DNA of 64,000 nucleotides, from assembly GCA_022820645.1 (NCBI GenBank), contig JAJEFD010000013.1:71308-135307 (forward strand), read 5' to 3'. Below the pieces are notes generated by a model. That model searched no databases, was not told where the DNA came from, and saw nothing but the letters and a program-made list of their open reading frames with translations. Position 1 is the stretch's first letter. Every line of letters starts with the position of its first letter. The DNA is from Dehalococcoidia bacterium. GTDB lineage: Bacteria > Chloroflexota > Dehalococcoidia > Lucifugimonadales > Australimonadaceae. Shown here in pieces: positions 1 to 64,000 of this stretch. A program made the translations under genes and the position numbers.

Positions 1-396
1 CACCATGAGCGACGCCGTCAGGGCGCCGAACGCCAGGTACACGCCCGGCGCGTCCGCGTCGCGCATGTAGTAGACCGCGAGCCCGAACAGCACCGCCGCC
101 TCGCCGAGCCGGTCCATCACCGAGTCGAAGAACGCCCCGAACGTCGACGCCTTCCCGGACAGCCGCGCGACCGAGCCGTCCAGCATGTCCATCGCGGCCC
201 CCGCGAGCATCACGATGCCCCCGATCAGCAGCTCCCCTTCCGCGAGCAGCCACGCCGCAACCACCGCGACGCCGAACCCGGCGAGCGTCAGCAGGTCCGG
301 CGACACCTTGAGCGCGATGAGCACGCGCGCGATGGGGTGCGCGAAGTAGCGCTCGGCCATCTCCCGCGCGCGCAGTCTGGGGGCGAGCGATCTCAT
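1..396 (-). CDS. CDP-alcohol phosphatidyltransferase family protein (N-terminal part; gene runs off the left edge)
   Basis: My own minus-strand translation from ATG 396 gives [36 protein letters not shown]...[33 protein letters not shown]. This is the D-x2-DG-x2-AR-x8-G-x3-D-x3-D motif. The start overlaps the stop of the upstream GT gene (ATGA). It is absent from the ORF track because there is no stop in the window. Confidence 0.75.
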
Positions 397-1580
397 CCGG
401 CCTTCTCTCGCTGAGCCCTGCGCCACAGCAGCGAGCGGTAGTGCGCGAGCACCCGGTCCGCGACGCGCTCCCACCGGTACTGCTCGACCGTGATGCGGCC
501 CCGCGCGCCCATCTCCTTGCGCAGCTGCTCGTTCACGATGAGCCGTTCGAGCGCATCCGCGAGTTCCCCGTCGTTCTTCGGCTTGACCAGCAGCCCCTCG
601 ACGCCGTTCGAGAGCACCCGGCTGAACCCGTCGATGCGCGACGCCGCGATCGGCTTGCCCGCGGCCATCGCCTCCAGCAGCACGATGCCGAAGCTCTCGC
701 GCCCCGTGTTCGGCGCGCAGTAGATGTCGGCGGTCTGGTAGTAGCGCGGCACGTCCTGGTAGGGAACGAGGCCGAGGAACTCCACGTCCTCCAGGTTCCG
801 CTCCCCGATGAGCGACAGCACCTCCTCGCCCGGGTTGCCCCCGCCCGCGATGAGGAGCCGGATGTTCGGGTAGCGCCACTTCAGCCTGCTGTACGCCATC
901 ACGAGGTACTTCAGCCCCTTGCGCCGCTCCAGCCTGCCGAGGAAGAGGATGTTGAGCTTGCCGTCGTTGAAACGCTCTATCGGCCTGGCGTTCTCGAACC
1001 GCTCGATGTCCACGCCGTTCGGGATGATCTCGTACTCGCCGGGGTAGAACTTGCTCACGAAGTCCATCGCCGGCTTGGAGACCGCGATGCGCCCGTCCAG
1101 CTTGCGGAACCACCGGCGGCTCAGGTACCGCCACGCGCGATAGAAGCGCGAGCCGTTGAACGTGTGGAACGTCCCGACGTTCACCGACGTCGAGTTGTGG
1201 AGGAACGCGAACGGCAGCGCCGGGGTCATCGGCTCGTGCAGGTGCACGATGTCGAACCGCTCGCGGCGCAGCAGCCTGCGGACGTTCGGCTCCAGCCACA
1301 CGGAGAACGTGATCCGCGCCACCGCCCCGCCGCTCGGCACCGGAACGGGCCTCCCCATCGGGATGAACCCCGGCTCCAGCATGCGCTCCCTGGAGTTCGC
1401 GAGCGGCCCGACGACCGTGACGGAGTGCCCCTTCGCCCGCAGCTCGCGCGCGAGGTTGTTCACGTGGTCGTTCACGCCCCCCGGCGTGCCGAAGTCGTAC
1501 GGCGAGACGAGCGCTATCTTCAGCGCCGCGTGATTGCTCGGGCGCTGCGCGGGATTGGCGGGCGTGGCTGTCTCGATCAA
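393..1580 (-). CDS. GT4 family glycosyltransferase, PimA-like
   Basis: The C-terminal ~377 aa of track ORF 393..2489 read [36 protein letters not shown]...[18 protein letters not shown], a GT-B/GT4 signature. No ATG lies near the conserved N-terminus, so TTG at 1580 is my best start guess. The upstream 300 aa of the track ORF are REP-derived and Arg/Pro/Gly-rich, not real. Confidence 0.85.
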
Positions 1581-1751
1581 GGTGCTCGTACGTCCTTCGT
1601 CTTCCGCTCGGACAGACGCCCAGTATATGCCGTCGCGCCATCTCCGTCGTTCCTGCGCAGGCAGGAACCTCGCATCCCACCTCGCCCTCTGGGAGAGGTC
1701 GACGCGCTTGCGCGGCGGGTGAGGGTAACCCAGACGCGGGGCGCAGCCCCC

Positions 1752-1778
1752 GTCATTCCCGTGAAGGCGGGAATCCAG
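1752..1778 (+). repeat. type-A REP hairpin copy
   Basis: gtcattcccgtgaaggcgggaatccag. 8-bp stem attcccgY/gcgggaat with loop gaag. It translates as VIPVKAGIQ in the track. Confidence 0.9.
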
Positions 1779-1825
1779 ATGCCCGACAGGGCACATGACG
1801 CCGCGCTTGCGCGGCGGGTGAGGGT

Positions 1826-2029
1826 TCACCCCACGGGACGCTTCATGAACCCCGTGAGCATCCTGCCTCCGGGAGCATCCGCCTCCTCCAGCCATTCCAC
1901 CGCAACCAGCTCCCACCCGTCCGCGCCGAGCGCGTTCAGCGCGCTCGTTACGTCTCCCGTGTCGTTCATGGCGTCCGCGTCGTTTCCCAGCCGGGGCCAC
2001 AGCGGAACGGCGCGGTATTCCCAGCGCAT
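1826..2029 (-). CDS. small DUF4177-like protein
   Basis: 67-aa ORF starting 3 nt after the truB stop. MRWEYRAV...[16 protein letters not shown] resembles DUF4177 proteins; the family call is from memory. Confidence 0.6.
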
Positions 2030-2032
2030 CGC

Positions 2033-2974
2033 CTACGGTTCCGGCGCGTAGCGCGAGAGGACGGGCTTCGCCATGATCTTCTCCGGCTTCCACGAGCTCT
2101 CCGCCCGGTTGAACCGCACGAGGCCGAGGAAACGCCCGTCCTCCGAGTACGCCCGCCGGGGTTCGAGATGCTTCGCGTACGGCGCGGAGCCCGGCAGATT
2201 GACCGGCTGGCCGTTCCGCAGGTGGCGCTCGCCCGCCGAGGGCACCAGGAGCGCGGGGGTCTCCTTGAGCGCGGCGTCCGGAGGCTCCAGCAGCCCTTCC
2301 CAGTCCTCCTCCGCTTCCAGCTGCTCTATCGTCAGCGCGTCGTCCAGCGAGAACGGACCGACGCGGGTGCGCGTGAGTGCGCTCAGGTGCGCGGGACAGC
2401 CGACGGCCTCGCCGAGGTCGTGCGCGAGGCTCCGCATGTAGAACCCCTTGCCGCAGTCGACCTCCACCACCGCGCGCGGCGGCTCCCACTCACGCAGCGT
2501 CAGCGAGTACACGACCACCTCGCGCTCCGGGCGCTCCACCTCCACGCCCGCGCGGGCGAGATCGTAGAGGCGCTGACCCTCGTGCTTCACGGCGGAGTAC
2601 ATCGGGGGCCGCTGCAGCACGACGCCGGTGAAACGCTGGAGGTGCTCCTCGATCTGCTCCCGCGAGAGCGATGCGTAGTCCCCCGTCGCCGTCGTTTCGC
2701 CTTCCGCGTCGTACGTGTCGGTCGCCGCGCCGAACGTGATCTCGCCGACGTACGTCTTGCCGCTGTCCACGAGGTAGTCCATGAACCGCGTGGCCTGCCC
2801 GAGGCAGACGGGCAGCACGCCCTCCGCTATCGGGTCGAGCGTGCCGGCATGTCCCACGCGCTTCACGCGGGTGATGCGCCGCACTGCGCGCACCACGTCC
2901 ATCGAGGTGATGGCCTTCGGCTTGTTGATGACGAACGCGCCGTCAGCCTCGACCCTTGTTGTCGTTCCGCTCAT
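2033..2974 (-). CDS. truB: tRNA pseudouridine(55) synthase TruB
   Basis: [59 protein letters not shown] contains the HxGTLDP catalytic motif. ATG 2974 overlaps the rbfA stop (ATGA). The longer track ORF to 3427 is an antisense-frame extension. Confidence 0.92.
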
Positions 2975-3318
2975 CCCTGTTCCTTGATGTCGTCCAGCAG
3001 GCTGAGCACGCGGTCGCCCTCTTCGATGGCGGTGTCGCGTACGAAGTGCAGCTCGGGCGTGCGTTTCAGGTTCAGCCGCTGGTGCAGTTCTCTCTTGATG
3101 TAGCCCGACGCCGACCGCAGACCCGCGAGCGCCTCGCGGGCGTCGTCCGGTGTCCCCGCGACCGTGACGGCTACCGTGGCGTGGCCGAGGTCGGCGCTTA
3201 CCTTCACGTGCGCGAGGGTCACGAGGCGCGACAGCCTCGGGTCCTTCAACCGGCCGGTGGTCAGCCTGCCGATCTCGCTCTGCAGCAGCCCTGCGATACG
3301 GTCCGTCCTGCGGGTCAT
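2971..3318 (-). CDS. rbfA: ribosome-binding factor A
   Basis: 115 aa, MTRRTDRIAGLLQSEIGRLTTGRLKDPRL...VKVSADLGHATVAV, typical RbfA. It sits in the infB-rbfA-truB context. Confidence 0.9.
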   Translation of the reverse strand: MTRRTDRIAGLLQSEIGRLTTGRLKDPRLSRLVTLAHVKVSADLGHATVAVTVAGTPDDAREALAGLRSASGYIKRELHQRLNLKRTPELHFVRDTAIEEGDRVLSLLDDIKEQG

Positions 3319-3348
3319 GGGTCGCTCGATTCCGCGCGCAGCCTGGGT

Positions 3349-5127
3349 TCAGGCGCGCTGCTGGCGGTGCGACTCGATGATGTCGCCTTCCTGGAAGTCG
3401 TTGAACCCTTCGAGTGAGACGCCGCACTCGTAGCCGGTCGCGACTTCGCGCACGTCGTCCTTGAACCGGCGCAGCCCGGCGATCGCGCCGTCGAAGACCG
3501 TCTCGCCGTCGCGGATGACCCGTCCTCGCGCGCCTCGCGTCAGTCTTCCGTCCGTCACGTAGCAGCCCGCGCTCTTCCGGTTGCGCCCGAGCGAGAACAC
3601 GGCGCGCACTTCCGCCGTGCCTTCGGTCACGTCCTGGATCGTCGGTTCCAGCAGGCCGTGCAGCGCCTTCTCCACGTCCTCCGTGAGGCGGTAGATGATG
3701 TCGTAGCGCCGTATCTGCACGTTGTCCTGATCGGCAAGGCGTTGCGCGCCCTGGTCCGGGCGGACGTTGAAGCCGATGACGATGGCGTCCGACGCAACCG
3801 CGAGCATCACGTCGCTCTCGGTGACGGCGCCCGTGCCGCTGTGGATGAGGCGTATCTGCGTCTCCGGGGTGCTCAACCGCTCCAGCGCCTGCCGGACGGC
3901 TGCGATGCTGCCCTGCACGTCCGTCTTGAGGATGAGCCGCAGCTCCTTCGTCTGGCCGGACGATATGCGCGCGCCCATCTCTTCCAGCGTCGCGCCACGC
4001 ACCCGGTTGAGGTCCTCACGCCGCAGCCGCTCCGCGACCGTCGCGCGCGCGGTCTTCTCGTCCGGCACCACGACCAGCCGGTCCCCCGCGCCGGGGAGTT
4101 CGCTGAGGCCCAGCACCTCGACCGGCATGGACGGCCCGGCATTGTGAGTGCGCTTCCCCTCAGCGTTCACGAGCGCCTTGACGCGCCCGCGCGTCGAGCC
4201 GACGACGATGTGATCGCCGACCCGCAGCGTACCGGTCTGCACGAGTATCCGCGCCAGCACGCCCCGGTTGCGGTCCAGCTCCGCCTCCACGACCACCCCG
4301 ACGCCGGGACGCTTCGGGTTCGCCTTCAGCTCCGCGACCTCGGCAACGAGCTCGATGCTCTCCAGCAGGTCGGGGATGCCGTCGCCTGCCTTCGCCGAGA
4401 CCTCGACGTCGATCACGTCGCCGCCCCACTTCTCGACCACGAACTCGTGCTCGGAGAGCTGCCGCCGTACCCGCTCGGGGTCGGCGTTGGGGCTGTCCAT
4501 CTTGTTGATGGCCACGATGATCGGCACTTCCGCCGCCTTGATGTGGTCGATCGCCTCGACGGTCTGCGGCATCACGCCGTCGTCTGCTGCGACGACGAGC
4601 ACAGCGATGTCCGTCACCTGCGCGCCGCGTGCGCGCATCGCCGTGAACGCCTCGTGACCGGGCGTGTCGATGAACGTGACGGGTGTGCCGTTGTGCACCA
4701 CCTGGTACGCCCCGATGTGCTGCGTGATGCCGCCCGCCTCCCTCGCGACGACGTTCGTGCGGCGGATGGCGTCGAGCAGGGTCGTCTTCCCGTGGTCGAC
4801 GTGACCCAGCACCGTTACGACGGCGGGCCGGGTTTCGAGGTCGGCGGACTCGTCCTCCGCCACGCCGCCGCCTGCGGCGCTGACGGAGTCCTCCACCTTC
4901 CGCGCGGCGTACCCGAACACCCGGGCCACGCCTGCTGCGGTATCGAAGTCGATGATCTGGTTGATGCTCGCGAACACTCCGCCGCGCATCAACTGCTTGA
5001 TGACCTGCACGGGTTCCACGCGCATCCGCTCCGCAAGCACCCCGACGGCGATCGCCTCGCCTATGGGCAGCGCCCGGAGTGTGACTCGACGGGTGGCGGT
5101 TGCCGACCTCTGTGGTTCTTCGACCAT
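3349..5127 (-). CDS. infB: translation initiation factor IF-2 (short N-terminus)
   Basis: GTPase motifs are present: [28 protein letters not shown]. The conserved C-terminal domains follow. The start is taken at MVEEPQRSA (ATG 5127); upstream track residues are Arg-rich and overlap ylxR. Confidence 0.95.
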
Positions 5128-5135
5128 CTGCTCTC

Positions 5136-5435
5136 CTATGCCGTGGTCCCTGCGGTCTCCGCAGCCGTCCGTATGCCCTCGGCGAACGCCGCGAGCCGTT
5201 CGCGGTCGTCCTGCTCGATCCTGCCGCGCAGAGCGGCGGCGAGACGCCCGCCCTTGAGCGCTGCGTCCCAGCATCCGGGCCGGCGGCAGAGGTACGCGCC
5301 GCGTCCTGAGCGTTTGCCCGTGTCGTCCACGGCGCACTCGCGCTCCGGTGTCATCACTATCCTGACCAGCTCGCGCTTGGAGGTCTTCACGCCGCAGATA
5401 ACGCAGGAGCGCTGCGGTATGTGGCGGTTACGCAT
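5136..5435 (-). CDS. ylxR: YlxR/RnpM (DUF448) family RNA-binding protein
   Basis: 99 aa, IPQRSCVICGVKTSKRELVRIV...GRGAYLC. It occupies the canonical position between nusA and infB. Confidence 0.85.
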   Translation of the reverse strand: MRNRHIPQRSCVICGVKTSKRELVRIVMTPERECAVDDTGKRSGRGAYLCRRPGCWDAALKGGRLAAALRGRIEQDDRERLAAFAEGIRTAAETAGTTA

Positions 5436-5455
5436 ATAAGTCCTCCGTGCGGGGC

Positions 5456-7030
5456 CTAGCCCGGGAAGTCGCCACCCCCGGCAGGACCTCCCTGGGCTCC
5501 CGGACCTCCCGGCCGCCGTGGGCCGCGGTTGGCATTGCCGCGGCGAGGGCCGCCGCCTCTTCGACGACCGCCTCCGCGCCGCGCCTGGGGCGCGCCCAGT
5601 ATGTCCTCGGCGAACCGGATGGTCGGGCCGCCGCCTATGGGCTCCGGCACCTTCCAGATATCGTCGTCTATCACGTCTTCCTCGACCTCTTCGACGATGA
5701 TCTCTTCGATCTCCTCGTCGATCTGGTCGAGCGATTCGAGCGCCAGCAGCTCCTCTGCACTCAGGCCGCCGGCGGTTTCCTCGACCTCCTCCGCCTGGAC
5801 GGCGGCCTCGGCTTCCAGCTCCGCCATGATGGCAGCCTCTTCCGCCGCGATCGCGGCGGCGCGCTCCGCCGCCTCCTCCGTGTCTGCCGCCTCCGGAGCA
5901 ACGGCGACCGCCTCCGTCGGCTCTGTCTCCGCCGTCTCGCGCTCGGCGACCGTGCCCTCTATCTGGATGCGCATCCGCTCAATCTCGATCTCGGTCGAGC
6001 TCTTGATGTCTATCTTCCAGTTCGTCAGCTTGGCCGCGAGGCGGGCGTTCTGCCCCTCGCGTCCGATGGCGAGCGACAACTGCCTGTCCGGCACCACGAT
6101 GATCGCCGCCTGCTCGGCCTCGTTCAGGTCGACGCGCAGCGGCTGGGCGGGGCTGAGCGCGTGCGAGATGTAGACCGACAGGTCGCGCGACCACTGGATG
6201 ACGTCGATCTTCTCGCCCTGCAGCTCGTTGACGATGTTCTGGATGCGGATGCCGCGCAGCCCGACGCACGCGCCGACCGGGTCGACCCCGTCCTGGCGCG
6301 CGTAGACCGCGACCTTGGAACGCGATCCCGGCTCGCGCGCGATGCCGCGTATCTCCACGATGCCGTTGTAGATCTCCGGCACCTCCATCTCGAACAGGCG
6401 CTTGAGAAGGTCCGGGTGCGTCCGGGAGACGATGATCTCCGGCCCGCGCTGCGTGCGCGTGACCTCCGTGATGATGACCTTCATCTTCATCCCGGGACGG
6501 TAGCGTTCGAGCGGCGACTGTTCGCTCGGGGGCAGGACGGCCGACGCCCGGCCGTTGAGGTCCATCGTTATCACGCCGCCGAAGCCGCGCTGCACCGTGG
6601 CCGTGTAGACCTCGCCGCTCTTCTCCGCGAACTCGGCGTACACCAGTTCGCGCTCGGCCTCGCGCAATCGCTGGAACACCACCTGCTTCGCGGTCTGCGC
6701 CGCGATGCGTCCCGCCGCGTGGGCGGAGAGCTGCTCTTCGATCATGTCGCCGATGGCGAAGGTCTGGCCCTTCCTGATCTTCTTCGCTTCGGCGAGCGTT
6801 ATCTCGGCAAGGTCGTTCGTGACTTCGTCGACGACCGTCCGTATCTGGAAGACCTCCACCTCGCCCGTGTTGGGGTCGAGATGGACGCGGATGTTGCTCT
6901 GTGCGCCGGAGGCGCCGTCTTTGCGGTATGCGGAGGCGAGCGCCGCCTCTACCGCGGAGACGACCATGTCCTGCGGCAGGTTGCGCTCAGCCGCGAGCTG
7001 CGTAACGGCGATGAGAAAGTCGCTCTTCAT
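5456..7030 (-). CDS. nusA: transcription termination/antitermination factor NusA with acidic + RGG-rich C-terminal tail
   Basis: [37 protein letters not shown] is followed by S1 and KH regions ([37 protein letters not shown]). The SD ggaggtagaaggga lies upstream of ATG 7030. The last ~180 aa are low complexity. Confidence 0.95.
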
Positions 7031-7224
7031 GCGTCCCTTCTACCTCCAGCATCGGCAGTTCCGAGAAAGCGCGAGAGTGGGCTGCGCCCACTCTCAACAG
7101 GGCAATACTACTCCTTTAAACGCCTGCCGTCCACTCGTAACCGGAGGCATTCTGCCAACTGAGACCCCATGTCGGCGCATGGCTATCAACACGCGCAGCA
7201 AGACAACGCACGCAGCAAACCTCC

Positions 7225-7432
7225 GTCATTCCAGCACCGGCTGGAATCCAGGGGGCGCGGGCAGCGCACGTGGGCGAGGCGGAGCGTGGGGGAGGGAATG
7301 TTGTCATGCTGAGCGGAGCGCAGCGGAGTCGAAGCATCCTCGGAGTTGTCTGGTGTAGGGGCGTCCCTTGTGGGCGCCCTTCCCCCACCTCTCCCAAAGG
7401 GCGAGGTGGACGCGCTTGCGCGGCGGGTGAGA
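7225..7432 (+). repeat. composite REP cluster (types A, E, D, C in series)
   Basis: Type A variant gtcattccagcaccggctggaatccag at 7225-7251. Type E tgtcatgctgagcggagcgcagcggagtcgaagcatcctcgg at 7302-7343. Type D gtaggggcgtcccttgtgggcgccc at 7355-7379. Type C cccacctctcccaaagggcgaggtggacgcgcttgcgcggcgggtgagag at 7383-7432. Confidence 0.9.
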
Positions 7433-7523
7433 GCGGACCTACTCCGTAGACAACTTGACCGCGGATGATTACGATTCGCACTGTGAACTACTAGGCACGA
7501 TTGGATTCGCAAGGAGGGCAGCC

Positions 7524-8924
7524 ATGGTGGCCATCATTCGAGCACGCGGGGACCGCTCGATCCGCGACTACATCGACCCCGAGCGCGGTACGGTGAGCCG
7601 GGAGCTCTACGTCAACCCGGACATCTTCGAGCAGGAGATGGAGCAGATATTCCAGCGATGCTGGCTGTTCCTCGGACACGAGAGCCAGATCCCCAACCCG
7701 GGGGACTTCATCATCAGCCGCATGGGCACCGAAGAGGTGATCGTCGTGCGCGACAGGAAGGACAACCAGATCCGCGCCTTCCTCAACTCCTGCCGCCATC
7801 GCGGCATGAAGGTCGTCCGGTACGATCAGGGCAACGCCCTCATCTTCACCTGTCCCTTCCACGCCTGGACCTACGACACCACCGGGCGCCTCGTGGGCGC
7901 CGGCTTCCAGCACTCCCCCGAGGCCTACTGCGGAACGCTCCCCAAGGAGCAGTGGGGCCTCGCCGAAGTCGCCCAGTTCAAGAACTTCTACGGCTCCCTC
8001 TGGGCGACCTGGGACCCCAAGGCGCCGTCGTTCGAGGAGTACCTGGGCCCCTTCACCGAGAGCCTTCGCCACTGCCTGCAGGCCAGCGACGGCACGGACG
8101 CGGGACTGGACATGTTTACGCCCTTCCAGCGTCACCGCCTCCCCACCAACTGGAAGGTGCCCGGCTTCACGTCCGTCACCGACCTCACCCACACGGCGAT
8201 GACCCACCGCTCCGCCGCCGCCGCCAGGCTCCACCAGGACCGCGGCTCGAAGGGCGGGCGCGACCGTGCACGGCAGGCCACCCCGTTCCCCATGAGCAAG
8301 TACGCCATCGGCGACCACAACCTCGGCCACGGCGGCATGTGCACGCTCTACCACCAGAACGGCGTCCCGGAGTACGAGGAGGAGTGGTACGAGGCCGGCG
8401 TGGACGACTACTTCCGCGAGGCCACCGCTCGCAAGGCTGAACTGCTGGCGGACAAGATCATGGCCCCGCACGGCTGGGGCGGCGGCCACTTCGCCATCTT
8501 CCCCTCCGTCATGGTCGACAGCTGGCGGCTCCGCTGGTGGCAGCCCCACTCCGTCGGCGTCGTCGAGCGCTGGACCCTCTCCGGCGTCGACAAGACCGCG
8601 CCCAAGCACGTGCGCGACGCCGTCCGCCACTACTCGGAGCGCTTCAACGGCCCCGTCGGCTTCTTCGAGTCCGACGATATGGAGAACTGGAACTACGTCT
8701 TCCCCGCCAGCCAGGGCGCAAGGGCGCGGAAGCTCGACTACTACTTCGCCAACGGCAAGGGCCTCGGCAAGTACAACGACCGCCTGCCGGGCGTCGTCTT
8801 CAACGGCTCCTACACGGAAGAGGCCCAGCGCGCGCGCTTCAGCCGCTGGCTCGCCTTCATGGAGGCCGCCAGCTGGGACGACCTCTACCCCGTCAACAAG
8901 GCCGCAGACCACCGCATCTGGTAG
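7524..8924 (+). CDS. Rieske non-heme iron aromatic ring-hydroxylating oxygenase, alpha subunit
   Basis: Rieske motif CRHRGMKV...CPFHAW and iron site DLTHTAMTH are present. The SD aaggaggg (7511-7518) lies before ATG 7524, and the track start 7455 is upstream of that SD. Confidence 0.9.
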   Translation: MVAIIRARGDRSIRDYIDPERGTVSRELYVNPDIFEQEMEQIFQRCWLFLGHESQIPNPGDFIISRMGTEEVIVVRDRKDNQIRAFLNSCRHRGMKVVRYDQGNALIFTCPFHAWTYDTTGRLVGAGFQHSPEAYCGTLPKEQWGLAEVAQFKNFYGSLWATWDPKAPSFEEYLGPFTESLRHCLQASDGTDAGLDMFTPFQRHRLPTNWKVPGFTSVTDLTHTAMTHRSAAAARLHQDRGSKGGRDRARQATPFPMSKYAIGDHNLGHGGMCTLYHQNGVPEYEEEWYEAGVDDYFREATARKAELLADKIMAPHGWGGGHFAIFPSVMVDSWRLRWWQPHSVGVVERWTLSGVDKTAPKHVRDAVRHYSERFNGPVGFFESDDMENWNYVFPASQGARARKLDYYFANGKGLGKYNDRLPGVVFNGSYTEEAQRARFSRWLAFMEAASWDDLYPVNKAADHRIW

Positions 8925-8933
8925 AGGAGAACC

Positions 8934-9164
8934 GTGACAGAACCGAAGAAGTACGTCCTATCCGGCCCCCACGGCGCGCTGACGTTCATGTCCCTGCCGG
9001 AGGGAACGAAGATCACCACCATCTACGGGGGGGCCGGCGAGATCACGGCGAACCCCGGCGACGGCGCCTACGTCCTCGTCCGGTTCACCGAACATCAGGA
9101 CCCCGCCGTGGTGGGGACGGAGGAGTTCGTCTTCTTCAACGAGGTCCGCGAGGCAACGGAGTAG
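8934..9164 (+). CDS. hypothetical 76-aa protein between oxygenase alpha and beta genes
   Basis: GTG start 9 nt after the alpha stop, preceded by gaggag. GC3 is strongly high, like neighbouring genes. No family recognised. Confidence 0.5.
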   Translation: MTEPKKYVLSGPHGALTFMSLPEGTKITTIYGGAGEITANPGDGAYVLVRFTEHQDPAVVGTEEFVFFNEVREATE

Positions 9165-9171
9165 GCCTTCC

Positions 9172-9198
9172 GTCATTCCCGCGAAGGCGGGAATCCAG
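9172..9198 (+). repeat. type-A REP hairpin copy
   Basis: gtcattcccgcgaaggcgggaatccag, 8 nt after the stop of the 76-aa ORF. Confidence 0.9.
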
Positions 9199-9299
9199 TG
9201 CGGCCGTCAGGCCACGTAGGGTGGTTGGCCGTGCGGCAGCGCGGCGGGTGAGGGTGGACCGGCGGGCGCGAAGCGGTATGCAGACGCATCCGAGGAGGG

Positions 9300-9839
9300 A
9301 TGGCGATGGTTGAGACTCAGAACGCGCTGGAGATGGTCGTCCTCAGGCACGAGGTCGAGCAGTACCTCTTCAAGGAGGCACGGCTCCTCGACGAGCGCAG
9401 GCTCGAGGAATGGCTCGACCTGCTGGCCGAAGACCTCCACTACTGGATGCCCATGCGCCGGAACGTCAAGTTCGGCGACTGGGACCTCGAGTTCACCAGC
9501 ATGGACGAGGAGATCAACTGGTTCGACGAGGGCAAGGACATCCTCGCCGGACGCATCCGCCAGTTGAACACCGGCGTCCACTGGCCCGAGGAGCCCGTCT
9601 CCCGGTTCGAGCACATCATCTCCAACGTGGAGCTCGTGAGCGTCGAGGGCGACGAGATCAGGGTCAACAGCAAGTTCTTCTGCTACCAGAACCGCCTCCA
9701 GGACGAGGTGAACCAGTTCGTGGGCCGTCGCGAGGACCTTCTCCGCCGCGACCCCGACACCGGCTTCAAGCTCGTCTTCCGCAAGCTCATCCTCGCCCAG
9801 AACGTCATGCTCCCCAAGGTGCTCAACACCTTCCTGTAA
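9300..9839 (+). CDS. aromatic ring-hydroxylating dioxygenase beta subunit (NTF2/SnoaL-like)
   Basis: VEQYLFKEARLLDERRLEEWLDLLAEDLHYWMP is the typical beta-subunit N-terminus. The SD gaggaggg lies directly upstream of ATG 9300. Confidence 0.85.
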   Translation: MAMVETQNALEMVVLRHEVEQYLFKEARLLDERRLEEWLDLLAEDLHYWMPMRRNVKFGDWDLEFTSMDEEINWFDEGKDILAGRIRQLNTGVHWPEEPVSRFEHIISNVELVSVEGDEIRVNSKFFCYQNRLQDEVNQFVGRREDLLRRDPDTGFKLVFRKLILAQNVMLPKVLNTFL

Positions 9840-9844
9840 CACCC

Positions 9845-9871
9845 GTCATTCCCGCGAAGGCGGGAATCCAG
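9845..9871 (+). repeat. type-A REP hairpin copy
   Basis: gtcattcccgcgaaggcgggaatccag, 6 nt after the oxygenase beta stop. Confidence 0.9.
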
Positions 9872-9887
9872 AGAACGAGAGAAACGA

Positions 9888-10238
9888 ATGGCCGCACGCA
9901 TCGAATGGAGGACCAGGGGCAGGGGCGACGACGCCCTCCTGTACGTCGGCGAGTTCGGCGAGGACGACAACACCGTCCTGCGCACCTGGAGCGCCGACTC
10001 CGACGTCCTCACCGACTTCCTGAACGACATGACCGGCCTCGACACCACCGTCAAAGGCCTCGAGGTCGACGCCGATCGGCGCGACCCCGAGCAGTGGGGC
10101 AAGCTCGTCCTGACCCGCCTGCCCACCGGCGAGGTCGTACACGTCGACCCCGAACCCTACTGGGACGGCATCTACTACTGGTTCCGCTCCAAGGGCGTCG
10201 ACCCCCACAAATGGCGCGGCCAGCACCGTCAGGCCTGA
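9888..10238 (+). CDS. hypothetical protein (116 aa)
   Basis: ORF with high GC3 coding bias immediately after the oxygenase beta gene and a REP. No recognisable motif. Confidence 0.5.
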   Translation: MAARIEWRTRGRGDDALLYVGEFGEDDNTVLRTWSADSDVLTDFLNDMTGLDTTVKGLEVDADRRDPEQWGKLVLTRLPTGEVVHVDPEPYWDGIYYWFRSKGVDPHKWRGQHRQA

Positions 10239-10362
10239 TCCCCTCTCCCTACAAGGGGAGAGGGTGAGGGTGAGGGTACTGCGGAGGCTGGGGGTCTGGT
10301 GTAGGGGCGCCCCTCGTGGGTGCCCTTTGCGTCCCTCCTGCATGAGACCTCGCAACGGGAGA

Positions 10363-10863
10363 ATGCCCATGTTCATGACCGACGAACAATCCCAACTCGC
10401 GAACGACGTCGCCGAGCGCCTCATCGCACGCGGCGAGACCCTCGCCGTCGCTGAGTCGACGACCGGCGGCCTCGTCTCCGCGGCGCTGCTGGCGGTCGCG
10501 GGCGCATCGCGCTACTTCGCCGGAGGCGGCGTCCTCTACACCCGCGACTCCCGCATCGCGCTCGCCGGAGTACCCGCCGAAACCTACGAGAACTACCGCG
10601 GCACGACGCCCGAGATGCTCGCCGACCTCGCCGAGGCGATGCGCGAACGTCTGGGCGCCACGTGGTGCATCGCCGAGTCAGGTGTCGCCGGGCCGGGCCG
10701 AAGCCGCTTCGGTTTCCCTGCCGGGCGCACGACGCTCAGCGTCGCGGGCCCCGTCACCCGCACCGAGGTCATCGAGACCGGCATCGACGACCGCGTCGCC
10801 AACATGTCCGAGTTCGCCACCCGCACCCTCCGCTACCTCCGCGACGCCCTCAACGACGCCTAG
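10363..10863 (+). CDS. pncC: CinA-family nicotinamide-nucleotide amidohydrolase PncC
   Basis: MPMFMTDEQSQLANDVAERLIARGETLAVAESTTGGLVSAALLAVAGASRYF carries the AES(C/T)TGG motif. The track ORF start 10264 lies inside REP sequence. Confidence 0.85.
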   Translation: MPMFMTDEQSQLANDVAERLIARGETLAVAESTTGGLVSAALLAVAGASRYFAGGGVLYTRDSRIALAGVPAETYENYRGTTPEMLADLAEAMRERLGATWCIAESGVAGPGRSRFGFPAGRTTLSVAGPVTRTEVIETGIDDRVANMSEFATRTLRYLRDALNDA

Positions 10864-10870
10864 CTTCTCC

Positions 10871-10975
10871 GTCATTCCCGCACCGGCAGGAATCTCGCTT
10901 GGGTGTAGGGGCGTCCCTTGTGGGCGCCCTCTTGCCCACCTCTCCCTTGAGGGGGGAGGGTCAGGGAGAGGGTGA
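10871..10975 (+). repeat. composite REP cluster (A variant, D, B)
   Basis: gtcattcccgcaccggcaggaatctcg at 10871-10897. gtaggggcgtcccttgtgggcgccc at 10905-10929. ccacctctcccttgaggggggagggtcagggagagggtg at 10937-10975. Confidence 0.85.
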
Positions 10976-11052
10976 ATAACCTGCTGGCCTAAGCGGTTGG
11001 ATCGGACAGGCTGCCAGCGTAGGCTGGGAGGTCCTAAAGGGGAGGCGCGACC

Positions 11053-11277
11053 ATGCAGGAGATAGTCGATAGGCGGTTGAGCAATGCGAGAGAACTCCTG
11101 GGGCTTGCCAGTAAGGAACTGGATGCTCTTGATGAGGTCCTGCCCGATATGGATTGGATAAAGTCGATTGCGAAGGCGAGGATGGGCGCAAGATTCTGCG
11201 ATGAGGCTCTGAGGTCTGCTGAGACTCTTGCATTGAAGAACCGGGCGTTGATCAGACAATACTTGCGGATCGCATAA
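11053..11277 (+). CDS. hypothetical helical 74-aa protein in a low-GC islet
   Basis: The SD aaaggggagg precedes ATG 11053. Local G+C is visibly lower than the surroundings. No family recognised. Confidence 0.35.
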   Translation: MQEIVDRRLSNARELLGLASKELDALDEVLPDMDWIKSIAKARMGARFCDEALRSAETLALKNRALIRQYLRIA

Positions 11278-11330
11278 GCATCTTTTCGGTTCCGCCTCGA
11301 ACACGACAAGGAGAGGCAGGCCCGCAACCT

Positions 11331-11500
11331 CGTCGTTCCTGCCTTCGCAGGAACCTCGGTTGGCGTGTAGGGGCGTCCCTTGTGGGCGCCCTGTCTGACC
11401 CACCTCTCCCCGGGGGAGAGGTCGACGCGCTTGCGCGGCGGATGAGGGTTGGCAGCGGGGAGGGGGCTGTCATTCCGAGCGAAGCGCCGCGGGGTCCCCC
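11331..11500 (+). repeat. composite REP cluster (A variant, D, C, E-like)
   Basis: It includes gtcgttcctgccttcgcaggaacctcg, gtaggggcgtcccttgtgggcgccc (11367-11391), cccacctctccccgggggagaggtcgacgcgcttgcgcggcggatgagggt, and ctgtcattccgagcgaagcgccgcgggg. Confidence 0.85.
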
Positions 11501-11577
11501 GCTTTAGCGCGCGGAATCCTCTCGGGGATAGCCCGCTCATGGTGAGCCTGTCGAACCACAGATGACTGTAACTCCCG

Positions 11578-13776
11578 TCACCCGGTGCAAAACGGGAGAT
11601 CGAGGGCACCCAGCTCTAGTGTTCGAACATTTCGGAACGAGGCGGGGATGCATGTAGTAACGGAGAAGGGATTGGGGCCTAGCTCCAGGTTCTCCAAGTT
11701 GGTCAGCCGGCCTAGCTCGTAAGGGATCTCGCCGGTGAGCTGATTGCCGCCCAGCCTGAGCCACTTGAGCCCAGTCAGGTTCGCCAGGGCGGCTGGGATA
11801 GCACCGGTGAGCTGATTGTTGGACAGGAGGAGGAAGCCCAGGCCTGTCCGGTTCCCGAGTTCGACAGGGATTGCGCCGGTGAGCTGATTATCGGACAGGA
11901 GCAGGGACCGGAGTCTCGGCATGCTTCCGAATTCGGCAGGGATCCCTCCGGTGAGTAGATTGCCGGAAAGGTCCAGCCATCCCAGTTTCGGCATACTCGC
12001 CAGTTCGACGGGGATCCCGCCGGTGAGTTGGTTGACGGACAGTGTCAGCGAATCCAGGTTCGCGAGGCGCGCCAGCTCAGCGGGGATCTCGCCTGTGAGT
12101 TGATTCCCTGACAACTGCAGTGATTTCAGGTTGGACAGGTTCGCCAATTCGGTCGGGATCGCGCCCGTGAGCTTGCCGCCCAGGTGGAGTCCTTCCAGGT
12201 TTGACAGGTTGCCGAGTTCAGGCGGAATAGCGCCCGTGAGGCCATCGCTATAAAGCCTCAGTTCTGTGACGCCAGTCAGGTCTCCCAGTTCAGGCGGGAT
12301 CGGCCCTGTGAGGCGGAGATTGGCCAGGCTCAGCTGCGTCACGCGCTGGGGCGAGCCGCCGAGCGTGACACCGTCCCACGCTCCCAGGGGCACCTCTTCG
12401 AACCAGTTGAGTTGGTCCCCCGCCCCAAGAGCGTCCCGCGCCGACAGCAGTATTGCGCGGTCCCGTTCGAGAGCGGGGTTGGTTTCGTGGACGTTCATGT
12501 CGTCGCAGACGCCGAGACGCATCCCCCCTAGCTCCAGGGTAGGGATGTCGAGGTAGGAGGCAGGCAGGCAGGAGAAGGGGTTGGATCCCAGCGACAGTCC
12601 ATTGAGGTTCGGCAGGTCTCCCAGCGCGGGCGGAAGTGGATCGGTGAGTTGGTTGTGGTCTAGCCACAACTGGATCAGGTTCGTCAGTCTGCCGAGTTCA
12701 GACGGTACCGCGCCGGTCAGTTGGTTGTGAGAGAGGCGCAGGTACTGCAGAGATGTGATCTCCCCGAGTTCAGGAGGGATTTCGCCCGTGAGCATGTTTG
12801 CTCGTACGCTCAACCCGGTCAGTTTCCTCAGCCTTCCCAGTTCGGGAGGGATCTCGCCCGTGAGTCGATTGTGGACCAGATACAGGTTCTGCAATTCCTC
12901 CAGGTTCCCCAGTTCGGATGGGATATTGCCAGTCAGATCGTTGACCGCCAGCCGCAACGTCTCCAGGTTTGTCAGGCTTCCGAGCTCAGGCGGAATCTCG
13001 CCCGTGAGGTCGTTGTGCGTTAGTTCCAAGTGCTGCAGTTCCCTCAGACTCCCCAACTCAGATGGGATCCCGCCCGTGAGGTCATTGCCGGAAAGGTTGA
13101 GGTTCTCCAGCTCCTTCAGGTTTCCCAGCTCAGGTGGGATCGCACCCGTGAGGCCGACCCTATTGAACCCGTTGTCAGCCAGGTCCAGTGTCCGCAGTTT
13201 CTCCAGCATCCCCAACGCAGCCGGGACCGCTCCGGACAGTTCTCGGTTGGGCAACGAGAGCGCTATTACCCGTAGCGGGTCTCCGCCGACCGTCACCCCG
13301 TCCCACTCCTGTATCCGCACCGTGCCTTCCCAGTTGAGCGTCGCGGTCCCCGCCAGGGTGTCCCGCAGCAGCAGGAGCGTCGAGGCATCCTGCGTGAGGC
13401 CGGGCCCGGCCGTCAGCCTATAGGCCGGCGTCGGTGTGGGCGTGGGTGTCGGCGAGGGCGTAGGGGTCAGGCTTGGGGTCGGAGTGGACGTGGACGTGGG
13501 AGTGGGAGTCGGTGTGAGCGTAGGCGTGGGCGTCGGAACAGGCGTTGGAGTTGCGGTTGGCGTGGGTGTAGGGGTAGGCGTGGGAGTTGGAGTGCTCGTG
13601 GGTGTGGCCGTTGCCGTTGGGATGGCCGTGGCGGTGGGCGTCGGCGAAGCGCATGCGGCAGCATCACGCCCAGCAGGACGACCACCAGTATGGAAAGGAC
13701 TCGCATCGACACTCCGCCTACCTGTGTGCGACGCAACGGCAAGAGGCACCACGACTCGCAGTGCCGCCGCGCGCAC
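11578..13776 (-). CDS. leucine-rich repeat (plant-type LRR) protein with Pro/Thr-rich linker; N-terminus uncertain (possible frameshift)
   Basis: There are about 25 tandem 24-residue repeats LxxLxxLxLxxNxLTGxIPxELGx in two blocks. Each block is preceded by a cap like [19 protein letters not shown] / [19 protein letters not shown]. The track start at 13776 is a GTG. A much better lipoprotein signal peptide is in the -1 frame (see findings). Confidence 0.85.
13428..13650 (-). repeat. Pro/Thr-rich low-complexity coding repeat (linker of LRR protein)
   Basis: It encodes [74 protein letters not shown]. At nucleotide level it is (ggygtN)n on the plus strand. Confidence 0.9.
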
Positions 13777-13977
13777 GGCAGTCTACCCGCTTTTCCCTGG
13801 CGAGGGACGGCCCCCATGTTGGTGCAGGGCGCGTCCCTTGTGGGCGCCCTGTCTGACCCACCTCGCCCTCTGGGAGAGGTCGATGCGCGACAGTACGGCG
13901 GGTGAGGATCCCCACGCTTGCCACGCCCGCTTGCTCTATACTGAGCGCCTTGCCGCCACCGGTGAAAGGAGAGCGTC

Positions 13978-15174
<1,197 letters not shown>

Positions 15175-15195
15175 AGACAACGAAGGAGACTTACG

Positions 15196-15933
15196 ATGCG
15201 AGGACTCGAAGGGCGAACGGCAGTCGTCACCGGCGGAGCGCGCGGCCTCGGCAAGGCCGCAGCCGAGCGGCTGGCGGAAGAAGGCGTGAAGGTCGGCATC
15301 CTCGACCTGCGCGGCGACGAAGCGAACGAGGTCGCGAACGCCATCGGCGGCGCGGCGTTCCAGTGCGACACCACGGACGAGGCCCAGCTCGCCGCCGCTA
15401 TGGAGGGCGTCAACGCGGCCTTCGGCGGCATCGACATCCTCGTCAACAACGCGGGACTCATCGCGCAACGCAAAGACTGGGCGACCTGGACGAAGGAGGA
15501 GGTCGAGCGGTTCGCCCAGGTGAACTACATCGGTTACTTCCTCACCATCAAGGCCGCCCACCCCTACCTCAAGGCGAGCGGGCGGGGCCGCATCATCAAC
15601 GTCGCCTCCCGCACCTTCTTCATGGGCAACCCCGGCCAGACGCCGTACGTCTCCGCGAAGGGCGCCGTCATCGGCCTCAGCTGGAACATGGCCAAGGAGC
15701 TCGGCGGCGACAACATCACCGTCAACGCCGTGATGCCCGGACAGGTCGCGACCCCCGGCACGCTGGAGTACAACGACGAGGAGATGTTCAACCGCACGAT
15801 GCAGAACCAGGCGATCAAGGCGCGCGTCTACCCGGAGCACCTCGCCGCCCTCATCGCCTTCCTCGCCAGCGACGACGCCTCCATGATCTCCGGCCAGTCC
15901 ATCGTCGTCGACGGAGGCGGCCTCCTGCACTGA
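15196..15933 (+). CDS. SDR family oxidoreductase (FabG-like)
   Basis: TGGARGLGKAAAERLAEEG (TGxxxGxG), NNAG, and the YxxxK region YVSAKGAV. Confidence 0.9.
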   Translation: MRGLEGRTAVVTGGARGLGKAAAERLAEEGVKVGILDLRGDEANEVANAIGGAAFQCDTTDEAQLAAAMEGVNAAFGGIDILVNNAGLIAQRKDWATWTKEEVERFAQVNYIGYFLTIKAAHPYLKASGRGRIINVASRTFFMGNPGQTPYVSAKGAVIGLSWNMAKELGGDNITVNAVMPGQVATPGTLEYNDEEMFNRTMQNQAIKARVYPEHLAALIAFLASDDASMISGQSIVVDGGGLLH

Positions 15934-15938
15934 TCCCG

Positions 15939-15965
15939 TCATTCCCGCGAAGGCGGGAATCCAGA
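15939..15965 (+). repeat. type-A REP hairpin copy
   Basis: gtcattcccgcgaaggcgggaatccag, 6 nt after the SDR stop. A second hairpin agtggccgccaggccac follows. Confidence 0.9.
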
Positions 15966-16032
15966 GTGGCCGCCAGGCCACACGGTGGGGTGGCTGGGGG
16001 AGGGGCGCTTGCGCGGCGGGTGAGGGTTCCCC

Positions 16033-16785
16033 CTACGCGTGCGCGTGGACGTGCGGCGCCGACCCTTCGCGTTCCGCGAGGAACCCCGCGTACGGCGCCT
16101 CCGACAGGTGCAGCGCGTGCCTCTCCGGGTCGCATGCCGCCCCCACCCACACCTCGCCGTCCGCGAAGTGCTCCTTCTTCCACACCGGCACCACGTGCTT
16201 GATGCGGTCGACCACGTACAGCCCCGCGAGGAACGCTTCGAGCCGGTGCGGCGCGCCCGCAGCCACCACGAGGCTCACGTCGCCGATCTCCAGCCGCCCG
16301 ATCCGGTGCCGCGCCGACATCGCCGGAACGTCGAACCGCGCCATCGTCTCTTCGAGGATCTGGCCGATGACCTTCTGCGCCATCCGCTCGTCGGCTTCGT
16401 ACTCCAGCCGCACCACCGGACGCCCGCCCGTGTTGTCGCGCGTCGTCCCCTCGAACGTCACGACTGCGCCGTTGTACGCGCGCTTCACCGCGTCCGCCGT
16501 CTCACCCGCGTCGATCTCCTCCGTACCGACCCACACGTCCACGCCCCCGCTCACCGGCGGATAGAATGCCACGTCGTCGCCGTCGCTGAGCGGGTACGCC
16601 AGGTTGCCGAACTCCTCGTTCACCGCGATGAGGTGCGGCTTGAAGTCGCGCGGCAGCGCGGGCGCCGCGGCCAGCAGCGCCTCGACCGCATCCGCGACGA
16701 CCGCGCCGTCGTTCAGCGGCAGCGTCACCCGGTCGAGCCCTGCGGTCTCGCGGTACGAGGCGTAGAGGCGTATCAGGACGTCCAT
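16033..16785 (-). CDS. molybdopterin synthase MoaD-MoaE fusion protein
   Basis: The N-terminal ~82 aa are ThiS/MoaD-like and end in YPPVSGG. MoaE follows directly (VVTFEGTTRDNTGGRPVVRLEYEA...VPVWKKEHFADGEVWVG). Confidence 0.85.
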   Translation of the reverse strand: MDVLIRLYASYRETAGLDRVTLPLNDGAVVADAVEALLAAAPALPRDFKPHLIAVNEEFGNLAYPLSDGDDVAFYPPVSGGVDVWVGTEEIDAGETADAVKRAYNGAVVTFEGTTRDNTGGRPVVRLEYEADERMAQKVIGQILEETMARFDVPAMSARHRIGRLEIGDVSLVVAAGAPHRLEAFLAGLYVVDRIKHVVPVWKKEHFADGEVWVGAACDPERHALHLSEAPYAGFLAEREGSAPHVHAHA

Positions 16786-16833
16786 GCCCGGATTATAACC
16801 CCGTATAATTCAACGAAAGGAGACCAAACGCCC

Positions 16834-17859
16834 ATGCCCCGACTCGCCCTGCTGACCGCACTCCTCATCACCGCCCTCTTGGCCGCCGCGTGCGGCGCTG
16901 ATCCCGCCCCCACGCCCACAGCCACCCCGACGCCTACCGCGACTCCCGAGCCGCCCGCGGCGACGCCCACCCCGACACCGATTCCGACCGCCACGCCCCG
17001 GCCCGCGACGGCAACACCCGTGCCACCGACTCCCACGCTGGCGCCCACTGCCACGTCGCAGCCGACTGCCACTCCCACACCAACGCCCCTGCCGGAGCCG
17101 CCGACCGAACTCGAAGCGCTCTGCATCACGACAGAGGCCTACGCCTCCGAGTACCTGATGGCCGGGATAGGCCGGGACCCCGTCCCCACCGCATACGACG
17201 CCATCAACGGCGGCGGCTGCGACTTCCCCATCGCCGTCCACGCCGTGCGGATCGAGCTGACCAGCGGCGAGCACTCCTGGACCGCCGATGTCAGGCTCCC
17301 TCAGCCTGCGCGCAACCTCGGCGTGCCCTTCAACGACCTGGACGTTCCTGTCATAAACGCCGATCTGCCGGATGGGCGCTACGCCCGCCGGGTTGCCGCG
17401 CTTGCCTGGGTCCGGAACAGCGAGGTGGAGATGGAGGTCCCCGGCTTCGAGGACGTCTTCCTCGTGCGGGACATCGACTCGCAGCAGGCGCACCTCTTCC
17501 GCAACCGCGGCATATGGGAGCGCAGGGGCCTCGTCAACTACGACTACACCGGCGCGTGGGTCTGCGTCACCTGCGACGAGTTCTACGTCGCCACGGCAGC
17601 AGTGAGCGTGCGGGACGGCGCAGTGACGTCTGTCTCTTCGGCCGACCCGAACATCGCTGTCATCCCCGTGCCGGAGCGCTTCATCCCCATCGCAGGCCTG
17701 TTCGAACTCCTGCAGACGGCCGTCGACCAGGGTGCGCACAACATCGACGTCAACTACGACGACGAGTACTCCTACCCCACGTTCTTCTTCATCAACTACG
17801 ACGACGAGGTCGAGGACGAAGAGCGCGGCTTCACCATCCGCAGCTTCGAGCCGCGCTGA
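16834..17859 (+). CDS. lipoprotein with Pro/Thr-rich linker and C-terminal globular domain (possibly DUF6174-like)
   Basis: The SD aaaggag precedes ATG 16834. MPRLALLTALLITALLAAAC has a lipobox (LAAAC) and is followed by about 70 aa of PT-rich linker. The track ORF start 16039 is an antisense artefact over moaDE. Confidence 0.7.
   Translation: MPRLALLTALLITALLAAACGADPAPTPTATPTPTATPEPPAATPTPTPIPTATPRPATATPVPPTPTLAPTATSQPTATPTPTPLPEPPTELEALCITTEAYASEYLMAGIGRDPVPTAYDAINGGGCDFPIAVHAVRIELTSGEHSWTADVRLPQPARNLGVPFNDLDVPVINADLPDGRYARRVAALAWVRNSEVEMEVPGFEDVFLVRDIDSQQAHLFRNRGIWERRGLVNYDYTGAWVCVTCDEFYVATAAVSVRDGAVTSVSSADPNIAVIPVPERFIPIAGLFELLQTAVDQGAHNIDVNYDDEYSYPTFFFINYDDEVEDEERGFTIRSFEPR
16894..17106 (+). 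repeat. Pro/Thr-rich low-complexity coding repeat (lipoprotein linker)
   Basis: It encodes [70 protein letters not shown]. Confidence 0.85.
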
Positions 17860-17918
17860 CCGCCCCGCAGGTGCGACGCCTGATCCCTTCCCCCTTGATG
17901 GGGGTGAACAGGGCGCGG

Positions 17919-17963
17919 TGTCATGCTGAGCGAAGCCGCAGGCGAAGTCGAAGTATCTCTCGG
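17919..17963 (+). repeat. type-E half-element (single MITE arm)
   Basis: tgtcatgctgagcgaagccgcaggcgaagtcgaagtatctctcgg. Confidence 0.85.
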
Positions 17964-18005
17964 GGCGTCCTCACCCCACTGCCGTTCTAGGTGTAACCTG
18001 AAGGT

Positions 18006-19370
18006 ATGACACAGCGCGGCATGCGGAAGGAACAGACCCTCTTCGAGCACGTGCGGCGACAGCACGAGGACGAGAACGCCCCGCTCGCGGCCCGCATGCG
18101 CCCCCGCACGCTCCAGGAGTACGTCGGACAGCGCCACCTCCTCGGCGAGGGCCACGTGCTGGAGCGCGCCATCCGCACCGGCCAGGTGCCCTCCATGGTG
18201 CTCTGGGGCCCGCCCGGCACCGGCAAGACCACCCTCGCAAGGCTCGTCGCCGGCCTCACGAAGTCCCACTTCATCGGCGTCTCCGCCGTCACCTCCGGCG
18301 TCGCCGACCTCCGGCAGGCCGTCGAGGAGGCCCGCGAGATACGCGCCACCGAGGACCTCGGCACCATCCTCTTCGTCGACGAGGTGCACCGCTTCAACAA
18401 GGCCCAGCAGGACGCCATCCTCCCCCACGTCGAGAACGGCACCGTCACCTTCATCGGCGCGACCACCGAGAACCCGTCGTTCGAGGTCATCTCCGCGCTC
18501 CTCTCCCGCACCCGCGTCCTCACGCTCCACCCGCTCTCCGACGACGAGATCGCGCACGTGGTGCGTCACGCGCTCGCCGACACCGAGCGCGGGCTCGGCA
18601 ACGAGAACGCGACGCTCGACCCCGACGCGCTGGCCTTCCTGCAGGAGGTCGCCTCCGGCGACGCCCGCGTCGCGCTGAACGGCATCGAGCTCGCGACCGA
18701 GATCGCGCTCCGCCACCCCGACGGCACGAAGCGGATCGACCGCCCGCTGATGGAGGAGGCGCTCCAGCGCCGCGCCCTCCACTACGACAAGGCGGGCGAC
18801 AGCCACTACGACACCATCTCCGCGTTCATCAAGTCGGTGCGCGCGTCGGACCCGGACGCCGCGGTCTACTGGCTCGCGCGGATGCTCGAGGCGGGCGAGG
18901 ACCCGCTCTTCATCGCGCGGCGCATCGTCATCCTCGCGGCGGAGGACGTCGGCATGGCCGACCCGCATGCGCTGCCGGTTGCCGTAGCGGCGCAGCAGGC
19001 CGTCCACTTCGTCGGCCTGCCGGAAGGCGCGATTCCGCTGGCCGAGGCGACGGTCTACCTCGCGACCGCCCCCAAGAGCAATGCCTCATACATGGCGCTG
19101 AACCGCGCGATGGACGAGGTCCGCACCGGGCGCCAGCACCCCGTGCCGCTCCACCTGCGCAACGCCGTCACCGGTCTGATGCGCAACCTCGGCTACGGCG
19201 CGGACTACAAGTACGCCCACGACTACAAGGGGCACTTCGCGGGTCAGCAGAACCTGCCGGACGAGCTCGCGGGCAAGCGCTTCTACGAGCCCGGCGACCA
19301 GGGCTACGAGCAGACCGTCCGCCAGCGGCTCGAGGCCTGGTGGGGGAAGGCGAAGCGCGAGGGTGCTTAG
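18006..19370 (+). CDS. rarA: replication-associated recombination protein A (AAA+ ATPase)
   Basis: LAARMRPRTLQEYVGQRHLLGEG...MVLWGPPGTGKTTLARL (Walker A), ILFVDEVHRFNKAQQD (Walker B), and the MgsA C-terminal domain. Confidence 0.93.
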   Translation: MTQRGMRKEQTLFEHVRRQHEDENAPLAARMRPRTLQEYVGQRHLLGEGHVLERAIRTGQVPSMVLWGPPGTGKTTLARLVAGLTKSHFIGVSAVTSGVADLRQAVEEAREIRATEDLGTILFVDEVHRFNKAQQDAILPHVENGTVTFIGATTENPSFEVISALLSRTRVLTLHPLSDDEIAHVVRHALADTERGLGNENATLDPDALAFLQEVASGDARVALNGIELATEIALRHPDGTKRIDRPLMEEALQRRALHYDKAGDSHYDTISAFIKSVRASDPDAAVYWLARMLEAGEDPLFIARRIVILAAEDVGMADPHALPVAVAAQQAVHFVGLPEGAIPLAEATVYLATAPKSNASYMALNRAMDEVRTGRQHPVPLHLRNAVTGLMRNLGYGADYKYAHDYKGHFAGQQNLPDELAGKRFYEPGDQGYEQTVRQRLEAWWGKAKREGA

Positions 19371-19382
19371 AGGAAGAGTGAG

Positions 19383-20303
19383 ATGCGCTTGCGCGAAGAA
19401 GACATGCTCGCGCCGTTGAGGTCAGGTAACCTGCGCCGCTTCCTCTCCACCTATCGCTGGGAGGTTTGGTTCTTCCTCGGTGTGCCCGTGATCGTTGGAG
19501 CAGTCCGCCAGTTGGTCCGGTGGTTGGTGCACTTTGATAGCAGCACTTGGTATCACGGATCGGACCTAGCGATTGGTGCACTGGGGCTTGCTCTGCTGGC
19601 CGCTGCTTTCCCGCTCGTTCTCCGACGAGGGCGTCAACTCTTGGTTCTGTTATGGGGCTTTGAACTTGTTACGCAGGGCACGAGCATCGCTTTGAAAGGA
19701 TTTGACCTGACCAGGGGAGAACCACCCGCTGGGGTACAGCTGTTCACGATACACACCGTTGGTGATCTGCATTACTTTTCTACGGTCAGTGCTTGGGTCG
19801 GGGTTCTCGCTCTGGTCTGGTTTGCGAGACAGGCCTCGCGCATAAGCACTGCTCATGCATTCCTGTTTGTGGGTTTGTCTTTCGCTACTTCCAGTTTCAG
19901 TCTGCAGCCGTTCGTGTTTGAATCGTCATCAGGATATGTGGACTTATTCGCCGCGATCTATCTGATATCTGCAATAGCCGTGAACATCCTTGCCCTGTGG
20001 GCGATGGTACATCTTGAATCCAAGAGGATGGCTTTCCCTGTAACTGCTACGGTGGGATTGTTTGGAATGGCAATAGGGAAGTCCTTGTTTGGGGTATATG
20101 CCTTGTTCCCGGTACTCGCCGCATCTTACGGATACAGGCTTCTTGAGCAACTGTTTGAGGACTGGGGCGTGATCAGTATGGCGATGTTGGGGCACGCCCT
20201 GCAGTTCGGGTTGTACAACCTCCTCCCACTCCCGCTCATATACCTCGTGCGCGTACGCCGCCGCGCACCAGTCGTATCTGCTCCTGCGTACCGGGAGAGT
20301 TGA
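19383..20303 (+). CDS. hypothetical polytopic membrane protein, low-GC gene
   Basis: 306 aa with about 7-8 hydrophobic segments (WEVWFFLGVPVIVGA, AIGALGLALLAAAFPLVL, ...). G+C is visibly lower than in flanking genes. It starts 13 nt after the rarA stop. No family recognised. Confidence 0.55.
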   Translation: MRLREEDMLAPLRSGNLRRFLSTYRWEVWFFLGVPVIVGAVRQLVRWLVHFDSSTWYHGSDLAIGALGLALLAAAFPLVLRRGRQLLVLLWGFELVTQGTSIALKGFDLTRGEPPAGVQLFTIHTVGDLHYFSTVSAWVGVLALVWFARQASRISTAHAFLFVGLSFATSSFSLQPFVFESSSGYVDLFAAIYLISAIAVNILALWAMVHLESKRMAFPVTATVGLFGMAIGKSLFGVYALFPVLAASYGYRLLEQLFEDWGVISMAMLGHALQFGLYNLLPLPLIYLVRVRRRAPVVSAPAYRES

Positions 20304-20367
20304 TGCATGCCGCATGGGGTCCGTATGCAAGGCGTGGTGGGGAAGGCCCGGCGTGCTCCCCAGCCCC

Positions 20368-20394
20368 GTCATTCCAGCGAAGGCTGGAATCCAG
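20368..20394 (+). repeat. type-A REP hairpin copy
   Basis: gtcattccagcgaaggctggaatccag. Confidence 0.9.
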
Positions 20395-20480
20395 AGCCCG
20401 ACAGCCGCTGACGCAGGGGAATCGTTACCGTTTTCACAATATCTGCGCGAAATCCGCCGGAAATTCCGTGTGAATAGGGA

Positions 20481-20509
20481 TTGCATGTCCGCACATGAGG
20501 GCTTACAGT
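20481..20509 (+). promoter_or_regulatory. candidate sigma70-type promoter (TTGCAT-17 nt-TACAGT)
   Basis: TTGCAT at 20481-20486, a 17-nt spacer, then TACAGT at 20504-20509. Pattern match only. Confidence 0.3.
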
Positions 20510-20612
20510 GGACTCAAGGAGCCTTGCCGGAGGCGGGCGGTCGAGTTCTGCGGAGGCAGACGCGGTCCAGGTGCCGCTCCGGAAGGGTCCGCTGAACGAA
20601 AGGAGGTGCACC

Positions 20613-20684
20613 ATGGGCATACGCGCGGTCTACGTGCTGCATCACCGGTGGCACTTCCCTTGTCCGGCCCTCCCGCCGGCGTAA
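20613..20684 (+). CDS. candidate 23-codon micro-ORF (MGIRAVYVLHHRWHFPCPALPPA)
   Basis: The near-perfect SD GAAAGGAGGTG (20598-20608) lies 6 nt before ATG 20613, and the TAA stop is at 20682-20684. It is too short for the ORF track. An anti-SD CACTTCCCTT (20652-20661) lies inside the ORF. Confidence 0.25.
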   Translation: MGIRAVYVLHHRWHFPCPALPPA

Positions 20685-20851
20685 CGCGCTGACGGAGGAG
20701 GGCAAGCGGAAGCCGGAAGCTCCGTTACACAGAGCAGGCAGAAGCGCCCGGAACGGCTCGACGAAGCCCGAGGCGGCCTGAGTCCGGCAGTGATTGCCGG
20801 GAACGGCAACGGAGCGGAAGGTGAGCCCCGCGCGACGCGGGGCACAAACCA

Positions 20852-20890
20852 GTGCCGGAGCGGCTGGCAAGCCTCTCCGGCACTTTTATT
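20852..20890 (+). terminator. intrinsic (rho-independent) terminator
   Basis: GTGCCGGAG (20852-20860) pairs with CTCCGGCAC (20875-20883). There is an inner GGCT/AGCC extension, and TTTTATT follows. Confidence 0.7.
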
Positions 20891-20893
20891 CTC

Positions 20894-20920
20894 GTCATTC
20901 CCGCGAAAGCGGGAATCCAG
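20894..20920 (+). repeat. type-A REP hairpin copy
   Basis: gtcattcccgcgaaagcgggaatccag, immediately after the terminator T-run. Confidence 0.9.
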
Positions 20921-20967
20921 GAGCGTTCGCCAAGGCACACGGCCACGCGGTGTGGCGGCACTCGCTC

Positions 20968-22029
20968 TTACACCCCGTAGAACGCCGCCGGGTTGTCCTC
21001 CAGGATCTTCCGCGCGACCGTCTCGCTGATGCGTCCCTCCGACGCCCAGCGGCGCACCGCGTCGATCGCGTCCGGCTCCGCCGACGTATCGAAGTGCGAG
21101 TAGTCGGTGCCCATCATCAGGCTGTCCTCGGTGCCGTAGGTCAGGATGTGCGAGATGTCCTCGACCGCGTCCACGGCCACGAAGAACTTGTTCTTCTTGA
21201 AGAGGTCTTCGCCCATCTCGAACTTCCGTATCCAGGAGCGCCGCTTCTTCTCGGCCTTCAGCCGGTCGACCACGTACGGGATCCACGTCGAGCCCGCCTC
21301 GATGAAGCCCCAGCGGATGTTCGGGAACTTGTCCGGCACCTCGTAGAGCACCAGCGCGTGGAACGCGTCCATGATGGGGATGCCGCCCAGGCTGTCGCCG
21401 TGTCCCAGCCGCGCCTCGGTGGGGTTGCCCGCGCCCGTGTGGATGCAGACCGGCATGTCCAGCGCGCTCGCCTCCTCGTACAGCGGGAAGAAGTACGGGT
21501 CGCTGACGCGCCTGCCGTGCTCCAGCCCGCGCTTGAACACACCCACCGCGCCGTTCTCTTTCGCCCAGCGCAGGTAGCTCACCGCCGCGTCCATGTCCAG
21601 CAGCGGCGGGACCGCGACCCACCGCAGCCGTCCCTCCGTCGGGGCGCACTTGCTGGAGACGTAGCGGCTCCAGCTGTCGACCAGCGCGCGCTCCGCCTCC
21701 GGGTTGCCGGTGATGTAGGAGAGGAAGAACGTCGGGTAGATGACGTGCATGTCGACCCCGCGCTCGTCCATGTGCTGCAGCCGTTCGTTCACGTCCAGCA
21801 GCTCGCGCGAGTTGAGCGTCGTGCCGGTCAGCTCGTCGTTGCGGATCATCCGCTGGCGGAGCCTGCCGTCCACGAGCCACCACCTGCTCGCCGAGGCGTC
21901 CATCCCGCCGGGGACCACGCCCTCGGGCGGGGAGATCGTGACGGGGCGGAACCGCGCCGCCGCGCCCTCCATGTACTGCCACGCCTCTTCCGGTTCGTCG
22001 ATGTGGGTATCTGCGTCTATAACGGGCAT
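20968..22029 (-). CDS. amidohydrolase-2 (ACMSD-like) family metal-dependent hydrolase
   Basis: MPVIDADTHIDEPEEAWQYMEG...DMHVIYPT...VCIHTG...GTDYSHFD. The SD gggggagg lies before ATG 22029. Confidence 0.85.
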   Translation of the reverse strand: MPVIDADTHIDEPEEAWQYMEGAAARFRPVTISPPEGVVPGGMDASASRWWLVDGRLRQRMIRNDELTGTTLNSRELLDVNERLQHMDERGVDMHVIYPTFFLSYITGNPEAERALVDSWSRYVSSKCAPTEGRLRWVAVPPLLDMDAAVSYLRWAKENGAVGVFKRGLEHGRRVSDPYFFPLYEEASALDMPVCIHTGAGNPTEARLGHGDSLGGIPIMDAFHALVLYEVPDKFPNIRWGFIEAGSTWIPYVVDRLKAEKKRRSWIRKFEMGEDLFKKNKFFVAVDAVEDISHILTYGTEDSLMMGTDYSHFDTSAEPDAIDAVRRWASEGRISETVARKILEDNPAAFYGV

Positions 22030-22327
22030 GTCGCGCCTCCCCCGTTCGTGCTCGCATGCGGCTGCCACCGCGCGCGCAGTCTACTACGCCCCGCCTCAGG
22101 TGCAACGCCCATATCCTGTGCATCCTGCACATCCCTGTCGATTGTCGGATGTGTGACACGCGCCACTTGCGCGAATGTCCGACCGTGCCGCACGATGGTA
22201 GAGCGCGATAACAGAGCGCGCACTTGAACCCTTGCGGACAAGCCGCAGGAAGACCGCTGCCCCCTCAGCGAAGAGCACGAGGGGGCTTTCTGTGTTAACC
22301 GGGTATCCGGGTGGAGAAGGTGGACCC

Positions 22328-23905
22328 GTGGCAGAAGACCTCACAAGATACAGGAACGACCCCGTCGGCTTCGTGACGGACGTGCTCGGCGAGGCAGGGG
22401 CGCCGTACTCGAAGCAGGTCGAGATGCTCGAGGCGGTCGTGGAGCATCGGCGCGTCTCGGTCGTCGGAGCGAACGGCTCCGGCAAGGACTGGACCGCCGC
22501 ACGCGCCGTGCTCTGGTGGCTGGAGACACGTCCGGAGGCCACCGTCCTCGTCACGGGCCCGACCCAGCGGCAGGTCGAGGAGATCGTCTGGCAGCAGATG
22601 CGCCTGGCGCACGCAGCCGGGGAAGACCGCCTCAGCGGGAAGATGTTCACGTCGAAGTACCGCATCGACGACAAGCGTTTCGCCATCGGCTTCTCCACCA
22701 ACAAGGCCTGCAACATCCAGGGCTTCCACTCCCCGGAACTGCTCGTCATCGTCACGGAGGCGCACGCCATGCCCCAGGACCAGATGGACGCCATCAAGCG
22801 CCTGCACCCCAACCGGTTGCTGCTCGTGGGCAACGCCATGTCGCTCGACGGCGAGTTCTACGAGTCCCACCACTCGAAGCGCGCCCGCTATCACCGCATC
22901 CGCATCTCCGCCTACGACACGCCCAACTTCACCGGCGAGAACGGCGGCGTCCCCGGGATGATCACGCCCGACGACGTCGAGGAGCTCGCCCTCGACTGGT
23001 CGGAGGACCACCCCGCGTACGTCTCCGCCGTCCTCGCGCAGTTCCCGGACGCCCAGGAGGACTCGCTCGTCGTACGCGACGCCGTGGAAGCCGCCATGGA
23101 GCGCGGCGAGGCTCTGCTCGATTGTCATTCCGAGCGGAGCGCAGCAGAGCCGAGGAATCTCTCGGGTGCAGACCCCGCTGTGGACGAACGTTCTCCGAGA
23201 GATGTTTCGACTTCGCTCAACATGACAGCCCTGTCCGTCGACGACCCCGACGCGGGCATGCCCGTCTACGTGGGCGTCGACGTGGCGCGGTTCGGCTTCG
23301 ACAAGTCCGCCATCTGCGTGCGGCGCGGGCAGCGCGTGCTGAGCCTGCGCTCCTTCCAGGGGATGGACACGATGCGGCTGGTCCACGAGATCCTGCAGAC
23401 GGTGGAGCAGACGGGCGCAGAGGCCATCTTCGTGGATGAGGGCGGTATCGGCGGGGGCGTCGTGGACAGGCTGAAGGAGCTCGGGGCGCCCGTCTACGGC
23501 AAGCACTTCGGCGGGAAAGCGCCGCACCGCACGCGCTTCTACAACATGCGCTCCGAGTTCTTCTGGGAGTTGCGGCTGCTGCTCAACGACGGCCTCGTCG
23601 CGCTGCCGCGCGACGAGGAGCTCGCCGGACAGCTGGTCTCGCTGCGCTACGACGTATCGAGTTCCGGTCAGGTGCGGCTGCAGGGGAAGAAGGAGATGCG
23701 GAAGCGGGGCCTGCCGTCGCCCGACAAGGCGGACGCGCTCGCGCTTGCTTTCCTCGTGCCGCCGTCGCTCGGCATCTGGACGGGCACCGAGCCCCTCCTC
23801 GACGACGACCGCCGTTCGCCGCACTTCGGCCTCGGCTACCGGCCTCCGCCCGATGAGGACTCGCAGCCCAGCCCCAGCCTCGGGATATGGTTCGGACGAC
23901 CTTGA
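22328..23905 (+). CDS. phage terminase large subunit-like protein (orphan), carrying an in-frame repeat insertion
   Basis: ATPase motifs: VSVVGANGSGKDW (Walker A) and PELLVIVTEAH (Walker B). RNase H-fold nuclease motifs: VGVDVARFGFDKSAI, FVDEGGIGGGVVDRL, SPDKADALALAF. GTG 22328 after ggtggagaagg is my start guess; the track ATG is 22232. Confidence 0.8.
   Translation: MAEDLTRYRNDPVGFVTDVLGEAGAPYSKQVEMLEAVVEHRRVSVVGANGSGKDWTAARAVLWWLETRPEATVLVTGPTQRQVEEIVWQQMRLAHAAGEDRLSGKMFTSKYRIDDKRFAIGFSTNKACNIQGFHSPELLVIVTEAHAMPQDQMDAIKRLHPNRLLLVGNAMSLDGEFYESHHSKRARYHRIRISAYDTPNFTGENGGVPGMITPDDVEELALDWSEDHPAYVSAVLAQFPDAQEDSLVVRDAVEAAMERGEALLDCHSERSAAEPRNLSGADPAVDERSPRDVSTSLNMTALSVDDPDAGMPVYVGVDVARFGFDKSAICVRRGQRVLSLRSFQGMDTMRLVHEILQTVEQTGAEAIFVDEGGIGGGVVDRLKELGAPVYGKHFGGKAPHRTRFYNMRSEFFWELRLLLNDGLVALPRDEELAGQLVSLRYDVSSSGQVRLQGKKEMRKRGLPSPDKADALALAFLVPPSLGIWTGTEPLLDDDRRSPHFGLGYRPPPDEDSQPSPSLGIWFGRP
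23123..23227 (+). mobile_element. 105-nt MITE-like inverted-repeat element inserted in frame inside the terminase-like CDS
   Basis: Left arm tgtcattccgagcggagcgcagcagagccgaggaatctctcgg, ~30-nt core, right arm ccgagagatgtttcgacttcgctcaacatgaca. The architecture matches the intergenic copy at 24005-24119. It translates as CHSERSAAEPRNLSGADPAVDERSPRDVSTSLNMT. Confidence 0.8.
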
Positions 23906-23936
23906 TCGGAGGAGGCCGCGTCATGCCGCGATCCTC

Positions 23937-23963
23937 GTCATTCCCGCGAAGGCGGGAATCCAG
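23937..23963 (+). repeat. type-A REP hairpin copy
   Basis: gtcattcccgcgaaggcgggaatccag, followed by a second hairpin gtgaccgtgaggtcac. Confidence 0.9.
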
Positions 23964-24004
23964 AGTGACCGTGAGGTCACACGGTGGGGAGGTGCGAGGA
24001 GGGG

Positions 24005-24119
24005 TGTCATGTTGAGCGGAGCCGGAGGCGCAGTCGAGATATCTCTCGGGATGCGTTGGCTGCCATGCGGCGTTATCCGAGAGATTCCTCGACTCCGCTG
24101 CGCTGCGCTCGGAATGACA
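24005..24119 (+). mobile_element. 115-nt MITE-like inverted-repeat element (intergenic full-length copy)
   Basis: tgtcatgttgagcggagccggaggcgcagtcgagatatctctcgg ... ccgagagattcctcgactccgctgcgctgcgctcggaatgaca. The arms are imperfect inverted repeats of each other. Confidence 0.8.
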
Positions 24120-24140
24120 GTGACGGGTGAGGGGCTTCCC

Positions 24141-25193
<1,053 letters not shown>

Positions 25194-25256
25194 CGTCCTT
25201 CGTCCTTCACCGGGGGGATACGGGGATTCTACCAGCGCCTGCTAAACTGGGGAGCG

Positions 25257-25769
25257 ATGGTCGCGTTCCTCTACAAGCACGGGCTGGTCATCCTGATCGC
25301 GCTGCTGGCGTTCACGGCGGACCAGTTCTCCAAACTGGGCATCGAGCTCTACCTCCCGATGTATTCGTCCTGGCCGGAGGAGGGTTTCTTCCGTTTCACG
25401 CACGTCGCGAACACGGGAAGCGCGTTCGGGCTCTTCGGCGGGAACAACATGCCGCTGACCATCGCCTCCATCGTCGGCATCGTCGTGCTCGTCCTCTTCT
25501 ACCGCTCGCAGGGCACGCCGGGCGTCTGGGTGCAGACGAGCCTGGGCCTGATGTTCGCGGGCGCGTTCGGGAACCTGGCCGACCGCATCAGGCTGGGGCA
25601 CGTCACCGACTTCATCGACGTCGGCCCCTGGTACATCTTCAACCTCGCGGACGCGTCCATCGTCACCGGCATCATCATCTTCGGTGCGATGCTCCTCTTG
25701 ACCCGCCCGGCGCCCCGCCCCACGCTCGTCACAACGAGCACCCCCGGCGACGAGGAGTACGTCGATTAG
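25257..25769 (+). CDS. lspA: lipoprotein signal peptidase II
   Basis: FTADQFSKL...HVANTGSAFGLF...GAFGNLADRIRLGHVTDFID...FNLADASI, the LspA catalytic Asp motifs. ATG 25257 lies within track ORF 23745..25769. Confidence 0.9.
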   Translation: MVAFLYKHGLVILIALLAFTADQFSKLGIELYLPMYSSWPEEGFFRFTHVANTGSAFGLFGGNNMPLTIASIVGIVVLVLFYRSQGTPGVWVQTSLGLMFAGAFGNLADRIRLGHVTDFIDVGPWYIFNLADASIVTGIIIFGAMLLLTRPAPRPTLVTTSTPGDEEYVD

Positions 25770-25794
25770 GGAGAGGGGACCAGAGAGCACGGAA

Positions 25795-26706
25795 GTGCGG
25801 TTCACCGCAAGCGAGGCCGACACCGGCTCGCGGGTGGACACGTTCGTGCAGGCGCGGGACCCGTCGTTCAGCCGCTCGCGGGCGGCCGCGCTGGCGCGCG
25901 ATGGCCATGTCACCCTCAACGGACGCCCCGTCAAGCCGTCGGCCGCCGTGCGCGGCGGCGACGTGGTGGTCGTCGTCGTGCCGCCGCCGTCGCCGCTCGA
26001 CCTCGCGCCGCAGGACATCCCCGTCGGCATCGTCTACGAGGACGACCAGCTCATCGTGGTGGACAAGCCTGCGGGGCTCACGGTGCACCCCGCGCCGGGA
26101 CACCCGGACGGCACGCTCGTGAACGCGCTGCTGGCGCTCGTGCCGGACCTGCCGGGCATCGGGGGCGTGGAACGCCCCGGCATCGTGCACCGGCTCGACA
26201 AGGACACGTCCGGGCTCATCGTCGTGGCGAAGACGGACGCGGCGCACCGCAGCCTCTCGCGGCAGATGAAGGAGCGCAGCGTCGACAAGTCTTACGTCGC
26301 GTTGACGACCGGGGCGATACGCGATCCCATAGGCGAGATCGACGCGCCCGTCGGCAGGCATCCGAAGCAGCGCAAGAAGATGGCGGTGGTGGAGGGAGGA
26401 CGCGCTGCCCTTACGCAGTATCGGGTCGTCGAACGCTTCGACGGGCCGCGCGGCAGGTTCACGCTGGTCGAGGCGCATCCGGTCACCGGGCGCACGCACC
26501 AGATACGCGTGCATCTCGCCTCGATCGGCCACCCGCTCGTGGGCGATCCGGTGTACGGCAGACACTCGCCGCTCGTGCCCCGGCACTTCCTGCACGCTGC
26601 GCGGCTGGAGATAGCGATGCCTCCGGGGGAAACGGAGCGTAAGACGTTCGAGTCGCCGCTGCCGGACGACCTCTCCGACACGCTGTCGGAGTTGCGGAGC
26701 GTCTAA
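25795..26706 (+). CDS. rluD: RluA-family 23S rRNA pseudouridine synthase (RluD-like) with S4 domain
   Basis: HRLDKDTSGLIVVAKT catalytic motif plus GRTHQIRVHLASIGHPLVGDPVYG. GTG start. Confidence 0.9.
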   Translation: MRFTASEADTGSRVDTFVQARDPSFSRSRAAALARDGHVTLNGRPVKPSAAVRGGDVVVVVVPPPSPLDLAPQDIPVGIVYEDDQLIVVDKPAGLTVHPAPGHPDGTLVNALLALVPDLPGIGGVERPGIVHRLDKDTSGLIVVAKTDAAHRSLSRQMKERSVDKSYVALTTGAIRDPIGEIDAPVGRHPKQRKKMAVVEGGRAALTQYRVVERFDGPRGRFTLVEAHPVTGRTHQIRVHLASIGHPLVGDPVYGRHSPLVPRHFLHAARLEIAMPPGETERKTFESPLPDDLSDTLSELRSV

Positions 26707-28706
26707 CCTCCCGTGAACCAGTTGCGGATGAACGGCTCCGGGTAGATGACGAAGAGGATGTTGTCCAGGAACACCTTGATGAATATGCCGACGACCGCGG
26801 CGGCGATGAGCGCCATGAGGAACCGCCCGTAGCCGCGCAGCAGCACGATCGGCCCCGCGAGCGCGAACGCAAGGGCTCCCCACCTGAGTCCTACGGTCGT
26901 GCCGATCAGCAGGAAGAGAGCGAACAGGCCCAGCATCCGGTACGCCGCCTCCCGCGCGCCCTCGGCGTTTCCACTGACGAGGCCGAGGTCCATGATGGTG
27001 GAGGGACGCGGCCGGCCACGAAGCCCGCGGAACAGCTCGAAACCGAGCAGCACCAGCGCGATGACCGGCAGCCAGAACGGGTAGGTGGTGAACCGCCAGC
27101 GGTCCTGCACGGGGTGCGACAGGTGGTCTGACAGCATCAGCGCCATCCCCGCCATGACCACGAGCGGGATGAGCACGTCCGGGTTCAGGAAGCGCTCCTT
27201 CCACCCTCGGGTTGGGGTGCTTTCGGCGCCGGCCTCCTCCACCGCGAGCTCCGTTTCGCGCTCCATGCGTCTGACGGAGCGTAGGAGCACCGCAGCGACG
27301 GTGATCGCGATGAGCAGGATGACGATGGTGATGGGGCGGGTGAGCGATCCGGGATAGCCGTGGATGCTGACCGCGTTGAAGTGGTTGCGCTCGATGACGT
27401 CGACGAGGATGAAGCCGAGGATCATGGGCGGCCTCGGCCAGTTGTAGCGCTTCATCACGAGCCCCATCGCACCGATGCCGAGGGCGATCTGGATGCCGCG
27501 CCAGCTCGTCGTGTCCACGAACGTGGAGAGCAGCGCGATAGGGATGACGACCGCGCCGATGATGGGATACGGGACAGCGGTGAGGCGCGCGAGGAAGCCG
27601 GTGACGCCCACGCCGATGCCGGAGATGATGAGGTTCGCGAGCGCCAGCGTTATCACGAGGAGGATGGTGATGTGGGCCTGCGAGCCCAGCATCTCCGGGC
27701 CGGGTGCGACGCCGTACGGGATCATGGCCACCACGACGAGCGCCCACGTCGGCGCGCCGGGGACGCCGAGCGCCAGCGTGGGGAGCGCCGCGCCCGCCTC
27801 TTTCGCGTTCTGGGCGGACTCCGCGAAGAGCACGCCGTCCAGCGAGCCCTTGCCGAACTCCGAGCGGTCCTTCGCGAGGATGATGCCGAACGCGTACGCC
27901 AGCCAGTCCACCACGGCGGAGCCGACGCCGGGGATCGCCCCGAGGAAGACGCCGAAGGCGGACTGCCGCACCGTCATCTTCCACCGGGAGATGCCGTAGC
28001 CCACGCCGCGCAGGACCTCGCTTCTGCCGAAGGTCGCGCCCTCCGCGGCCACCGGACGGCGGCTCATCATCAGGTCGACGAGCTCCGGCAGCGCGAACAG
28101 GCCGATGATGAACGGCACGAGCGGCATGCTCACGAACGGGTCCACCGTCAGCCTGCCCATCGTGCCGATGATGCCGAGCAGCATCCCCACGATCGCGGAG
28201 ATGAGGCCGCGCACCATCGCGCCCCGGCTCAGCACGATGACCATGGCGATGCCGACCATGCCAGTCGCCGCTATCTCCGGGAAGCCGAAGCGGAGCACGA
28301 ACGGGCGCGCGACAGGGATGGCGATGGTGAGCAGCGCCGCCCCGACGATGCCGCCCAGCGCGGAGACGGCGTAGACCGCGCCGAGCGTATGCGCGGCGTA
28401 CCCCCGCCGGGCGAGCTGGTGGCCTTCCAGGAACGTCACCTGCGTCGCGGCGCTCGGTTGCCCGATGAGGATGGCGGGCACGGAGTCGAGCGTGTTGCTG
28501 ACGCCGCTGATGGTCGCGAGGGCGACGAGCCCGATGGCGGGTTCGTCGACCTCGAAGAGGATGAAGGGGAAGGCGAGCGCCATCACGAGGAAGGCGTTCA
28601 TGCCGGGGATCGCGCTCGCGAGGGCGGCGAGCGCGACGACGCTGAGGAGCACGGCCCAGTAGACGGGGTCGAGCAGGTAGCCGAGCGCCGTGAGGATGGC
28701 TTCCAT
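26703..28706 (-). CDS. tripartite tricarboxylate transporter permease, TctA with C-terminal TctB-like extension
   Basis: The first ~500 aa are TctA-like (MEAILTALGYLLDPVYWAVLL...GMNAFLVMALAFPFI...). An extra ~160 aa with 4 further hydrophobic helices follow, giving 667 aa in total. The TctB assignment is inference. Confidence 0.8.
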   Translation of the reverse strand: MEAILTALGYLLDPVYWAVLLSVVALAALASAIPGMNAFLVMALAFPFILFEVDEPAIGLVALATISGVSNTLDSVPAILIGQPSAATQVTFLEGHQLARRGYAAHTLGAVYAVSALGGIVGAALLTIAIPVARPFVLRFGFPEIAATGMVGIAMVIVLSRGAMVRGLISAIVGMLLGIIGTMGRLTVDPFVSMPLVPFIIGLFALPELVDLMMSRRPVAAEGATFGRSEVLRGVGYGISRWKMTVRQSAFGVFLGAIPGVGSAVVDWLAYAFGIILAKDRSEFGKGSLDGVLFAESAQNAKEAGAALPTLALGVPGAPTWALVVVAMIPYGVAPGPEMLGSQAHITILLVITLALANLIISGIGVGVTGFLARLTAVPYPIIGAVVIPIALLSTFVDTTSWRGIQIALGIGAMGLVMKRYNWPRPPMILGFILVDVIERNHFNAVSIHGYPGSLTRPITIVILLIAITVAAVLLRSVRRMERETELAVEEAGAESTPTRGWKERFLNPDVLIPLVVMAGMALMLSDHLSHPVQDRWRFTTYPFWLPVIALVLLGFELFRGLRGRPRPSTIMDLGLVSGNAEGAREAAYRMLGLFALFLLIGTTVGLRWGALAFALAGPIVLLRGYGRFLMALIAAAVVGIFIKVFLDNILFVIYPEPFIRNWFTGG

Positions 28707-28716
28707 GGGCTAGGCG

Positions 28717-29664
28717 CTAGAGGACGGCAATCGGGTTCAGGGGCGAGCCGGTCGCCAGCGGGAAGTTCATCGGCGCGACGGTGAACATGAACTCGTAGCG
28801 GCCCACCTGCGCGCACGCCTCGGCGAGCGCGTCGAAGTCGGCGTTGTCGACGAGCCAGAGGCCCATCGCGACCTGCCCCACCGAGTGGATGGGGCCGAAG
28901 AAACGGTCGTAGCCGGTGGGGCGCACCTCCTGCGCGCTGTCGCACGCGAGGACGGAGATACCGCGCTCGTGGAGCCAGGGGAGGCAGGAGGCGTGCAGGC
29001 CGGCGCGTCCGCCCTCGCGCGGCACGGGGCCGAGCATGTAGCGCCGCTTCGACCAGCCGAACCGGAGCAAGAGCGCATCGCCCTCCTCGACGCGGACGCC
29101 GTGCGCCTTCTCCGCCGCCTCGAGGTCGTCCACGTAGGCGGCCTCGCCGGGCTCGTACCAGAGCACGTCGCGCATCCTCGCGAGGTCGAGGAGCACGCCC
29201 TTGGTGACGAGTCCGTCCTTCATGCCGTCGACCGCGCCGAACGCCGCCTTCCCGCTCGACGATATGAGGCTGGAGGGGCGTCCGTTGTACATCTTCCCCT
29301 GCCAGAACTGGTGACAGAGCGCGTCCAGGTGCGTCTGGCCGGGGCCGTGGATGGCCATGCCGAAGTAGTCGGCGGAGGTCTGGGTCGTCCACTCCTTCTC
29401 GTCGTCGAGGCAGTACTCCTCGCCGGTGTCGACCATGAAGTGGACGGGCGTTATCGGCTGGTCGAGCGCGTACTGGGTGCTGACGGGGCGCGCGCAGCCG
29501 ATGCTGAGGCCGTCCTTGACGAGCGCCGCGGCCTGCCTGCGCTTCTCCGGCGTGACGAGGTTGAGCGTGCCGAGCTCGTCGTCGTCGCCCCAGCGTCCCC
29601 AGTTGCTGAGCGATTCGAAGTAGCCGAGCACTTCCTCTTCGGTGGGCAGTTGGCGCGTGGTCAT
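28717..29664 (-). CDS. cyclase family protein (kynurenine formamidase-like)
   Basis: SNWGRWGDDDELGTLNLVTPEKRRQAA..., HGPGQTHLDALCH, and a C-terminal ATGSPLNPIAV pattern typical of putative cyclases. Confidence 0.8.
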   Translation of the reverse strand: MTTRQLPTEEEVLGYFESLSNWGRWGDDDELGTLNLVTPEKRRQAAALVKDGLSIGCARPVSTQYALDQPITPVHFMVDTGEEYCLDDEKEWTTQTSADYFGMAIHGPGQTHLDALCHQFWQGKMYNGRPSSLISSSGKAAFGAVDGMKDGLVTKGVLLDLARMRDVLWYEPGEAAYVDDLEAAEKAHGVRVEEGDALLLRFGWSKRRYMLGPVPREGGRAGLHASCLPWLHERGISVLACDSAQEVRPTGYDRFFGPIHSVGQVAMGLWLVDNADFDALAEACAQVGRYEFMFTVAPMNFPLATGSPLNPIAVL

Positions 29665-29772
29665 GGCGGACCTCCGTCACGGGAGATGGGCGTAGGGAGC
29701 GAGCATACCAAAGATGCCGAACGGGGGAGGGCCCCACGCACCGCACCCCGCCGTGTGACCTGCCCGGTCACT

Positions 29773-29799
29773 CTGGATTCCCGCCGGTGCGGGAATGAC
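29773..29799 (-). repeat. type-A REP hairpin copy (inverted orientation)
   Basis: ctggattcccgccggtgcgggaatgac, preceded by gtgacctgcccggtcac. Confidence 0.9.
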
Positions 29800-29872
29800 G
29801 GGGGAGCGTGTCATTGACCGCCCTCCGAGCCCGTCCCCATAATGGCCGCGTCACCAGACAAGGGGGTGTCCC

Positions 29873-31015
29873 ATGATCGAATGGCTCGGCATCGAACATC
29901 TCTTCGAGCTTTCCGGGACTGAAGCGGTCTGGGCGTTCTTCACCCCGCTCATCGTCTTCGCCGTGTTCGCCGTGTTGCAGATCGTCCTGCCGGCGAGGCG
30001 GGTGCCCGGCTACGTCATCGACGAGGCGACCGGCCAACCCCGCAACTACCGGCTGAACGGTCTCCTCGTGTTCGTTATCGTGCTCATCGTGTGGGCCACG
30101 GAGGTCACCGGGATGCCGCGCGAGTGGTTCTACCGGGCGTCGGTCTACTCCGTGGCGGGCGGGACGGTCTTCACGCTCATCTTCGCGCTCGTGGCCGTGT
30201 TCGGCCAGCCGAAGGGCGACAGTGCGAAAGGCCCCCTCGCGGAGCTGTGGACCGGGCGGGTGCGGGAGATCTCGCTGTTCAAGGACCGTTTCGACATCAA
30301 GATGTGGTTCTACGTCGTGGGCGGGTCGATGCTGTCGCTCAACGCGCTGTCGGGGGCCGCGTACCACTACGACCGCTTCGGCGACAACGCCAACCCGGGC
30401 GTGTTCCTGTACGCCGCGTTCTTCACGTTCTACATCCTCGACTACTTCGTCTTCGAGCGCGTCCAGCTCTACACCTACGACCTGATCCACGAGCGGCTCG
30501 GCTTCATGCTGTTCTGGGGTGGCCTCGTAATCTACGGGTGGCTGTTCATCCTGCCGCTGTGGGGCATGGCCGCTCACCCTGACCCCGGGTTCTCCGCGCC
30601 GTGGACGTACGTGTGGCTCATCGGGACGCCTCTGCTCTTCCTGTTCGGATGGAGCATCTCGCGCGGGGCGAACATGCAGAAATACATGTTCAAGCGGTTC
30701 CCCGACCGCAAGTTCCTCGGCATCATCGAGCCGAAGTACATCGAGGTCGGCGAGCGCAAGATCCTGTACAGCGGTTACTGGGGCGTGGCCCGCCACTTCA
30801 ACTACATGGGCGAGGGGTTCGCCTCGCTCTCGATAGCCCTCGTGTTCGGCCACTTCGGCAATCCCTGGGCGTGGATCTACTTCGTTTTCATCGTCTCGCT
30901 GTTCACGTCGCGCCAGCGCGACGACGACAAGCACTGCGCCGAGAAGTACGGCGAGGAGAAGTGGGCGGAGTACAAGTCGCTGGTGAAGTACCGGATATTC
31001 CCAGGGGTGTACTAG
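29873..31015 (+). CDS. ERG4/ERG24-type sterol reductase family membrane protein
   Basis: Polytopic, 380 aa. It has LYSGYWGVARHFNYMGEGF and the C-terminal SRQRDDDKHCAEKYGEEKWAEYKSLVKYRIFPGVY signature. The SD aagggggtg lies upstream. Confidence 0.8.
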   Translation: MIEWLGIEHLFELSGTEAVWAFFTPLIVFAVFAVLQIVLPARRVPGYVIDEATGQPRNYRLNGLLVFVIVLIVWATEVTGMPREWFYRASVYSVAGGTVFTLIFALVAVFGQPKGDSAKGPLAELWTGRVREISLFKDRFDIKMWFYVVGGSMLSLNALSGAAYHYDRFGDNANPGVFLYAAFFTFYILDYFVFERVQLYTYDLIHERLGFMLFWGGLVIYGWLFILPLWGMAAHPDPGFSAPWTYVWLIGTPLLFLFGWSISRGANMQKYMFKRFPDRKFLGIIEPKYIEVGERKILYSGYWGVARHFNYMGEGFASLSIALVFGHFGNPWAWIYFVFIVSLFTSRQRDDDKHCAEKYGEEKWAEYKSLVKYRIFPGVY

Positions 31016-31154
31016 GGGACAGGGCACCCACGAGAGGTGTCCCTACACCAGACACCAACCCTCACCCGCCGCGCGAGCGCGTCGACCTCTCCCAGGGGGC
31101 GAGGTGGGGGGCTACCTCCGCGCCACACCCCACCGTGTGACCTCCCCGGTCACT

Positions 31155-31181
31155 CTGGATTCCAGCCGGTGCTGGAATGAC
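31155..31181 (-). repeat. type-A REP hairpin copy (inverted orientation)
   Basis: ctggattccagccggtgctggaatgac, preceded by gtgacctccccggtcac. Type D and C copies lie at about 31020-31110. Confidence 0.9.
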
Positions 31182-31199
31182 GAGGCTTGCGCCGCGCGG

Positions 31200-32564
31200 C
31201 TAGGGCTCGGTGAGGAGGGGGCGGAGGACGGAGGCGGGGGTCGTGTCGAGGGCGTGGACGGCGGAGACGACGTCGCGGGCGCGCTGCTCGCCGTAGACGC
31301 CGCCGATGAGGTCCAGCGCCTTCTCGTCGACCTCTTCGGTGGTCATGGGGTTGTCCGCGGTGCCGTGGACGGCGGGGACGTGGCGCTCCAGGACGGCGTT
31401 CGCGGTGTGGATGCGCACGGTGGCGGGGCGCTGGCGCTCCATCCCCGCGAACTCCGGGTTGCCCTGCAGGCGGACCTTCGCCATCAACTCCTGCACGTCG
31501 GGGTCGCTCATGCGCTCGTAGGTGTGGGTCGCCTGGAAGGTGAGCCTGCCGCCGTCGAGGGCGATGACGGCCATGCAGTACTGCAGGTTCACGTCCGGCA
31601 TGTGGCGTCCGTTGACGATGTTCGCGCCCTGCGGCGGGAGCAGCGCCTCGACCTCGCGGATGTCGGAGGGGGTGAGGCCGTGCTCGACGACGAGGGAGGT
31701 CATCGCCTCGGCGGCGGCCTGGATGGGCGAGCCGACGGAGAATTTCTTGATGTTGGTGAGCGTGATCTCGTAGTGGTCGCCGAGGCTCGAAACCCACTGA
31801 GGGAAGTCGTCGCGGCGGGGGCAGAAGACGTCCAGGAAGCCGTTCTCGCCCTCGAAGGCGTCCTCCTCGCCGCTCATGCCGCTCTCGACGAAGAGCGCGG
31901 AGGTGACGCCGGAGCGCGCGCCGTTGCCGCCGAACACGAACGACTTCTCGACGTGCTCAGAGTCGCGGGCCCACGACGTGATGCCGGAGGCCTGCTGCGC
32001 GGTGTAGGAGAGGGCGTAGCGGACGCCCTGCGGATCGAGTCCGACGAGGGCCGACGCGGCAGCTGCCGAGCCGAACATGGGGCCGATGGTGTGGGTGGCG
32101 TGGCCGTGCCAGCCCCGGGCGTCGATGCCGCCCATGAGCCGCGCGATGCGCGAACCGACGTCGTAGCCGAGGGCGACGGCGCGCAGCAGCGCCTCGCCCG
32201 AGGCGTCCTGACGCTCGGCCACCGCGAGCGCGGCGGGGACGACGGCGCAGCCGGGGTGAGTGAGCGACGGCGCGTGGGAGTCGTCGGTCTCGTCGGAGTG
32301 GGCGAGCATGCCGTTGGCCATCGCGGCGTTGATGGCGGTAGTGACGACGTTCGAGCCGACGACGGCGGCCTCGGGGACGCCTCCCTGCGAGCGGACGAAG
32401 TTGATGGCGGCCTCGCCGGGTTTGAGCCGGGAGCCGGTGACCATCGCCGCGATGGTGTCGAGGACGTGGTGCTTCGTCTTCTCCAGCACGGCGGGCGGCA
32501 GGGGCCTGTCGAGCGCGGTTGCGACGTAGGAGGCGAGGGTTTCGAGCGTGGATTGCTGGGGCAT
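31200..32564 (-). CDS. MmgE/PrpD family protein (2-methylcitrate dehydratase-like)
   Basis: LASYVATALDRPLPPAVLEKTKHHVLDTIAAMVTGS..., 454 aa, typical PrpD N- and C-domains. Confidence 0.88.
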   Translation of the reverse strand: MPQQSTLETLASYVATALDRPLPPAVLEKTKHHVLDTIAAMVTGSRLKPGEAAINFVRSQGGVPEAAVVGSNVVTTAINAAMANGMLAHSDETDDSHAPSLTHPGCAVVPAALAVAERQDASGEALLRAVALGYDVGSRIARLMGGIDARGWHGHATHTIGPMFGSAAAASALVGLDPQGVRYALSYTAQQASGITSWARDSEHVEKSFVFGGNGARSGVTSALFVESGMSGEEDAFEGENGFLDVFCPRRDDFPQWVSSLGDHYEITLTNIKKFSVGSPIQAAAEAMTSLVVEHGLTPSDIREVEALLPPQGANIVNGRHMPDVNLQYCMAVIALDGGRLTFQATHTYERMSDPDVQELMAKVRLQGNPEFAGMERQRPATVRIHTANAVLERHVPAVHGTADNPMTTEEVDEKALDLIGGVYGEQRARDVVSAVHALDTTPASVLRPLLTEP

Positions 32565-32583
32565 GGGGTCTCCTCCCGGGGCG

Positions 32584-33339
32584 CTACTGGAGTATCTCGC
32601 CGCCGTTGATGTGGAAGGTCTGTCCCGTCACGTAGCCCGCGTGTTTGCCGCAGAGGTAGACGACGAGGGCCGCGACCTCCTCCGGGTGGCCGAAGCGGGG
32701 GATGGGGAGCCTGGGGTCGATGCCGGAGATGTCGACGTCGCGCTCGGTGCCGGGGTCGCGTTCGCCTTCGATGGAGGCGGGGGCGATGGCGTTGACGGTG
32801 ACGCCGTGCTTGCCGAACTCGCGGGCGAGCCCACGGGTGAGGCCGACGACGCCGAGTTTGACGGCGGCCTTCATCGCGCCGCCGCCACGATAGGCGGAGA
32901 CGCCGGAGTAGTTCACGATGCGCCCCCAGCCGCGCTCGACCATGCCGGGCAGCACCGCGCGGCTGGCGAAGATGGGGCCGTCCAGGTTCGCGGCGGCGGT
33001 CGCGCGCCAGTCCTCGTTGGACATACTGAGGAAGGGGCCCTGCACACGGTTCGTCGCGTTGTTGACGAGGACGTCGACTCCGCCGAAGGCGCGTTCCGCC
33101 GCCTGGACCGCGTCCCTCACCTGGTCCTCGTCACCAACGTCGCAGAGGGCGGTCACGACCTCGGCGCCGGCGGCGCGGCAGGCGGCAGCTGTCTCCTGGA
33201 GGAGGCTGTCGCTGCGGCGCGTCGTGAGCACGAGGCGCGCGCCTTCGGCGGCGAACGCTTCGGCAGTCGCCCGTCCGATGTTCCGTCCCGCGCCCGTGAT
33301 GAGCACGACCTTGTCCGTGAGACCCATGTCCATGGCCAC
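32584..33339 (-). CDS. SDR family oxidoreductase
   Basis: KVVLITGAGRNIGRATAEAFAAEGARLVL, NNAT, and the YxxxK region AYRGGGAMKAAVK. Confidence 0.9.
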   Translation of the reverse strand: MAMDMGLTDKVVLITGAGRNIGRATAEAFAAEGARLVLTTRRSDSLLQETAAACRAAGAEVVTALCDVGDEDQVRDAVQAAERAFGGVDVLVNNATNRVQGPFLSMSNEDWRATAAANLDGPIFASRAVLPGMVERGWGRIVNYSGVSAYRGGGAMKAAVKLGVVGLTRGLAREFGKHGVTVNAIAPASIEGERDPGTERDVDISGIDPRLPIPRFGHPEEVAALVVYLCGKHAGYVTGQTFHINGGEILQ

Positions 33340-33342
33340 ACC

Positions 33343-34596
33343 TCAGGCAGCGTTGTTGACGACGACGCGCCCGGCCTTCAGGACGGCGAGGACGCGCGCG
33401 ACGTCGGATATCTGTTCGTCCGGGTTACCGTTGACGATGAGCAGGTCGGCTTCCTTGCCGGGCGCGACGGTGCCGACAGTGTCGTCGATGCCGAGCGCCT
33501 TCGCGTTGCCTCCCGTCGCCGAGGCGACCGCTCCGGCGGGGGTGAGCCCTGCGTCCACCATCGCGGCGAGTTCGAGGTCGAAGCGTCCGAACGGGTAGAC
33601 GCCCCAGCCGCAGTCGGAGCCGGCCATCAGCTGAACGCCGTGCTCGATCAGCTTGCCCACCTGTTCGAGGGTCGTGGCGTGGCCGCGGCGCATGCGGTCG
33701 AGCATCGTCGTCTCTTCTTCCGTGGCGACGCCCCGGTCGACGCGGTCCTGGAGGATGGGGATGCGGCTGCGCGTGATCTGCAGCGTGGGGTTCACGCATA
33801 TCCCGCGCTCCGCGATGTCGGCGGCGAGGTGCTCGTCGAAGACCCGCGTGCCGTGTTCGTCGGTGAACCAGCCGTGCATGATGGCGTCGTACTCGGCGTC
33901 GACGACCATCCGCATGGCCTCGTTCGAGCGGCAGTGGGCGACGACCTTGCGGTCGCGGCGGTGTCCTTCCAGCGAGATGGTGGTCAACTCCTCGGGCGAG
34001 AACTGCGGACGGAACGGGTCCGACCCAAGCGTGCTGCCGCCCGTCGCCATGACCTTCAGGAAGTCGGCGCCCTCCTTGATGAGCTGACGCGCCGCATGCC
34101 GGACACCGTCCACGCCGTCGGCCTCGGAGCCCATGAACCAGCAGTGGCCGCCGCTGACCGTGATGGGGCGGCCCGAGGCGAGCACGCGGGAGCCGTGGAC
34201 GACGCCCTGCTGCAGGCCGTCCTTGAGGCGGAACGTGGTCTGGTTCCAGCCGCCGCAGTCGCAGACCGTCGTCACGCCGGTCTCGAGAGCACGCCCCACG
34301 TTGTGCGCCGAGCGCAGCAGGCGGATGGCGTCGTCATCGACGAGGTGCACGTCCTCGCCGCGCCTGCCGTCGCCGGGCATGTTCGTGTGCGTGTGGCAAT
34401 CGATCAGGCCGGGCAGGAGCGTTGCGTTGGAGAAATCGAGCACCTGCCCGTCAGGGGGCGCGGCGTCGGAGGCGGGGCCCACCGACACGATGCGCGACCC
34501 CTCGATCCGCACGACGACGTCGGTCGCGGCAGCCGCGCCGGTGCCGTCGAGCACTCTCCCCGCGTGGATGGTCAGCGAGCCATTCGAGCGTTGCAT
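33343..34596 (-). CDS. amidohydrolase family protein (metal-dependent, TIM barrel)
   Basis: MQRSNGSLTIHAGRVLDG...LLPGLIDCHTHT..., with HC/AH/GSD metal ligands further on. ATG 34596 was chosen because the track start is 19 aa upstream. Confidence 0.85.
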   Translation of the reverse strand: MQRSNGSLTIHAGRVLDGTGAAAATDVVVRIEGSRIVSVGPASDAAPPDGQVLDFSNATLLPGLIDCHTHTNMPGDGRRGEDVHLVDDDAIRLLRSAHNVGRALETGVTTVCDCGGWNQTTFRLKDGLQQGVVHGSRVLASGRPITVSGGHCWFMGSEADGVDGVRHAARQLIKEGADFLKVMATGGSTLGSDPFRPQFSPEELTTISLEGHRRDRKVVAHCRSNEAMRMVVDAEYDAIMHGWFTDEHGTRVFDEHLAADIAERGICVNPTLQITRSRIPILQDRVDRGVATEEETTMLDRMRRGHATTLEQVGKLIEHGVQLMAGSDCGWGVYPFGRFDLELAAMVDAGLTPAGAVASATGGNAKALGIDDTVGTVAPGKEADLLIVNGNPDEQISDVARVLAVLKAGRVVVNNAA

Positions 34597-34816
34597 GGCG
34601 ACACCCCCTTCTCCGCACGGGAAGATTAGCATGTCGCGCCAACCCTCACCCACACGCTGGGGGGACCCTCACCCACACGCTGGCGCGTGTTGCCCTCTCC
34701 CAGGGGGCGAGGGGGGCGAACAGCCCGAGAGGATGTTGCGCGCTAAAGCGCGGGCTTCGCTCAACATGACAATATCCCCCACACCCGCCACGCCCCACGT
34801 GCGCTGCCCGCGCACC

Positions 34817-34842
34817 CTGGATCCAGCCGGTGCTGGAATGAC
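34817..34842 (-). repeat. type-A REP hairpin copy (inverted orientation)
   Basis: ctggatccagccggtgctggaatgac, within a REP-filled 320-nt gap (34597-34915). Confidence 0.85.
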
Positions 34843-34915
34843 GGGGGCTGCGCCCCGCGTCCGGTCACCCTCTCCCGCCGCTGCGCGGCGACCTCTCCCC
34901 TCAAGGGAGAGGGGG

Positions 34916-35875
34916 TCAGAGGAGGGAGGTGACTTCCGCGTGGGAGGGCATGGCTTCCTGTGCGCCGGGGCGGGTTACGGCGAGCGCGCCTGCGGCGGCG
35001 CCATATCTGACCGCATCGTGGAGCGGCATACCCTCGGCGAGGGCGCAGGTCATGGCAGCGCCAAAGGCGTCGCCGGCCGCGACGGTGTCGACGGCCTCGA
35101 CCTCGAAGGGCGGCACGTAGCCGCTGTCGTCGTCCGGCTGGTAGACGGTGGCGGCGTTCGGCAGGGAGCCGCTGTTGGCATTCGACAGGTAGAACGCGCC
35201 GTGCTCGCCCATCTTGACGACGACCGCTCTTACGCCGCGTTGGACAAGGGCGCGGGCCGCCGACTCGGCGGATGCCACGTCCGTGACGTCGATGCCGGTC
35301 AGCGCTGTGGCCTCGGCCTGGTTCGGGGTCAGTACGTCGACGAGTCCATACGCCTCCGGCGGGAAGCCCTCGGCAGGAGCAGGGTCCCAGACGACCCGAA
35401 CGCCCATCTCCTTCGCGATACGGGCGGCCTTCAGCGACACGGCGGGCGGTATCTCGCACTGGAGCATGAGCGCGTCCGCGCCCTCCAGCGCCGACTTCAC
35501 GGCTTCGACCTGCGAGTCGTCGCAGCGCATGTTCGCGCCGCCGGCCACCAGGATGCGGTTCTCGCGGGACGCGTCGAGCAGGATCATCGCGACGCCTGAT
35601 GCGGCGTCGGGGTCCTGTGCGACGCCGGTCACGTCGACACCGTTCGCCCTGAGGTTGTCCAGGAGTTGCGGGGCGAACAGGTCGCTGCCCACGCGGCCAA
35701 TCATGCGGACGGAAGCGCCCATGCGGGCCGCCGCGACCGCCTGGTTGGCGCCCTTGCCGCCCGGCGCGGTGGAGAAGTCGCTGCCGAGGACGGTCTCGCC
35801 GGGCGACGGCAGCCGGGGAGCGGCCCCAACCAAGTCGATGTTGATGCTGCCGAGGACGACGATGGCCGGGGGCAT
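34916..35875 (-). CDS. rbsK: ribokinase / PfkB family sugar kinase
   Basis: VVLGSINIDLV...PGETVLGSDFSTAPGGKGANQAVAAARMG...DTVAAGDAFGAA. Confidence 0.88.
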   Translation of the reverse strand: MPPAIVVLGSINIDLVGAAPRLPSPGETVLGSDFSTAPGGKGANQAVAAARMGASVRMIGRVGSDLFAPQLLDNLRANGVDVTGVAQDPDAASGVAMILLDASRENRILVAGGANMRCDDSQVEAVKSALEGADALMLQCEIPPAVSLKAARIAKEMGVRVVWDPAPAEGFPPEAYGLVDVLTPNQAEATALTGIDVTDVASAESAARALVQRGVRAVVVKMGEHGAFYLSNANSGSLPNAATVYQPDDDSGYVPPFEVEAVDTVAAGDAFGAAMTCALAEGMPLHDAVRYGAAAGALAVTRPGAQEAMPSHAEVTSLL

Positions 35876-35884
35876 GGCGATGGA

Positions 35885-36256
35885 TCAGCCCTGCCCGACG
35901 GACAGCTCCAGATGGTTGCCGTTGGGGTCGTCGACGTAGAGCGAGTAGCCCGCGCCGTCACGGTGCTCGCGGACATGGTCGACGACGAAGCCGCGCCCCT
36001 CGATCTCGCGCTGCAGCTCGGCGGGGTCGGCCGGGCCTTCGAGGTCGAAGGTGTGGTGGGGGACGCCTTCATTCTCGCCCGCCGAGCCGTCGAACAGACC
36101 GATGGCGAAGTCGCCGACGCGGAGGCGCACGACGTCGACGCCGCGCACCTGGTGCCGCGTCGTGACCTCGGCCCCGAACAGGTCCTGGTAGAACCGCACC
36201 GCGTCCTCGAGGTCGGCGACGGTGTAGTTCCACGAGCGTATGCCTTTCGCTTTCAT
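35885..36256 (-). CDS. VOC/glyoxalase family protein
   Basis: MKAKGIRSWNYTVADLEDAVRFYQDLFG...HHTFDLEG...LYVDDPNGNHLEL. The SD aaaggaggg lies before ATG 36256. Confidence 0.8.
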   Translation of the reverse strand: MKAKGIRSWNYTVADLEDAVRFYQDLFGAEVTTRHQVRGVDVVRLRVGDFAIGLFDGSAGENEGVPHHTFDLEGPADPAELQREIEGRGFVVDHVREHRDGAGYSLYVDDPNGNHLELSVGQG

Positions 36257-36667
36257 GGGGCCCTCCTTTCGATGGCAACGGGACGACGCGGGCAGCGTAG
36301 CGTGCGGAGAAGGGCGGTTCAAGTGCGAGCACTCTCACCGCGCGCTGAAGCGCGTTCCTCTCCCAGGGGGCGAGGTGGGGGAAAAGGGCGCCCACGAGGG
36401 ATGCCCCTACACCAGACTTCACCCGAGAGGTTTCTCGGCTACGCTCGAAATGACAACACCCGCGCCACCACCGGTTCACCCTCTCCCGCCGCGCAGGCGC
36501 ACGGCGACCTCTCCCCTCAAGGGAGAGGGGGACCCTCACCCACACGCTGAAGCGTGTTGCCCTCTCCCAGGGGGCGAGGGGGAGGCGAGATTCCTGCCTA
36601 CGCAGGAATGACAGGGGGCTCGCCGTGTGGCGAGCCCCTTTGTCACTTACGCTGCGTGGGACGTGTC

Positions 36668-37978
36668 TTACAGCACGTCGCCGACCATGCGATTGCGGCG
36701 GACGGCGGACGGGTCGTCGATCGCGATGCCCTCCCACTCCGGGAGTTTGGCGCCGTCGCCGGAGAGCTCGGCCTCGATGGTGTTGTTGACGACGATGTCC
36801 TTGAACGGCCCGCGCATGCTGCCCTCGAAACCGGGGTACTCGAAGAACTCCACCGGGTAGATGAGGATCTCGTTCTCGTCCGGGTTGCGGATGACGTTCA
36901 TGGGCTCGCCGCCGCTCTCGACGATGCGCATCTGCTCCTCGAGCATGCGGCGGAACATGATGAGCCCGACGTCGGAGACGCCGAGGCGCTCGGTCGTGCG
37001 GTCGGTGATGGGGCCCTGCATGACCCACGCGGCCTGGTCCTGTCCGAGCACCCAGTCAGCCTTGATGCGGCCGTCCTCGTTGAAGACAGGCACCTCTTCG
37101 TGCGGGACCACGTCCGGCTGCTCCTGCCCGGGTTCGAGCGGCTGGAGGTCGACGACGAAGTGGAGGGTGTGGGTGTCGTCCACGGGCACGCGGTACTGGA
37201 GGTTGGAGGTGATGTGCAGGACGTGGGGGAAGAGGATGGGGTGCCCCATCCGCCAGTAGTCGTTCTCTTCGGTCTCGTCGCCGACGAGGCGGCGCTTGAT
37301 GACGCCGTAGTCCGTGACCTCGAAGCCGATCTTGCGGTGGTCCGCACCGCGCGAGCCGATGCGTGCGTTCCAAGCGTCGCGAAGTTCGGGGGGCTTGTCG
37401 CGGTTCATCACCCAGCCGCCCCAGTAGCGGTGGAGCCACTGGAAGTGGAGCGGGTCGAGGGAGTTCTCGTGGCACTGCAGCCAGTTGCACGGGATCATGA
37501 TGGACTGCGTGCGGCGGACGCCGGGCCAGACGAGGACGTCGACGCGGGGGAGCAGGGGCGCGGGTTCCGGCCCCATGTAGGCGAAGATGGCGCCGCCCAG
37601 TTCCTGCGCCTTGTACGCCTTGATGCGCACCTTCTCCTTGAACTTGGAGCCCTCGGGCTCGGACGGCTGGTCGACGCACTGGCCGGTCTCGTTGAATATC
37701 CAGCCATGGTAGGCGCAGCGGATGCCGTTCTCCTCGGGGATGCCGTAGGAGAGGTTGGCCTTGCGGTGCGCGCACGAGGGTTCGATGAGGCCGACGGTGC
37801 CGCTGGCGTCGCGGTAGAGGACGAGGTCCTCGCCCAGCAGGCGCACTTCCTTCGTGGGGTTGTCGGCGTCGAGTTCGACGCTGGCGGCGATGGGGTGCCA
37901 GTAGCGGCGCATGAGTTCGCCCATCGGGGTGCCGGGGCCTACGCGAGTAAGTCGTTCGTTCTGCTCTGCGGTCAGCAT
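36668..37978 (-). CDS. Rieske (2Fe-2S) aromatic ring-hydroxylating oxygenase, single-subunit (phthalate/KshA-like) type
   Basis: CAHRKANLSYG...CAYHGW Rieske motif and the NWLQCHENSLDPLHFQWLH iron site. The SD ggaggagg lies before ATG 37978. Confidence 0.88.
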   Translation of the reverse strand: MLTAEQNERLTRVGPGTPMGELMRRYWHPIAASVELDADNPTKEVRLLGEDLVLYRDASGTVGLIEPSCAHRKANLSYGIPEENGIRCAYHGWIFNETGQCVDQPSEPEGSKFKEKVRIKAYKAQELGGAIFAYMGPEPAPLLPRVDVLVWPGVRRTQSIMIPCNWLQCHENSLDPLHFQWLHRYWGGWVMNRDKPPELRDAWNARIGSRGADHRKIGFEVTDYGVIKRRLVGDETEENDYWRMGHPILFPHVLHITSNLQYRVPVDDTHTLHFVVDLQPLEPGQEQPDVVPHEEVPVFNEDGRIKADWVLGQDQAAWVMQGPITDRTTERLGVSDVGLIMFRRMLEEQMRIVESGGEPMNVIRNPDENEILIYPVEFFEYPGFEGSMRGPFKDIVVNNTIEAELSGDGAKLPEWEGIAIDDPSAVRRNRMVGDVL

Positions 37979-38183
37979 GAGGTTCGCCTCCTCTCGTGGT
38001 GGCTTTGCTCTTAGCGCGCCAAGCATAGCGCATCGGGGTGTGGGAGGCGAGGGGGTTTACCCTCACCCACACGCTGGCGCGTGTTGCCCTCTCCCAGGGG
38101 GCGAGGGGGAGAACAGGGCGGGTGGTAGACTGGTCTTGTGGGAAGTGGCCCCGCACAGATGCAGACGAGGAGGACGTGATCGG

Positions 38184-38873
38184 ATGAGGACGGAGATCGA
38201 GTTCGACCCCAGTTTCACGATACTCACGGCGGAGCTCTCGCCGGGAGAGTCGCTCAAGGCGGAACCCGGAGCGATGGCAGCCCAGCAGGGGCTGGATATG
38301 CGGACGGGCATGGGCGGAGGCGGCGGACTGTTCGGCGGGTTCAAGCGGATGCTGGGCGGCGAGTCGTTCTTCCTCAACACGTTCACCGCAGGGCCGGGCG
38401 GAGGCTGGATAAGCCTCGCACCGCCGACGCCGGGCGACATCATCTCCCACGACCTGTTGCCGGGGCAGAACCTCTACATCCAAGGCAGCTCGTTCCTCGC
38501 GTGCACGGAGAACGTCCAGACGGACGCGAAGTTCCAGGGCATGAGGGGCATGTTCAGCGGGGAGAAGATCTTCTTCCTGCGCGCATACGCCGAAGGCGGA
38601 CAGGGCACGGTTCACGTCAACTCGTACGGCGCCATCAAGAAGCTTAACATCCAGCCGGGCAGTGAACTCGTCGTGGACACCGGGCACGTCGTGGCGTTCA
38701 CGGACAACGTGCAGTACTCGGTGGGCAGGGTCGGCGGTCTCGGCTCGCTCATCGCCGGCGGCGAGGGGTTGGTGCTGAAGTTCACGGGCAGCGGCGACGT
38801 GTGGATACAGACGCGCACGCTCTCCTCGTTGATGGACAAGCTCGCGCCGTTCCTGCCGTCGACCAAGAGCTGA
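38184..38873 (+). CDS. AIM24 / TIGR00266 family protein
   Basis: MRTEIEFDPSFTILTAELSPGESLKAEPGAMAAQ...FGGFKRMLGGESFFLNTFT...GEGLVLKFTGSGDVWIQTR. Confidence 0.8.
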   Translation: MRTEIEFDPSFTILTAELSPGESLKAEPGAMAAQQGLDMRTGMGGGGGLFGGFKRMLGGESFFLNTFTAGPGGGWISLAPPTPGDIISHDLLPGQNLYIQGSSFLACTENVQTDAKFQGMRGMFSGEKIFFLRAYAEGGQGTVHVNSYGAIKKLNIQPGSELVVDTGHVVAFTDNVQYSVGRVGGLGSLIAGGEGLVLKFTGSGDVWIQTRTLSSLMDKLAPFLPSTKS

Positions 38874-38876
38874 GGC

Positions 38877-40334
38877 ATGACGGTCCGCGTCAGGTACGCA
38901 CCGAGCCCGACCGGCGACCCGCACGTCGGCAACATACGGTCGGCGCTGTTCAACTGGCTGTACGCCCGTCACACCGGCGGCACGTTCATCGTGCGCATCG
39001 AGGACACCGACCAGGCGCGGATGGTCCCCGGCTCGGTCGAGACGATCCTGGACGCGCTCCGATGGCTCGGCCTCGACTGGGACGAGGGGCCGGGGTCGGA
39101 CACGCCGCACGGGCCGTACGTGCAGTCGGAGCGTCTCGACCTCTACACGGAGCACGCGGAGCGGCTGATCACCGAGGGGAAGGCGTACTACTGCTACTGC
39201 ACGCCGGAGCGGCTCGACGCGGTGCGGAAGGAGCGGCAGAAGGCGCGCCAGCCTACGGGCTACGACCGGCGCTGCCGCGAGCCGGAGGGGGCCGAGCAGG
39301 CGCAGGAGGAGAACCCGAACCCTCCCGTCGTGCGGTTCAAGATGCCAGTCGAGGGCTCGCTCACGGTCAACGACTTCGTTCGCGGCGAGGTGACGTTCGA
39401 CGTATCGCTGCTGGACGACTTCGTGCTGCTGAAGTCGGACGGCTACCCCACGTACCACCTCGCGAACGTGGTGGACGATCACCTGATGGAGATAACGCAC
39501 GTGATGCGGGCGGAAGAGTGGCTGCCGAGCGCGCCGCGCCACCGGCTGCTGTACGAGGCGTTCGGCTACGAGATGCCGGTGCTGGTGCACCTGCCGCTCA
39601 TCCTGGGGCCGGACCGTTCCAAGCTGAGCAAACGTCACGGCGCTGCGTCGGTGCTGGAGTTCCGCGACATGGGCTACCTGCCGGACGCGCTGGTCAACTT
39701 CCTCGCGCTGCTCGGCTGGTCGCTCGATGAGACGAGCGAGGTGTTCACGAAGGACGAGCTCGTCGAACACTTCACGCCGGAGCGCATCGTGGCGAGTCCG
39801 GCGGTGTTCAACATCGAGAAGCTGGACTGGTTCAACGGCCTGTACATCCGGGGCATGAGCGACGACGCGCTCGCGGACGCTCTCGTGCCGTGGCTGGAAG
39901 ACGAGGAGCACGGGCTTCCCGGTAACACGCTTCCGGTGGACCGCGACTACCTTGCCTCTATCGTGCCGCTGGAGCGCGAGCGGCTGAAGCGGCTGTCGGA
40001 GGCGCCGGAGATGCTGTCGTTCTTCTTCGAGGAGCGCCTGACGTACGACGCGTCGCTGCTCGTGCCGAAGGGGCTGGACGCCGACGGCGCGCGCGGCGCG
40101 CTCGAAGCGGCGCTCGCTACTGCCGAAGGCGCCGACGACTGGAGTGTCGCCGCGCTGGAAGCCTCATACCGGGCGCTCGCGGAGGCGTCGGGCATCAAGA
40201 CCGGGCAGCTGTTCGGGGCGATACGCGTCGCGGTCACGGGGCGCACCGCCGCACCGCCGCTGTTCGACACGCTGTCGGTGCTGGGCAGGGAGCGCTGCGT
40301 GTCGCGGCTGCGCGCCGCGCTGGAAGCGCTCTGA
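38877..40334 (+). CDS. gltX: glutamate--tRNA ligase
   Basis: VRVRYAPSPTGDPHVGNIRSALFNWLYAR (HIGH-type motif) and LSKRHG (KMSKS-type). Confidence 0.95.
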   Translation: MTVRVRYAPSPTGDPHVGNIRSALFNWLYARHTGGTFIVRIEDTDQARMVPGSVETILDALRWLGLDWDEGPGSDTPHGPYVQSERLDLYTEHAERLITEGKAYYCYCTPERLDAVRKERQKARQPTGYDRRCREPEGAEQAQEENPNPPVVRFKMPVEGSLTVNDFVRGEVTFDVSLLDDFVLLKSDGYPTYHLANVVDDHLMEITHVMRAEEWLPSAPRHRLLYEAFGYEMPVLVHLPLILGPDRSKLSKRHGAASVLEFRDMGYLPDALVNFLALLGWSLDETSEVFTKDELVEHFTPERIVASPAVFNIEKLDWFNGLYIRGMSDDALADALVPWLEDEEHGLPGNTLPVDRDYLASIVPLERERLKRLSEAPEMLSFFFEERLTYDASLLVPKGLDADGARGALEAALATAEGADDWSVAALEASYRALAEASGIKTGQLFGAIRVAVTGRTAAPPLFDTLSVLGRERCVSRLRAALEAL

Positions 40335-40376
40335 GGCGTCGGCAGCGCCGGTTTGCTATCATAGTTCCCTGGGCAC

Positions 40377-40450
40377 TGGGGATTCGGCTAGTGGTAGGCC
40401 GCCTGACTCTGGATCAGGTAACGATGGTTCGAATCCATCATCCCCAGCCA
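40377..40450 (+). tRNA. tRNA-Gln (anticodon CTG), CCA encoded
   Basis: Hand-folded cloverleaf. Acceptor TGGGGAT/ATCCCCA, anticodon stem CCTGA/TCAGG with loop CT-CTG-GA, and T-arm GATGG-TTCGAAT-CCATC. Confidence 0.9.
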
Positions 40451-40469
40451 ATCTCCCCCGCGTTCGACA

Positions 40470-40871
40470 TCAGCCCCTTCCCGTTGCAACCGATCCCGGG
40501 TCAGTCATTGCGTCTTGCGCCTGGAGGAGGACGTCGGCGGGTATGTCGAGGTGCTTGTGGAGCGCCCTGGCCATGGGCATCGTGATGTCCCGTTTGCCTG
40601 CGAGGACCTCCGACACCTCGGCATGGCTCCCTATGAGCGGCACGAGGTCGCGCGGAGTCAGCCCGGCCTGCTCCATGCGGAATTCTATAGCGGCGGCGGG
40701 GCTGGGCAGTTCCTTCTCCATGTACCTGGACTCGTAGAGGATGACGAGATCCCCCAGAAGGTCGAGCTCTTCACCCTCAGGAGTGCCGGGCGCAGCGTCC
40801 ATCAGTTCCCCGATGCGCGCCACGGCAGCATCGTAGTCCGCCTCAGTGCGGACCGGTTTGACAGAGACCAT
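40470..40871 (-). CDS. higA: HigA-family antitoxin (XRE HTH)
   Basis: MVSVKPVRTEADYDAAVARIGELMDA...EFRMEQAGLTPRDLVPLIGSHAEVSEVLAGKR. It starts 3 nt after the higB stop. Confidence 0.85.
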   Translation of the reverse strand: MVSVKPVRTEADYDAAVARIGELMDAAPGTPEGEELDLLGDLVILYESRYMEKELPSPAAAIEFRMEQAGLTPRDLVPLIGSHAEVSEVLAGKRDITMPMARALHKHLDIPADVLLQAQDAMTDPGSVATGRG

Positions 40872-40873
40872 CG

Positions 40874-41167
40874 CTACACCTCCTCCGCGTCGACCCTGTC
40901 GTATTCGGCGTGAGTGCCCAGGAAGCGTACGTACACCGACCGGTAAGGGTAGTTGATATGGACGACCAGCCGGTAGTCGTTGCCCTTGATGTTGAAGACG
41001 ATGCGATTGTTCTTTATGACGCTGGCGTTGGGATACCGTGACTTCACAGCGGCCGGCGTATCCCAATCCGCGTTCTCTGCTTCCTTGTACCAGGCGAGCA
41101 GTGGGTGCTTGGCATCCGGGTGACCGCCCCAGAACTCGCGCAATCGTTTGTAGGTGAAGATGCGCAC
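40874..41167 (-). CDS. higB: type II toxin HigB (RelE-fold mRNA interferase)
   Basis: MRIFTYKRLREFWGGHPDAKHPLLAWYKEAENADWDTPAAVKSRYPNASVIKNNRIVFNIKGNDYRLVVHINYPYRSVYVRFLGTHAEYDRVD, the classic HigB_toxin family pattern. Confidence 0.87.
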   Translation of the reverse strand: MRIFTYKRLREFWGGHPDAKHPLLAWYKEAENADWDTPAAVKSRYPNASVIKNNRIVFNIKGNDYRLVVHINYPYRSVYVRFLGTHAEYDRVDAEEV

Positions 41168-41251
41168 TCAAGCATCACGGCTAAGGATATCCCCATTATA
41201 GTATCGGTGCTTGCGCTACACTTGCCGCGCAGCACGCAGGAGGGAGCGCCG

Positions 41252-42067
41252 ATGACCAACAACGCTGGCGAACACCTACGGATGGGGGCCGGACTCGGCA
41301 GGCTGAACGGGCAGGTAGCGGTGGTGACCGGCGCCGAGAGCGGCATCGGCAGGGCGACGGCGCGGCTGTTCGCCCGCGAGGGCGCCAGGGTCGTCTGCGC
41401 CGACGTGGCGGAGCGGGGCAACCCGCGCACGGACCGGCTCATCGAGGCCGACGGCGGCGAGGCGCACTTCCTGCTGGGCGACGTGTCGCAGAAGGCGGTG
41501 TGCGAGGAGATGGTGAGCACCGCGATCGACCGGTTCGGGGGGCTGGACGTGCTGTACCTCAACGCCGGCACCGGCGTTCGGAAGAAGCTCCACGAGATGT
41601 CCGACGAGGAGTGGGACCACGTCATCAACCTGAACCTGTACGGCGTCTATCACGGGGTGCAGGCCGTGCTCCCGCACTTCATGGAGCAGGGGCACGGGAA
41701 CATCGTCATCACAGCGTCGAGCTTCGGGCTGCGGGCAAGCCCGCGCTATCCGTCGTACAGCGCGACGAAGGCGGCGCTGGTGAACCTGACGCGGCAGTTG
41801 GCGGTGGACTACGGGCCGGAGATACGCGTCAACTGCGTGTGCCCGGGGCCGATCGACACGAACCGCATCCGCGAGTTCCCGCCGCGCCCGCGCCCCATCG
41901 ACGAGGACCAGCGGTACGAGGCGGGACAGCGCGTCGCGGCGCTGCACCGCATGGGGCAGCCGGAGGAGGTCGCGTACTGCGTGCTCTTCCTGGCGAGCGA
42001 GGAGTCGTCGTTCGTGACCGGCCACGCGCTCGTGGTCGACGGCGGACAGACGATAACGGTGCAATGA
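41252..42067 (+). CDS. SDR family oxidoreductase
   Basis: VAVVTGAESGIGRATARLFAREGARVV, NAG, YSATKAALVNL. The SD aggaggga lies before ATG 41252. Confidence 0.9.
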   Translation: MTNNAGEHLRMGAGLGRLNGQVAVVTGAESGIGRATARLFAREGARVVCADVAERGNPRTDRLIEADGGEAHFLLGDVSQKAVCEEMVSTAIDRFGGLDVLYLNAGTGVRKKLHEMSDEEWDHVINLNLYGVYHGVQAVLPHFMEQGHGNIVITASSFGLRASPRYPSYSATKAALVNLTRQLAVDYGPEIRVNCVCPGPIDTNRIREFPPRPRPIDEDQRYEAGQRVAALHRMGQPEEVAYCVLFLASEESSFVTGHALVVDGGQTITVQ

Positions 42068-42471
42068 GCGACCTCACTCCCGAACAGATGGCCGAGTTCC
42101 TGGAGCGGCCGCTCGTCGCGGTGTTCGTAACGCTGCGGGCGAACGGGACGCCGCACGCCATCCCCGTGTGGTACGAGTACCGGGACGGCGAGTTCATCGT
42201 GTTCACGAGCAGCAAGTTCCAGCGGGTGAAGAACCTCGAACGGAACAACCGCGCAGCGATCACTATCTCGACGCACGACGAGCCGTACAGGTACGTATCG
42301 GCAGAGGGGCCGGTCGTCATCACGAAAGAGGGCGTGGAGGAGACGGGGTACTCGATAGCAAGGCGCTACATGGGGGAGAACGCCCAACAGTTCATGGACG
42401 ACGTGTACGATGAGACCGCAGTGTTGCTGCGGCTCACCCCGGAGCGCATCCTGACCTGGATCGAGGACTAG
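42064..42471 (+). CDS. pyridoxamine 5'-phosphate oxidase family / F420-binding split-barrel protein
   Basis: MSDLTPEQMAEFLERPLVAVFVTLRANGTPHAIPVWYEYRDGEFIVFTS. ATGA overlap with the upstream SDR gene. Confidence 0.8.
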   Translation: MSDLTPEQMAEFLERPLVAVFVTLRANGTPHAIPVWYEYRDGEFIVFTSSKFQRVKNLERNNRAAITISTHDEPYRYVSAEGPVVITKEGVEETGYSIARRYMGENAQQFMDDVYDETAVLLRLTPERILTWIED

Positions 42472-42523
42472 GGGGTAACCCTCACCCCCAGCCCCTCTCC
42501 CAGGGGAGAGGGGAGCAGGCACC

Positions 42524-42566
42524 CCGAGAGATTCCTCGACTCCGCTACGCTTCGCTCGGAATGACA
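42524..42566 (-). repeat. type-E half-element (single MITE arm, inverted orientation)
   Basis: ccgagagattcctcgactccgctacgcttcgctcggaatgaca. Confidence 0.85.
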
Positions 42567-42611
42567 ACTCCACGAGCAGGGTAGCAAGCCGCTGCGTGTA
42601 CTGTCGCGCCT

Positions 42612-42638
42612 CTGGATTCCCGCCTTCGCGGGAATGAC
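42612..42638 (-). repeat. type-A REP hairpin copy (inverted orientation)
   Basis: ctggattcccgccttcgcgggaatgac. The extended unit runs up to the yajQ stop codon. Confidence 0.9.
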
Positions 42639-42678
42639 GGAGAAGAGCGGGAAGACGAGAAAGGCGGGAATGACGAGG

Positions 42679-43164
42679 TTACTCGCGGAAGTTGACGTAC
42701 TGCAGGGGCTGCTCGATGCCCATCTCCTTGATGAAGGCGATGACTTCCTGCAGGTCGTCGCGCTTCTTGCCGGAGACGCGGAGTTCGTCCCCCTGGATGG
42801 CAAGTTGGACGCGGATCTTCGTGCCCTTCACGGCCTTCACGATCTTCCGGGCGAGGTCGCCGTCGATGCCCTGCCGGATGGTGACCTGCTGGCGGAGGCT
42901 GTCGCCGGTGGCCTTCTGCGGCGTTTCGAACGAGAGCGAGCGGCTGTCGACGTCGCGGCGGGCAAAGTAGGTGTGGATGAGGTCGTGCACCTGGCGGAGC
43001 TGGAGGTCGTTGTCGGCGGTGACGGTGAGGGCGCCGCCCGAGCGCTCGACACCCGCGCGGGTGCCCTTGAGGTCGAAGCGCTGCTGGGTCTCGCGTTTCA
43101 CGCCGTTGACGGCGTTGTCCACCTCCGTGAGATCGACCTTTGATACGACATCGAACGACGGCAT
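42679..43164 (-). CDS. yajQ: YajQ family nucleotide (cyclic di-GMP)-binding protein
   Basis: MPSFDVVSKVDLTEVDNAVNGVKRETQQRFDLKGT...LQYVNFRE. The SD ggaggt lies before ATG 43164. Confidence 0.9.
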   Translation of the reverse strand: MPSFDVVSKVDLTEVDNAVNGVKRETQQRFDLKGTRAGVERSGGALTVTADNDLQLRQVHDLIHTYFARRDVDSRSLSFETPQKATGDSLRQQVTIRQGIDGDLARKIVKAVKGTKIRVQLAIQGDELRVSGKKRDDLQEVIAFIKEMGIEQPLQYVNFRE

Positions 43165-43228
43165 TCTAAGGACCTCCATGGCCAGCGTAGTTATTCCCTT
43201 TTTGTGACCGTGTGCGCGCTGCGCACCG

Positions 43229-43255
43229 CTGGATTCCCGCCTTCGCGGGAATGAC
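43229..43255 (-). repeat. type-A REP hairpin copy (inverted orientation)
   Basis: ctggattcccgccttcgcgggaatgac. The extended unit runs up to the MBL hydrolase stop codon. Confidence 0.9.
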
Positions 43256-43278
43256 GGGGAGAAGCGGGAGTGACGAGA

Positions 43279-44202
43279 TTACTTGGCCCTGCGGGCCTGA
43301 CGTTCATAGTAACGCACGTAGGAGACGACGACCGGCCAGTAGGAGCGGTCGGCCTTCGCGGGGTCGGCGAAGAGATGGGTGCGGACGTCGACCTCCATCT
43401 CGGCCTCACTCTTGCCTGCAGCCATGCCTTTCTTGATGAGTTCGCCGAGCTCGACGGTGATGCGCTCGACGGCGTCGATGGCGAAAGCGGGGTTGGAGGC
43501 GAGGAAGCCGGAGTGGACGGGCAGCAGGTACTTCGGAGCGAGCTCGCGCGCCTTGCGGATCGAGGCGATGCTCGCGTCGACGTCGAAGTACGGCAGCGTC
43601 ATCGGGGGGTCGGGGAGGAAGCGCGGCGGCTTGTAGTTGCCGAGGCCGTGGCCGCAGTAGAGCGCCTCGTTCGCCTCGTCGTAGACGCCGATGTGGTCGA
43701 GCGAGTGCCCCGGCATGAACACGATGCGGTATGGCGCTCCGCTGCCGAAGTCGAGCGTGTCGCCGTCCTCGACCGTGACCATGTCCTCGTCCGGCACAGG
43801 GAGGATGTCGCCGAAGACGGCCGCCCACGTCTCGCCGAAGACGTCGGCGGTGCCCGCGATGAGGCGTGCGGGGTCGCGCATGAAGGGTGCGCCGCGCGTG
43901 TGGAAGACGGCCTTCGCGCGGGGGAGTTCCCGTACGAGCCAGCCGCTGCCGCCCGCGTGGTCTATGTGGATGTGCGACGGGACGATCCATTCGATGGCGT
44001 CGGTGTCATGGCCGAGCTTGCGGATGGCGTCGAGCAGCTCCTCGGCGATGGACGTGGGGCCGGGATCGAGGATGGCGGGGTGGTCGCCCGCGACGAACCA
44101 CGCGGCATGGGGCATCGCACCGTCGGTGAAGAGCTCGGCGGTGTCGCGCCCGTACTCGGTGCGGAACTCCCAGACGCCGGGGAAGATGCGTTCGGTCTCC
44201 AA
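43279..44202 (-). CDS. MBL-fold metallo-hydrolase
   Basis: VPSHIHIDHAGGSG (HxHxDH motif), 307 aa. Confidence 0.85.
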   Translation of the reverse strand: METERIFPGVWEFRTEYGRDTAELFTDGAMPHAAWFVAGDHPAILDPGPTSIAEELLDAIRKLGHDTDAIEWIVPSHIHIDHAGGSGWLVRELPRAKAVFHTRGAPFMRDPARLIAGTADVFGETWAAVFGDILPVPDEDMVTVEDGDTLDFGSGAPYRIVFMPGHSLDHIGVYDEANEALYCGHGLGNYKPPRFLPDPPMTLPYFDVDASIASIRKARELAPKYLLPVHSGFLASNPAFAIDAVERITVELGELIKKGMAAGKSEAEMEVDVRTHLFADPAKADRSYWPVVVSYVRYYERQARRAK

Positions 44203-44222
44203 GGGTGGCCTCCTGCAGAGGC

Positions 44223-45632
44223 TTAGGATATCAGTCCCCGTACACCAGACGCCTGCAGGTCAGGCAGCCGCCCCCCGGCGCGCGGCGCGCCACGGCTTGC
44301 GCGTGAACCGGCGCCCGAGGCCCGCTGGATCTCACTCCACTTGCGCTCTTCTTCCGGAGTGATGAACGTCACGGCTTCGCCGGTGCGGCCCATGCGGCCC
44401 GTGCGTCCTATGCGGTGCGTGAAAAGCTGTTCCGAGTCAGGGAGGTCGTAGTTGATAACCTGACCTATGCCTTCGATGTCCAGCCTCCTGGCCGCCACGT
44501 TCGTTGCCACAAGGATGGGGGCTGCGCCGGAGCGGAAGTCGACCATCACGCGTTCACGCGCGTTCTGGCTGAGGTTCCCCTGGAGCGCGCCGACCGGATA
44601 GCCCAGTGCGTCGAGTTGCTTCGCCAGCTTCTTGACGCCGTGCTTAGTCTTGCCAAAGACGAGGACCGGTGCGTCGTCGCGCTGGTCCAACAGCGTCTGC
44701 AGGGCGCCTATCTTGTCGCCCTTCTCGATGGAGTAGACGAGGTGCTCCACAGTAGGCACGGCCTGCATCCCGGCGTCCACTTCCACGGTCACGGGGTCGT
44801 GCAGCTGCCTGGAAGCGGTCTTCGCCACCCACTCCGGCATGGTCGCGGAGAGGAGAGCCGTCTGCCGCTCGGATGGGGTCTCGCCGAGGATGGCCTCCAC
44901 GTCGTGGGCGAACCCCTTGTCCAGCATCTCGTCCGCCTCGTCCAGGACGAGGAAGCGCACCGAGCGGAGGTCGAGCGTGCCTCGCCGGAGGTGGTCCAGC
45001 GTGCGGCCCGGCGTACCGATGACGATCTGGGCCCCGCTATCCAGCGCCTTTGCCTCGGGCAGCAGCGAGCGGCCGCCGTACAGCAGCGTCGTGCGCAGCC
45101 GCCGCGATGCAGCGAGGGACTCGGTGACACCGGCCACCTGGATGGCAAGTTCCCGTGTGGGCACGAGCACCAACGCCTGCACCCGCCGGAGTGACGGGTC
45201 GCAACGCTCCACGAGGGGTGCGGCGAATGCAAGCGTCTTCCCGGACCCGGTGCGCGCTTGCCCTATCACATCACGGCCCGCCAGGAGGTGAGGGATGGAC
45301 TTCTCCTGTATGGGCGTGGGCTCCGTTATGTTCATCCGGGCGATGGCGGCCCTGGTTCCTGCCTGCAGGGGGATGCCGGGAAACACAACTCCACCCTCCG
45401 ATGCGCCACCGGAACCGGGTCGAGCCGCGGCTGGCAATGCCGTTGCGGGACCACCCTTCGCGGGAAGACGGCCGGCACGACGGGCCCTGAAACACGGGGA
45501 GCAGTAGACGGGCCTACCCTGGCGAGGCCGGAAACGGACAACGGTGGGCGTACTACAGTCAGCACAAAGGGTGGAGTGTCGCTGGGTACGGTTAGTGGGA
45601 CGCGGGCGGGCCGGTAGAGATTCAAAAGGCAT
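44223..45632 (-). CDS. DEAD-box ATP-dependent RNA helicase with N-terminal CxxC...CxxC zinc-ribbon-like segment
   Basis: Q motif/I: EPTPIQEKSIP, AQTGSGKT-like ARTGSGKTLAF. II: VLDEADEM. III: SAT. VI: HRIGRTGRMG. The N-terminal 45 aa read CADCSTPTVVRFRPRQGRPVYCSPCF. The start is taken at MPFESL (ATG 45632); the upstream track extension is the antisense of the next gene. Confidence 0.9.
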   Translation of the reverse strand: MPFESLPARPRPTNRTQRHSTLCADCSTPTVVRFRPRQGRPVYCSPCFRARRAGRLPAKGGPATALPAAARPGSGGASEGGVVFPGIPLQAGTRAAIARMNITEPTPIQEKSIPHLLAGRDVIGQARTGSGKTLAFAAPLVERCDPSLRRVQALVLVPTRELAIQVAGVTESLAASRRLRTTLLYGGRSLLPEAKALDSGAQIVIGTPGRTLDHLRRGTLDLRSVRFLVLDEADEMLDKGFAHDVEAILGETPSERQTALLSATMPEWVAKTASRQLHDPVTVEVDAGMQAVPTVEHLVYSIEKGDKIGALQTLLDQRDDAPVLVFGKTKHGVKKLAKQLDALGYPVGALQGNLSQNARERVMVDFRSGAAPILVATNVAARRLDIEGIGQVINYDLPDSEQLFTHRIGRTGRMGRTGEAVTFITPEEERKWSEIQRASGAGSRASRGAPRAGGRLPDLQASGVRGLIS

Positions 45633-45744
45633 ATATGACAGGTTACGTGAGTGCGCGGGATAAGCGCAATGATTGAGTGACGCAACGAGAGCCCGCCTTA
45701 CGGGATCGCCTGTGCAGGTGCGGGATGACGGCGCTGCCGGAGGC

Positions 45745-46905
45745 TCAGTCCCAGTGGAAGCAGGCGGCAGGGTTGTCCCAGAGGAGACGGCGCTTGTCGT
45801 CGTCGTTGAGCTGGTCCCAGCCGAGGACGAGGTCGACGGAGTCGGGGAAGCGGGACTCGGCGTGCGGGAAGTCGGAGCCAAACATGAGGACGTGGTCGCC
45901 CATCATCTCCGAGACCATCTTCACCATGTCCGGGCCCTCGTGGAGGACGACGGCGGCGAAGAAGCGTCCGCCGGTCATGTACTCCTCCATCGTGTGCCGG
46001 AGGTCTTCGGCGACGTAGCCCATGTAGTGCACCTGGTCTTCCATCCGCTTCATCCAGAAGGGGAGCCAGCCGAAGCCCGACTCCAGGATGGCGAGGTTGA
46101 GGTTGGGGTACTTGTCGAGCAGCCCCGCGCCGATGAAGGCGGCGGTCATGCGCATCGCGCCCCACGGGTGCGAGGCGGTGCGTCCGATGAAGGGGTTGTC
46201 CCAGAGGTCGCGGTAGCCAGGGTAACCGGCGGAGTTGCTGTGGTGCACGACGGTCAGTCCGGCGTCGTCTGCTGCGGCCCAGACGGGGTGGAGGTCCGGA
46301 TGGTCGATGGGATAGTCGAGGGGGAGTTCCAGCATGACGCCGCGCGCCCAGCGCGAGCCGCCCCACGTCTTGATCTCGCCGACGGCGTTCTCGATATCGC
46401 GAGCGTTCACGGTGATGAGCGAGGTGAGGCGGTCCGGGTAACGGCCACAGACGTCGTCCAGGAAGCGATGCACCGCGCCGATCATCGCGGCGTCGACGCT
46501 CAGGTCGTCGTGGCCGGTGAACGCGCCGTGCACCATGAGCTCGACGTCCACCCCCTCCTCGTCCATCTCCCGGATGCGGGTCTCGATGTCCCCATCCTCG
46601 GAGTAGCGCGAGGGGTAGATGCGGCCCTGGAAGTTCTGGAAGTGGCGCTCCTCCTGCTCGCGCGGTCCGGCCTCGCCGAGATGACGCGGTTTGCCGCTGC
46701 CCCATCCGCCCCTGCTCTCGAAGCGGTACCAGTGGGTGAACGGTGGTTCCAATACCTGCCCTGCTCTGCCGGTCCTAACCTCGCGCAGGAACCGGGCGAG
46801 CTCAGGCTGGCGGGCCTGAGTCGCGGCGTCCATGTAGGGCGTCAGCGTCTCGACCGACGGCTGGAGGTGCGTGTCGGCGTCGAAGACCTTGAATCCGTTG
46901 CGCAT
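45745..46905 (-). CDS. amidohydrolase-2 family protein, tandem copy 1
   Basis: MRNGFKVFDADTHLQPSVETL...VVHHS...MFGSDFPHAESRF. Confidence 0.85.
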   Translation of the reverse strand: MRNGFKVFDADTHLQPSVETLTPYMDAATQARQPELARFLREVRTGRAGQVLEPPFTHWYRFESRGGWGSGKPRHLGEAGPREQEERHFQNFQGRIYPSRYSEDGDIETRIREMDEEGVDVELMVHGAFTGHDDLSVDAAMIGAVHRFLDDVCGRYPDRLTSLITVNARDIENAVGEIKTWGGSRWARGVMLELPLDYPIDHPDLHPVWAAADDAGLTVVHHSNSAGYPGYRDLWDNPFIGRTASHPWGAMRMTAAFIGAGLLDKYPNLNLAILESGFGWLPFWMKRMEDQVHYMGYVAEDLRHTMEEYMTGGRFFAAVVLHEGPDMVKMVSEMMGDHVLMFGSDFPHAESRFPDSVDLVLGWDQLNDDDKRRLLWDNPAACFHWD

Positions 46906-46920
46906 CGTGTTTCTCCTTGC

Positions 46921-48078
46921 TCATTCCCAGTGGAAGCAGGTGGCGGGGTTGTCCCAGAAGAGGCGGCGCTTGTCGTCGTCGTTGAGCTGGTCCCAGCCGA
47001 GCACGACGTCAACAGAGTCGGGGAAGCGGGACTCGGCGTGCGGGAAGTCGGAGCCGAACATGAGGACGTGGTCGCCCATAAGTTCGGAGACCATCTTCAC
47101 CATGTCCGGGCCCTCGTGAAGGACGACAGCGGCGAAGAAGCGTCCGCCGGTCATGTACTCCTCGATGGTGCGCAGGCCGTCGGCGACGTAGCCCATGTAG
47201 TGCACCTGGTCTTCCATGCGCTTCATCCAGAACGGCAGCCAGCCGAAGCCCGATTCGAGGATGGCAAGGTTGAGGTTGGGGTACTTGTCGAGCAGCCCCG
47301 CGCCGATGAAGGCGGAGATCATGCGCATCGCGGCCCAGGGGTGGGAGGCGGTGCGTCCGATGAATGGGTTGTCCCAGAGATCGCGGTAGCCGGGATAGCC
47401 GGACGCGAAGCTGTGGTGGACGACGGTGAGTCCGGCGTCGTCGGCAGCGGCCCAGACGGGTTGGAGGTCCGGGTGGTCGACGGGGTAGTCGAGCGGCAGG
47501 TCCATGATGATGCCGCGCGCCCAGCGCGAGCCGCCCCACGTCTTGATCTCGGTGACGGCGCTCTCCACGTCGCGCGCGCTGGCGGTGATGAGCGAGGTGA
47601 GGCGGTCCGGATAGCGGGAGCAGACGTCGTCGAGGAAGCGGTGGAGCGCACCGATCATCGCGGCGTCGACGCTCGGGTCGTCGTGGCCGGTGAAGGAGCC
47701 GGGGACGAGGAGCTCGATGTCGACGCCTTCCTCATTCATCTCGCCGATGCGGGTCTCGATGTCCCAGTCCTCGGAGTAGCGCGAGGGGTACTTGCTGCCC
47801 ATGAAGTTCTGGAAGTGGCGCTCCTCCCGCTCGCGCGGCCCGGCCTCGCCGAGGTGGCGCGGCTTGCCGCCGCCCCAGCCGCCCGCGCTCCCGAAGCGGT
47901 ACCAGTGGTTGAACGGCGGGTCCAGCACCTGCCCCGCGCGACCGATCTTGACCTCGCGCAGGAACCGGGCGAGGTCCGGCTGCCGGGCCTGGGTCGCGGC
48001 ATCCATGTAGGGCGTCAGCGTCTCGACCGACGGCTGGAGGTGGGTATCGGCATCGAAGACCTTGAATCCGTTGCGCAT
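46921..48078 (-). CDS. amidohydrolase-2 family protein, tandem copy 2
   Basis: Near-identical N- and C-termini to copy 1 (MRNGFKVFDADTHLQPSVETLTPYMDAATQARQP...FHWE). ATG 48078 lies within track ORF 46921..48873. Confidence 0.85.
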   Translation of the reverse strand: MRNGFKVFDADTHLQPSVETLTPYMDAATQARQPDLARFLREVKIGRAGQVLDPPFNHWYRFGSAGGWGGGKPRHLGEAGPREREERHFQNFMGSKYPSRYSEDWDIETRIGEMNEEGVDIELLVPGSFTGHDDPSVDAAMIGALHRFLDDVCSRYPDRLTSLITASARDVESAVTEIKTWGGSRWARGIIMDLPLDYPVDHPDLQPVWAAADDAGLTVVHHSFASGYPGYRDLWDNPFIGRTASHPWAAMRMISAFIGAGLLDKYPNLNLAILESGFGWLPFWMKRMEDQVHYMGYVADGLRTIEEYMTGGRFFAAVVLHEGPDMVKMVSELMGDHVLMFGSDFPHAESRFPDSVDVVLGWDQLNDDDKRRLFWDNPATCFHWE

Positions 48079-48161
48079 GGCGGTTCCCTCCTGTGGTTGG
48101 GAATTTACACCCTCACCCGCCGCGCTGTCCGCGCGACGACCTCTCCCAGAGGGAGAGGGGA

Positions 48162-49823
48162 TCAGGCGTCGAGGCCGTAGGTGTCGCGGGCCTTGGCGGG
48201 GGTGAGGACGCCATCCTCGACGTCTGCGCGGGTGCGGGCGGGGTCGCGGTCGGCGGCGGGGAGGACGCCCCCGCCTCCGCCGGTCTCGATGCGGAAGACG
48301 TCGCCGGGTTCGAGGCCGACGTTGGAGACGATGCCGGGGTAGCGCTGCTCGCGCTCCTCGCCGGGGTGGACGACGACCCACGCGTTGCGGCCGTCGCCGC
48401 CGCCCTCGACGCCCGCGGCCTCGCGCTTCGACGCGCCGCCGGAGAGCCGGCTGGGAGCGCGGACGCGGTACTCGCGCACGTAGCCGGGGCCGCCGCGGTA
48501 CGCGCCGTCGCCGCCGGAGTCGGGGAGCACCTCGAAGCGGGTCATGTCGACGGGGAACTCGGACTCGATGACCTCGACGCTGGTGAACTTCGCGCCGTAA
48601 CTGGCGCGGGAGCCGACGCCGGAGAAGCCGTCGCCGCCCTCCCACGCGGGCGCTCCGGCGTACATCAACTCGTACTGGACGTACTGGCGCTTCGCGCCGG
48701 TGTAGCCGACGACGATGGAGCTCTGGGTGGCGATGTGGGCGAGGGCGGGCCTGCCGGATGCCTTGGCCATGACCGCGCCGATGACGCTCTCGGCGAGCGC
48801 GAGGGTCTTGGAGTAGAAGCCGACAGGGCCGGGGAACGTGGGATCGAGGAGGCTGCCGCGCCGGAAGCGGCACTCGACGGCCTCCGTCATGCCGTGGTTG
48901 AGGGGGATGTGGCGGTCGGTGAGGCGTATCGCCATGTTGCGGGCGAGTCCCTCGATGAACGGCGGGCGGAGGTTGATAGGCGCGGTCGCCTGGTCGCCGG
49001 TGCCGGTGAAGTCGAGGACGAGGCGCTGTCCCTCCTTGATGGAGGCGACGTGCATGCGTATCGGCTCACCGGTGCTGGGGTCGTCGACCATGGCCTCAAC
49101 CTCGCAGACGCCGTCGGGCCAGGCGTCGAGCTGCTCGCGGATGCGGTGGGCGGTGCGCTCGCCCGCCTGCTCGAACTGCTGCAGGAGCGCGGGCGCGCCG
49201 TACGTGCGGATGAGGTCGTGCAGGCGCGCCTCGCCGATGGTGTGGCAGACACCGGCCTTGGCCGTGAGGTCGCCGATCATCATCTCGGGCACGCGGCTGT
49301 TGGCGCGGACGAACGTCGCGGTGTCCTGCTCGAGACGGTAGTCGCGCATGTAGCGCACGGGCGGTACCTGGAGGCCCTCGCCGAAGAGGTCGCGTGCGGT
49401 CGCGTTGCGCGAGCCCGCGGCGACGCCCCCGATGTCGGGCGTGTGGCCGATGCTGGCGGCGAACGCGATGAGCCTGCCGTCCGCGAAGATGGGGGTCATC
49501 ACGACCATGTCGTTCGCGTGGGGGCAGCCGCTGTGGTACGGGTGGCTGGCGAGGTAGGCGTCGCCCTCGCGCATGCCGGCGGGGGAGTGGAAGTCGAAGA
49601 GCCCGTGGACGCAGGCGGGGAGGCCGCCCATGTGTCCGGGGTGAGAGCCGCGCGCGACGAGGCGTCCGGTAGCGTCGAGCAGTCCGCAGCTGAAGTCGTG
49701 GGACTCGCGGACGATGGTGGAGAAGCCGGTGCGGAAGACGGCGTTCTCCATCTCGCGGACGATGCCGTCGAGGCGTGCGCTCATCACCTCGAAGGTGATG
49801 ACGTCGAGCGGGGGGCTGGTCAT
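48162..49823 (-). CDS. hydantoinase B / oxoprolinase family protein
   Basis: MTSPPLDVITFEVMSARLDGIVREMENAVFRTGFSTIVRESHDFSCGLLDATGRLVA, a typical HyuB N-terminus, 553 aa. Confidence 0.88.
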   Translation of the reverse strand: MTSPPLDVITFEVMSARLDGIVREMENAVFRTGFSTIVRESHDFSCGLLDATGRLVARGSHPGHMGGLPACVHGLFDFHSPAGMREGDAYLASHPYHSGCPHANDMVVMTPIFADGRLIAFAASIGHTPDIGGVAAGSRNATARDLFGEGLQVPPVRYMRDYRLEQDTATFVRANSRVPEMMIGDLTAKAGVCHTIGEARLHDLIRTYGAPALLQQFEQAGERTAHRIREQLDAWPDGVCEVEAMVDDPSTGEPIRMHVASIKEGQRLVLDFTGTGDQATAPINLRPPFIEGLARNMAIRLTDRHIPLNHGMTEAVECRFRRGSLLDPTFPGPVGFYSKTLALAESVIGAVMAKASGRPALAHIATQSSIVVGYTGAKRQYVQYELMYAGAPAWEGGDGFSGVGSRASYGAKFTSVEVIESEFPVDMTRFEVLPDSGGDGAYRGGPGYVREYRVRAPSRLSGGASKREAAGVEGGGDGRNAWVVVHPGEEREQRYPGIVSNVGLEPGDVFRIETGGGGGVLPAADRDPARTRADVEDGVLTPAKARDTYGLDA

Positions 49824-49900
49824 GGGCGCATGATACTCTCACGACGGAGACGGGGGCTTGCTATTCCGTATTCGGTACCAACATCTGACCGTAGACAAGC

Positions 49901-51052
49901 ATGAAAGAAGTTACGCTTTACACCGACGGCGCCTGCCAAGGTAACCCTGGCCCAGGAGGGTATGGGGTCGTCCTAGCCTACGGACCTCATCGGAGGGAAC
50001 TCTCGGGCGGGTACCGAAAGACGACGAACAATCGCATGGAGCTCACGGCCGCCATCAAGGGGCTAGAGGCTCTGAAGGAACAGTGCGAGGTCCAACTGCA
50101 CAGCGACTCCAAGTACGTCGTCGACGGTTACTCGAACGGGTGGGCGGCAAGATGGCGTGCAAACGAATGGAGGCTCAGCAACAATGAGTTGGCTGCCAAC
50201 TCCGACCTGTGGAGCAGATTACTCGACCTCTGTGAGTCCCACGATGTGACACTCCACTGGGTGCAAGGGCATTCAGGCAACCCGGATAACGAACGGTGCG
50301 ACCAGTTGGCGACAGGGGCCGCTACCCAACCCAATCTGCCTCCTGACGAACCATATGAAGGCGCCATGGGAGAAGAGCTTGCACCTAGGGCAACTACTCT
50401 TGTCAACCACAGCAGTCAGTCCACCGCTGCACACAACGTGAGGGACAGCTTGCTCTCAGCAGGTGTCGGCTTGAAAAGGCAAACCATATTCCGTGCTGTA
50501 GAGGAGAAAGATACCAAATTCGCCCCTACCCTCCTTGAACTGATGAAGTCCGAAGGAGACCCTGGCATCAAGAGCAGGTGTGCGTGGGCACTAGGCAGGC
50601 TGAATTACCGGGAAGCAGAGCCAAGCCTCATCATCGCGCTCAAAGATTCTTCGGTGGAAGTACGAAAATGGTCGGCTTGGGCACTAGGGGAGATAGGCAG
50701 TGCCAGAACAGAGGCGCATCTCAGGGGCGCCTTAGATCGCGAGGAGGTTGAGGCTGTCCGCAGCTCTATCGGAGGAGCGCTCAAGAAGCTCAACTTCGAG
50801 CCGACTCGCGTCCACGTCAGCCAACTCACTAAGGCGCTGCAACCACCCAAGACTACCGACTCCACTCTGTCGATCCTCATAGATAAACTGGAACAACTTG
50901 ATTCGATTGCAGACGCTGACGAAGTCATCAGACTCCGGACAGCAATGAAGGAACATGACCCCAGCTTCTTCAAGACATACATGGACTGGGTGAAGAGAAA
51001 GCCTGCAATTGCAGCCGCGCTCAAAGACGACAGACAAGTCTTCCACACCTGA
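49901..51052 (+). CDS. rnhA: ribonuclease HI fused to a C-terminal HEAT (PBS-lyase-type) repeat domain
   Basis: The N-terminal 145 aa align by eye with E. coli RNase HI, with DEDD present ([29 protein letters not shown]). The C-terminal ~235 aa hold repeats such as [53 protein letters not shown]+C is visibly lower. Confidence 0.85.
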
Positions 51053-51284
51053 GTCCATCAGCAGGCCCTCACCCCTCCCGGTTCACCCTCACCCTAGCCC
51101 TCTCCCCTCAAGGGAGAGGGGACCCGAGAGATTCCTCGGCTGCGCTCGGAATGACAGCCACGCAGCACCCCATCGAGGGCCCTCACCCCAACCCCCTCCC
51201 ACAGGAGGAGGCGGGCATGCGGAGCCGGAGGCGTTTCGGATATACTGAGCGTCGGGCCGAGGCCGTAAGGCCGTTCCACCGCGT

Positions 51285-51361
51285 GGCGCATTCGTCTAGC
51301 GGCCCAGGACACCGCCCTCTCAAGGCGGAGATCACGGGTTCGAATCCCGTATGCGCCACCA
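51285..51361 (+). tRNA. tRNA-Glu (anticodon CTC), CCA encoded
   Basis: Hand-folded. Acceptor GGCGCAT/ATGCGCC, anticodon stem CCGCC/GGCGG with loop CT-CTC-AA, and T-arm ACGGG-TTCGAAT-CCCGT. Confidence 0.9.
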
Positions 51362-51409
51362 CTGCGCCACCGAACACCCCGCTAGAATGTGCAGCCAGAG
51401 GAGTTCGTC

Positions 51410-51802
51410 ATGCCCATCGCCCGCGGGACGTTCGAGGTCAACATGGAGCCGGAACCGCCGTTCCTGGAGCAGGACGGGGTAACGCTGAACCGCAACGTCG
51501 TGCGCAAGGAGTTCTCCGGCGGCATGGCCGGCACGTCCGAGGCGCAGATGCTCGCAGCCTTCACCGGCACCCCCGGCTCGGCGGGTTACGTGGCCATCGA
51601 GCACTTCACGGGCTCGGTGGACGGGAAGCCGGGCTCGTTCGTGCTCCAGCACAGCGGGGTGATGGACAAGGGCGACGCGCGGTTGACGGTCACCATCGTG
51701 CCGGACTCCGGCACCGGAGAGCTGGCCGGCATCTCGGGGACGATGGAGATCGACAACGCCGAGGGACAGCACTCGTACGTCCTCGACTACGAGCAGGCAT
51801 AA
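51410..51802 (+). CDS. DUF3224 domain protein
   Basis: MPIARGTFEVNMEPEPP...FSGGMAGTSEAQMLAAFT...GSFVLQHSGVMDKGD...GTGELAGISGTMEID. The SD agaggag lies before ATG 51410. Family call from memory. Confidence 0.7.
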   Translation: MPIARGTFEVNMEPEPPFLEQDGVTLNRNVVRKEFSGGMAGTSEAQMLAAFTGTPGSAGYVAIEHFTGSVDGKPGSFVLQHSGVMDKGDARLTVTIVPDSGTGELAGISGTMEIDNAEGQHSYVLDYEQA

Positions 51803-51823
51803 GCGCAAGGGAGAGACGAGGCG

Positions 51824-52615
51824 ATGGTCAGGTCAACGGGCCGCTCGACGGCGTCACGGAAGATCGACGAGAAGATCGCGGAGCTGGGCGACTGGCGCGG
51901 CGAGCGGTTGAGCGAGGTCCGCAGGCTCGTCCTGGAAGCCGACCCCGAGGCGGTCGAGGAGTGGAAGTGGCAGAACTCCGCCGTGTGGTCGCACGACGGG
52001 GTGGTCGCCGCCGCGAAGGCGACCAGGGACAAGGTGCGGCTGACGTTCGCGCAGGGGGCAAGTCTCCCGGACCCCGGAAATCTGTTCAACGCGAACCTGG
52101 ACGGGGACACGATGCGGACGATAGCCATCCTCGAGGGCGACGCGATAGACGGCGCCGCGCTGCAGGCGCTGGTGCGCGAGGCCGTCGCCTACAACGCCAG
52201 CCGGGACGGCACGGCGCCGGTGCTGCTCTCAGGCGGCAACCCGCAGATACCGAAGGGCGACGGCGACGCTCCCGTGCAGGCGTACATCGCGGCGATGCCG
52301 GGCTGGAAGAGCGACGTCGGTCGTCACCTCGACGACCTCATCGCGCGTACCGTGCCGGACGTACGCAAGGCGGTGCGGTGGAACTCGCCCTTCTACGGCG
52401 TCGAGGGCATGGGCTTCTTCCTGAACCTCCACGTCTTCACCCGCCACGTGCGCGTGACGTTCTTCCGGGGTGCGGCGCTGGAGCCCGAGCCGCCCAGCAG
52501 GATGAAGGACCCGGACGCGCGCCACATCGACATCCATGAGGGGGAACTCGACGAGGCGCAGATGGCGGCGTGGGTGCGGCAGGCGGCAGCCGTCCCCGGT
52601 TGGGACCTGAAATGA
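51824..52615 (+). CDS. tandem DUF1801 (YdhG-like) domain protein
   Basis: Two repeats of the pattern WRGERLSEVRRLVLEADPEAVEEWKW...VRLTF and WKSDVGRHLDDLIARTVPDVRKAVRWNSPFYG...VRVTFF. Confidence 0.75.
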   Translation: MVRSTGRSTASRKIDEKIAELGDWRGERLSEVRRLVLEADPEAVEEWKWQNSAVWSHDGVVAAAKATRDKVRLTFAQGASLPDPGNLFNANLDGDTMRTIAILEGDAIDGAALQALVREAVAYNASRDGTAPVLLSGGNPQIPKGDGDAPVQAYIAAMPGWKSDVGRHLDDLIARTVPDVRKAVRWNSPFYGVEGMGFFLNLHVFTRHVRVTFFRGAALEPEPPSRMKDPDARHIDIHEGELDEAQMAAWVRQAAAVPGWDLK

Positions 52616-53025
52616 CATCCCGGAGCGAAAGCTCAGGCATGAGCACCCAACATTCACCTATCGGGTTCCTCGAAGCCGTCTGCTACGACGTTTCGGACAT
52701 CGACCGCGCGGCGGCGTTCTGGTCGGGGCTGCTCGGGTGTACGTTCGGCGCGTCCACGCAGACCGGGTTCCGCCGGGCGCAGCTTCCGAGCGGCCTCTAC
52801 TTCCTGCTGCAGCAGAGCGACGAGCCGAAGACGGGCAAGAACCGCGCGCACGTCGACTTCGAGACGGACGAGATGGAAGCCGCGGTGGCGCTCGTCGTGG
52901 AGCTCGGCGGGCGGGCGCTCCATCCGGTCGACAACGGCCTCGCCGGTTTCTGGGTGTGCGCGGACCCGGACGGGAACGAGTTCTGCATCGGCCCGCCGGA
53001 GTCGCGTCCGCCGAGGGGGAGTTAG
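52612..53025 (+). CDS. VOC/glyoxalase family protein
   Basis: FLEAVCYDVSDIDRAAAFWSGLLG...NRAHVDFETDEMEAAVALVVELGG...ADPDGNEFCI. ATGA overlap with the upstream gene. Confidence 0.75.
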   Translation: MTSRSESSGMSTQHSPIGFLEAVCYDVSDIDRAAAFWSGLLGCTFGASTQTGFRRAQLPSGLYFLLQQSDEPKTGKNRAHVDFETDEMEAAVALVVELGGRALHPVDNGLAGFWVCADPDGNEFCIGPPESRPPRGS

Positions 53026-53159
53026 CCCTAGCCGTTGACGTGGCGCGCGAGGAATGACCACACGAGGGCGATGGGAGAAGGTTTGGGCACCCACAAGGGA
53101 TGCCCCTACATCAGGCGCCACCCCGCACCACACCCCACCGTGTGACCTGCCCGGTCACT

Positions 53160-53186
53160 CTGGATTCCAGCTGGTGCTGGAATGAC
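53160..53186 (-). repeat. type-A REP hairpin copy (inverted orientation)
   Basis: ctggattccagctggtgctggaatgac, preceded by gtgacctgcccggtcac. Confidence 0.9.
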
Positions 53187-53193
53187 GACAACC

Positions 53194-54051
53194 TTAGCCG
53201 TTGATCTGGCGCGCGAGGAATGAGCGCATGAGGTCGATGGCGCGGTCGGACTCGGGGCCGGGGTCGCGCGCGAACCCGTGCGGCATGCCGGGGAAGGCTT
53301 CGTACTCGGCGTGGCCGCCCGCGCGGTTCCAGGATTCGGCGAAGCGCTGGGGGATCTCGTGCGGGATGTTGCCGTCGGCGGTGCCCTGCACGACGAGCAA
53401 CGGCGGCAGGACGGCGTCCTCGCCCCGGTCGAGTATCTCCTGCGGGTTGGCCTCGTGGACGGCGTCCCACGGCCGGAAGTAGTTCTCGGTAGAGCGCACG
53501 AGGCGTTCGACAGGCGCTCCCTTCGCCCACTCGTAGCGCGTGAGCGGGTCGACGATGGTCCACATCGCGATGAGGAAGGCGAGGCTGGCGTCGTCGCCGA
53601 CGCCGTCTGCTGAAAGCGCGGCGTAGCGCGGGTCGCGGGGGCGCATCGCGGTGAGGAGGATGGTGTGTCCGCCGCTCGAATCGCCCGCGCCGCCGACGCA
53701 CGCGGGGTCGCCGTTGAAGTCGCCCGCGTGGGCCTTCAGCCAGCGCACAGCGAAGTTGGTCTGGGCGACCTGCACGGGATACGGGTAAGCGGGCGCGAGT
53801 CCGAAGTCGTGCGCCGCAACGACCATGCCGCACTCGGCGAGCTGGGTGTCGATCGGGGATGCCGCGAGGCGGTCGCCGGTATTCCACGCGCCGCCGTGCG
53901 CCCGGAGGAGCATGGGGAACGGCCCGTCGCCCACCGGGCGGTAGACCGTCATCAGCAGCGGCTCGCCGTCGACGCGCAGGTACTCGGCGTCCTGCGAGAC
54001 GACGTCGTAACGGGCGGCGGGGTCGTAGGTGGTCATGGGGGGAGGATACAT
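53194..54051 (-). CDS. alpha/beta hydrolase fold-3 (HSL-type esterase/lipase)
   Basis: LLRAHGGAWNTGD (HGG oxyanion motif) and the GDSSGGH nucleophile elbow. The start is taken at ATG 54051, which overlaps the upstream stop (TGATG). The long track extension to 54591 is REP-derived. Confidence 0.85.
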   Translation of the reverse strand: MYPPPMTTYDPAARYDVVSQDAEYLRVDGEPLLMTVYRPVGDGPFPMLLRAHGGAWNTGDRLAASPIDTQLAECGMVVAAHDFGLAPAYPYPVQVAQTNFAVRWLKAHAGDFNGDPACVGGAGDSSGGHTILLTAMRPRDPRYAALSADGVGDDASLAFLIAMWTIVDPLTRYEWAKGAPVERLVRSTENYFRPWDAVHEANPQEILDRGEDAVLPPLLVVQGTADGNIPHEIPQRFAESWNRAGGHAEYEAFPGMPHGFARDPGPESDRAIDLMRSFLARQING

Positions 54052-54449
54052 CAGCCGTCGACGGCGATGACCCACATATCGACGCCGCGGCCGGGGTTGC
54101 CCCGCGTGAGGACGTCGAACGCGGTATCGTTGATGTAGATGAGGCGGTCGTTGAGGGTGACGCGGACCTGCAGGCCGTAGACGGCGCGGGGGTCGATATC
54201 GTCCGGCTCGTAGGACACGGCGAAGTCGACGGGGAAGCGTCCGGGGTCCTCGATGGTCTGGGAGGCGATGAGGGGTGCGGGGGCGTCCAGGTAGGAGACG
54301 TCGCGCAGTTGCACCTCGAGGACGGCGCCATCGGGGATGGCCTGGTCGCCGTCGAAGGTGATCGTGCCGGTGACGGCGTTGCGGTCGCCGCAGGCGGCAA
54401 GGGTGAGCGCGAGAGCGGCGGTTAGAATGATGGCGGAGACGATGCGCAT
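54051..54449 (-). CDS. YbaY-like lipoprotein
   Basis: MRIVSAIILTAALALTLAAC has a lipobox. VLEVQLRDVSYLDAPAPLIASQTI...YGLQVRVTLNDRLIYIND matches the YbaY/YscW-like pattern from memory. Confidence 0.7.
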   Translation of the reverse strand: MRIVSAIILTAALALTLAACGDRNAVTGTITFDGDQAIPDGAVLEVQLRDVSYLDAPAPLIASQTIEDPGRFPVDFAVSYEPDDIDPRAVYGLQVRVTLNDRLIYINDTAFDVLTRGNPGRGVDMWVIAVDG

Positions 54450-54703
54450 GAGTGTGCTCCCCGGTAGCTATGCCTCTACGTGATATTACGCATGAACGGG
54501 ACGGCGGGTTCCGTGGGCCGCCGCGCCTCCCAGCCGGTTCACCCTCTCCCCAACCCTCTCCCCTCAAGGGAGAGGGGGCCAAGCGCCCCACGCCCGGCCC
54601 ACGCCCGCGAGCGGCGCAGCGAGCCGCTCCACCACCGTTCCACCCTCACCCGCCGCGCAAGCGCGTCGACCTCTCCCAGGGGGGCGAGGGCGCGCTAAAG
54701 CGC

Positions 54704-54746
54704 GGGAGAGATCCCTCGACTTCGCTGCGCTCCGCTCGGAATGACA
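54704..54746 (-). repeat. type-E half-element (inverted orientation)
   Basis: gggagagatccctcgacttcgctgcgctccgctcggaatgaca. Confidence 0.85.
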
Positions 54747-54754
54747 GGCCAGGA

Positions 54755-55660
54755 ATGCTCTTCCGAACGCTACTGGCAGTGGGAGTGGCGCTTGTGGCGT
54801 TGATGGCCGGGTGCGGCGGGGAGCCGGAGCCACCTGCGCCGGTGTACAGCGGCATCGTTGCGGCGGCGGAGTTCGTTGCAGGGGAGCAGCCGAACCGGTT
54901 CCCGTTCGGGCTCGCGGACAAGAACGGGGCGTTCCTCGAGGGGGCCGAGGTGTCGGTGCGGTTCTTCGAGCTGGACGGCGAGGACTCGCGGTTCCACGCG
55001 GAGGCGCCTGCGGTGTGGCGGGAGGTGGAGGGAGTGACGCCACACATACACGACGACGGTGAGTTGCACCTGCACCTCGACTATACGGGGCTGTACGTGG
55101 TCGACGCGGTGACGTTCCCGTCGCCGGGCATCTGGGGCGCGGAGTTCGTCGTGGAGGGAGGAACGCTCACCAAGGGAACGGCGTTCCAGGTGCAGGCGGA
55201 GGCGAGCGCGCCGACCGTAGGCGAGGCCGCGCCGCGCACGGAGAACCTGACGATCCACGACGCGCCGTTCGCGGAGATCTCGACGCGCCCGGTGGAGGGC
55301 GACGCGCTGCACAACGTATCGGTCGCGGAGGCTATCGACACGGGCGAGCCATTCGTGGTGTTCTTCGCGTCGCCGCGGTTCTGCGTCAGCGCGCTGTGCG
55401 GGCCGGTGACGGACACGCTGGAGCGCGTGCACAAAGAGTCAGGCGGAACAGTGGAGGTCATCCACATAGAGCCGTGGGACCTCGACGCCGCGCGGAACGA
55501 GGGGCGGCTGACGCCGTCGGCGGAGATGGCGGAGTGGGGGTTGCCGTCGGAGCCGTGGACGTTCGTGGTGGACGGCGGAGGCCGCATCTCGGCGCGCTAC
55601 GAGGGGCTGGTGACGGCGGAGGAGGTGCTGGGGGCGGTGCGGGCGGCGGGTGCGGGGTAG
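54755..55660 (+). CDS. lipoprotein with C-terminal thioredoxin-like fold
   Basis: MLFRTLLAVGVALVALMAGC has a lipobox. The C-terminal FVVFFASPRFCVSALCGPV resembles TlpA/Sco-like thioredoxin-fold proteins. The family call is tentative. Confidence 0.6.
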   Translation: MLFRTLLAVGVALVALMAGCGGEPEPPAPVYSGIVAAAEFVAGEQPNRFPFGLADKNGAFLEGAEVSVRFFELDGEDSRFHAEAPAVWREVEGVTPHIHDDGELHLHLDYTGLYVVDAVTFPSPGIWGAEFVVEGGTLTKGTAFQVQAEASAPTVGEAAPRTENLTIHDAPFAEISTRPVEGDALHNVSVAEAIDTGEPFVVFFASPRFCVSALCGPVTDTLERVHKESGGTVEVIHIEPWDLDAARNEGRLTPSAEMAEWGLPSEPWTFVVDGGGRISARYEGLVTAEEVLGAVRAAGAG

Positions 55661-55706
55661 CGGCAGCCTCGCGTCACACCCTGACGAGCGGCTCCCTATG
55701 AGTCCT

Positions 55707-55733
55707 CTGGGTTCCCGCTTTCGCGGGAATGAC
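55707..55733 (-). repeat. type-A REP hairpin copy (inverted orientation)
   Basis: ctgggttcccgctttcgcgggaatgac. Confidence 0.85.
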
Positions 55734-55737
55734 GGGG

Positions 55738-56496
55738 TTACACGGCGATGCCGACGGCTGTGCCGATGCCGTAGGCGGCCGCGACGGCGATGCCCGCGAG
55801 GACGACCATCTCCGTGCCTTTGCGGAGCATGTTGCCCTGGCTGAGCGTGGCGCGCCACGCGCCGACGGTGAAGAGCGCAAGCCCACTCATGATGAACGTC
55901 GCGGCGAGCGCGGCGGCGCCCTCGGCGAAGAAGAACGGCAGCACCGGCACGATGGCGGCGAAGGCGAACGAGACGCCCATCACGCTTGCGGCGAGGTGCG
56001 GTTTCGGGGGCTTGCTGGGCAGGCCAAGCTCCTCGGTCATCATCAGTTTCACCCACTGGTCGTGGTCGCGGGAGACGGCGTCGACGACCTCGTCGAGGAG
56101 CGGGCCGGTGATGCCCTTGAGGCGGAAGATGCGGCGCGTCTCGGCGAGCTCGTGCTCGCGCATGTGCTCGATCTCCCAGAACTCGCGGGCCTCCTCGTAC
56201 TCGTGGAGCTCGCGCTGGCTCTTCGTGGAGACGTACGCGCCGAGCGCCATCGAGATGGTGCCTGCGACCATCCCTGCAACGCCGCCGAGGATGATGATGC
56301 CGGGGTCCGACGTGCCGCCCGCGACCGCGGCGACGAGGGCGGTGTTCGAGACGAGGCCGTCGTTCGCGCCGAAGACGACCTCCCGGACGGTCGCCCCTTC
56401 CGTGCGGTGGTGATGCTCTCCGTGCGCGTGAGTACCCAGGTTAAGGTTGATGGCACGGCGGATGCCGGTGAGAGCGGTCTGGATGAGCGTGGTCAT
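55738..56496 (-). CDS. VIT1/CCC1 family iron/manganese transporter
   Basis: VREVVFGANDGLVSNTALVAAVAG...MALGAYVSTKSQRE..., with C-terminal TM helices. 252 aa. Confidence 0.85.
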   Translation of the reverse strand: MTTLIQTALTGIRRAINLNLGTHAHGEHHHRTEGATVREVVFGANDGLVSNTALVAAVAGGTSDPGIIILGGVAGMVAGTISMALGAYVSTKSQRELHEYEEAREFWEIEHMREHELAETRRIFRLKGITGPLLDEVVDAVSRDHDQWVKLMMTEELGLPSKPPKPHLAASVMGVSFAFAAIVPVLPFFFAEGAAALAATFIMSGLALFTVGAWRATLSQGNMLRKGTEMVVLAGIAVAAAYGIGTAVGIAV

Positions 56497-56524
56497 GTCA
56501 GGAACAGCGTATCACCGACGGGCA

Positions 56525-57241
56525 TCACGGGTAGAGGCCGCCCTGCGGGAGGAGGAGCAGGTCCTCGACGACCTGCCTGTCCGAGAGCGTCATCGCGCTC
56601 ACGATGGCGTCGGCGACCTCGTCCACGGTGAGCATCTCCTCGCGCGGGAGCGGCGTGCTCATGCCCTCCCATATCGGCGTGTCCACGGGGCCGATGCAGG
56701 CGTTGACGACGCGCACGCCCTGCCGCCGCACCTCGGTCGTGAGGGCGCGCGCGAAGCCGGTGACCGCGTGCTTGGTCGCGCCGTAGCCGGTCATGCCCGC
56801 GAAGCCGCGATGCGCGACGACGGAGGAGACGATTACGATGCAGCCGGAGCCGCGCTCCAGCATGCCGGGCAGCAGCGCGCGCGTGGGGAAGAGGGTGCCG
56901 TTGACGTTCGTCTCCCACAACTCGCGCCAAGTCTCGTCGTCGAGCTCCGTGAGCGGCGCGGCCTTGAAGGCGCCTGCCGAGTTCACGAGGATGTCGACCC
57001 GTCCCAGCTCCCGCTCAGCGCGGGCGGCCATCGCCTGCACCGCTGCACTGTCGCGAACGTCGCAGGGGAGCGCGAGCCACGAGTCGTCGGGCCAGCCGGA
57101 GGCGGCCTCGCGCAGCCGCTCCTCGCTGCGTCCTACCAGTGCGACCCGCGCTCCCGCGTCGATCAGGCGACGGGCGACGGTCTTGCCGATGCCGCTCGAC
57201 GCGCCGGTGACGACGGCGGTCTTTCCCGCGAGGTCCATCAT
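56525..57241 (-). CDS. SDR family oxidoreductase
   Basis: MMDLAGKTAVVTGASSGIGKTVARRLIDAGARVALVGR, NSAG, YGATKHAV. Confidence 0.88.
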   Translation of the reverse strand: MMDLAGKTAVVTGASSGIGKTVARRLIDAGARVALVGRSEERLREAASGWPDDSWLALPCDVRDSAAVQAMAARAERELGRVDILVNSAGAFKAAPLTELDDETWRELWETNVNGTLFPTRALLPGMLERGSGCIVIVSSVVAHRGFAGMTGYGATKHAVTGFARALTTEVRRQGVRVVNACIGPVDTPIWEGMSTPLPREEMLTVDEVADAIVSAMTLSDRQVVEDLLLLPQGGLYP

Positions 57242-57313
57242 AGGGCGGGCTCCCAGTTCACCCTCACCGGCTGCCATGCGGCAGCTTCCTCTCCCCTTGT
57301 AGGGAGAGGGGAT

Positions 57314-57356
57314 CCGAGAGATCCCTCGACTCCGCTGCGCTCCGCTCGGGATGACA
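57314..57356 (-). repeat. type-E half-element (inverted orientation)
   Basis: ccgagagatccctcgactccgctgcgctccgctcgggatgaca. Confidence 0.85.
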
Positions 57357-57362
57357 AGGGGG

Positions 57363-57791
57363 TCACGGTGTCGTTCCGGCGGCGGGGTATTCGAAACGGT
57401 TGTTGCGGGTCTCGTCCACGATGACGCGCTCGAGGCGCCCCGCGAGGTGGCCGCTGAGGCGCTGCCATATCGTGCGGGCGATGTTCTCGCCGGTGGGGAC
57501 GAGATGGAAGTAGTCCTCGACATCCAGATTCAGGTAGCGGTGGTCGTAGAGGTCAAGGACGTTGCGCCTGACCGCATCGTCAAGCTCGGTGAGCGGCATG
57601 ACGAAGCCGGTGTCGGGGTCGACGGGGCCGCCGACGGTGACAGTGAGCCCGTAGTTGTGGCCGTGGCCGTTGGGGTTGGCGCACTTGCCGAAGATGGCCT
57701 CGTTCGCCTCGGGCGAGAGGTCATCCGCGTAGAGGCGGTGAGAGGCGGCGAAGGTGTAGCGCCGCGAGAGGTAGACGACGGGGGCGGTCAT
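57363..57791 (-). CDS. queD: 6-carboxytetrahydropterin / 6-pyruvoyl-tetrahydropterin synthase (QueD/PTPS) paralog 1
   Basis: FAASHRLY...FGKCANPNGHGHNY...YDHRYLNLD. ATGA overlap with the upstream paralog. Confidence 0.88.
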   Translation of the reverse strand: MTAPVVYLSRRYTFAASHRLYADDLSPEANEAIFGKCANPNGHGHNYGLTVTVGGPVDPDTGFVMPLTELDDAVRRNVLDLYDHRYLNLDVEDYFHLVPTGENIARTIWQRLSGHLAGRLERVIVDETRNNRFEYPAAGTTP

Positions 57792-58204
57792 ACAGTCGCT
57801 CCGTAATAGTCGACGTAGAGGTCGTCAGCCTCGTAGAGGCGGATGCGCGAGAGCGTTGCGCCATCGAGTGCGCCGTCGATCAGGTCCCAGAGCACGGCGG
57901 CGAGGTTCTCGGTAGTGGGCTGGCGGTCAGTGAACCACGGGGTGTCGAGGTTGAGGTGCTTGTGGTCGAAGTCGACGAGCACGCCCTCGACCGCAGACTT
58001 GAGATCGACGAGGTTGATGACCATGCCGGTGGAAGAGTCAGGTTCGCCTGAGACGGCGACCTCGAGCTTGTAGTTGTGGCCGTGGCCGTTGGGCAGCGCG
58101 CAGAGGCCGAAGACACGCCGGTTCTCCTCCTCGCTCCAGTCGTCGCGGTAGTAGCGATGGCTGGCGGAGAAGTCGAACCGGCGTGAGATGGTTACGGGGC
58201 CCAT
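57788..58204 (-). CDS. QueD/PTPS family paralog 2
   Basis: FSASHRYY...FGLCALPNGHGHNY...FDHKHLNLD. Confidence 0.85.
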   Translation of the reverse strand: MGPVTISRRFDFSASHRYYRDDWSEEENRRVFGLCALPNGHGHNYKLEVAVSGEPDSSTGMVINLVDLKSAVEGVLVDFDHKHLNLDTPWFTDRQPTTENLAAVLWDLIDGALDGATLSRIRLYEADDLYVDYYGATV

Positions 58205-58216
58205 GCGGGTGTCCGC

Positions 58217-58552
58217 TTACTTCACGTCACCGACGAGGACCTCACCGCCCTCGACCTTGCACTCGTAGATGGCGATGCTGTGGCCGTCGCCGCGGGCGGA
58301 CTTGCCGTCGCTTACGTTGAACTGCCATGCGTGCCAGGGGCACTCGATGACGCCGCCCTCGATCTTGCCCTCGCTGAGGGGGCCTCCGCTGTGGGGGCAG
58401 ACGTAGTTGGTGATGTGGAACTCGCCGTTCTCGTTCCAGACGGCCATGGGCTTGAGGCGCCATTTGCCCGCGGTGGGCCGGAAGTGGCGCGCCTCGCCGG
58501 GCTTGACGTCGTCCACGTTGCAGAGGGCTACGAATTCAGGCTGTTCGGTCAT
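58217..58552 (-). CDS. Rieske (2Fe-2S) ferredoxin-like protein (NirD-type)
   Basis: CPHSGGPLSEG...CPWHAWQF. 111 aa. Confidence 0.85.
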   Translation of the reverse strand: MTEQPEFVALCNVDDVKPGEARHFRPTAGKWRLKPMAVWNENGEFHITNYVCPHSGGPLSEGKIEGGVIECPWHAWQFNVSDGKSARGDGHSIAIYECKVEGGEVLVGDVK

Positions 58553-58679
58553 GGTACCTCCCCTGAAGCGCCAGGTTGTGGGAGCGAGTGTAGCACTCGC
58601 GGGGCGGGAGTGGCATGGACAGGCAGTCGAAGAGCTGCTGCGCTTGTACGATACGATACAATCGACACCGGAGGGCGGG

Positions 58680-58985
58680 ATGGACGAGCAGCAGTTGCCT
58701 GAACCAACAGCAGTGGAAGCACGCGACGGCTACCGGATATGGCTCCGGTACAGCGACGGCGCATCCGGTGAGGTTGACCTGTCACATCTCGCAGGCAAGG
58801 GCGTGTTCGCCGCATGGCACGACCGCTCCTTCTTCGAAGAGGTTCGTATCACGCCGCACTGCTCCATCGCCTGGGGAGCGGGCGACGACCTCGAGATCTG
58901 TCCCGACGCGCTCTACATGGAGATCACGGGCAAGACCGTGGACGAGCTTATGCCGGGGTTGCAGAGCCTCACAACCAATGTCTGA
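58680..58985 (+). CDS. DUF2442 domain protein
   Basis: AVEARDGYRIWLRYSDGASGEVDLS...ITPHCSIAWGAGDDLEICPDALY is a typical DUF2442 pattern. ATG 58680 lies within track ORF 58407..58985. Confidence 0.75.
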   Translation: MDEQQLPEPTAVEARDGYRIWLRYSDGASGEVDLSHLAGKGVFAAWHDRSFFEEVRITPHCSIAWGAGDDLEICPDALYMEITGKTVDELMPGLQSLTTNV

Positions 58986-59238
58986 ACTCTGCCGGTTCTA
59001 CGGAATCGTCATCCATATGTACTACAACGACCACGGCCCTCCTCACTTCCATGCGACTTATCAGGGAGCGAGGGCGGCAGTCGATATCAACACCCTCGCC
59101 TTTGGACCCGGACATCTGCCCACACGGGCACGCCGACTGGTTGCCGAATGGGCCTCGCTGCACCGGCAGGAGTTACGTGCCGCGTGGGAGCGGATCGAGC
59201 GAGCGGAGTCACCCGGTTCTATCGACCCCTTGCCGTAG
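58978..59238 (+). CDS. DUF4160 domain protein
   Basis: MSELCRFYGIVIHMYYNDHGPPHFHATYQGARAAVDINT, the DUF4160 hallmark (HxPPHFHA). It overlaps the DUF2442 gene by 8 nt. Confidence 0.8.
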   Translation: MSELCRFYGIVIHMYYNDHGPPHFHATYQGARAAVDINTLAFGPGHLPTRARRLVAEWASLHRQELRAAWERIERAESPGSIDPLP

Positions 59239-59246
59239 CACCATCC

Positions 59247-60428
59247 CTACAGCACGGGGCGAACGGCTGCAGCAGCCCGGCGGGCTTTGGCGCGGGCGTC
59301 GTCGACGGTTGCGCCGAGGGCGAGGGCGACGCCCATGCGTCGGTGGCCGGCGACCTCCGGTTTGCCAAAGAGGCGTAGGACGGTGTCGGGCTCGGCCAAG
59401 GCTCCATCCAGCCCCTCGTAGGTGACGGACGAGGATGTACCGTCCACGAGCAGGGCGCAGGAGGCGGCGGGGCCGAGCTGGCGTATGGCGGGGACGGGCA
59501 GGCCGAGGATGGCGCGGACGTGCAGGGCAAACTCAGAGAGGTCCTGCGAGGCGAGCGTCACCATGCCGGTGTCGTGGGGGCGGGGCGAGACCTCGCTGAA
59601 CCAGACGTCGTCACCCTTGATGAAGAGCTCGACGCCGAAGATGCCCGTCCCGCCGAGCGCGCCGGTGACAGCCTCGGCGATGCGTTGTGACTCTGCCAGC
59701 GCGCCGGGCGTCATGGGCTGGGGCTGCCATGACTCGCGGTAGTCGCCGTCCACCTGCAGGTGGCCGATCGGCTCGCAGAACGACGTCCCGCCCGCGTGGC
59801 GCACGGTGAGGAGCGTGATCTCGTAGTCGAACGGGACGAAGCCCTCGACGATGACGCGGGCGCTGTCACCGCGAGCGTTCTCGATGGCATAGCGCCACGC
59901 GGGGGCGATGTCGTCAGCAGTGCGCAGCACGCCCTGGCCGTGGCCGGAGGAGCTCATCGCGGGCTTCACGATGGCGGGCAGGCCGATGGCGTCGACGGCG
60001 TCACGTACCTCCTGCTCGCTGTCTGCAAAGCGGTAGGGCGAGGTGCGGAGCCCGAGCTCCTCGGCGGCGAGGCGGCGGATGCCCTCCCGGTCCATGGTGA
60101 GGCGCGCCGCTCGTGCGGTGGGGATGACGCGCCAGCCCTCGCTCTCCAGCTCGACGAGCGTTGGGGTCGCGATGGCCTCTACCTCGGGCACGATGAGATG
60201 GGGGCGTTCGCTCTCGACGACGCTGCGGAGAGCATCGCCGTCCAGCATCGAGAAGACGTGGGCCCGGTGCGCGACCTGCATCGCGGGGGCGTTGGCATAG
60301 CGGTCGGCGGCGATGACCTCGACGCCAAGGCGCTGCGCCTCGATGGCGACCTCCTTGCCCAACTCGCCGGAGCCGAGCAGCAGGAGGCGCGTCGCCGTCG
60401 GGGAGAGCGGTGTGCCGATGGACGCCAT
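59247..60428 (-). CDS. purT: formate-dependent phosphoribosylglycinamide formyltransferase
   Basis: [43 protein letters not shown]..., an ATP-grasp body. The start is at MASIGTP (ATG 60428). Confidence 0.92.
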
Positions 60429-60435
60429 GCGCGGG

Positions 60436-61428
60436 TCAGGACTCGTAGCGGATCTTGTCGAGGCGGTCGAAGTTGTGGATGGCGTCGATCCAGCGGATGG
60501 TGCCGGAGCGGGAGCGCATGACGAGCGACTGCGTGGTCGCGCGGCCTGAGGAGAAGCGGACGCCGCGGAGGAGTTCGCCGGTACTCGCGCCGGTGGCGGC
60601 GAAGAAGACGTCCTCTCCGCCAACGAGCTCCATGGTGTCGTAGACGTGGTCGACGTCGGTGCCGCGCTCGATGGCGGCCTGCCGCTCCTCATCGTTACGC
60701 GGCCAGGGCTTGCACTGGATAGCGCCGCCGGTACAGCGCACGGCAGCAGCAGCGAGGACGCCCTCCGGAGAGCCGCCGACACCCATAGCAGCCTGGATGG
60801 GGCCGTCCGGCAGCGCAGCCTGGATGACGGTGGCGATGTCTCCGTCCGGCACGAGCTTCACGCGCGCCCCCACGGAGCGTATCCGCCTGAGCAGTTCCTC
60901 GTGACGAGGGCGGTCCAGCACGCCGACGGTGATCTCCCTCATCGAGCGTCCGAGCGCCTTGCCGATGTTGGCGAGGTTGGTCTCGACCGGGGCCTCGATG
61001 TCGATCACGCCGGCAGCGCCGGGGCCGACGGCGATCTTGTCCATGTAGAAGATGTCGGCGGGGACGTGCATGGTCCCCCGGGGGGAGAGGGCGATAGTCG
61101 CGATGGCGCCCGGCATGCCCTTGGAGAGGAGCGTGGTGCCGTCGATGGGGTCAACGGCGATGTCCACGCGGGGGTCGGAGCCGTCGCCGATCTGCTCGCC
61201 GATGTAGAGCATGGGCGCTTCGTCCTTCTCACCTTCGCCGATGACGACGATGCCGTCCATGCTGACACCGTCCAGCGTGTGGCGCATGGCGTCGACGGCG
61301 GCCTGGTCGACCATCTCCTTGTCACCGAAGCCCATGTGGCGTGCGGCGGACATGGCGGCGGCCTCGGTGACGCGGACGAGCTCCATGGCGAGGTTGCGCT
61401 CGATGGGTTGGCGTGTTCGTTCTGTCAT
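60436..61428 (-). CDS. glpX: class II fructose-1,6-bisphosphatase
   Basis: [37 protein letters not shown]...[13 protein letters not shown]...DPIDGTT. Confidence 0.93.
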
Positions 61429-61552
61429 TGCGGGTCGATCCTCCGGGTTGCGATGGGGCGCGGTGAGATTCTAGCAGCGGGGCGGCGGGGATGCCGTATA
61501 CTCCGCGCGGGCGCCCCCGGAACCGAACCCTTCGCGGCAGGAGGACGGGAGC

Positions 61553-62374
61553 ATGTGCACGACTATCAAACACACGTTCCACCTGATGAAGATGAGTTGG
61601 GACGTGCTGATGCTGGACAAGGAGTTGCTGCTGTTCCCGGTGTTCTCGGCGATATCCCTGCTCATCCTGGTCATCGTGTTCGGCGGGCTGGGACTGTTGG
61701 GAGAGATCACCGGCGGAGACGGCACGACCACCGCCGAGAGTTCACTCCAGGCGGGGATGGTGATCTTCGTGGTGCTGGCGTACATCATCACGACGTTCTT
61801 CAACGCCTCGCTGGTGTCGGCGGCGCTGGAGCGGCTGCGCGGAGGCGACCCCGACGTGGGTTCCGGCCTGCGCCACGCGCTGAAGCACGCGCATCACCTC
61901 GTGCTGTGGGCGATCATCACGGCAACCGTCACCATCGTCCTGGCCGCCCTCCGGGCGGCGGCGAAGCGGTTCCCCATCGCACAGATCCTGCTGCGGATGG
62001 TTGGCGGGGTCTGGGAGTTCCTGACGTTCTTCGTGGTGCCGGTGATCGTCGCGGAGGAGCAGGGGCCCATCAGCGGCATCAAGCGCTCGGCGAGTATCGT
62101 GCGCCAGACGTGGGGGCGGCAGATCACCGCGAGTTTCAGTTTCATCATCTTCTACTTCGTGGCGGGGGTCATCGCCATCGTACCCGCGGTGTTGGTGGGG
62201 CTGGTCAACGTCGGCGCGGGCATCCTGCTCGGCGTCGTGCTGATGGCAACCGCACTGACCGTCGTGCAGACGCTGGAGGGCATCTTCAAGGCGGCGCTAT
62301 ACGACTACGCGGTGGGGCAGCAGCCGCAGGGGTTCGACCTGCCGACGCTGCAAATGGCGTACCGTCCGGCGTAG
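61553..62374 (+). CDS. DUF6159-like membrane protein
   Basis: FHLMKMSWDVLMLDKELLLFPVFSAISLLILVIVF plus further TM segments. Family call from memory. Confidence 0.65.
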   Translation: MCTTIKHTFHLMKMSWDVLMLDKELLLFPVFSAISLLILVIVFGGLGLLGEITGGDGTTTAESSLQAGMVIFVVLAYIITTFFNASLVSAALERLRGGDPDVGSGLRHALKHAHHLVLWAIITATVTIVLAALRAAAKRFPIAQILLRMVGGVWEFLTFFVVPVIVAEEQGPISGIKRSASIVRQTWGRQITASFSFIIFYFVAGVIAIVPAVLVGLVNVGAGILLGVVLMATALTVVQTLEGIFKAALYDYAVGQQPQGFDLPTLQMAYRPA

Positions 62375-62387
62375 CGGCGCGGACGCG

Positions 62388-63419
62388 GTGCGGATAGCGC
62401 AGATCACGAGCGTCTACATCCCCGTGCCGCCGCCTACGCACGGGGGCACGGAGATGATGGTCTCTCATCTCACGGAGGAACTCGTGCGGCGCGGACACGA
62501 CGTGCGGCTCCACGCCTCCGGCGACTCCTCGACGGCCGCGTCGCTGCACGCAGTGACGGAGCGCGCGACGCTCGACGAGCCGGACGTGACGCTGTACATC
62601 GAGAAGGAGCTGGAGGCGCGCAACGCGTTCGAGGCGTACCGGGGCGCGGGGGAGGTGGACGTCGTCCACGCGCACTGGCCGGTGCTCGCGCAGTACTTCG
62701 CGCCCTTCACGGCAACACCGACGCTGCTGACGTACCACTACATCGAGCGTCACCTGCACGAGTACTACCGGCGGGAGATGCCGGACCTGCGCCCGGTGTG
62801 CGTGAGCCGCAGGCAGGCGGAACTGCTGGGCGAGCCTGACCTGCCGGTGGTCTACAACGGGCTGGACATCGAGCGCATCCCATTCGGGGCAACAGCGGAT
62901 GATTACCTCGTGCTCGTGGCGCGCATGACACCCACGAAAGGCATCGTCGAGGCGATACGCATCGCGCGGGCGGCTGGCGAGCGCCTCGTGCTCATCGGGC
63001 CGGTGTCGCGCTACCTGCCGTGGAGCCGCGCGTTCTACGAGGAGGAGGTGCTGCCGCACGTCGACGACGACCACGTGAGCCACGTCGAGGAAGCGCCGAA
63101 CGCGGAGGTGCTCGGTATCGTGTCGCGGGCGAAGGCGTTCCTCTTCCCACTGCAGTGGGAAGAGCCGTTCGGACTCGCAGCGGCAGAGGCGATGGCGTGC
63201 GGGACGCCGGTGGTCACCTACCCGCGCGGGGCCATGCCAGAGCTGGTGGCGGACGGCGTGTCGGGGTGCATCGCGGAGTCGGAGGATGAGGCCGTCGCGG
63301 CCATCGCGCGGGCGTCCACGCTTGATCGGCGCGAGGTGCGGTCGCACGTCGAGGGTCGGTTCACGGTGGAGCGCATGGTAGACGGCTACGAGGCGCTGTA
63401 CCGGGAGTGCGTGGGGTAG
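62388..63419 (+). CDS. GT4 family glycosyltransferase
   Basis: GTG start. RIAQITSVYIPVPPPTHGGTEMMVSHLTEELVRRGHDV...EEPFGLAAAEAMACGTPVV. Confidence 0.85.
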   Translation: MRIAQITSVYIPVPPPTHGGTEMMVSHLTEELVRRGHDVRLHASGDSSTAASLHAVTERATLDEPDVTLYIEKELEARNAFEAYRGAGEVDVVHAHWPVLAQYFAPFTATPTLLTYHYIERHLHEYYRREMPDLRPVCVSRRQAELLGEPDLPVVYNGLDIERIPFGATADDYLVLVARMTPTKGIVEAIRIARAAGERLVLIGPVSRYLPWSRAFYEEEVLPHVDDDHVSHVEEAPNAEVLGIVSRAKAFLFPLQWEEPFGLAAAEAMACGTPVVTYPRGAMPELVADGVSGCIAESEDEAVAAIARASTLDRREVRSHVEGRFTVERMVDGYEALYRECVG

Positions 63420-63490
63420 CGAGGGGCGCCCTTCGTGGGCGCCCCTACATCACAGGACGGTGCGCGTTCAGCCGACGCCGGAGGGGGTCC

Positions 63491-64000
63491 CTACTCCATG
63501 TCGGGGGAGTAGGCGCCCTGGCGGGCGGCGCTGGTGAGTCTGCAGCGGTGGAGGTACGCCTTCTGGGCGGCGGGGACGTTGGCGGGGTCGCCGAGCCAGG
63601 TGTTGAGCGGGAGGGCCTGCAGACCGCGTCCGAAGGAGTAGCTCAGCTCCCACGGCGCGTTGACCGCTGCGCCACGGCGGGCGATCTCGTGCATGTTGAG
63701 CGTGGCCTCGTCGTCCGGCTGGCCGCCCGAGAGGAAGACGATGCCCGGCACGGCGGCGGGGACGCTTCGCATGAAGGCGTCGACCGTCCTGACGGCGACC
63801 TCGGTGGCCGGGGCGCGGTCGGACGCAGTCGAGCCAGAGGTGACCATGTTGGGCTTCAGAAGCGTCCCTTCGAGCGCAACGTCGTAGAGCGCGAGCGCGC
63901 TGTAGACCTCGCGGAGCGTCCACTCGGTTATCTCCTGGTCCGCCTCGATGGTGTGGTCGCCGTCGATGAGCACTTCGGGTTCGACGATGGGGACGAGTCC
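63491..64000 (-). CDS. class I fructose-bisphosphate aldolase (C-terminal part; gene runs off the right edge)
   Basis: The reading frame is open to the window edge (GLVPIVEPEVLIDGDH...). The Schiff-base region LEGTLLKPNMV is present, and the frame ends ...GAYSPDME. Confidence 0.85.
   Translation of the reverse strand, partial: GLVPIVEPEVLIDGDHTIEADQEITEWTLREVYSALALYDVALEGTLLKPNMVTSGSTASDRAPATEVAVRTVDAFMRSVPAAVPGIVFLSGGQPDDEATLNMHEIARRGAAVNAPWELSYSFGRGLQALPLNTWLGDPANVPAAQKAYLHRCRLTSAARQGAYSPDME

Follow-up and report, generated by a model that had tools for sequence, protein, structure and literature searches.

The window, by which we mean the whole 64,000-nucleotide stretch of DNA that was analysed, comes from a sponge-associated Dehalococcoidia of the "SAR202"/UBA2963-like type. 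It contains a gene for a putative sterol reductase, which is preceded by a promoter match and flanked by two copies of a dispersed repeat:

29740..29806, + strand: dispersed repeat of ~65 bp with a double hairpin (REP/MITE-like), upstream copy
29814..29843, + strand: sigma-70-like promoter match, TTGACC and CATAAT separated by 18 nt; a consensus match only
29873..31015, + strand: CDS of a putative NADPH-dependent sterol C=C reductase, polytopic, of the ERG4/ERG24 family; called from the ORF, HMM, fold and residues
31122..31188, + strand: the same ~65-bp repeat, downstream copy, in a convergent intergenic region

The reductase ORF is intact, begins with ATG and encodes 380 amino acids, and it contains exactly the C-terminal sequences that had been quoted in a first-pass annotation of this DNA. 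Its GC3 of 0.93 is typical for genuine genes of this 68% GC window, in which no further copy of the reductase was found. Because the N-terminus MIEWLG is kept across an alignment of 64 homologues, the start codon can be taken as correct; homologues are 379–381 amino acids long, in agreement with the length of the reductase. The promoter match lies ~30 nt upstream of the start codon within a divergent intergenic region of 208 bp, and the search that produced it found one site where 0.3 were expected in shuffles. No canonical intrinsic terminator was found downstream of the gene. The two flanking repeat copies have the same orientation, and a mobile cassette bounded by direct repeats was considered. 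This reading was rejected because the repeat is dispersed, with third and fourth copies in the window and others elsewhere in the DNA of relatives, and because it is absent from the reductase locus of a 98% identical relative; it is not conserved at this position among relatives. The neighbouring genes of the window encode a kynurenine-formamidase-like cyclase, TctA, PrpD, an SDR, amidohydrolases and PfkB. They were ruled out as functional partners, being syntenic with the reductase only in relatives with 88% identity or more and missing from the others. A sterol cyclase, a demethylase and a sterol methyltransferase (SMT) are all missing from the window, as had been noted before, and there is no P450 in it either.

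The proposed assignment of the protein to the ERG4/ERG24 family is borne out by a match to PF01222 (ERG4_ERG24) of 128.8 bits (cutoff 27, E = 3.2e-37) that covers positions 66–432 of the 432-position profile. A secondary Pfam match to DUF1295 (PF06966) at residues 209–369 reaches 26.5 bits (cutoff 20.4), and DUF1295 is thus not the best-scoring family. For the reductase, NCBIfam contains no model. A phmmer search against the PDB retrieved the delta-14 reductase MaSR1 (4quv) with E = 2e-36. The AlphaFold (AF2) model of the reductase, with a pLDDT of 76 and a pTM of 0.80, has the polytopic MaSR1 fold, 4quv being its sole significant PDB match (TM 0.75, E = 1e-16, 377 columns).

The key residues of the reductase are Y187, D190, H206 and R264/N267/K270, the segment W303-G-V-A-R307-H308-F-N310-Y311-M-G-E314, and R347, D351, C355, K358-Y359-G360, W364 and Y367; on alignment the C-terminal NADPH motif is intact, as expected from the first-pass annotation. 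Two positions have been predicted to be catalytic in this family, one a Tyr and one an Asp (PMC12489058). The Tyr is kept as Y187, which corresponds to Y241 of MaSR1 and Y257 of ScERG24 and was found in all 21 of the 21 clade members sampled, and the pocket residues Y187/D190/H206 together match Y241/D244/H260 of MaSR1. In the NADPH pocket, N310 corresponds to MaSR1 N359 (LBR N547) and R347 to R395 (LBR R583), residues whose roles have been described (PMC4951196) and which are both invariant in the clade. The predicted catalytic Asp (MaSR1 D363, ScERG24 D374) is replaced by Glu314, again invariant in the clade. The acid is retained at this position, on a side chain longer than that of Asp.

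The gene is far from being restricted to this organism. Bacterial members of the family had been described as sporadic, a view that does not hold for this clade, in which 267 loci were found among species-representative genomes and the gene is nearly universal and sometimes duplicated, with tandem paralogues such as the upstream copy at locus L067, which has Tyr at the position of H206; relatives of the reductase number in the hundreds, at 74–98% identity. An enrichment of the corresponding KEGG orthologue, K00222 (TM7SF2/ERG24), among sponge MAGs is already on record (Kelly et al. 2022, PMC9531527). These relatives are Dehalococcoidia MAGs from sponge holobionts, in support of the earlier suggestion of a host-associated organism, and the LRR protein on which that suggestion partly drew is genuine (11578–13776). 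Mean column identity among the 64 homologues is 85% and dN/dS in the reductase clade is 0.05–0.14; judged by these values, the reductase is under strong selection for retention. We also considered that the protein may have lost its reductase activity and now be a mere relic, or bind or sense sterols instead, as the exchange of the catalytic Asp for Glu might suggest. This is highly improbable, since most family representatives (59 of 70) have Glu at that position, the catalytic Tyr and every residue of the NADPH pocket are invariant in the clade, and the dN/dS values fit a maintained active site.

A total of 80 reductase loci were surveyed over 10 kb on each side, with partners identified by tblastn and Pfam. 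In 8 of these loci, belonging to four diverged lineages, genes for an SMT, a P450 and a KshA-like Rieske protein lie within 10 kb of the orthologue, and the clustered orthologues are 72–82% identical to the copy at one of these loci, L020. The members of the cluster are the SMT, an RND (HAE3/HpnN-like) transporter with a sterol-sensing domain, an MFS transporter of the exporter type, an LppX/LprAFG-like lipoprotein, a KshA-type Rieske oxygenase and a GPP34-P450 fusion, the last having been reported from sponge symbionts alone (PMC11706023). In the SMT, a Sterol_MT_C domain is accompanied by the motifs FGWSESLHF, VVDVGCGIGGP and ESTCHAP. Since neither the window nor 72 of the 80 loci show a sterol-related neighbour of the reductase, the functional link rests on a minority of loci and on co-occurrence on the same chromosome. 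In the sister genome OZ220673.1, whose reductase is 98% identical and whose locus is syntenic with the window, the full cluster is found ~583 kb away on the same chromosome, and reductase and SMT occur together on at least eight chromosome-scale contigs, this one included. Complete chromosomes bearing a reductase of this clade include OZ220673.1, OY760073.1 and OZ244813.1. The impression given by the first-pass annotation, of a lone reductase unaccompanied by sterol genes, is therefore misleading, since in other lineages the reductase lies inside the cluster itself. A gammaproteobacterial operon likewise has this KshA-type Rieske gene (56–60% identical) immediately downstream of its reductase homologue, P0130; its other products are three SDRs, an SRPBCC protein and a sulfotransferase.

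It is possible, though in our view unlikely, that the bacterium has a complete pathway for making sterols de novo, in which the reductase would carry out the canonical C-14 step, with squalene epoxidase/oxidosqualene cyclase (SMO/OSC), a true CYP51 and SdmAB encoded at other sites of the genome. Its best solved relative is a delta-14 reductase, with which it has the Y/D/H pocket signature in common, and sponge-symbiont clusters of SMT, SMO-OSC, CYP51, ERG24 and sdmAB do exist, some of them in Dehalococcoidia. At L020 and at a second locus, L021, the reductase moreover has a CYP51-clan P450 as its divergently oriented neighbour. However, the partner P450 scores only 76 bits against Methylococcus CYP51 and has neither the GQHTS motif nor the acid-alcohol pair of CYP51, while the Rieske and RND partners fall below the equivalog cutoffs of SdmA (28–33 bits, cutoff 600) and BstA (27 bits, cutoff 1400). 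No QW-rich ORF indicative of a cyclase was present among 564 large ORFs in ~1.7 Mb of reductase and partner-cluster loci, these being stretches of genomes screened by counting QW repeats. The ERG24-CYP51-LSS clusters reported in some Dehalococcoidia belong to the order Bin125, as does the cyclase-bearing MAG of Kelly et al. (PMC9531527), and not to UBA2963. In a crude NJ tree, where the C-14 group was represented by MaSR1 and the Capsaspora protein P0261 alone, these two proven C-14 reductases form a separate Y-D-x-D clade, and the reductase does not group with them.

A further alternative is that the substrate is a lipid other than a sterol, for instance a hopanoid, a carotenoid, a polyprenol or another isoprenoid, or an alicyclic compound derived from DOM, and that the protein has nothing to do with the SMT cluster. 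The SAR202 have been proposed to degrade alicyclic, sterol-like and hopanoid-like DOM (PMC5395668). The gene is solitary in most loci, the RND partner has some similarity to the hopanoid transporter HpnN as well (100 bits, below cutoff), and the clade proteins carry no NCBI name other than 'DUF1295 domain-containing'. Against this, the characterised members of PF01222 are, to our knowledge, all sterol reducers, the association with a Sterol_MT_C methyltransferase and with a transporter bearing a sterol-sensing domain recurs in four lineages, the KshA-type partner is kept across phyla, and the gene is enriched in sponge hosts, which are rich in sterols. We therefore consider a non-sterol substrate doubtful, and rather improbable on the whole.

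The explanation that we place first, at about even chances, is that the gene product is an NADPH-dependent sterol C=C reductase of the MaSR1/ERG24 fold that most likely tailors sterols which the bacterium has not itself cyclised. Tailoring is preferred to cyclisation by the bacterium because no cyclase accompanies the set and because none of its P450, Rieske and RND proteins qualifies as CYP51, SdmA or BstA, respectively. By analogy with the family, NADPH would enter from the cytoplasmic side into a pocket built by the C-terminal helices, which would comprise R264, N267, K270, W303, R307, H308, N310, Y311, R347, D351, K358 and Y359, and the sterol would gain access laterally from the membrane. 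Comparison of gene contexts suggests that the reductase may belong, as a dispersed component, to a gene set of sponge-associated Dehalococcoidia, and the sterol could be supplied by the host or the consortium before it is tailored by the bacterium. Since related genomes show the reductase in a cyclase-free sterol-handling set, the symbionts probably remodel sterols instead of making them from scratch, and action on exogenous sterols, as the first-pass annotation had proposed, is compatible with this. Several observations count against sterol tailoring by this protein: in the crude NJ tree its clade stands apart from the proven delta-14 reductases, its catalytic acid is Glu, the closest large relative of the clade lacks the catalytic Tyr, and most loci have no sterol-related gene beside the reductase. 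A squalene epoxidase or cyclase may also be encoded outside the surveyed stretches, ERG24-CYP51-LSS clusters being on record from some Dehalococcoidia.

As to the bond that is reduced, a position within the rings (delta-14 or delta-7 type) seems to us somewhat more likely, because Y187, D190 and H206 match their counterparts in MaSR1. The C-terminus (…RDDD..C..KYG…VKYRIFPGVY) is presumably most like that of plant DWF5-type delta-7 reductases, and we take the Y/D/H pocket to be nearer to DHCR7 and the C-14 reductases than to ERG4, both of which are leads only. The main alternative is a delta-24(28) or 24(25) bond of the side chain, which the co-encoded SMT would produce or act on; an SMT, the partner of an ERG4-type delta-24(28) reductase, lies within 10 kb in 7 of 80 loci and on the same chromosome in at least eight genomes, but is absent from the window. 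In the crude NJ tree the clade groups with P0125, P0130 and P0145, and its nearest large relative is an uncharacterised subfamily from protists and metagenomes. Generic or automatic names were all that was found for the F-E-A-E subfamily, both for cluster members and in a homology search from a Monosiga member, and they give no clue to regiochemistry.

A broader reading, which we put forward only tentatively, makes the reductase part of a module for the tailoring and trafficking of sterols that is specific to sponge symbionts and has no cyclase, and through which extracellular symbionts would take up, alkylate, oxidise, saturate and re-export host sterols. The module would hold the SMT, the sterol-sensing RND transporter, the MFS transporter, the LppX-like lipoprotein, the KshA-type Rieske protein, the GPP34-P450 and one to three ERG4/ERG24 reductases. 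The enrichment of ERG24 and SMT, bacterial C-24 alkylation and the symbiont-only GPP34-P450 have so far been separate reports; if such a module exists, they could be facets of one sterol-centred host-interaction system.

Sponge sterols, above all 24-isopropylcholesterol, underlie the oldest claimed animal biomarkers, and a bacterial contribution to them is debated. Abundant sponge-associated Dehalococcoidia retain, under strong selection, a competent-looking sterol reductase, often in multiple copies, together with an SMT and a sterol-sensing transporter and apparently without a cyclase. If the symbionts remodel host sterols, the sterol inventories of sponges would be products of the holobiont, and the GPP34-P450, now read as a phagocytosis-evasion factor, may be a lipid enzyme. 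Were the module real, the symbionts could add to the unusual sterols of sponges, including 24-alkylated biomarker precursors, without de novo synthesis. The clade also offers a compact bacterial MaSR1-like scaffold that could help structural work on DHCR7 and LBR, which are mutated in human disease.

Among known systems, the reductase is most readily compared with MaSR1 of Methylotuvimicrobium alcaliphilum (4QUV). Both are bacterial, and they have in common the fold (29% identity over 377 columns), the NADPH-pocket residues (N359, R395 and others), the catalytic Tyr and the equivalents of D244 and H260. The reductase differs in being ~45 residues shorter at the N-terminus (380 versus 427 amino acids), in the changes of D363 to Glu314 and R398 to Asp350, and in its separate branch of the NJ tree, and the host of MaSR1 is a sterol-producing methanotroph with a true CYP51. 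A bacterial 8,14-sterol reductase described in 2026 was also considered as a relative, but has an NTF2 fold and is unrelated. With the eukaryotic ERG24/TM7SF2/LBR (C-14), DHCR7/DWF5 (C-7) and ERG4 (C-24(28)) proteins the reductase has in common the Pfam family, a presumed NADPH-dependent mechanism, and the C-terminal block …GxWGxARHxNYxG[DE]… and …R..RD…C..KYG..W..Y…. The DUF1295, steroid 5-alpha-reductase and ICMT families had been called unrelated to ERG4/ERG24, which proves too strict, as they have a core fold and cofactor site in common with the reductase family: SRD5A2 resembles ICMT and superimposes on the core of MaSR1 (PMC7591894). The reductase nevertheless stands apart from them in its ERG4_ERG24 match, which is ~100 bits higher and spans the whole protein, and in having ~10 helices rather than seven.

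Reductases of the ERG4/ERG24 family are also found in Legionella drancourtii, Coxiella and chlamydiae, bacteria that live in eukaryotic hosts, have no reported sterol synthesis and are presumed to use host sterols as substrates (PMC2667531, PMC9666466). Those genes, compared here by description only, are read as recent gains from eukaryotes, whereas the SAR202 clade is a deep bacterial lineage of the short form with gammaproteobacterial, Treponema and unassigned relatives. Similar in setting are the TM7SF2/ERG24 homologues of sponge MAGs (PMC9531527; Brown et al. 2023, PMC10070321), which resemble the reductase in habitat and KEGG orthologue, in occurring 'scattered' or 'in doublets', both of which are also met in the clade of the window, in length (an alignment of 389 codons) and in purifying selection (omega of 0.13 there versus 0.05–0.14 here). 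Those studies focus on the copy within ERG24-CYP51-(SMO-)OSC clusters, which is interpreted as de novo synthesis; in contrast, the clade of the window never adjoins a cyclase or a true CYP51 in the 80 loci.

The reductase gene (window 29873..31015, +) is an intact open reading frame with an ATG start that encodes 380 amino acids, and the two C-terminal sequences quoted for it in the first-pass annotation are present exactly. Its GC3 of 0.93 is in line with that of the genuine genes of the window (GC ~68%), its homologues keep the N-terminus MIEWLG and a length of 379-381 aa, and no paralogue was found in the window. The gene is monocistronic, with the genes on both sides in opposite orientation; a sigma-70-like site lies ~30 nt upstream, and a canonical terminator was not found downstream. 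Membership of the ERG4/ERG24 family, proposed from the sequence by eye, is borne out by the Pfam ERG4_ERG24 profile (PF01222; 128.8 bits against a cutoff of 27, E = 3e-37, profile positions 66-432), which far outscores an overlapping DUF1295 match (26.5 bits); NCBIfam has no model for the protein. Among solved structures it is closest to MaSR1, a bacterial delta-14 sterol reductase (PDB 4quv, E = 2e-36), which is also the sole significant PDB fold match (TM 0.75, 377 columns, 29% identity) of an AlphaFold2 model with pLDDT 76 and pTM 0.80.

The predicted catalytic pair of MaSR1 is Y241 and D363 (PMC12489058), while NADPH is bound by N359 and R395, corresponding to N547 and R583 of LBR; with these NADPH residues mutated, the cofactor no longer binds and cholesterol synthesis is lost (PMC4951196). 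The residues aligned to Y241, D363, N359 and R395 are Y187, E314, N310 and R347. The expected C-terminal NADPH motif is retained on alignment, with N310, R347 and the remaining pocket residues kept, and further pocket positions (R264, N267, K270, W303, R307, H308, Y311, D351, C355, K358, Y359, W364 and Y367) are invariant in the orthologues of sponge-associated Dehalococcoidia, hereafter the clade. The only active-site change is Asp to Glu at E314, which retains the acid and is the majority residue at this position among family representatives. Because these catalytic and cofactor residues are conserved and dN/dS against close relatives is 0.05-0.14, the protein looks, from its sequence, catalytically competent and strongly constrained, and an inactive reductase is highly improbable. 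Reduction would proceed by protonation through Tyr187/Glu314 and hydride transfer from NADPH.

In a crude neighbour-joining tree of 93 sequences, the clade, with its signature Y-D-H-E at positions 187/190/206/314, joins other short bacterial forms (P0125, 378 aa; P0130, Gammaproteobacteria MAG; P0145, Treponema MAG), and MaSR1 and a Capsaspora 'sterol C-14 reductase' fall together in a Y-D-x-D clade. By score, an F-E-A/R-E group is the closest large relative, with members in choanoflagellates, chytrids, oomycetes, dinoflagellates and metagenomes. Since the nearest groups are short bacterial forms and these function-unannotated neighbours, regiochemistry is not readable from phylogeny. The Y/D/H pocket may be closer to that of C-14 reductases and DHCR7 than to that of ERG4, and the C-terminal …RDDD…VKYRIFPGVY may be like that of plant DWF5. 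The F-E-A/R-E subfamily (including P0138, P0141, P0156, P0167 and P0179) also occurs in brown algae; Phe replaces the predicted catalytic Tyr, annotation is only generic or automatic, and its function appears uncharacterised.

A genome scan with one genome per species yielded 267 reductase loci, the best 80 of which come nearly all from 'Dehalococcoidia / SAR202 cluster / Chloroflexota' MAGs; sponge-holobiont projects supplied many of these. Among these are SAR202 bin16 from Aplysina aerophoba (L012; GTDB order UBA2963, genus Bin16 in the table of Kelly et al., PMC9531527), with a 90% identical reductase in a locus syntenic with the window, and the 2.92-Mb genome OZ220673.1 (L001), syntenic and 98% identical, whose dS of 0.24 marks it as a related organism and not the source of the window. 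Hundreds of protein-database sequences are 74-98% identical, and at 50% clustering the entire clade collapses to a single full-length representative (P0121), the whole family forming only 1316 clusters at E ≤ 1e-3. Tandem duplicates, 65-71% identical, occur in six loci (L059, L067, L071, L075, L077 and L080), and contig DAOUJO010000005.1 carries two copies (L002 and L011) ~19 kb apart and 88% identical. Given this abundance and duplication, 'sporadic', as bacterial members had been described, is the wrong word for this clade. The duplicated reductases all keep the catalytic set, and the upstream L067 copy has Tyr where the query has H206; such paralogues may differ in bond specificity.

The window itself is ordinary chromosome (IF-2, NusA, GluRS, PurT, GlpX, Rieske dioxygenases, TctA, PrpD and an LRR protein), rich also in amidohydrolases and SDRs. 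As the first-pass annotation had held for cyclases, demethylases and sterol methyltransferases (SMT), it contains no cyclase, P450, SMT or squalene synthase. The neighbours of the reductase are common only to relatives at least 88% identical, and no window neighbour recurs across diverged reductase loci.

Other features of the window
near 7225, (-): weaker copy of the dispersed repeat
11578-13776, (-): LRR protein, 732 aa, almost wholly repeats (LRR_1, LRR_4 and LRR_8, many copies)
19383-20303, (+): ORF, 306 aa, no Pfam match
22232-23905, (+): ORF, 557 aa, no Pfam match, coding-like GC3, 70-94% identical in close relatives
29740-29806, 31122-31188 and 53127-53193, (+): dispersed repeat, ~65 bp
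46921-48873, (-): ORF, 650 aa, no Pfam match
49901-51052, (+): RNase H domain fused to HEAT/PBS-lyase repeats, 383 aa
51285-51361: tRNA-Glu

The LRR protein mentioned earlier was found again; it is eukaryote-like, of a type enriched in sponge symbionts, and local GC is reduced (~0.64). The RNase H fusion gene adjoins the tRNA gene in the lowest-GC segment (0.614 at 50-52 kb), which could be of foreign origin or a hotspot of integration. The dispersed repeat looks REP/MITE-like and folds as two hairpins (GTGACC…GGTCAC and ATTCCnGC-CGGT-GCnGGAAT; folding z-scores -2 to -3); in the second stem, C:G of one copy is A:T in another, a compensatory change. The direct-orientation pair around the reductase occurs in this genome only; in L002, L007 and L012 the repeat occurs at other places, and L001 lacks it at its reductase locus.

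In relatives, at 8 of the best 80 of the 267 loci, representing four lineages (L020/L021; L036; L062; L059/L067/L077/L080), the reductase orthologue has a recurring group of genes no more than 10 kb away.

Recurring partner set
MFS transporter, DHA2-type
Rieske oxygenase, KshA_C-type
MMPL/RND protein, 826 aa, with sterol-sensing domain (SSD-RND)
methyltransferase, 345 aa, with Sterol_MT_C domain and SMT motifs
GPP34-P450 fusion, ~680 aa: L083 11069-13102 (-); L020 7702-9741 (-); L062 3888-5969 (+); L067 2344-4371 (-)

The 2,917,805-bp chromosome of the L001 reductase also carries an SMT homologue (P0408), ~583 kb away, in a cluster (L083) of FAD oxidase, LppX/LprAFG lipoprotein, MFS, KshA-like Rieske, SSD-RND and SMT; GPP34-P450 comes next, on the other strand. 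Reductase and SMT occur together on at least eight chromosome-scale contigs, and in view of this co-occurrence the window reductase is best regarded as one dispersed component of the SMT/SSD-RND/KshA-like Rieske/GPP34-P450 set. The nearest outgroup, P0130, lies in a same-strand operon (L081 3485-10133) on a Gammaproteobacteria MAG contig (ERZ18545484), in the order sulfotransferase, SDR, SDR, SRPBCC (Polyketide_cyc2), SDR, reductase, KshA-type Rieske. This Rieske protein is 56-60% identical to those of SAR202, its closest solved relatives are 3-ketosteroid 9-alpha-hydroxylases, and the operon is a candidate sterol modification or sterol sulfation pathway in another phylum. At ~10 loci (e.g. 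L049 14787-18630) a class I SAM methyltransferase and a ~1010-aa adenylation-domain protein, 4.6-5.6 kb downstream of the reductase, may form a natural-product gene pair.

The P450 has CYP51s as its top PDB matches, at only ~76 bits, and was rejected as a CYP51 as it has neither the GQHTS motif nor the acid-alcohol pair of helix I; the Rieske protein as SdmA (~28-33 bits) and the RND protein as BstA (27 bits) were rejected against NCBIfam equivalog cutoffs of 600 and 1400. Of the 564 large ORFs in all loci examined, none is cyclase-like (three or more QW motifs). A canonical C-14 reductase within de novo synthesis would suit the kinship with MaSR1 and the presumed pocket likeness, and with no cyclase at these loci we consider it unlikely. 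The GPP34-P450 adjoins the SMT and the sterol-sensing RND transporter; this position and the missing acid-alcohol pair hint at an enzyme of unusual chemistry that acts on sterols or lipids. A reductase of a non-sterol lipid, with an SMT and a sterol-sensing transporter as partners, seems more doubtful still. The reading that we favour, at about even confidence, makes the protein a sterol reductase within a tailoring set that has no cyclase: its substrate would be a sterol, and the set would tailor sterols cyclised by others than the bacterium.

That this reductase type is present and enriched in sponge symbionts has been published before: Kelly et al. 2022 (PMC9531527) report enrichment of TM7SF2/ERG24 (K00222) in MAGs from sponges, where the gene is 'scattered … or in doublets' and has an omega of 0.13. 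The window protein belongs to a known enzyme family and is itself uncharacterised. The classical sponge-symbiont cluster consists of SMT, SMO-OSC, CYP51, ERG24 and sdmAB (Brown et al. 2023 supplement; Kelly et al., PMC9531527), an arrangement that differs from the SMT/SSD-RND/KshA-like Rieske/GPP34-P450 set. GPP34-P450 fusions have been described as exclusive to sponge symbionts and as occurring in 80% of the symbiotic Dehalococcoidia (PMC11706023); that paper reads them as modulators of phagocytosis and mentions neither sterols nor the SMT/SSD-RND neighbours. What may be new is the tie of the reductase to a sterol gene set that departs from the canonical one and contains this symbiont-specific fusion.
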